Positions 1 through 28,517 of a stretch of 28,517 bases of DNA are shown here, piece by piece; position 1 is the first letter of the stretch, and each line of letters begins with the position of its first letter. The position numbers and the translations under genes were made by a program. The DNA is from a virus (taxonomy: Duplodnaviria > Caudoviricetes), in IMG/VR virus record IMGVR_UViG_3300014658_000015, positions 1 through 28,517 of that record; one strand, 5' to 3'. Below the pieces are notes generated by a model. It was not told the DNA's origin, made no database searches, and was given only the letters and a program-made list of their open reading frames with translations.

Positions 1-82
1 GTTTCGTTCACGGAGTAAAAAGCGGCCACGGTGGCCATGTCAAAATGCGTCCTTTTGGCGCGCAGGCTTGCGTCGTGGAGGC

Positions 83-116
83 TTGACATGGAGGCTCAAG
101 CGGACAAAATGTCCGC
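83..116 (+). promoter_or_regulatory. Candidate sigma70-type late promoter overlapped by an inverted repeat
   Basis: TTGACA at 83-88, 16-bp spacer, CAAAAT at 105-110. The perfect dyad GCGGACA-AAA-TGTCCGC (100-116) covers the -10 region. Confidence 0.35.
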
Positions 117-176
117 CGTCTACAAGCCAGTTTGGTGCGCCCCCACAACAGGTTTTGCACCAGACCCCCTAACTTT

Positions 177-211
177 GAGGGCGTCCCTGCCAGGGGGCGC
201 CTTCTTCGTTT
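177..211 (+). terminator. Candidate intrinsic terminator upstream of cos
   Basis: Stem GAGGGCGTCCCT (177-188) / GGGGGCGCCTTC (193-204) with G-U pairs, loop GCCA, followed by TTCGTTT. Confidence 0.5.
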
Positions 212-242
212 GGGAGTCATCTATATAATTCCCATATGTTTT

Positions 243-347
243 GGGTCCTTCCTGGCCCTCCGCAAGCCGCGGGCATTTCGCGTCGCGGCATTTCTCCAGC
301 CTGACGACTTTTCAGAAGCCTTCACTTCGCTTCAGAAGGCTGTGAAG
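243..347 (+). other. Lambda-type cos packaging site (cosQ, cosN and candidate cosB repeats)
   Basis: GGGTCCT at 243-249 is identical to lambda cosQ. After 22 bp comes the 12-mer GGCATTTCGCGT (272-283), flanked by the dyad GCCGCG/CGCGGC. TTCA recurs at 311, 321 and 331, with inverted TGAAG at 343. The site lies directly before the small terminase gene. Confidence 0.7.
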
Positions 348-355
348 CGGGAGAC

Positions 356-979
356 GTGATGACGCCTGCCGTCGTGTCGAAGGGCGAGTTCGCCCGTCTC
401 TGCGATGTGAGCCCGACACGGGTCGGGCAGTGGCTTCGCGAAGGCAAGCTCGGCCCCGAGGCGTTGGAAGGTGAGGGGCGCTTCGCGCGGATTCGCGTTG
501 ACGAAGCCCGCCGCCAGCTGCGCCTCACCATCGACACGGCTCAGCGCTTCGGCAACGGCATCACCACGAAACTCGACGATGATTTGCCGTTGGCGCCGGC
601 CACGCGCGCCGGCGATCCGATCGCCGACCAGATCAAGCTGCAGAAGCTGGAGCAGATCCGGTACGCCAACCGTCGGGCGGCCGAGGAGGAGCTGGCCCGT
701 CAGGGGCTCTACGTCCGGGCCGACCAGACCTCGGCGGCGATGGCCAAGCTGGGCGCCGGCCTGCTCAACGTGTTCGAGGGGGCCATGGGCGACCTGGCCC
801 AGGCGGTCGCCGCCAAGTTCGAGCTGCCCCAGCGCGACGTGCTCCATCTCCTGCGGACCGAGTTCCGCGCCGTGCGGGTCAAGGCCGCGGCGGCGACCCG
901 CAAGCACGCCGAGCACCTGCCCGGCCTGATCGACGACCAGGTGCTCGAGGCCTCCGACCCGGTCCAGGGCGAAGCCTAA
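356..979 (+). CDS. Terminase small subunit (Nu1-like)
   Basis: N-terminal HTH (SKGEFARLCDVSPTRVGQWLREGK), then coiled coil. Abuts the large terminase gene. GGGAG RBS at 349-353; the start could be ATG 359. Confidence 0.85.
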   Translation: MMTPAVVSKGEFARLCDVSPTRVGQWLREGKLGPEALEGEGRFARIRVDEARRQLRLTIDTAQRFGNGITTKLDDDLPLAPATRAGDPIADQIKLQKLEQIRYANRRAAEEELARQGLYVRADQTSAAMAKLGAGLLNVFEGAMGDLAQAVAAKFELPQRDVLHLLRTEFRAVRVKAAAATRKHAEHLPGLIDDQVLEASDPVQGEA

Positions 980-2926
980 ATGGGCATCCAGCTGGCGAAC
1001 GCCGAGCGCCTGGCGATGGACGCCATGGCCCAGGCGCTCGAACCGCCGCCCTCGGTCGACTATCTCCAGTGGGCCGAGGACAACATCGTCTTCACCCAGC
1101 GGGAGAGTCCGCAGCCCGGCCCCTACAACCGCAACCTCTTCCCCTATTTCGACGAACCCCTGCGCGCCGCCAGTGGCGAGGATCCCTGCCGGATCATCAC
1201 CCTGGCCATGAGCGCCCAATGCGGCAAGACCACCTGGGCCAACATCTTCTGCCTTGGCTCCCTGGCCATGGACCCCGGCGACTTCCTCTACGTCCACCCG
1301 ACCGACGACAACGGCCGGCGCTGGAGCAAGATGAAGCTCTCGCCCATGCTCAAGGCGACCACCAGCCTCAACCACCTCTTCCCGCAGAAGGCCCGCGATG
1401 GGTCGGACAGCGTGATGTACAAGGAACGCATCGACGGCCGCGGGGCCATCCAGATCAGCGGGGCCAATTCGCCGGCGTCGCTCTCCCAGGTGACCATGAA
1501 GCGCCAGGTCCAGGACGACCTGGCCAAATGGGAGATGAACAGCGCCGGCGACCCGGAGGCCCAGGCCGACAGCCGCTCCCAGGCCCACGAATTCGCCAAG
1601 ATCGTCAAGCTCTCGACCCCGCTCGTTCTGCCTGGCTGCCGGATCACCCGCTCGTTCGAGGCTGGCAGCCAGGAGTATCCCGAGGTCCCCTGTCCCCATT
1701 GCGAGCAGTACCAGGTGCTCGAGTGGGACAACATGCACGCCCAGCTCGACGAGTCGAAGCCGGAGGACGCCTGTTTCGCCTGCGTCGGCTGCGGCGCCCT
1801 GATCCAGGAGCACGACCGGCCATGGATGCTGGCTCGGCTCCGCTGGGTGGCCAAGAACCCGGCCATGAAACGGGTCCATCGCTCGTTCTGGCTGTGGAGC
1901 GCCTATAGCGTCCTGCAATCCTGGGAAGGCATCGCCCGCCGGTGGCTCGCCGCCAAGGGCGACCCCTCCAGCGAACAGACCTTCTTCAACGACGTCGTCG
2001 GCCAGGCCTGGCGCGCCCAGGGCGAGGCGGTTCCCTGGGAGACCCTGCGCGATCGGGCGGCCGAGAGCACCTATGTGCGCGGCCAGATCCCCGCCGGCGC
2101 CCTGCTGCTGACCTTGGGCGTCGACTGCCAGGGTGACCGCGTCGAATGGCAACTGGTCGGCTGGGGCCCCAATTGGCGGCGCTGGATTATCGAAGTCGGC
2201 GTGTTTCCGGGTCACATCACCGAGGCCCGCTGCATCGCCGCCCTGGACGGGCTGCTACTCCAGACCTGGCCCAACGCCTCCGGCCAGAGACTTCCCGCCG
2301 ACGGCCTCGCGATCGACGGCAACGCCTGGACCGAGGACGTCTGGAGCTGGGCGCGCCGCCATCCGGCCAATCGGGTGATGATGGTTCGCGGCGTCGCCTC
2401 CGAAGCCGCGCCGCTCTTGGCCCGGGTCAAGAAGGAACGGTCCAAGGACGGCAAGCTGCTGCGCTACAGCCGCCGGTTCTTCAATTTCGGCACCTCGGTG
2501 CTCAAGCTCGCCCTCTATCGGAACCTGGCCAAGACCGATCCGCTGGAGGCTGGCTACATCGGGCTGCCCAAGGGCCTGGAGGACGAGTTCTTCCGCCAGC
2601 TGACGGCCGAACGCCGCCTGGGTGTCAAACGGCGCGACGGATTCACCGCCTACGCCTGGGTCAAGGATCCCGGCCAGGCCAACGAAGGCCTCGACAGCCA
2701 CCTGCAGGCCGAGGCCGCCGCCATACGCCTGGGCGTCCGTTCCCTCCCCGACGCGATCTGGGCCCGGTATGCCGCCGAGCGGGAGATCCCGCCGGCGCAT
2801 CCGCAACTCGATCTCGAAGACCTCGCCGGCGAACGGCGTTCGCCCCAACCCGATACGAGGCCGCCGATGAACGTCCCGGCTGGGATCCGCCCAGCCGGCG
2901 ACCGGCCCCGCATCCGCCTCGCCTGA
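980..2926 (+). CDS. Terminase large subunit, lambda gpA family
   Basis: Walker A-like MSAQCGKT, GANSPASL, KLSTP, CPHC...CVGC Zn motif, nuclease motifs LTLGVDCQ and NEGLDS. Confidence 0.96.
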   Translation: MGIQLANAERLAMDAMAQALEPPPSVDYLQWAEDNIVFTQRESPQPGPYNRNLFPYFDEPLRAASGEDPCRIITLAMSAQCGKTTWANIFCLGSLAMDPGDFLYVHPTDDNGRRWSKMKLSPMLKATTSLNHLFPQKARDGSDSVMYKERIDGRGAIQISGANSPASLSQVTMKRQVQDDLAKWEMNSAGDPEAQADSRSQAHEFAKIVKLSTPLVLPGCRITRSFEAGSQEYPEVPCPHCEQYQVLEWDNMHAQLDESKPEDACFACVGCGALIQEHDRPWMLARLRWVAKNPAMKRVHRSFWLWSAYSVLQSWEGIARRWLAAKGDPSSEQTFFNDVVGQAWRAQGEAVPWETLRDRAAESTYVRGQIPAGALLLTLGVDCQGDRVEWQLVGWGPNWRRWIIEVGVFPGHITEARCIAALDGLLLQTWPNASGQRLPADGLAIDGNAWTEDVWSWARRHPANRVMMVRGVASEAAPLLARVKKERSKDGKLLRYSRRFFNFGTSVLKLALYRNLAKTDPLEAGYIGLPKGLEDEFFRQLTAERRLGVKRRDGFTAYAWVKDPGQANEGLDSHLQAEAAAIRLGVRSLPDAIWARYAAEREIPPAHPQLDLEDLAGERRSPQPDTRPPMNVPAGIRPAGDRPRIRLA

Positions 2927-2939
2927 TCGGAGGACGTCC

Positions 2940-3209
2940 ATGGGCTGCAGTCCGATCTCGGCCCAGTTCTACGGCGTTCCCACTCAGACCCTGCAGACCT
3001 GGCTGACCAATGCCCAGCAGGCGCTTCAGGACCTGACCACGGGGGGCAAGCTCGAGGTCGCCGCCTATACCCAGGGCGACGGCTCCAAGTCGGTCACCTA
3101 CACCCGCGCCAATCTCGGCGAGCTGCAGGAACGCATCAACGCCCTGGCCCAGGCGCTGTCCGGCGGCCAGGTCGGCCGCCGGCGGCCGGTGAGGCCGCTA
3201 TACCTGTGA
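2940..3209 (+). CDS. gpW-family head-tail joining protein
   Basis: 89 aa between terminase and portal; motifs DGSKSVTYTRANLGEL and RRRPV; GGAGG RBS. Confidence 0.88.
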   Translation: MGCSPISAQFYGVPTQTLQTWLTNAQQALQDLTTGGKLEVAAYTQGDGSKSVTYTRANLGELQERINALAQALSGGQVGRRRPVRPLYL

Positions 3210-4858
3210 CCGACGTCAAGATCCTGGGGGCCGACGGCCTGCCGATGAAGGCCGCGCCCACCCGCGCCTCCATGCTGGCCGGCGCCAATGTCGGCTATGG
3301 CACGCCCTATGACGCCGCCAACGTCACCGATGATCATTCCGCGGCCTGGCGCCCCTACCTCTGGTCGGCCGACGCCCAGCTCAACATCTACCGCGACCGC
3401 ATTGTCGCCCGGGCCCGAGATCTCGCCCGCAACGACGGCTGGGCCTCGGGCACCGTCACCCGCCTGCTGGATAACGCCATCGGCGCGTCATTCCGGCCGA
3501 TCTCCAAGCCCGATCACCGCGCCCTGCGCGCCTATACCGGCATTTCCGGCTTTGACGCCCAGTGGGCCGAGGACTATGGCCGCGCGGTCGACGCCCACTG
3601 GCGCGCCTGGGCCGAGGACGAGATCGGCAAATACTGCGATGTCGAGCGCAAGAGCTGGATGTCGCTGCTGTTCGGCATCGCCTTCCGCCACCTGCTGATC
3701 GACAACGACGCCCTGGCCGTGCTGCAGGAACGGCCCGAGCGGGTCGGCCTGGGCGGCGCCCGCTACGATCTCTGCGTCCAGCTGATCGATCCCGATCGCC
3801 TTTCGAACCCGCAAAACGTCTTCGACAAACGCTATCTGCGCGGCGGCGTCGAGATCGACGATGATGGCGCGGCTGTCGCCTATCACATCCGCAAGGCCCA
3901 CCAGGGTGACTGGTGGGCGGCGGCCGATGCGGTCACCTGGCAGCGGATTCCGCGCGAGACGCCCGATGGTCAGCCGATCGTCGTTCATTATTGGGAGCCG
4001 TCGCAGGCGGGGGAGCATCGCGGGGGCGCCGGGATCTTCACCCCGGTGCTCAACCGCATGCGGATGCTGCTGAAATACGATGGCGCCGAGCTCGACGCGG
4101 CGCTGATCAACGCCTTCTTCGCGGCCGTGGTGGAGAGCCCGTTCGACCACGAATTGCTCGGCGAAGCGCTGGGCGAAGGCAACGCCGCGCCGCTGCTGGC
4201 CTACCAGGCCGAGCGCGCCCAGTTCCACGAAGAGCGCCGGCTGATGCTCAACGGCTCCAAGGTGATCACGACCTATCCCGGCGAAAAGCTGGAGATCGTC
4301 AAGTCGGAACGACCGAACCCGAACTACCCGCAGTTTCAGGCCGCCTTCCTGCGCAACATCGCCCAGGCGACCGGGGCCAGCGCGACCCAGGTCAGCGGCA
4401 ACTGGGGCGAGATGAACTATTCCAGCGCCCGGGCCGAGCTGCTCGAGGCCTGGAAGACGACCCAGCGCCGCCGCGCGAATTTCGGGTCGGGTTTCGGCCA
4501 GATGATCCGCGCCGCCTGGCTCGCCGAGTGCATGGCCGTCGACGATCTGCCGCTGCCGGCCGGCGCGCCGGACTATCTCGAGTGCCGCGCCGCCTATGCC
4601 CGCTGCAGCTGGATGGGCCCGGGCCGGGGCGTCATCGACTCGGTCCAGGAGCGCAAGGGCTCCGTCCTCGGCATGGACGCCGGCCTCACCACCCTGCAGG
4701 CCGAGGCCGCCGAAAGCTCGGGCGAGGACTATGAGGATATTCTCGACCAGCGCGCCCGGGAGATCGACGGGTTCAAACGCCGTGGCCTCGACGTGCCGAC
4801 CTGGGCCAATATGAACGCCGAGCCGGTGCCGGCCGAGCGCACGACCGAGCCCGTATGA
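3206..4858 (+). CDS. Portal protein, lambda family
   Basis: RARDLARNDGWA, QLIDPDRLSNP, GGVEIDDDGAAVAYHI, NYSSARAELLE; GTGA overlap with gpW. Confidence 0.96.
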   Translation: MTDVKILGADGLPMKAAPTRASMLAGANVGYGTPYDAANVTDDHSAAWRPYLWSADAQLNIYRDRIVARARDLARNDGWASGTVTRLLDNAIGASFRPISKPDHRALRAYTGISGFDAQWAEDYGRAVDAHWRAWAEDEIGKYCDVERKSWMSLLFGIAFRHLLIDNDALAVLQERPERVGLGGARYDLCVQLIDPDRLSNPQNVFDKRYLRGGVEIDDDGAAVAYHIRKAHQGDWWAAADAVTWQRIPRETPDGQPIVVHYWEPSQAGEHRGGAGIFTPVLNRMRMLLKYDGAELDAALINAFFAAVVESPFDHELLGEALGEGNAAPLLAYQAERAQFHEERRLMLNGSKVITTYPGEKLEIVKSERPNPNYPQFQAAFLRNIAQATGASATQVSGNWGEMNYSSARAELLEAWKTTQRRRANFGSGFGQMIRAAWLAECMAVDDLPLPAGAPDYLECRAAYARCSWMGPGRGVIDSVQERKGSVLGMDAGLTTLQAEAAESSGEDYEDILDQRAREIDGFKRRGLDVPTWANMNAEPVPAERTTEPV

Positions 4859-5745
4859 GCCGGCTCCCGCGCCTGTCGCAGCGCTTGTTCAATGTCCCGC
4901 TGATGATCCATCCCCGCAAGGCGGAGGTGGTCGTGGCGGCCCTGTTCGAACGGCTCGGCGTCGCTTCCATGCTTCGGCTTGAGGGCGACCACACCGTGGT
5001 CGTGCCGATGGCGTTTGACGAAGACGACGATTTCGCGACCCCTGGCAAGACGCGGCCTTGGCCCGACACCGGCTACGATCTCCTCGGCGATTGCGCGGTG
5101 ATTCCGATCAGCGGCACCTTGGTGCAGAAGAACGAGACCGTTCGGCCCTATAGCGGGATGACCGGCTACGACGGCATCCGCCAAGCTCTGGCCCTGGCCC
5201 TCGACGACCCGGCCGTCTCTAGGATCGCGCTCGATATCGACTCGCCGGGCGGCGAAGTGGCCGGCTGTTTCGATCTGGTGGATAGCATCTACGGCGCCCG
5301 GGGCGACAAGCCGATCTGGGCGATTCTCAACGAAATGGCCTTCAGCGCCGCCTACGCGATCGCCTCGGCGGCGGATAGGATCGTGGTTCCCCGCACCGGC
5401 GGCACCGGATCGATCGGCGTCATCTGCATGCACGTCGATTTCTCGAAAGCCTATTCGGACGCGGGCCTAAAGGTCACCTTCATCACTTCGGAAGGCGCCG
5501 ACCGCAAGGCGGACGGCCATCCGGAAATTCCACTGAGCGCCGAGGCCCTGGCCGCCATCCAGGCCGATATCGATGCGATGGGCGCGCTGTTCTACGACAC
5601 GGTCGCGCGCAATCGCGGCCTCGCCTCGACCGGCGTGCGGGATCTCGCCGCCGCCACCTTCCTGGGCGCCAAGGGCGTCGACGCCGGCCTGGCCGACGCC
5701 GTCATGGCCCCCGACGCCGCCTTCCGCGCCCTCCTCACTGTCTGA
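4855..5745 (+). CDS. S49-family prohead protease (lambda gpC-like)
   Basis: LDIDSPGGEV, AFSAAYAIASAA and TGSIGV motifs; ATGA overlap with the portal gene. Confidence 0.94.
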   Translation: MSRLPRLSQRLFNVPLMIHPRKAEVVVAALFERLGVASMLRLEGDHTVVVPMAFDEDDDFATPGKTRPWPDTGYDLLGDCAVIPISGTLVQKNETVRPYSGMTGYDGIRQALALALDDPAVSRIALDIDSPGGEVAGCFDLVDSIYGARGDKPIWAILNEMAFSAAYAIASAADRIVVPRTGGTGSIGVICMHVDFSKAYSDAGLKVTFITSEGADRKADGHPEIPLSAEALAAIQADIDAMGALFYDTVARNRGLASTGVRDLAAATFLGAKGVDAGLADAVMAPDAAFRALLTV

Positions 5746-5765
5746 CCCTCAAAAGGACCGACCCC

Positions 5766-6359
5766 ATGTCGTTCAAGACCTCCCTGCGCACCGCCACGGC
5801 GGCCACGCCTTTCGCCCATCTCCTGGGCATCCAGGCCAAGAAGGCCACCCGCGTCGAGGACGACAAGCCCGAGGAAGACGCCGAGGAACCAGAAGAAGAC
5901 GACACGTCGGCCGCGGCGCCCGGCGCCGAAACCGACGACGACGACACGACGGAGGAAGACAAGGACGGCAAGAAGGGCAAGAAAGCCAAGAAGGCCAAGG
6001 CGTCCGACGACGAGGAGTGCGCCGAGGAGGACGACGAGGACGAAGACGTCGCCAAGGCGGCCAAGGCCGGTCGAGCGTTCGAGCGGGCCCGGTGCGAGGC
6101 CATCTTTGCCGCGCCGGAGGCGACTGGCCGTCCCCACGTTGCCGCCCACCTGGCCTTCAAGACCAACATGAGCCCGCGCGCGGCCATCGATCTGATGTCG
6201 GCCACCGCCGTGGGCGCGATCGCCGAGCTCTCCACCGGCCGCGCCCGTCAGGCGCGTCCCCGCGTCGACCTTGGCGACGGCGGCGCGCCGGCTCCGCAGG
6301 CCCTGACGACCGCCCAGCAGATCGTACTCGCCGGCAAGAAGCGCCGCGGCGAAGCCTAA
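5766..6359 (+). CDS. Probable scaffolding protein (Nu3-like role), acidic low-complexity
   Basis: Between protease and decoration protein; D/E- and K-rich tracts followed by ERARCEAIF; AAGGA RBS. Confidence 0.65.
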   Translation: MSFKTSLRTATAATPFAHLLGIQAKKATRVEDDKPEEDAEEPEEDDTSAAAPGAETDDDDTTEEDKDGKKGKKAKKAKASDDEECAEEDDEDEDVAKAAKAGRAFERARCEAIFAAPEATGRPHVAAHLAFKTNMSPRAAIDLMSATAVGAIAELSTGRARQARPRVDLGDGGAPAPQALTTAQQIVLAGKKRRGEA

Positions 6360-6416
6360 GCCGCTCACCCCGCCCCCCGCGCGAGCGGGATCAACCCCTC
6401 TTAGGATCCGACCCCC

Positions 6417-7115
6417 ATGACCCTCAGCGTCACCAGCATTGGCGATAACCAGCAGGCGCCCGGCATCACCGCAGACGTCTATCTGCCCGATCAGCTGATC
6501 GCCGGCGATCTCAAACTCGTCAGCGACAGTGTCACCATCACCGGCGGCGCCGACCTGGTGCGCGGCTCGCTGCTGGGTATGGTTGCTCTCAGCGTGCCGA
6601 CCACGGGCACCGCCACCGGCGGAAACACCGGCAACGGCACCATCACGGCCGTTTCCGCCGGCGCCAAGACCAAGATCGGGACCTATACGATCCGGTTCAC
6701 CGGCGCGACGGCCTACACCATCGTCAATCCCAACGGCATCGAGCTGGCGCCGGGGACGGCCGCCGGCGCCTACACCGACGCCGAGCTCAACCTCACCTTC
6801 ACCGCCGGCGGCACGCCCATGGCGGCGGGCGATAGCTTTACGGTCGCCGTGGCGGCCGGATCGGGAAGCTACAAGCTCTCGGCGACCGCGGCGACGGACG
6901 GATCGCAAAATCCGGTCGCGGTCCTGGCGGACGCGGCGCTCTGCGCCACCAACGGTGCGGACCAGACCTGCGGCATCTATCTGATGGGCGAGTTCAACTC
7001 CAACGCCATGACCTTCGGCACGGGCTGGACGGCCGCGTCGGCCAAGGCCGCTGTGCCCCCCGGCATCTACATCAAGATCGAAGCTTCCGATCTGACCGCG
7101 ACCGACCCCTCCTAA
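6417..7115 (+). CDS. Head decoration protein (gpD-like) with an inserted beta domain
   Basis: YLPDQLIAG, LVRGSLLG, ATDGSQNPVAVLA and YLMGEFN motifs; immediately upstream of the capsid gene. Confidence 0.88.
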   Translation: MTLSVTSIGDNQQAPGITADVYLPDQLIAGDLKLVSDSVTITGGADLVRGSLLGMVALSVPTTGTATGGNTGNGTITAVSAGAKTKIGTYTIRFTGATAYTIVNPNGIELAPGTAAGAYTDAELNLTFTAGGTPMAAGDSFTVAVAAGSGSYKLSATAATDGSQNPVAVLADAALCATNGADQTCGIYLMGEFNSNAMTFGTGWTAASAKAAVPPGIYIKIEASDLTATDPS

Positions 7116-7180
7116 CTTCCAAGCCTTCCCTTCAATCCCTCGCCACGCCGTCCGGCGGGGCCTTTCCGGAGAACACGCCC

Positions 7181-8239
7181 ATGCCTGGCGGCAACCTGAT
7201 TTACGACACCAACACCCTCGTCCAAGTGGTGCCGAATCTGAAGACGGCGCAGACCTTTCTGCTCGACAGGTTTTTCCCGAACATCGTGACGAGCGACTCG
7301 GAGTTCGTGTCGATCGATATCGACATCGGCAAGCGCCGCATGAGTCCGTTCGTCAGCCCCCTGGTCGAGGGAAAGCTGGTCGAGCAGCGTCGTTACCAGA
7401 CCAACATCTTCAAGCCCGCCTACATCAAGGACAAGCGGGCGCCGGACCTGCGCAAGCCGGTCCGCCGGATGATCGGTGAGCGGATCGGCGGCGACCTCTC
7501 TGGCGCCGAGCGCGAGATGGCCAATCTCGAATTCGAGATGACCGATCAGGTCGACATGCTGCAGCGGCGGCTGGAGTGGATGGCCGCCCAGGCCCTGATC
7601 AGCGGCACGGTGACCATCGCCGGCGACGGGTTTCCGTCCGTCGTGATCGATTTCGGGCGCAGCGCGGCCCTGACGGTCGCGCTTACCGGCGCCAATGTCT
7701 GGGGCGATTCCTCGCACCTCACAGCGGCCGGGACCGACACGAAGCCGACGTCGGATATCGAGGTGTGGCAGAGCCTGATCCTGAAGAATTCCGGGGCCGT
7801 GGCGACCGACATCATCTTCACCACCACCTCGTGGAAGCTCTTCATCAATTCCACCTTCGCCCAGGGCGCTATTCAGTTCCCGGCGCTCGGCACCTTCGGA
7901 AACCAGATCAATCCTGGCGCCCAGATCGCCAAGGGAGCGATCTACAAAGGCCGCTGGGGGCAATACGATCTGTGGCTCTACAACGACTGGTACGTCGACA
8001 GCACGAACACCGAGCAGCCGATGATCCCGGACAAGACGGTGCTGATGACCGGGCCGGACCTGATGGGCACGCGCGCCTTTGCCCAGATCCTGGATCCCGC
8101 GTTCAACTACGGGCCGATGCCCTATGCGCCCAAGACCTGGGTGAGCGAGGATCCCGCGCAGCGGTACATCATGATGCAGTCGTCTCCCCTCGTGATCCCC
8201 AGTCGCGCGAACGCGTGCTTCGCCGCCACGGTCGCCTAG
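7181..8239 (+). CDS. Major capsid protein, lambda gpE family
   Basis: FLLDRFFP, RRMSPFVSPLVEG, FKPAYIKDK, RRLEWMAAQAL and MMQSSPL; 352 aa. Confidence 0.96.
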   Translation: MPGGNLIYDTNTLVQVVPNLKTAQTFLLDRFFPNIVTSDSEFVSIDIDIGKRRMSPFVSPLVEGKLVEQRRYQTNIFKPAYIKDKRAPDLRKPVRRMIGERIGGDLSGAEREMANLEFEMTDQVDMLQRRLEWMAAQALISGTVTIAGDGFPSVVIDFGRSAALTVALTGANVWGDSSHLTAAGTDTKPTSDIEVWQSLILKNSGAVATDIIFTTTSWKLFINSTFAQGAIQFPALGTFGNQINPGAQIAKGAIYKGRWGQYDLWLYNDWYVDSTNTEQPMIPDKTVLMTGPDLMGTRAFAQILDPAFNYGPMPYAPKTWVSEDPAQRYIMMQSSPLVIPSRANACFAATVA

Positions 8240-8257
8240 CGCCGTCAGGCGTTAATC

Positions 8258-8279
8258 GGGCGGCTCTGGTCGTCTTTTC
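8258..8279 (+). terminator. Weak hairpin/terminator after the capsid gene
   Basis: GGGCGGC-TCTG-GTCGTCT followed by TTTC; three G-U pairs make it weak. Confidence 0.3.
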
Positions 8280-8303
8280 ACAAGCAGAATAGGAGCCGCC
8301 GAA

Positions 8304-8615
8304 ATGGCGCAAGAGAAGGTATCAAGGGACGGTCTCGCCGAGGCGGTCGTGCGGCGTGGAACGGTTGTTTGGGGGGGCGACCCCAAATCTGTCGACACCG
8401 GCATGAAAGACCAGCACGGCAATCCGATCTGGCGTTTCGAAGAGGGCGCCGCCGTCCATTCCGGCCCTGGAGAAACGGTCCGCCTTCCCCAGGCCGATGT
8501 CGATCGCCTGCGCGATCTTGGCTTCCTGGTCGATCCCGCCGGCCCCGTTATCAAGACCGGCCTGGGCCCGAGCTATGATCTCGAGGATGGCCAGCCCGTT
8601 ATCGCTGAGGCCTGA
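8304..8615 (+). CDS. Hypothetical head-associated protein (position of lambda gpFI)
   Basis: AGGAG RBS; motif GPGETVRLPQADVDRLRDLGFL; follows the capsid gene. Confidence 0.7.
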   Translation: MAQEKVSRDGLAEAVVRRGTVVWGGDPKSVDTGMKDQHGNPIWRFEEGAAVHSGPGETVRLPQADVDRLRDLGFLVDPAGPVIKTGLGPSYDLEDGQPVIAEA

Positions 8616-8621
8616 CCCTTC

Positions 8622-8954
8622 ATGATCGACTGGGACGGGCTCGTCCTCGCGCCCCTCATGGGCGTCTTCGGCGAGACCGTCCGGCCGATCTACACGCCGG
8701 TGATCGCCGGCGGCGCGCCCTACGGTATCGATGGCGTCTTCGATCGCGCCTACCATGAGGTCACCCTCCTGGACGACGCCTCGAGCGCCAACACCCTGAG
8801 TCCGTGCCTGGGTGTGCGGCTGGCCCAGTTCGCGGCCGAGCCTCAGCCGGGCGACACGGTCTATATCGCCAGCGTCGACCTGACCTTCGTGATCCGCGAT
8901 GTGCGGCCGGACGGTCACGGCTCGGCTAAGCTGATGCTGATGCTGAGCGCATGA
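8622..8954 (+). CDS. Head-tail joining/closure protein (gpFII-like)
   Basis: FGETV, IDGVFDRAY, PQPGDTV and VRPDGHG motifs; position in the operon. Confidence 0.8.
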   Translation: MIDWDGLVLAPLMGVFGETVRPIYTPVIAGGAPYGIDGVFDRAYHEVTLLDDASSANTLSPCLGVRLAQFAAEPQPGDTVYIASVDLTFVIRDVRPDGHGSAKLMLMLSA

Positions 8955-9529
8955 CCACCAAGGGCGAAATCCGCGACCTGGTGGCCCGGATCCTCGACGG
9001 CTCGACGGACGCCGGCATCGAGGTCTATACGCCGAGCGACTGGCCGACCTGGCAGAACGACTATCCGGTGATCCTGGTCAGCTGCCCGCGCGAGGAGAAG
9101 ATCTCGACGGGCGGCCGGGGTACCGTGGAATTCACCGTCGTGGCCACGATCCGCATCGTCGCCAAGGTGCAGATGAAGGCCTACCGCGCCGACCTGGGCG
9201 CGACGATCGCCGAGGGCATCCTCGAGGGGCTCGAGGGCCAGATCCAGCGTCTGGTGATCAACAACCCGACGCTGATGCGCAAGCTCTCCCAGATCCCGTC
9301 GGTGGAATCGCGCATCGCCGTCAACGCCGAGGGCGAGCAGCATTTGGCCGAACTGGCCCTGGAAATCGGCTGCGAATTCTACCAGGGCCCCGAGGACTTC
9401 TACGACCCCGATGGCGTCGAGCTGACGACGATCACGGTGACGACCGCGCCCGAGGTGATCAACACCTCGGGCAATCCCGACGCGTCCCTCTACATCACCC
9501 TGCCGCAACCCCCGCCGGAGACACCCTAG
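8951..9529 (+). CDS. Probable tail completion/terminator protein
   Basis: Coupled by ATGA between the head-closure and DUF2635 genes; function inferred from synteny only. Confidence 0.6.
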   Translation: MTTKGEIRDLVARILDGSTDAGIEVYTPSDWPTWQNDYPVILVSCPREEKISTGGRGTVEFTVVATIRIVAKVQMKAYRADLGATIAEGILEGLEGQIQRLVINNPTLMRKLSQIPSVESRIAVNAEGEQHLAELALEIGCEFYQGPEDFYDPDGVELTTITVTTAPEVINTSGNPDASLYITLPQPPPETP

Positions 9530-9709
9530 ATGCGCGTCATTCCCGCTCCCGGTCTCCAGTTCCGCGACCCCCGCACCAAGCGGCTGATCCCGCCCGAGGG
9601 CGTGGATGTCGAGCCGACCAACCTCGATTTCGTCCGCGCCCTGGAGTGCGGCGACGTCGTCGAGGTCAAGGCGGGGCCGGCGGCTAAAACCGATGGAGCC
9701 GCCCAGTGA
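9530..9709 (+). CDS. DUF2635-family (Mu gp38-like) small tail protein, 59 aa, absent from the ORF track
   Basis: Hand translation MRVIPAPGLQFRDPRTKRLIPPEGVDVEPTNLDFVRALECGDVVEVKAGPAAKTDGAAQ. ATG follows the upstream TAG directly, and its TGA overlaps the sheath GTG. Confidence 0.88.
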   Translation: MRVIPAPGLQFRDPRTKRLIPPEGVDVEPTNLDFVRALECGDVVEVKAGPAAKTDGAAQ

Positions 9710-11235
9710 CCATTCCCTTCCAGAATATCCCGGCGAACCTCCGCGTTCCGCTCTTCTTCGCCGAGGTCAACAACAGCCAGGCCAATACCGATCAGCAGAC
9801 CCAACGGGCGCTGATCATCGGCCAGATCACCTCCTCGGGCATCGCCGTTCCCAACACCCCGGTCGTCAGCATGAGCGCCGGCGATGGCGCGGTCAAAGGC
9901 GGACAGGGATCGCACCTGGACGCGATGACCAGGGCCTACCGGGCCAACGACACCTTTGGCGAGCTCTGGTATCTGCCCCTTTCGGACGCGGTCGGCGCGA
10001 CGGCGGCGTCAGGCGCCATTGTCATCACCGGCACGGCGACGTCCGCCGGGACCTACAGCCTCTATATCGCCGGCCAGCTGATCAGCGTGCCGATCGCCAG
10101 CGGCACCACGGCGGCGGCTGCGGCCACCGCGCTCTTCAACGCCATCAACGCCGTCGGCGCCCTGCCGGTTACGGCCACCAACGGCACGGCCGGCACGGTG
10201 ACGATCACCGCCAAGAACGCCGGCCTCTGCGGCAACGATATCGATATCCGCTTCAACTATCTGGATGTCCGCGGCGGCCAGACCTATCCCCCGGGCCTGA
10301 CGGCGGCCGTGACCGCCATGAGCGGCGGCGCGACGAATCCAAACCTGACCACCGGCCTCGCCAACCTGGTCGACCGGCCTTACGACTTTATCATCAGCCC
10401 CTACACCGATCCGGCCTCGATCGCGGCGATCACCGCCTTCCTGTCGGACACCACGGGCCGGTGGAGCTGGGAGACCCAGGTCTACGGCCACTGCTTTATC
10501 GCCTATCGTGGCAGTCCCGGCGGCCTCACCAGCTTCGGCGCCGGGCTGAACGATCAGCACCTCACCTGCATGGGCTTCTGGGGCTCGCCGTCGCCGAACT
10601 TCGCCTGGGCGGCCGCCGTCGCCGGCGCGGTCGCGGTCTCGGTGCGCGCCGATCCCGCGCGCCCCCTGCAGACCCTGACGATCAACGGCGTGCTGGCGCC
10701 GCCGATCGTCTCGCGCTTCTCGCTCTCGACCCGAAACGCCCTGCTCTATGACGGCATAAGCACCTTCACGGTTCAGCAGGGCGGCCTGTGCGCCATCGAG
10801 AACCTGATCACTACCTACCAGCTGAACAGCTTCGGGCAGCCGGACAACAGCTATCTCGAGGTGGAGACCATGTTCACCCTGATGAGCGTGCTGCGCACCC
10901 TGGCCGCCGCGGTGACCAGCAATTTCGCGCGCGTCAAGCTGGCGGCCGATGGCACCCGGTTCGCGCCGGGATCGGGGATCGTCACCCCCAACATCATCCG
11001 GGCCTTCCTGATCGCCCAGTACCGGACGCTGGAATACAATGGCCTGGTCCAGGGCTCGGACGTGTTCGCCGCCAATCTGATCGTGCAGCAGAACGCCACC
11101 AATCCCAACCGGATCGACGTGCTGTGGCCGGGCATCCTGATCAACCAGCTGCGGATCTTCGCCCTGCTGGCCCAGTTCCAGCTGATCGTGCCGGCCAGTC
11201 CCGGCGGCTCGGCCAGCTCGGCCGCCCTGGCCTGA
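9706..11235 (+). CDS. Tail sheath protein (Mu gpL-like)
   Basis: IPANLRVPLFFAEVNNSQAN, DPARPLQTL, LLYDGIST and NPNRIDVL motifs. Confidence 0.96.
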   Translation: MTIPFQNIPANLRVPLFFAEVNNSQANTDQQTQRALIIGQITSSGIAVPNTPVVSMSAGDGAVKGGQGSHLDAMTRAYRANDTFGELWYLPLSDAVGATAASGAIVITGTATSAGTYSLYIAGQLISVPIASGTTAAAAATALFNAINAVGALPVTATNGTAGTVTITAKNAGLCGNDIDIRFNYLDVRGGQTYPPGLTAAVTAMSGGATNPNLTTGLANLVDRPYDFIISPYTDPASIAAITAFLSDTTGRWSWETQVYGHCFIAYRGSPGGLTSFGAGLNDQHLTCMGFWGSPSPNFAWAAAVAGAVAVSVRADPARPLQTLTINGVLAPPIVSRFSLSTRNALLYDGISTFTVQQGGLCAIENLITTYQLNSFGQPDNSYLEVETMFTLMSVLRTLAAAVTSNFARVKLAADGTRFAPGSGIVTPNIIRAFLIAQYRTLEYNGLVQGSDVFAANLIVQQNATNPNRIDVLWPGILINQLRIFALLAQFQLIVPASPGGSASSAALA

Positions 11236-11262
11236 CCTCAACCCCTTTAAGGATCGTCGCCC

Positions 11263-11631
11263 ATGGCGGACAACACCAACCGGCTTGCCGGCACGGCCAG
11301 CCTGACCGTGGACGGCCAGAGTTACGCCCTGCGCGGCGAGTTCGGCTATCGCGTCTCCACCGTCACCCGCGAGACCATCAACGGCCTTGACGGCGTGCAC
11401 GGCTACAAGGAGCTACCGATCCCCGGGCAGATGGTCGCCACCCTGACCGACGCCAGCGACCTCTCGGTCGCCTCCCTCAATTCAATGACCAATGTCACGG
11501 TGATCGCCGAGCTGGCCAACGGCAAGACGATCGTCGGCCGGGGCATGTGGACGGTCGAGGCTCAGGAGGTGAAGAGCGTCGACGCCATGGTCGAGGTGAA
11601 GTGGGAAGGCGTCGACGTCAGCGAGAACTAG
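11263..11631 (+). CDS. Tail tube protein (Mu gpM-like)
   Basis: RLAGTASLTVDG, GLDGVHGYKE and AELANGK; follows the sheath gene. Confidence 0.93.
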   Translation: MADNTNRLAGTASLTVDGQSYALRGEFGYRVSTVTRETINGLDGVHGYKELPIPGQMVATLTDASDLSVASLNSMTNVTVIAELANGKTIVGRGMWTVEAQEVKSVDAMVEVKWEGVDVSEN

Positions 11632-11675
11632 GCGAACGCCGTTCGCCGCTCGCGCTCTCTCGCAAGGCTTGAATC

Positions 11676-11960
11676 ATGACCGCTGACGATCTGCCCGACA
11701 CCCTGACGATCACGCTGCGCAAGCCGATCGAGATCGCCGGGATCACCTATGACCGGCTCGAGCTGCGCGAGCCGACCGCCGGCGAGATGAAGAAGCTGGA
11801 AGGCAAGACCGGCACCACGGCGACGATCGATCTGCTGTTCATGGTTACGGGCGTGCCGATCGGCGCCCTCGACAAGCTCGGCGTCCGGGACCTGAGAAAG
11901 GCGACCGATTATCTGGAGGCTTTTTTTACCGACGGCCCGTCGATTGGCGGGCCCGGCTAG
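11676..11960 (+). CDS. Tail assembly chaperone (FluMu gp41 / P2 gpE-like)
   Basis: ITLRKPI...LELREPTAGE...YLEAFF; between tube and tape measure genes. Confidence 0.9.
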   Translation: MTADDLPDTLTITLRKPIEIAGITYDRLELREPTAGEMKKLEGKTGTTATIDLLFMVTGVPIGALDKLGVRDLRKATDYLEAFFTDGPSIGGPG

Positions 11961-12046
11961 GCTTGGCGGCCGAACGGTTCGGTTGGGGCCCTGACGTGCT
12001 CCTTTCCATGACCTGGACCGAGCTGACCTGGTGGCTGGATAGCTGA
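11921..12046 (+). CDS. -1 frameshift extension of the chaperone (gpE+E'-like, about 123 aa fusion)
   Basis: Slippery T TTT TTT at 11921-11927. The -1 frame reads YRRPVDWRARLGLAAERFGWGPDVLLSMTWTELTWWLDS, and its TGA (12044-12046) overlaps the tape measure ATG. Confidence 0.85.
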   Translation, partial: FFYRRPVDWRARLGLAAERFGWGPDVLLSMTWTELTWWLDS

Positions 12047-13677
12047 TGGCCAATAAGTTCCAGATCGAGATCACCGGGCGGGACAAGACCGGCGCGGCGA
12101 TCAAGTCGGTCAACGACAATTTTGACAAGCTGGCCCGCGGCACGCCGCTCGATAAGGTCAACCGGGCCTTCCGGGGCATCCAGGACAAGGGCAAGGCCTT
12201 CGGCGGCATCGCCCGATCGTTCACGACCCTGGGCGACTCGGCGAAGATCGCCGGCGGCGGGATCGAGGAAGCCGCTGGCGGTCTCGGCGCTCTGGGCGCC
12301 GCGGCCGGCGTCGCCGGCCTGGTGACGGTCGGTGTGGGCGTGGCCCTCGGCGAGGCGGCCAACAAGGCCTACCAGTTCGAAAAGGATTTCAGCGCGGCCG
12401 GCGCGACCGTCGGCCGCACGGCGGCGGCGATCGGAATCTCGACCTATCAGTTGCAGCAATTCCAACTGGCCGGCCAGCGGGCAGGCGTGTCGGCCGAAGC
12501 CATGAGCGAGGCCCTGACGGGCATCGGCACGGCGATGCAGGACGCCGTCAGCGGCCGCAACCAGGACGCCCTGGCCTTGATAAACAAGCTGCACATCCAG
12601 GTGCATCGCCTCAAGGACGGCAGCATCGACAGCGCCCGAGGCATGCTCGACCTTTCGGTGGCGATGAAGAATTCCAATCCCGAGACCCAGCGCATGCTGG
12701 TCAGTATCTTCGGCGTCGCCGGCGCGCTCAATTTCATGAAGGAAAGCTCTCGGCAGCAGCAGGCCCAGCTCGCCGCCGCCGCCGCGTCCGGCGCGATCAA
12801 GACCGACCAACAGATCAAGGACGAGACCCGCTTTCAGGTCTCGATCGCGGCGACCAATGAAAAGTGGCACGCCCTTCTCAATACCTTCTCCGAGCGCTTG
12901 ATCATTCCCTGGCTGCAGCCGACCGTAGACGAGATCGGCAAGCTGCTGGGCTACCTCGATCAGCTGCTGGGCGGTGGCGCCAAGGCGAACGCGGCGATCT
13001 ACCGTCACCAGCATGCGCTGTGGGGCGTCGCGGGCCTGAGTCCGCTCGGCGTGGCGGCTGGGGCGCTGTCGGATCCCGGCGGCGTGTTTGGCGACAAGCT
13101 GCCAGGAGGGAAGGGCGCCGGCGCTTCGTCGCCGATCGGCGCCACGACGGCCGCGCTCAGCGACAAAGGCAAGCAGGCCCTGGCCTTCTTCCAGTCGCAG
13201 GGCTGGACGCCGGCCCAGGCGGCGGGGATCGTCGCCAACCTGGCGACCGAAAGCGGGTTCAACACCCACGCCGTCGGCGACTCCGGCCGCGCGCTCGGCA
13301 TCGCCCAGTGGCACCCGGATCGCCAGGCGGCGTTCGCCCAGCTGTTCGGTCATTCCGTGGGCATGGCCTCGTTCGAGGAGCAGCTGAAGTTCGTCCAGTA
13401 CGAACTGACCCAGGGCGTCCGGAAATTCGCCGGCGACCATCTCCGCCACGCGCAAGACGCGGCGACTGCCGGGGCCACGGTCTCCAAGTTCTACGAAGGC
13501 CCGCGCGACGTGCAGGGCGAGATGAACCGGCGCGCCGCCCTGGCCGACCACATCGTGCACGTCGAGATCAATATGAAGAACGCGCCGCCCACCACCACGG
13601 TCGTGGCCAGGAGCTCGAGCCCCCGGGTGACCACGGGCGCCACGGTCACGCCCAGCCTTGCCGGAGCGTCGGTATGA
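12046..13677 (+). CDS. Tape measure protein with a C-terminal phage tail lysozyme-like domain
   Basis: N-terminus MANKFQIEITGRDKT, Ala/Gly-rich helical body, then GWTPAQAAGIVANLATESGFN...ALGIAQW...EQLKFVQYEL. Confidence 0.9.
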   Translation: MANKFQIEITGRDKTGAAIKSVNDNFDKLARGTPLDKVNRAFRGIQDKGKAFGGIARSFTTLGDSAKIAGGGIEEAAGGLGALGAAAGVAGLVTVGVGVALGEAANKAYQFEKDFSAAGATVGRTAAAIGISTYQLQQFQLAGQRAGVSAEAMSEALTGIGTAMQDAVSGRNQDALALINKLHIQVHRLKDGSIDSARGMLDLSVAMKNSNPETQRMLVSIFGVAGALNFMKESSRQQQAQLAAAAASGAIKTDQQIKDETRFQVSIAATNEKWHALLNTFSERLIIPWLQPTVDEIGKLLGYLDQLLGGGAKANAAIYRHQHALWGVAGLSPLGVAAGALSDPGGVFGDKLPGGKGAGASSPIGATTAALSDKGKQALAFFQSQGWTPAQAAGIVANLATESGFNTHAVGDSGRALGIAQWHPDRQAAFAQLFGHSVGMASFEEQLKFVQYELTQGVRKFAGDHLRHAQDAATAGATVSKFYEGPRDVQGEMNRRAALADHIVHVEINMKNAPPTTTVVARSSSPRVTTGATVTPSLAGASV

Positions 13678-15068
13678 GCGACGACTACAGCGCCGCCACC
13701 ACGGTCAGCGAGCTGGTGATCACCGGCAAGCCGCCGGTCCCGACCCGGATCGACGGCCTGCAGCAGGCCTCCTGGCGGGGCGTTCCCTTCGCGGTCCTCG
13801 CCGGCGACGGTCAATTCGGCCGCCGCGTCGCCGTCCACGAATATCCCTTCCGCGACAAGCCCTGGGTCGAGGACCTGGGCCGCAGCGCGCGCAAGATCAA
13901 CCTGGTCGGCTTCCTGATCACCGATTCCGCGGTCTACGGCGGCGGCGACGCCATCGCCCAGACCGAGCAGATGATCGCCGCGGCCGAGACCTCCGGCTCG
14001 GGGATCCTGATCCATCCGACCCTCGGCAGCCTCACGGTCAGCCTAGTGGCGCCCCTGGCGGTACTGGCGCGCTGGGACAATGGCGTCCGCTATTTCGAGC
14101 TCAATTTCCAGTTCATCGAATCCGGCGATGCGACCTTTCCGGCGTCCACGGCCAACACCGGCGCGGCCACGGACGTGGCCGCAGGCGCGGCCGACAGCGC
14201 CGCGGCCTCCGACTTCGCCGCGGCCGTGACACCCCTCTTGCCCCTGGGCGGCCTGACGATCCAGCAGACCCTGGGCGCGGTAGGAGCCTGGGCCGGCCAG
14301 ATCACCGGCCTGGCGGCCGACGCTTCGTCTCTGATGAATCTCGCCAGCGGTCTCACCGGGCCTTACGGCCGCTTCTTCAACGGGGCCAACGCTGGCGCGT
14401 TCGCGGACCTCCCCTCCACGCTCCTTGGCTCGACCACGATCGAGACCCTGGCGATCGCCGCCGCCGGCGCGCGCGCCACCGTCGCGGCGGCGGTCGCCAG
14501 CGAATCCACCCTGGCCGGTGAACTCGGGCTGCCGAACGCCTCTCCGGCCGACATGGCGACCCAGGCCCAGGCGGCGACGGCCGCGCTCGCGTCGACGGCC
14601 GCCAATCCGGCCGACGCCATTCGCACCCTGGCGACCCTGGCGGCCTATTCGGACGGCGCCGCCACGGCGATCGGGAGCGCCCTGGACGATCTGCATCATC
14701 GCGCGGCCGTGGTCGCCATGGCCCGGGCCAGCGCCCTCTATCAACCCACCAGCTACAATGACGCCGCCGCCGTGCGCACCTTGGTGGCGGGCGCCCTCGA
14801 CACCGAGATCACCGTCGCGGGAGACGAGGGCGACGACGCCAGCTTCAACGCCCTACGGGCGCTCCGGGTCGCCGTCGTCCAGGATCTGACCGCGCGCGGC
14901 GCGACTCTGGCGCCGATGATCGAGGTCGATACGCCTTCCCCGTTGCCGGCGCTCGCCTTGGCCCAGCGCCTATACCGCGATGGCGGCCGCTCCGACCAAC
15001 TGGTCGCCGAGGCCGATCCGATCCACCCGCTCTTCATGCCTACCCAGTTCTACGCCCTGGCGGCCTGA
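13674..15068 (+). CDS. DNA circularization protein (Mu gpN-like)
   Basis: ASWRGVPF, HEYPFRDKPWVEDLGR and LIHPTLG; C-terminal PALALAQRLYRD...IHPLFMP. Start taken as ATG 13674 (ATGA overlap, GGAG RBS) rather than 12864. Confidence 0.92.
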   Translation: MSDDYSAATTVSELVITGKPPVPTRIDGLQQASWRGVPFAVLAGDGQFGRRVAVHEYPFRDKPWVEDLGRSARKINLVGFLITDSAVYGGGDAIAQTEQMIAAAETSGSGILIHPTLGSLTVSLVAPLAVLARWDNGVRYFELNFQFIESGDATFPASTANTGAATDVAAGAADSAAASDFAAAVTPLLPLGGLTIQQTLGAVGAWAGQITGLAADASSLMNLASGLTGPYGRFFNGANAGAFADLPSTLLGSTTIETLAIAAAGARATVAAAVASESTLAGELGLPNASPADMATQAQAATAALASTAANPADAIRTLATLAAYSDGAATAIGSALDDLHHRAAVVAMARASALYQPTSYNDAAAVRTLVAGALDTEITVAGDEGDDASFNALRALRVAVVQDLTARGATLAPMIEVDTPSPLPALALAQRLYRDGGRSDQLVAEADPIHPLFMPTQFYALAA

Positions 15069-16141
15069 TGGCCGATGACACCACCATCACCATCGGCGGC
15101 AATACGCTCTCGGGCTGGACCGAGGAGCGGATCACCCGGCGGATCGAGGGCTGCCCGAACGATTTCGACCTGGCGCTGACCGAGCGCTATCCAGGGGAAG
15201 CGGACGCCTTCGTCATCCAGGGCGGGGATCCGTGCACGGTCTCGATCGGCGATGATGTGGTCCTCACCGGCTACGTCGACCGCTACGCCCGCTCCTACTC
15301 CGCAGGCGATCACAAGGTGAGCGTCTCTGGCCGGGGCAAGACCCAGGACCTGGTGGACTGCTCGGCCGAGTGGCCGACCGGCCAGATCAGCGGCGCCAAT
15401 GTGCTGGAGATCGCCACCAAGCTGGCCAAACCCTACGGGATCACCGTCACCTGCCTCGGCGATCCGGGACCGGCAATCCCGCAGTTCAACCTGACCCTGG
15501 GCGAGAGCGCCTACGACATCATCGAGCGGATCTGCCGCTACGCCGGGCTGCTGGCCTATGAGGGAACCGACGGCAACCTGATCCTGGCCAACACCCAGTC
15601 GACCCAGGCCGCCAGTGGATTCACCGAGGGCGTCAATGTCCAGGCGGCGCATGTTCTCTCGGCCATGGATCAGCGGTTCAGCGCCTACGTCTGCTTCCTG
15701 ATGTCGATGGACGTGCTCGAGGACAGCGGCCAGGGCGGCAATCAGTTCGCGTCGGTGCCCGATATCAACGTTCCGCGCCATCGCCTGACCTATCTGATCG
15801 CCGAGGCCGGCGGCGGCGGCCAGGACATCTGCGCCAAGCGGGCCAAGTGGGAGGCGGCGCGGCGCTGGGGGCGCGGCTACTCAGCCCAGATCATCGGCGA
15901 TTCCTGGCGCGACTCCGCCGGCGCGCTTTTCGCTCCCAACACTCAGGTTCCCATCAGCCTGCCAAACCTCAAGCTCGACGGCGTCACCTGGACGATCGGC
16001 GAGATCACCTATCGCCGGGGCATGGACGGCACAACGGTCGAGGCGACCTGCATGAACCCCAGCGCCTTCACGCCCGAGCCGATCCTGCTGCAGCCGACCT
16101 TCATGGACGTCAACACGTCGCCCACGACGCCGGCGACATGA
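15068..16141 (+). CDS. Baseplate hub protein (Mu gp44/gpP-like)
   Basis: VLTGYVD, GRGKTQDLVDCSA and KRAKWEAARR motifs. Confidence 0.92.
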   Translation: MADDTTITIGGNTLSGWTEERITRRIEGCPNDFDLALTERYPGEADAFVIQGGDPCTVSIGDDVVLTGYVDRYARSYSAGDHKVSVSGRGKTQDLVDCSAEWPTGQISGANVLEIATKLAKPYGITVTCLGDPGPAIPQFNLTLGESAYDIIERICRYAGLLAYEGTDGNLILANTQSTQAASGFTEGVNVQAAHVLSAMDQRFSAYVCFLMSMDVLEDSGQGGNQFASVPDINVPRHRLTYLIAEAGGGGQDICAKRAKWEAARRWGRGYSAQIIGDSWRDSAGALFAPNTQVPISLPNLKLDGVTWTIGEITYRRGMDGTTVEATCMNPSAFTPEPILLQPTFMDVNTSPTTPAT

Positions 16142-16686
16142 CCCCGGAAACCATTCGCGCCGCCCGGCGCATCGTCTTCACCGTCTCGCGAGGCAAGATC
16201 ACTCTCGTCGACGATACCGGGGTGATCCAGAAGCACCAGGTGGACTATGGACCTCAGGGGCCGGACGGGTCGCTTGGCCTGCGCGACAATACGCCGATGA
16301 TGTCGATCTTCGGCTTCACGTCGAATCCGCCTCTTGGCGCCGACGTGGTGAGCCTCTTCGTCGGCGGCGACCGGTCCAACGGCGTCAGTCTCGGCAACAA
16401 CCACCAGCCCTCGCGGCTGACCGGCCTGCAGCCCGGCGACAGCGCCCAGTACGACGTGCGCGGCGCCTACGTGAAGCTGACCGAGGCCGGCCTGACGGTC
16501 GACGCCGCCGGCAATGATGTCGTTCTCCAGAATTACGGCACCGTCACCGTCATGGGGGGGACAGTCATCGTGCAATCCGACGACGTTTCCCTGGGTGACA
16601 CCGGTGGCCCGGCCGTGGCCCGGGTGGGCGACAGCGTGTCGGGCGGGGTGATCACCTCGGGCTCGAGCAAGGTCACTTGCGCCTAG
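16138..16686 (+). CDS. Baseplate spike/assembly protein V (Mu gp45-like)
   Basis: FGFTSNPPLGAD, GGDRSNGV and LQPGDSAQYD; C-terminal VARVGDSV...ITSGSSKV. Start ATG 16138 (ATGA overlap). Confidence 0.9.
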   Translation: MTPETIRAARRIVFTVSRGKITLVDDTGVIQKHQVDYGPQGPDGSLGLRDNTPMMSIFGFTSNPPLGADVVSLFVGGDRSNGVSLGNNHQPSRLTGLQPGDSAQYDVRGAYVKLTEAGLTVDAAGNDVVLQNYGTVTVMGGTVIVQSDDVSLGDTGGPAVARVGDSVSGGVITSGSSKVTCA

Positions 16687-16689
16687 GCC

Positions 16690-17130
16690 ATGGCCGACAT
16701 CACCACGGTCTGGGACCAGACGAATGGCGACTGGGCGATGGCGGGCGCGGATCTGCTCGCCGGCGACGATCTCACCACGGCGGTCCTGATCAGCCTCTTC
16801 ACCGACCAGACGGCCACGCCCGACGATCCAGTCCTGGACGCCTCGGGCGATCCGCGCGGCTGGTGGGGGGACCTGGGGGCCGACCAGCCGATCGGCTCGA
16901 AGCTCTGGCTCTACGATCGCTCGAAGCAGACCTCGGCGGTGCTCGCCGGCGTGCGCGATGCGGCGCGGCAGGCCCTGCAGTGGTTGATCGACGATGGCGT
17001 CGCCCAGGCCGTCCAGGTGTTCGCCGCCTGGATCCAGGGCGGATTCCTGGGCCTGCAGGTCATCATCACCCAGGCGAACGGCCAGAACGCCACCTTGAGC
17101 TTCCAGACGGCGTGGCAGGGAGTCGCATGA
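16690..17130 (+). CDS. Mu gp46-family baseplate protein
   Basis: DLTTAVLISLFTD, RGWWGD, IGSKLWL and ALQWLIDDGVA motifs. Confidence 0.93.
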   Translation: MADITTVWDQTNGDWAMAGADLLAGDDLTTAVLISLFTDQTATPDDPVLDASGDPRGWWGDLGADQPIGSKLWLYDRSKQTSAVLAGVRDAARQALQWLIDDGVAQAVQVFAAWIQGGFLGLQVIITQANGQNATLSFQTAWQGVA

Positions 17131-17131
17131 T

Positions 17132-18301
17132 TTGCCTTTCTCCCGGCCGACCCTCACCCAGCTGCGCGCCCAGGCCGCGGCGGATATCGCCTCGAATCTG
17201 CCGGGCGCCGACGCCCTCCTAAGGTTCTCCAATCTCGGCGTCCTCGGCCAGGTCCTCGCGGCCATGGCCAATGGCCACTACGGCTTTCTCGACTGGATCG
17301 CCCAGCAGGCCGTCCCCTTCACGGCCACCGGCGAGTTTCTCGAAGGCTGGGCGGCGCTCAAGGGGGTCATTCGCTCGCCCGCGACGCCGGCGACCGGGTC
17401 AGCCACCTTTGCGGGCGTCAACGGCAGCGTGGTTCCGGCCGGGACGAACGCCGTTCGCGGCGATGGCGAGACCTATGTGACCACGGCCGACGCCACCGTC
17501 GCGGGTGGATTCGTCACGCCGCCCTTTACCGATACGACCCCGGGCTCGGCCGGTAATTGCGCCGCCGGCGTGGTTCTCACCCTCGGGAGCGCCGTGCCGG
17601 GGGTCCAGTCCGGCGGCGTCACGGCCGGACCCTTCACCGGCGGCTCGGACGTCCAGACCGATGCGCAGCTGCGCACCCAGATGCTGCAGGCCTACGCCGC
17701 CCCGGCCCAGGGCGGGGATCTCGCCGACTATGTCACCTGGGCGCTGGCCGTGCCGGGCGTCACCCGGGCCTGGAACGCCGGAACCGCGCCAGGCGAAGGC
17801 AAGGTCCTGGTCTATTTCATGATGGACTCTTCCGAGAGCGCCTATGGCGGCTTTCCGCAGGGGACCAACGGGGTCGCGGCGAACGAGACCCGGGATACGC
17901 CGGCGACCGGCGACCAGCTGGCCGTCGCCAACTATATCTATCCGATCCGGCCGGTGACCGCCCTGGTCTACGCCGCCGCGCCGATCGCCAATCCGATCGC
18001 CCTGACGATCGCCGGGATCTCCGGCGCCTCGACCACGGTCAAGTCGGCGATCGCCGCCGCCTTCGCCACCGCCATTCTGGACCAGGCGGCGCCGGGCGGC
18101 GTCACCGACAGTCAGGGCAATCCCATCGGCCAGGTGGATCTCTCCTATATCGAGGCCGCCATCGCCCAGGTCGCCGGCACGGCCGGGTTCGTCATCACCT
18201 CGGTCAGCTGTCCCTTCGGCACGGTCACGCCCGGCGGGGACGGGAACATCACCTCGAATTCCTGCTATCTCGCCACCGCGGGGGTCATCACCTATGTCTG
18301 A
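17132..18301 (+). CDS. Baseplate J / Mu gp47-family wedge protein
   Basis: TTG start, MPFSRPTL; PAQGGDLADYVTWALAVPGVTRAW and IRPVTA motifs. Confidence 0.93.
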   Translation: MPFSRPTLTQLRAQAAADIASNLPGADALLRFSNLGVLGQVLAAMANGHYGFLDWIAQQAVPFTATGEFLEGWAALKGVIRSPATPATGSATFAGVNGSVVPAGTNAVRGDGETYVTTADATVAGGFVTPPFTDTTPGSAGNCAAGVVLTLGSAVPGVQSGGVTAGPFTGGSDVQTDAQLRTQMLQAYAAPAQGGDLADYVTWALAVPGVTRAWNAGTAPGEGKVLVYFMMDSSESAYGGFPQGTNGVAANETRDTPATGDQLAVANYIYPIRPVTALVYAAAPIANPIALTIAGISGASTTVKSAIAAAFATAILDQAAPGGVTDSQGNPIGQVDLSYIEAAIAQVAGTAGFVITSVSCPFGTVTPGGDGNITSNSCYLATAGVITYV

Positions 18302-19613
18302 CCGCTTCGCGATCCGGCTCCGAGCCGCGTTTCTGGCGCTCTTCCTGTTCATCGGTCGCCCAGCCCATGCCACGGGCAGCGAGACCCTCAACCAGCTGCA
18401 GCCGCGCGGCGCGCCGGTCTCCACTGACCTGATCCCGATCCTGCCGGTGGGCTCGACGGTCCTGAAAAGCGTGACGGTCGCGCAGCTGCAGGCCTATATC
18501 GCCAGCCTGGGCGGCGGGGTCAGCAGCGTGATCTGCGGAACCGGCATGGCTGGCGGCACGATCACCAGCACCGGCGAATGCGATCTGCTCCCCGCCTCGC
18601 CCACGACGATCGGCGGGGTGGAGAGCCTGGCGGCCGTCGCCCACAACTACCTCACCTCGATCACCACCCTGGGCGTCCCCGTCGCGGCCAGGCCTGCCTG
18701 CGCCGACCTCTCCGACATGGCGCCGAGCTGCAACACCGACACTACCAACGCCGCCAATATCACCAGCGGCAATCTGGCGATCGCCCGATTCGCCGGCGGC
18801 TCGGGCGCCTCGAGCTCGACCTGCTGGCGCGGCAACGCCACCTGGGGCGCCTGCACCGGATCCGGCGGCACGGTGAACGGTGTGACGGCCGGAACCGGCC
18901 TCACCGGCGGCACGATCACCACGACCGGCACCATCGGCCTGGCCTTTCCCTCAGCCACGACGATCGGCGGGGTGGAGAGCCTGGCGGCCAGCGCCCACAA
19001 CTATCTCACCTCGATCACCACCCTGGGCGTCCCCGTCGCGGCCAGGCCGGCCTGCGCCGACCTCTCCGACATGGCGCCGAGCTGCAACACCGACGCCACC
19101 AACGCTTCCAACATCGCCAGCGGCACGCTCGCCAGCGCGCGCCTGCCGGCCATGGCCGCGCACACGCTCTGGGGGAACAATACCGGGTCCACCGCCGCGC
19201 CCTCGGCGCTGAGCGCCGCCCAGGTGGTGGCGATGCTGGCCGGCACGACCTCCGGCACCTTCGCGGCGGGCAACGATTCCCGCTTTGGCGGCCCGACTCA
19301 GGACAGCCAGAGCGGCTCCTATACCCTGGCGCTCACGGACGCCGGCGGCCAGATCTATCATCCGTCCGCCGACACCACGGCCCGCACGTGGACCATCCCG
19401 GCCAACGCCTCCGTGGCCTTCGCCATCGGCGCCAAGATCGATCTGGTGAACGATTGCGGCGCCGGCGCCGTGACCATAGCCATCACTTCGGACACCCTGG
19501 TGTGGTTCACGTCCGGAAGCACGGGCTCGCGCACGCTCAGCGCCTGCGGCGAGGCGACCCTCACCAAGATCGGCGCGACACGCTGGATCGTTACAGGGGC
19601 CGGCCTGTCGTGA
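18294..19613 (+). CDS. Tail-fibre-like protein with a Sec signal peptide, internal duplication and 10 Cys
   Basis: Signal MSDRFAIRLRAAFLALFLFIGRPAHA|. Fibre motifs GTVNGVTAGTGLTGGTITTTGTI and TFAAGNDSRF; C-terminal SYTLALTDAG...WTIPANASVAFAIG domain. Overlaps the end of baseplate J. Confidence 0.8.
   Translation: MSDRFAIRLRAAFLALFLFIGRPAHATGSETLNQLQPRGAPVSTDLIPILPVGSTVLKSVTVAQLQAYIASLGGGVSSVICGTGMAGGTITSTGECDLLPASPTTIGGVESLAAVAHNYLTSITTLGVPVAARPACADLSDMAPSCNTDTTNAANITSGNLAIARFAGGSGASSSTCWRGNATWGACTGSGGTVNGVTAGTGLTGGTITTTGTIGLAFPSATTIGGVESLAASAHNYLTSITTLGVPVAARPACADLSDMAPSCNTDATNASNIASGTLASARLPAMAAHTLWGNNTGSTAAPSALSAAQVVAMLAGTTSGTFAAGNDSRFGGPTQDSQSGSYTLALTDAGGQIYHPSADTTARTWTIPANASVAFAIGAKIDLVNDCGAGAVTIAITSDTLVWFTSGSTGSRTLSACGEATLTKIGATRWIVTGAGLS
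18537..19125 (+). repeat. Intragenic direct repeat with a 354-nt (118-aa) period
   Basis: 18537-18771 aligns with 18891-19125. The core ccacgacgatcggcggggtggagagcctggcggcc...gctgcaacaccgac is nearly identical at 18601 and 18955. Confidence 0.95.
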
Positions 19614-20215
19614 AGCGTGTGGCCGCTGTTCTTGGCTTTCTGGCGTTGGCGGGATCGGCCGCCGCAGTGCCTGGCGGCTGGACCGTGATCGGCGGGATCC
19701 AGGTCGTTCATTTCTTCGCCGGCGGCGCGGGGGTGGAGACCATTCCCTCCGGCGCCAGTCAGCTGATTATCGAGACCTGGGCCGGCGGCGGAGCCGGGTC
19801 GCGCTCCACCGGCGCGCCGGAGCCGAACTGCGGGGGATCCGGCGCCAGCGGCGGCTATGCCCGCAAGACGATCGCCCTGACCTCCGCCAACTGGGGCCAG
19901 ACGCTCGACTGGACGGTCGGCGCGTCGGCCTCGGCGAGCGTGGTCGCCAACGACACGCTCTCCACCGGCGTCGCCATCGGGGGCGGAGCCGGCGGCGCGG
20001 GAAACTCCATCAGCGCGGGGGTCGGCGCGGCGCCGGCCGGGGGCGACATCAACACCGCCGGACACCCGGGCGTCATTGGCTGCGGCGCCGCCGGCGGCGC
20101 GCCGATCCCGGGCCTGGCGGGGGCGGGGTTTGGCGCCGGCGGCGCCTCGGCGCCCAGCGGCGGCTTCCCCGGTAGCGCTGGCTACGGAGGAGCCGTGTCC
20201 TTCAGCTACAGCTAG
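19610..20215 (+). CDS. Glycine-rich fibre-tip/adhesin-like protein with a Sec signal peptide
   Basis: GTG start at 19610 (GTGA overlap). Signal MKRVAAVLGFLALAGSAAA|. Gly-rich pattern ETIPSGASQLIIETWAGGGAGS, GGSGASGGYARK, GYGGAVSFSY. Two Cys. Confidence 0.8.
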   Translation: MKRVAAVLGFLALAGSAAAVPGGWTVIGGIQVVHFFAGGAGVETIPSGASQLIIETWAGGGAGSRSTGAPEPNCGGSGASGGYARKTIALTSANWGQTLDWTVGASASASVVANDTLSTGVAIGGGAGGAGNSISAGVGAAPAGGDINTAGHPGVIGCGAAGGAPIPGLAGAGFGAGGASAPSGGFPGSAGYGGAVSFSYS

Positions 20216-20226
20216 GGCCCGCGCGC

Positions 20227-20997
20227 ATGCTTGATGTCCTCCTCGTCGGCGGCGACGATATCCTGGCGGTCGAGGAAGACGACGTCCTGGCCGTCCAGAC
20301 CTATGTGGCCCCGGTTCTCCCCGACGAGCCCAGCGACGGCGAGACCGCCATCGACCTGGCGATCGGGGACGGAAACAATCTGGCGGTCGACGCCAACAAC
20401 GACCTGGCCGTCTCTCTCTTCACGCCGCTGGGCGACTTTGGCCAGTCCGGCGTTCCGCAGTTCTCGCCGGAGGACTATCAAGCCGCCTTCCAGGCGCTCA
20501 TGCCGCGTGGACGCGTCTGGCCGAACGATCCAGGCAGCGTCCAGTCCATGGTCGCCCTGGGCCTTTCGACCACCTTCGCAAGGTCCAACGCCGCCGCCGC
20601 CGGACTCATCGTCGACGCCTTCCCGGCCACGGCGGTCAACCTGCTGCCCGAGTGGGAGGAAACCCTCGGCCTTCCCGATCCCTGCGCCGGCCCGTCGCCC
20701 ACCCTGCAGGTGCGCCAGGCGCATGTGGTGGCCAAGTTCATCTCCACCGGCGGCCAGTCGGTCTCCTACTTCATCGCCCTGGCCGCCTCGCTTGGCTACC
20801 CGATCACCATCACGGAATTCACCGGCGACCAGGCCCACCACTGGCAGGTGAACGCCCCGACGGTGTCGGAATTCTATTTCCGGGCGGGCGGGGCCTCGGC
20901 GGGCGAGCCGCTGATCATCGGCGGCAACGCGGTCCTCGAGTGCGTCTTCAACGAGCTCAAGCCCGCGCACACCACGGTTTCCTTCCAGTACGGTTGA
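20227..20997 (+). CDS. YmfQ/DUF2313 (Mu gp48-like) baseplate wedge protein with an acidic N-terminal extension
   Basis: ALMPRGRVWP, LLPEWEETLGLPDPC, GGQSVSYFI and LECVFNELKPAHT; about 75 extra N-terminal residues. Confidence 0.92.
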   Translation: MLDVLLVGGDDILAVEEDDVLAVQTYVAPVLPDEPSDGETAIDLAIGDGNNLAVDANNDLAVSLFTPLGDFGQSGVPQFSPEDYQAAFQALMPRGRVWPNDPGSVQSMVALGLSTTFARSNAAAAGLIVDAFPATAVNLLPEWEETLGLPDPCAGPSPTLQVRQAHVVAKFISTGGQSVSYFIALAASLGYPITITEFTGDQAHHWQVNAPTVSEFYFRAGGASAGEPLIIGGNAVLECVFNELKPAHTTVSFQYG

Positions 20998-21006
20998 CGA
21001 GGGCGC

Positions 21007-21804
21007 ATGCAACGGATCGATTCCGCCAACGCCGTGCCGACCATGCCGGCCGTCAAACCGACGGCCGCGCCAGGCTTCTTCGAGGACACTTCAAATCCAG
21101 GCACCGTCGTCACGGCCGATTGGCTGAACGACGTCCAGGAGGAACTGCTCACCGTCATCATCGCCGGCGGCCTCACGCCCGCCAAGGGCGCCACCGACCA
21201 GCTCTACCTGGCCCTCGAGCAACTTATCGCCAACGCCACTGCGGGCGTCTCGAGCTTCAACACTCGTTCCGGCGCGGTGACGCTCACCAATGCCGATATC
21301 ATCGCCGCCCTGGCGGCCGGCGCGCTGCTGAACAGCGTCCTGGCCAACATGCCGGCGGGCACGGTCAAGGCCAATCCCTCGGGCGCGGCCGCCGCGCCCG
21401 AGGACATCACCTTCGCCGCCCTGGCCACCAATCTGGGCTATTCCAAGAGCGGCGCGACCTCGGTCACGCTGCCCAACGCCGGCGATCTGCCCGGCACGGT
21501 CGGCTCCTCGGGCAGTTGGACCGATCCCAACGGCCTCGTCCACCAGTGGGCCTATATCCAGCTCGAGGACTACGGCTCGGGCTCGGGCGCCTACACGACC
21601 TGGACCTTCCCGGAGGTTTTTCCGAACGCCTGCATGGGCCTCGTCACCCAGAACTATTCCGTGATGGCCGGCCAGGGGGGGAACTCCCGGATCGCCATAG
21701 CCGATGTCGAATCCCTGACCGCTCACGCGGCCAACATCCAGATGCACAACACCACCGCCGGCGGGACGCTGTGCGTCTTCTACGTCGAGGCGTGGGGCTT
21801 TTAG
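21007..21804 (+). CDS. Short tail fibre (Mu gpS-type N-terminus)
   Basis: MQRID...PGTVVTADWLNDVQEEL baseplate-binding N-terminus; VSSFNTRSGAVTL motif; C-terminal PNGLVHQW...TFPEVFPNAC domain. No signal peptide. Confidence 0.88.
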   Translation: MQRIDSANAVPTMPAVKPTAAPGFFEDTSNPGTVVTADWLNDVQEELLTVIIAGGLTPAKGATDQLYLALEQLIANATAGVSSFNTRSGAVTLTNADIIAALAAGALLNSVLANMPAGTVKANPSGAAAAPEDITFAALATNLGYSKSGATSVTLPNAGDLPGTVGSSGSWTDPNGLVHQWAYIQLEDYGSGSGAYTTWTFPEVFPNACMGLVTQNYSVMAGQGGNSRIAIADVESLTAHAANIQMHNTTAGGTLCVFYVEAWGF

Positions 21805-21805
21805 G

Positions 21806-22159
21806 GTGGGCGTCTCCGTCGCGGCCACCACTCCGCCCCTCGTCGATCCTTCGACAGGCAACCTGAACCTCAACGCCCGAGGCGGCATCGTCATCAGTTT
21901 TCGCGAGCAGGCGGCTGGCGTTTTTCTCGACATCTCCGCCTTCCAGCTGTTCTTCGAGATCGATGGCTACGCCCGCTTTCAGCTCACGCCCGGCGCCGAC
22001 GACACCGAGCAGCTGATCACTCTCACCGATGAACTGGTGGCGAGCCTGCCGCTCAACACCGCCATCCCCTTCGTGGTGCGCAACGAGACCAATGTTCCGC
22101 CCACGGTCGACTGGGGCGGCATGATCAAGACCTATGGCTACGGGGGCGCGCCAACGTGA
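21806..22159 (+). CDS. Hypothetical beta-rich adaptor-like protein
   Basis: GTG start 2 nt after the fibre stop; GTGA overlap with the next gene; function not recognised. Confidence 0.6.
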   Translation: MGVSVAATTPPLVDPSTGNLNLNARGGIVISFREQAAGVFLDISAFQLFFEIDGYARFQLTPGADDTEQLITLTDELVASLPLNTAIPFVVRNETNVPPTVDWGGMIKTYGYGGAPT

Positions 22160-22392
22160 GCGACACCACCGTCATCATCGATTTTCGCGGGCCGCCCGGC
22201 GCCGCCGGGCCCAGCACCGCCGCCGGCATTTCCTATGACGATAGCCAGACCGGCCTGGGCGTCTCCAGCGTCCAGCAGGCCATCGCCTACCTCGCCAGCG
22301 TGGTCGCCAGCCTGAGCGTCGGCGTCGGCCCGAGCCTCGATTTTTCCAATCCTGACAATTTCCTTTTCGGCCTGAGCAACGGGGTCATCTGA
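22156..22392 (+). CDS. Small fibre-connector-like protein
   Basis: RGPPGAAGP collagen-like triplets and the fibre motif AAGISYDDSQTGLGVSSVQQAIAYL; coupled on both sides. Confidence 0.65.
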   Translation: MSDTTVIIDFRGPPGAAGPSTAAGISYDDSQTGLGVSSVQQAIAYLASVVASLSVGVGPSLDFSNPDNFLFGLSNGVI

Positions 22393-22393
22393 G

Positions 22394-23242
22394 ATGAGCG
22401 CTGGCGTCGTCCAAATCACCGTCAAGGACTCCGCCGGGGTCGGGCGGCCGTTCAATTTCTTCTCCTCCACGGGAGACGGATCGCTCGACACTGGCACCTT
22501 CGCGCCCCTGAGCTTCCTCGGGGACGGGATGGGCGGCTATATCGCGCCGGCGACCTCGACCCTTCAGGCGATCACCAACACCAGCCTGGCGTCGATCCTG
22601 TCGGCGCTGGAGGCCGGCCTGGCGGTCACGGGGCCTCTGACGGCCACCCAGCTCACGGCCGCCTCGCTGGCCACCCACGCCGACGCCCTGGCCATCGTCG
22701 CCGCCCTCGGGGCCCTTCCGCAAACCAATGTGCTCGCCACGGGCACGAACACCGTCGGGGCGATCTCCAACACGGTCTTCGGCGCGACCCAGACGGGCGC
22801 CTGGACCGTCATCGCCAACGCCGGGACCGGCACCTTCGCCATATCCGCCGCGGCCCTGCCGCTGCCCACCGGCGCGGCGAAGGAGAACGGCGGCAATCTC
22901 GACACGCTCGTCGCCCGCATCCTGCCGCCGCTCACGCCCGTCAGCACCGCCGCCCTGGCCTCGAGCCTGGTCGTCAAGGCCGGGGCCGGGAACCTGGCGG
23001 CGATCGAGATCTCGTCCGGCGCCACCGCCGGATGGCTCATGCTCTTCAACGCCACCGCCGCGCCGGCGGACGGGGCCGTGACACCGGTCAAGGCCTATCA
23101 GGTGCCCGCGAACGTCACCGAGCGATGGGAATACGCCAGGCCGCTGGCGTTCGCGACCGGGATCACCGCGGTGTTCTCGAGCACCGGGCCGTTCAACAAA
23201 ACGGCCTCGGCCACCGTCTTCATCTCCGGAGAATCCCAATGA
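22394..23242 (+). CDS. Fibre/spike-like protein without signal peptide or Cys
   Basis: Ala/Thr/Gly-rich; LPLPTGAAKE and LATGTNTVGAI shaft motifs; beta-rich C-terminal domain. Confidence 0.7.
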   Translation: MSAGVVQITVKDSAGVGRPFNFFSSTGDGSLDTGTFAPLSFLGDGMGGYIAPATSTLQAITNTSLASILSALEAGLAVTGPLTATQLTAASLATHADALAIVAALGALPQTNVLATGTNTVGAISNTVFGATQTGAWTVIANAGTGTFAISAAALPLPTGAAKENGGNLDTLVARILPPLTPVSTAALASSLVVKAGAGNLAAIEISSGATAGWLMLFNATAAPADGAVTPVKAYQVPANVTERWEYARPLAFATGITAVFSSTGPFNKTASATVFISGESQ

Positions 23243-24555
23243 TGCGCGCCACCCTTCGCGCCGGCGCGCTCGCGCTCGCGCTGTTCGCCTCGGCGTCGCC
23301 GACACTGGCCCAGGTGACCGCGCCGCCCGGCGAGTCCGTTTCCGGAACCGTGACCGCCGCGGCGGCCACCGGGACGGCCTCCGGCACGATCACCGCCAAC
23401 GACACCGGGACGACCACGACGGCCGGCCAGAGCGGCGTCAATCTGGTCACCGGCACGCCCACCGCCAATTCGTCCCTCACCTTTCCGACCCTCGGCTATT
23501 CCTCGGTCACGGTGACGGCCCAAACGGCGACCTCGTTCCCCACCGGCGCTTCGTTCCAGATCGAGACGTCCAGCGACGGCGGCGTGACCTACTTCCCCGC
23601 CAGCGGCAAGATCGGCGGGACATCGATCACCTCGTCGGCGATCACCGGCTATGGGGTTTTCCGTGTCGATACGACGGGCATGGATCACCTTCGCGTCCGG
23701 GCGACCGCCTATACCAGCGGCACCCTGACGCTGGCCGTCCAGGGCTCCAACTCCTCCGGCCTGACCCAGGTTCTCAACCCGGTCCGGCTGGTCGACGCGA
23801 ACGGCAACGCGGCGGTGTTCACCTCGGGCGGCGCGTTCACTGGTCAGATCACCGTCGCCGATGGCGGCGACACCACCTTCGGCTCCAAGGCCGACGCGGC
23901 GACCTGCGCCACCACCAACACGTTCATGGCCTGCGCGCGCCAGCTGCACACGGATCTCCAGTCGATCCTCACGGGGGTGAACTCCGGCTACTACGTCGCC
24001 GGCACGGGCCAGACCTTCACCGGCGGCTCGGCCATCGTCGGGCCCGACAGCGCCACCTCGACCACCGCCGATTGGCTGACCTTCTACCACGCCGACGGCG
24101 GGGCCGAGGTCCACGTGATGAACACGGTCGCGGTCACCGTGGGCAACACCGTGCCGGTCACGGTGAGCGGCCAGGCCGATCCGTGCTTTGCCTCGGCCAA
24201 GCTGACCGCCGACTTCGAGAGCACCACCTCCGGTGGCTCGATCATCACCGCCGTCTCGGGCAAGAAGGCCTATATCTGCGGGATCCGCATTCACGCCTCG
24301 GCGGCGGCGAACATCTCGCTGAACGAGGGGACCGGTTCCTCGGTCTGCACCGGCGGCACGATCAGCGGCGATTATCTGAACACCGGCTCGACGGCCGCCA
24401 ACGGCGCGGCCTACGCGGCCAACAGCGGCGACTCCGTGGGCTTCGCCAACGCGACCGTCGCCCAGAACGCCACCGCCGGCCAGAATACCTGCGTGCTTTT
24501 CACCACCTCTGGGACGCCGCAGGTGAATGTGCACGTGAGCTACGTCCAGCAGTAG
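23239..24555 (+). CDS. Exported fibre/spike-like protein (signal peptide, 6 Cys)
   Basis: Start ATG 23239 or 23242, overlapping the upstream stop. Signal MMRATLRAGALALALFASASPTLA|Q. Thr/Ser/Gly-rich beta domains. Confidence 0.8.
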   Translation: MMRATLRAGALALALFASASPTLAQVTAPPGESVSGTVTAAAATGTASGTITANDTGTTTTAGQSGVNLVTGTPTANSSLTFPTLGYSSVTVTAQTATSFPTGASFQIETSSDGGVTYFPASGKIGGTSITSSAITGYGVFRVDTTGMDHLRVRATAYTSGTLTLAVQGSNSSGLTQVLNPVRLVDANGNAAVFTSGGAFTGQITVADGGDTTFGSKADAATCATTNTFMACARQLHTDLQSILTGVNSGYYVAGTGQTFTGGSAIVGPDSATSTTADWLTFYHADGGAEVHVMNTVAVTVGNTVPVTVSGQADPCFASAKLTADFESTTSGGSIITAVSGKKAYICGIRIHASAAANISLNEGTGSSVCTGGTISGDYLNTGSTAANGAAYAANSGDSVGFANATVAQNATAGQNTCVLFTTSGTPQVNVHVSYVQQ

Positions 24556-24556
24556 C

Positions 24557-25312
24557 ATGAAGCGCCGCGCCGCCCTTCTTTCGGCCCTCCTGACGCTGAC
24601 CTGGTGCGCGCCGGCGTGGGCGTTCGGCGTCACCTCGCTCGGCAGCAATTCCGGGTCGGCCGGGGCGGCCACCACCCTCGTCATCACCACCACGGCCGAT
24701 TGCCCGATCGGCAGCGAGATCGTCGTCGTCGCCACGGCCAAGACGTCGGTGACCATCTCCTCGGTGGCCGACAGCGCCTCGGCCGGCTCCTATGCCGGCC
24801 TCACCCAGGGTGCCAACAGCACCGGCGGCCGGTTCTTTCACGCCGACAACAGCGGCGCCGATCTTCCCTCCGGGGGAACCATCACGATCACCTATTCGTC
24901 GTCGAGCCCGGCCAAGGCGGCGGCGGCGGCGTGCGTCTCGGGCGTCGCCACGAGCTCGCCGGCCGACAGCGTCACCTTCGCCTCGGCGACCGGAACCGGC
25001 ACTACCCCGGCCTCGGGCGCCACGACCACCTCGACCTATGCGAGCGAGATATTCTTCGGGTTCGCCACCGCCGCCTCGGGCGAGACCTACACCAACAACG
25101 CCAGCTGGACACCCCTGGGAGCGGTCGTTCAGTCCTCCGCCGGCGGCTTCATCTGGGGCTACCAGACGCTCTCGGCCACCGGGTCGGTGAACTACAACCC
25201 GACCATGAACAACTCGACAACCTGGGTCGCCCAGGCGCAGGGCTTCAAGGGCTCCGGCGCGCCCCCCACGACCACGTGCGGCGCCCTGGCCACCATGGGC
25301 GTCGGATGCTGA
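24557..25312 (+). CDS. Exported Ser/Thr/Ala-rich beta protein (signal peptide, 4 Cys in the mature part)
   Basis: Signal MKRRAALLSALLTLTWCAPAWA|F; ends CGALATMGVGC. Confidence 0.8.
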   Translation: MKRRAALLSALLTLTWCAPAWAFGVTSLGSNSGSAGAATTLVITTTADCPIGSEIVVVATAKTSVTISSVADSASAGSYAGLTQGANSTGGRFFHADNSGADLPSGGTITITYSSSSPAKAAAAACVSGVATSSPADSVTFASATGTGTTPASGATTTSTYASEIFFGFATAASGETYTNNASWTPLGAVVQSSAGGFIWGYQTLSATGSVNYNPTMNNSTTWVAQAQGFKGSGAPPTTTCGALATMGVGC

Positions 25313-27132
25313 GGCCGCTTCTCCTCCTTCTGGCCTTCCTGGCCTTCGCGGCGCGCGCCCACGCGACCGTGCGCGGGCGGGGCTCGGGATCCAGCATCGT
25401 GGTCACCGCTTGCTCGCGCGCGCCCGGCTACACCGATCTGCGCGGCAATGCCGACGGCTGCAACGGCGTGACGATCTATGGCCTCACCCTGGCCGCGCCG
25501 GCGTCGACGAGCTCCTACCAGCTGCCCAATTGGACGACGAGCCTGATCACCGATGGCCAGGCCAACGTCCTCGGCTCCTACCTGCCCAACTACAACGTCG
25601 CCGGCGGCGACTTCGGCGATGGCTACAACTACCTCTACGGCGGCCCGAGCGGCTATCCCAACGCCTCCCAGACCGCGACCAATGTGTCGATCTCCGGCAC
25701 GACCCTGACCATCGGCGGAACCGTTACCGAGAACGGCTCGGGCTCCCTGGGCGTGCACTACGGCCAGGGCGTCGTCGGCGCCGGGATCACGGGCTCTTGC
25801 GTGGTGCAGTCCGGCTCGGGAACCGTCTGGAAGGTCTTCGGCGCCGGCTGCCCGACATCCCTCGCCGCCGAGACCGTCACCTTCGCCGGGCTCGACGATC
25901 CGCTCAATCCCTCTTCCGGCCACTCCCTCCCGCTGAACGGGACCAGCAACTGCACCATCGGCCAATCCGGGGCGCTCTACACGCTCGACTGCACACACAC
26001 CACGAGCGCCGACCTGCACATGGCCGGCTGGGATCTGTCGCTGCACGGCGGCATGGACGTGCTGGTGCAGAACCTCACTGGATCGTTCTACAACCAGTTC
26101 AACCACTTCTCCATCGACACCAACAACGCCGTCAACAACACCAATGTGATCCGGGTCAACGGCGCGGCGAATATCTATAACACCAACAATCAATATAGCG
26201 GCAACTGCTACCAGGGCCCCTATTCCACGACCGCCTTCATCGACGACGGCCTGGGCGGCGGCTCCTATGACGGAAACCCCGGCAACACCCTGACCGTCCC
26301 GAGCGTCACCGCCGCCGGCGAGCCGGGCTGGAGCTATTTCGGCGTGGGGACCGTGATCGGCAACGGCCCGATCAACCCCTCCCACGCCATCGCCGGCGGC
26401 GTTCAGATCACCGCCATCGTCAGCGGATCGGGCCAGGCGGGGGTCTATACGGTGAACGGGTCGGCCGCCGCGATCCCGGTGGCCGCGGGCTATCCCATCA
26501 GCGGCGTGAACGGGACCGGTTGCCAGAACACCGCCTTTTTCTCGACGGCGACCGGCGTCGCCGGCGGCGGCGAACTCCTCTCGGCCTTCGAGGTGTTCGA
26601 CCACCCGCCGAGCCGCCCATACTCGGACGCCGTCACGGGCTCCTTCCACATGTTCGCCCTCATGGAGATCGGCGGCTCCGTCGACAGCTGCTGCGGAGCC
26701 CAGCATTTCGAGATCCGCGAAGGCGTTTGGGGATCGACCTCGTGCAGCGGAAGCTTCTGCACGATCCCCGACACGTCCTATGAGTATATCACCTACGTCC
26801 AGCCGCAGAACCAGCAGGGCGGCACCGCGCCGATCTACCTCTCCACCGGCCAGAACAGCAGCACCGTCTATGCGACGATCGATGTGCTGGCCGGCCTGTT
26901 CATCATCAATAGCCAGGCGGGTCTTCCCATCGGGTCCTCGGTGCTGGTCAACGGCTACAACAACACCGCCGGCACCGTGCGTTACGACAACATCCGCACC
27001 TATCCGCGCGGGGCCGACAACTGCTTCGGCAACACCGGCTTCACCGCGACCTTCTCGAACATCGTCGATCTCGTCGATGGCTCGGCGATCACCGGCTACA
27101 CCAACCCCGGCGTCTGCCCGGGATCGCAATGA
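25306..27132 (+). CDS. Exported tailspike/adhesin-like protein (signal peptide, 14 Cys), possibly beta-helical
   Basis: Start ATG 25306, overlapping the upstream gene. Signal MLRPLLLLLAFLAFAARAHA|T. Asn/Gly/Thr/Tyr-rich, 608 aa. Confidence 0.78.
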   Translation: MLRPLLLLLAFLAFAARAHATVRGRGSGSSIVVTACSRAPGYTDLRGNADGCNGVTIYGLTLAAPASTSSYQLPNWTTSLITDGQANVLGSYLPNYNVAGGDFGDGYNYLYGGPSGYPNASQTATNVSISGTTLTIGGTVTENGSGSLGVHYGQGVVGAGITGSCVVQSGSGTVWKVFGAGCPTSLAAETVTFAGLDDPLNPSSGHSLPLNGTSNCTIGQSGALYTLDCTHTTSADLHMAGWDLSLHGGMDVLVQNLTGSFYNQFNHFSIDTNNAVNNTNVIRVNGAANIYNTNNQYSGNCYQGPYSTTAFIDDGLGGGSYDGNPGNTLTVPSVTAAGEPGWSYFGVGTVIGNGPINPSHAIAGGVQITAIVSGSGQAGVYTVNGSAAAIPVAAGYPISGVNGTGCQNTAFFSTATGVAGGGELLSAFEVFDHPPSRPYSDAVTGSFHMFALMEIGGSVDSCCGAQHFEIREGVWGSTSCSGSFCTIPDTSYEYITYVQPQNQQGGTAPIYLSTGQNSSTVYATIDVLAGLFIINSQAGLPIGSSVLVNGYNNTAGTVRYDNIRTYPRGADNCFGNTGFTATFSNIVDLVDGSAITGYTNPGVCPGSQ

Positions 27133-27221
27133 GCACGCTCGCCCCCTCCCTGCGCCTCACCGACCAGGTCGTGGCCCGCGCCGGTCAGAATGATCGTTAC
27201 CGCTATTCAGTCACGCTCTAA
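27129..27221 (+). pseudogene. Possible 30-codon gene remnant (MSTLAPSLRLTDQVVARAGQNDRYRYSVTL)
   Basis: ATGA-coupled to the previous gene. Codons are GC3-rich for about 20 codons, then the sequence turns more AT-rich. Confidence 0.25.
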
Positions 27222-27238
27222 GGTGTCATTCTTCGCCA

Positions 27239-28186
27239 ATGGTCGGGGCGATCGAAAACACGGCTAGGTGTAGGATTTGCGGCGGCGCGGAGCGTTCAAG
27301 CCTCTTCGTCCGCGAGATGATGTTCGGCTCCCGCGAGAACTTTCGGTATTTCGAATGCGTGATCTGCGGCTGCCTTCAGATCGCCGATATTCCGACCGAC
27401 CTCGGGCGCCATTACCCGGATGACTACTATTCCTTCGCCAGGGCGGCGGGCGGCCTGAAAGAGCGGCTCAAGCGCGTAGCCATAAGGACCACGCTCAGGG
27501 CCTCGGGCTTCGTCGGGCCGCTTCATGCCGCCCTCGTTCATCACGGCGGCGATATCGGCTTGCTGGCGCGCTATCAGGCCCTTTGTCCAGATCGTGGGGC
27601 CAGGATAATCGATGTGGGCTCCGGGGCTGGACGCATCGTTCTTGGGCTCCGCAACGCCGGATATCAAAACGCCGCCGGCATCGACCAATTCGTGACCGGT
27701 GACACGGGGCGAAATCCCGTTGTGCGCCGGGCCGAGCTATCCGAGATCAACGGCCTCTTCGATCTGATCAGCTTCAACCACTCGCTTGAGCACATGCCCA
27801 ATCAGGTCGAAGCGCTTACCGGCGCCCGCGAAAAGCTTGCGCCCGGCGGCAAGATTATGGTCCGCCTCCCCGTCGTCGGCGGGAAGGCGTGGCGGCAATA
27901 TGGAGCCGATTGGGTGCAGATCGACGCGCCGCGCCACCTCTATCTGCATTCCAGGAAGAGTCTCGAGATCATCGCCCGTGGCGCCGGCTTGCGGATGGAT
28001 TCAATCACTTTCGACTCTACGCCTTATCAGTTCTGGGGAAGCGAACTCCTCCGATCCAATATCTCGCTGAACGATCCAAGGTCGGCCACGCTGAGAGCCG
28101 AGGGGCCAAAACGATATGCCGCCGCCGCTCGCGCGCTCAATGCCCGAGAAGACGGCGATCAAGTCATGGTCGTATTGTCCGCCTGA
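27239..28186 (+). CDS. Class I SAM-dependent methyltransferase with an N-terminal CxxC...CxxC motif (moron-like)
   Basis: CRICGG...ECVICGC, motif I IIDVGSGAG, FDLISFNHSLEH, LAPGG and DAPRHLYL. Visibly more A/T-ending codons than the operon. Confidence 0.9.
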   Translation: MVGAIENTARCRICGGAERSSLFVREMMFGSRENFRYFECVICGCLQIADIPTDLGRHYPDDYYSFARAAGGLKERLKRVAIRTTLRASGFVGPLHAALVHHGGDIGLLARYQALCPDRGARIIDVGSGAGRIVLGLRNAGYQNAAGIDQFVTGDTGRNPVVRRAELSEINGLFDLISFNHSLEHMPNQVEALTGAREKLAPGGKIMVRLPVVGGKAWRQYGADWVQIDAPRHLYLHSRKSLEIIARGAGLRMDSITFDSTPYQFWGSELLRSNISLNDPRSATLRAEGPKRYAAAARALNAREDGDQVMVVLSA

Positions 28187-28341
28187 CCAGCTGCCCCGAG
28201 GCCAAGGCGGCCGCCTATTATGTCCAGGGAATGCCTCCAAAAGTGGGGGGCCTCTGGACATCAACGGCGCCGGGCCGAACCCATGGCCGTGGCCGCCACT
28301 GAGGCGCCGAACCCGATGATCTATTTCCCGTGGGTGTGCGG

Positions 28342-28517
28342 ATGACCGACCTTAATCCCGTCGATCTCGACGACCCCACCATCGCCGACCTTGGCGCCTG
28401 GGTGGGGTCCGATCTGATTCCCCGCCTTCGGGCCGGCCAGGTGCGCATGGGGCGCGGCACGGCGGCCGAACTGCTGGCCTATGTCGCCGATGGCGTGGCG
28501 CTGGGGACGGCGATCGA
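28342..28517 (+). CDS. 5' part of another fibre-like gene, truncated by the window end
   Basis: MTDLNPVDLDDPTIADLGAWVGSDLIPRLRAGQVRMGRGTAAELLAYVADGVALGTAI..., open to the window end. Resembles the mature N-terminus of the 18294 protein. Confidence 0.55.
   Translation, partial: MTDLNPVDLDDPTIADLGAWVGSDLIPRLRAGQVRMGRGTAAELLAYVADGVALGTAI

Follow-up and report, generated by a model that had tools for sequence, protein, structure and literature searches.

The tail operon of a contractile-tailed phage contains five genes whose products, judging from their sequences, are very probably exported, and we consider it fairly probable that these five proteins would be folded with disulfide bonds in the periplasm and joined at lysis to the finished virion, for which the baseplate wedge protein gp48 carries a predicted dock. 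The window, i.e. the whole stretch of DNA that was analysed, is 28,517 nt long (IMG/VR record IMGVR_UViG_3300014658_000015; Duplodnaviria; Caudoviricetes) and contains 33 called genes; all the features given below are located on its plus strand. The parts of the system belong to known fold families, and the route is undescribed in the literature that we have searched.

The five open reading frames singled out by the initial annotation are present at 18294..19613 (A, 439 aa), 19610..20215 (B, 201 aa), 23239..24555 (C, 438 aa), 24557..25312 (D, 251 aa) and 25306..27132 (E, 608 aa), arranged in two blocks with five leaderless genes between them. Sec-type leaders had been claimed for these genes, and a fixed, home-made heuristic (basic n-region, h-region and A-x-A site; not SignalP) has flagged exactly the same 5 of the 33 window genes: each leader consists of a basic n-region and an uncharged h-region, with a 10-residue mean hydropathy of 2.3-3.2, and the A-x-A-type sites are located at residues 26 (A), 19 (B), 24 (C), 22 (D) and 20 (E). 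The genes also overlap or abut the adjacent genes as described, their starts being located at -8, -4, -4, +1 and -7 nt, respectively, relative to the previous stop; the promoter and terminator scan has remained at chance level, and no RNA holder is listed for the locus. In-frame GTG codons coincide with the cleavage site, or follow it closely, in 19610, 23239 and 25306, and starts downstream of the hydrophobic segments have been checked by comparison with relatives: the upstream starts are likely to be the true starts of the leader genes because the homologues of 18294, 19610, 23239 and 24557 retain the leader, while 25306 has no clear homologue for this comparison.

The mature parts of the five proteins contain 10 (A), 2 (B), 6 (C), 4 (D) and 14 (E) cysteines, all even numbers, as had been counted before; a fifth cysteine of D sits within the leader. 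The cysteine density of the five proteins is 36/1822 (1.98%) versus 50/6822 (0.73%) in the leaderless genes of the window. Since the evenness of all five counts would occur by chance with p=0.03, the strong support for disulfide pairing comes from the homologues. The contrast that had been drawn with cysteine-free leaderless neighbours holds for 21806, 22156 and 22394, but these form a selective control: the leaderless gp48 (20227) and fibre (21007) contain 2 cysteines each, and the hub contains 8. No oxidase gene is found within the window.

A survey of signal conservation, which the initial annotation had proposed, has revealed leaders in 69 of the 119 homologues of A, and the number of mature cysteines is even in 62 of these 69. 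In the relatives of the C-terminal domain of A (176 rows, with 6 leader labels assigned by eye), the cysteine pair is accompanied by a leader in 62/62 rows and is found in 0/105 leaderless rows. The equivalents of Cys388 and Cys418 are gained and lost pairwise among homologues, both having been lost together in 4 rows of the leader clade, and a single cysteine is seen in one leaderless row; the idea that Cys388/Cys418 behaves as a disulfide pair is thus supported at the level of sequence comparison. The rows with cysteine pair and leader form one clade with swapped N-termini (SH-aLRT 96, in a tree that includes the cysteine columns) and therefore count as one event, not 62. The mature N-termini of the A homologues fall into 17 clusters, across which leaders persist, and the A-x-A sites are located exactly where the leaderless homologues begin. 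The earlier suggestion of export with oxidative folding is well supported by this co-occurrence of predicted leader and cysteine pair. Virion-anchor-type domains are located directly after leaders both in A itself, with its N-terminal domain, and in one of the 17 clusters, in protein P0061, where the T7 tail-fibre N-terminal domain (PF03906, residues 27-142) follows the leader immediately.

Fibre A (439 aa, 10 cysteines) is composed of the leader (residues 1-26), an anchor-type N-terminal domain, a repeated shaft and a C-terminal XD1-like domain. The predicted Sec signal peptide, with its A-H-A site, occupies 18294..18371, as called by the heuristic and by the leaders of homologues, and is followed at 18372..18521 by the N-terminal domain, recognised by profile matches, which we refer to as “KISQLP”-type (a label coined here) and which is the candidate binder of the acidic dock. 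Leaderless phage proteins often begin with this domain, whose carriers are 114 leaderless versus 4 leader-bearing proteins; its profile (A2) matches residues 26-54 of the crAss001 tail fibre gp22 (E 3.5e-4), which adjoin the hub-docked segment of gp22, and a profile built without the window row recovers the domain in A (E 0.0015). The C-terminal β-sandwich (residues 332-439, 19287..19610), which contains Cys388/Cys418, resembles XD1 of T4 gp10/TSP4 and the Pa223 capsid spike: in the search with the predicted structure, it matches 9ny6_C with Z 12.0 (rmsd 2.2, 94 aligned residues) and residues 80-180 of 7rej_B with Z 10.9. The match of A to T4 gp10/TSP4 is confined to the XD1 range, with no XD2 or XD3 among the matches listed and with a model that is mostly of low confidence. 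A search of solved structures by sequence with A has found none; a similarity of A residues 37-82 to the tail fibres of phage 7-7-1 (Z 2.0) is too weak to use.

The glycine-rich adhesin B (19610..20215, 201 aa, 2 cysteines) is the conserved, leader-bearing partner gene of the XD1-like fibre. Its predicted fold matches the fibre of cyanophage Pam3 (7ypx_A: Z 14.1, rmsd 3.2, 156 aligned residues) and the glycine-rich tail-tip proteins of Bxb1 (9D93: Z 11.8), and Gly_rich_2 is present in 14 of its 16 aligned relatives. The fibre and adhesin identities proposed for 18294 and 19610 are thus well supported by the fold matches of B and of the C-terminal domain of A. The partner gene is leader-bearing in 12/12 loci with the cysteine pair, versus 1/63 of the other loci with a called partner; in the window, A and B are inserted between two wedge genes.

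In the second block, protein C (23239..24555, 438 aa, 6 cysteines) is a fibre-like protein, whose N-terminal part is common to leaderless proteins and whose C-terminal domain is found with leaders: the leader is flagged in 18 of 22 homologues, with a 19th recognised by eye, and the 3 leaderless ones match residues 34-214 only. Protein D (24557..25312, 251 aa, 4 mature cysteines) is, judging from Atlas and from homologues, a β-sandwich protein, with an Atlas score of 0.97 to clusters that are 91-95% viral and with look-alikes that are tailed-phage proteins. Protein E (25306..27132, 608 aa, 14 cysteines) belongs to no family and has no usable fold in Atlas; given its position and its positional counterpart in locus L028, it is likely to be the distal receptor-binding unit. 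Pfam gives no match for any of the five proteins, and PHROGs gives none apart from weak ones for 19610. In an annotated phage collection, queried with 19610, 23239, 24557 and the N-terminal domain of A, the three proteins are unmatched and the domain reaches E 0.8 at best. A1 and the C-terminal domain of 23239 are unmatched in 401 class-level genomes, in searches that had no positive control and are therefore uninformative; a follow-on search of viral contigs is likewise without match.

The leaderless neighbours provide the candidate dock. Upstream of A is located a baseplate J-like wedge protein (17132..18301, 3 cysteines; PF04865, E 2.6e-51; phrog_6), and downstream of B a Mu gp48-like baseplate wedge (20227..20997; PF10076 at residues 87-255; phrog_203) with an acidic N-terminal extension of ~70 aa. 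Two blocks of this extension resemble the motif that is found upstream of fibres sharing the A-type N-terminal domain: block 1 (20239..20295) consists of three acidic-hydrophobic units with a period of ~8 and ranks 1/8517 in the window when positions are scored with a matrix derived from the motifs of other phages, its score being equalled in 59 of 5000 shuffles (p ~0.012), and block 2 (20356..20412) ranks 3/8517 with a score of only 1.4. The candidate dock in the window is missed by a regex and by an HMM built without the window. Among newly fetched N-domain genes, the acidic repeat occurs within 150 nt upstream in 22/117, versus 2/92 control windows (p=1e-4), and 95/117 have no motif nearby; when the test is run with an HMM, the counts are 8/92 versus 0/58 at a cut-off of 8 bits, and cut-offs of 10 bits and above yield no significant difference. 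An in-sample test (7/14 versus 8/63) was tuned on its own positives and is left out of the evidence. In L012 (C-terminus of gp48) and L028 (N-terminus of a wedge), a motif on a leaderless wedge is again paired with a leader-bearing fibre, while in L298 and L342 the motif-bearing protein, of 59 aa, carries a leader flag of its own. These comparisons point to the gp48 acidic blocks as a predicted, particle-side dock for A, an assignment that we hold with moderate confidence in the window. A partial leaderless ORF at 28342..28517 carries a second copy of the A-type N-terminal domain (E 0.005 with a profile lacking the window row); it is possibly the user of the second block, and it could be that this ORF, and not A, is the real dock user. 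Between the wedge and the second block of leader genes are located an ordinary Mu-type tail fibre (21007..21804, leaderless, 2 cysteines; PF21882 and several tail-fibre PHROGs) and three leaderless, cysteine-free genes of 117, 78 and 282 aa (21806..23242) with no Pfam or PHROG family, which are likely to be adaptors and a fibre base on the cytoplasmic side. By eye, the 22156/22394 junction resembles the junction of gp48 with the next gene in L004.

In the route that we favour, the leader genes would be co-expressed with the baseplate genes, because their starts overlap or abut, and their products would be exported by Sec with predicted cleavage of the leader, after which host Dsb proteins would make the disulfides. 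A would trimerise, as its fold suggests, and B would bind to its C-terminal XD1-like end, while C, D and E may form a second chain, in keeping with the gene order conserved in L028. Lysis would mix the two compartments, and the N-terminal domain of A would then bind to the three-unit acidic block of gp48, presumably with one unit per subunit; the particle would remain functional through its ordinary fibre 21007, with the exported set as extra, disulfide-stabilised host-recognition arms. Counting against this route, XD1 is described in the available text on TSP4 as a probable spacer and not as a docking face (PMC8825819).

Attachment is the part of this route on which the readings diverge. The exported proteins might assemble into fibre-adhesin complexes that always stay free of the particle, being released at lysis or kept in the envelope of the lysogen as receptor masks or decoys, which would block rival phages or stop progeny from re-adsorbing to debris. 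We regard this as rather unlikely, even though the support is stronger for export than for attachment, the particle already has the leaderless fibre 21007, the cassette is absent from many close baseplate relatives, and the anchor, the motif protein and the fibre of L298 and L342 all look exported: the virion-anchor-type N-terminal domains, retained immediately after the leader, argue for attachment to the virion, as do the acidic motif, carried by leaderless wedges in the window and in L012 and L028, and the placement of A and B between two wedge genes. Less probable still is that the five are lysogenic-conversion surface adhesins, i.e. domesticated fibres that serve the host in the manner of the Bdellovibrio MAT fibres or the prophage Eib proteins. 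Secreted adhesins resembling phage fibres do exist, according to the available text of PMC10769870, the fold of D is also found in large bacterial proteins (one cluster being auto-named cell-wall surface anchor family), and the phage is probably temperate, since the A protein is located on a 287-kb contig; but the five carry no Pfam membrane anchor or autotransporter domain, the A homologues share no common domain after the signal, as the MATs do, and the genes overlap late structural genes. This alternative, which had been raised together with the original claim, is weakened because the genes recur among the morphogenesis genes of several phage types.

The periplasmic step itself has a competitor, which we consider highly improbable: the leaders might be uncleaved membrane tethers or hydrophobic assembly peptides, with assembly on the cytoplasmic side and cysteines oxidised in air after lysis, as may be the case in Milano or crAss001. 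Leaderless partner proteins also start with a hydrophobic peptide, cysteines also occur in the leaderless gp48, hub and fibre, and the virion disulfides of Milano and crAss001 are known with no export mentioned in the available texts, so that the periplasm is no requirement for cysteine pairs. The tripartite build of the leaders, the coincidence of their cleavage sites with the starts of leaderless homologues and the restriction of the cysteine pair to leader-bearing rows, however, argue for cleaved, export-type signals and thus for the periplasmic route.

The completion of tailed virions is taken to occur in the cytoplasm, ahead of lysis. If receptor-binding arms instead acquire their fold in the periplasm and are attached later, lysis turns into a step of assembly, phage host range comes to depend on the host Sec and Dsb systems, and annotation pipelines that call signal-bearing genes non-structural overlook parts of the virion. 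Our literature search has found no such export-then-attach route, in line with the earlier remark that no described system of this kind was known, and the available texts on phiCbK, JG068, 7-7-1 and neural networks do not describe exported fibres. More tentatively, in tailed phages of several tail types, periplasm-made, Dsb-dependent fibres and adhesins might snap at lysis onto three-unit acidic peptides of cytoplasm-built baseplates, and the pair of peptide and N-terminal domain might be a widespread, undescribed fibre-plug code that is reused across the inner membrane. The locus makes a precise prediction that is cheap to check, namely that a domain of 50 residues and a peptide of 20 residues should bind to each other.

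TSPs are cytoplasmic proteins that are not known to carry leaders, and the pIII protein of filamentous phages serves as an adhesin of the virion and has periplasmic disulfides. With CBA120 TSP4 and T4 gp10/gp9, which are described as trimeric fibres with XD-type β-sandwich modules and as receptor-binding protein chains on the baseplate (PMC8825819), A shares a C-terminal domain whose predicted structure superposes on XD1, but in A this domain is located at the distal end. B differs from the Pam3 fibre (PDB 7YPX/7YFW) in lacking the N-terminal ~70 residues of that chain, in bearing a leader and in being encoded by a separate gene behind fibre A. crAss001 gp22 has the same N-terminal motif as A beside a virion-docked segment, but uses residues 1-26 to dock via hub proteins; disulfides are reported in the tail hubs, and “signal” is absent as a word from the main text (PMC10172136). 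The virion of Agrobacterium phage Milano is likewise tailed and disulfide-rich, with bonds that cross-link capsid, collar and tail (PMC10811340, PMC10491603); neither main text contains “cytoplasm” or “DsbA”, and “periplasm” is absent from that of PMC10811340. The Bdellovibrio MAT fibres are phage-fibre-like trimeric adhesins with signal peptides, but are described as bacterial surface proteins with a shared, β-rich domain of ~130 aa after the signal and, in most, an S74 chaperone (PMC10769870), whereas the five are genes of a phage tail operon with mature N-termini of phage anchor types; the five have no Pfam match at all, and the mature N-termini of the A homologues, compared with one another, are diverse. 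A YadA-type C-terminal anchor, as in Eib-like trimeric autotransporters, is not found by Pfam in any of the five, and the C-termini of A and B are predicted to fold as soluble phage domains. Phage proteins that use Sec are known from the filamentous phages (pIII/pVIII) and from the Sec-exported endolysins (PMC6116005). The five proteins would differ from the former, which assemble at the membrane with no lysis, and from the latter, which are not parts of the virion.

The genes considered here belong to a 28.5-kb virus record (GC 63-72%), in which a domain search has identified lambda-type terminase, portal and capsid genes and a Mu-type, contractile tail with a Mu-type baseplate; the tape-measure-like gene at 12046-13677 carries a phage tail lysozyme domain (PF18013) at its C-terminus. 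The phage is probably a prophage, because its protein A occurs a second time on a 287-kb contig, and records of Rhodopila, Janthinobacterium and Sphingomonas contain baseplate relatives, which suggests a host among the diderm Proteobacteria. Within the window, no gene was recognised as a lysis, integrase or Dsb gene.

Five genes, A (18294-19613), B, C, D and E (starting at 19610, 23239, 24557 and 25306), encode predicted Sec-type signal peptides, hereafter "leaders". The baseplate wedge gene J (17132) is followed by A, B and the wedge gene gp48 (20227), while C, D and E are placed after three leaderless genes without cysteine. The reading frames, leaders, cysteine counts and tight junctions described in the initial annotation all match our ORF check in the window. 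A fixed heuristic that requires a basic n-region, an uncharged h-region of 10 residues and an A-x-A site has flagged 5 of the 33 called window genes, exactly A to E, and cysteine density in the window is 1.98% in the mature leader-bearing proteins versus 0.73% in the leaderless genes. The control offered earlier, Cys-free leaderless neighbours, stands for three such genes, but leaderless gp48 and the ordinary leaderless Mu-type tail fibre at 21007, which had been omitted, contain 2 cysteines each. The pattern of predicted leaders and paired cysteines and the operon position of the five genes are read from sequence; the observation as a whole, homologues included, is genuine and far beyond chance.

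By eye, A contains an internal duplication (approximately residues 75-165 and 192-283) with one C-x9-C pair per copy, which self-BLAST did not report. At the other end of the cassette, a 30-codon ORF (27129-27221) overlapping the stop of E, and the lower-GC SAM methyltransferase gene that comes after it (27239-28186, PF13489), look like an insertion in the late operon (27129-28186).

A homologue search with A has given 1404 matches among 8000 scored candidates. Among the best 120, leaders are present in 69 and absent in 50 of the 119 proteins other than A, the mature cysteine number is even in 62 of the 69 with a leader, and cysteine density is 1.46% with a leader versus 0.45% without. In the common C-terminal domain, aligned for 112 of the 120, Cys388 and Cys418 of A (the Cys pair) occur together in 57 of 64 flagged rows versus 4 of 48 unflagged ones; one of these four is N-truncated, and three have a leader by eye. 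A tree of 176 C-terminal domain sequences from A homologues and fetched loci comprises 62 rows that carry both pair and leader, 9 that have a leader but no pair and 105 that lack both. Six of its labels were assigned by eye, and its input excluded duplicates, short matches, three truncated rows bearing the pair, genes located at contig edges and locus genes of less than 150 aa. One clade (SH-aLRT 96 in a quick tree that kept the Cys columns) holds 66 leader rows, so that the link of leader with Cys pair counts as one origin. The mature N-termini of the 69 leader-bearing homologues form 17 clusters, several being variants of one domain, and in homologue P0061 a T7 tail-fibre N-terminal domain immediately follows the leader; four rows of the leader clade have lost both cysteines jointly. 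The weight of the case lies in the clade-wide retention of the predicted leader despite the varying mature N-terminus, and in this joint loss.

The gene directly 3' of the domain-bearing fibre encodes a leader at every one of the 12 Cys-pair loci (ten identified by the heuristic; in two, one of them the window's own, the script start lies inside the leader). Where the pair is missing, the partner lacks a leader at 62 loci and was not called at 23, and the sole leader-bearing partner follows a fibre that is also leader-bearing. This pattern of predicted co-export indicates that fibre and partner switch compartment together, as would be expected if they bind each other.

Predicted models give A and B fibre and adhesin folds. 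Overall, the model of A is of low confidence (pLDDT 63, pTM 0.33), but structure searches match its residues 332-439 to the Pa223 capsid spike (Z 12.0), to a Klebsiella phage KP1 baseplate chain (Z 11.7) and to residues 80-180 of TSP4 (Z 10.9), the last being XD1, a probable spacer according to PMC8825819. For B (model pLDDT 67), the matches are the Pam3 fibre (Z 14.1) and Bxb1 tail-tip proteins (Z 11.8). Of the 22 homologues of C, 18 are flagged and one more has a leader by eye; the other three are leaderless, and their likeness is limited to the N-terminal part. D resembles tailed-phage clusters, its six homologues, judged by eye, being four apparently leader-bearing proteins, one apparent fragment and one leaderless protein; no family was found for E. 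Locus L028, whose phage differs in its baseplate, carries five leader-bearing genes in the order of the window, homology being clear for A and D alone, and similar cassettes lie among morphogenesis genes in L001, L003, L004, L012 and L033. In L298 and L342 (minus strand), a leader-bearing cassette immediately follows a portal gene (PF06381 for L298), and in L033, L088 and L031 fibres of the leader-bearing type lie between portal-like and capsid genes; these positions suggest head or neck fibres.

The part of A that would bind a candidate dock on the particle is its mature start, a member of what we call the "KISQLP"-type domain, whose profile matches residues 26-54 of crAss001 tail fibre gp22; these adjoin residues 1-26, which are seated in the tail hub according to PMC10172136. 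Across 189 loci fetched via two DNA patterns, this domain opens 114 leaderless and 4 leader-bearing proteins, 12 matches being internal. By eye, three acidic-hydrophobic units with a period of about 8 are often present in genes adjoining such fibres. With a previously fixed regex, this motif occurs within 150 nt upstream of the domain gene in 22 of 117 cases (one being L012 again) versus 2 of 92 control windows 600 nt further upstream (p=1e-4); an HMM version gives 8/92 versus 0/58 at 8 bits, with significance gone at 10 bits. The gp48 N-terminal extension of the window is missed both by the regex and by an HMM that excluded window sequence. When the 8517 window positions are scored with a matrix derived from 25 motif strings of other phages, some of which repeat a single motif in shifted register, gp48 residues 5-23 come first and residues 44-62 third; 59 of 5000 shuffles score as high. 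In a scan incomplete for several relatives, because their called starts lie too far downstream, 2 of 18 gp48 sequences score above 1: the window's and that of L012, which is in the training set. The L028 wedge reaches 4.1. Both L012 and L028 (the latter by eye) have a leader-bearing fibre with this type of start nearby.

Against a particle-side dock, the protein bearing the motif is among those flagged as exported in L298 and L342; against its use by A, a second domain gene exists, the leaderless partial ORF 28342-28517, although two gp48 blocks and two domain genes would fit one dock each. By eye, at 22156-23242 the final part of the 22156 protein (78 aa) is similar to that of gp48 in L004 (7776-8843), and the genes that come next have similar starts; this junction is possibly a second peptide/domain docking pair. 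L099 (8317-8619) and L112 (5117-5422) encode, between two fibre genes, a 100-aa leaderless protein with a partner-type N-terminus and two acidic blocks, likely a branching adaptor. The gp48 relatives in L009-L016 have an N-terminal extension that is proline-rich, not acidic, and after them comes a leaderless fibre whose N-domain has diverged.

Sec export of the leader-bearing proteins is very likely. Disulfides would then be formed by Dsb, the fibres would trimerise and assemble into a chain, and the exported proteins would join the particle at lysis, a course that we regard, as a whole, as fairly probable. That the exported proteins act as free decoys is unlikely; that they serve as host adhesins is more doubtful again, and slightly less credible still are leaders acting as uncleaved tethers, with disulfides arising by air oxidation.

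Full-text literature searches, with subscription papers mostly outside their coverage, returned no description of exported tail fibres; in the literature searched, it is the export route for tailed-phage fibres that is undescribed, while the parts belong to known fold families.
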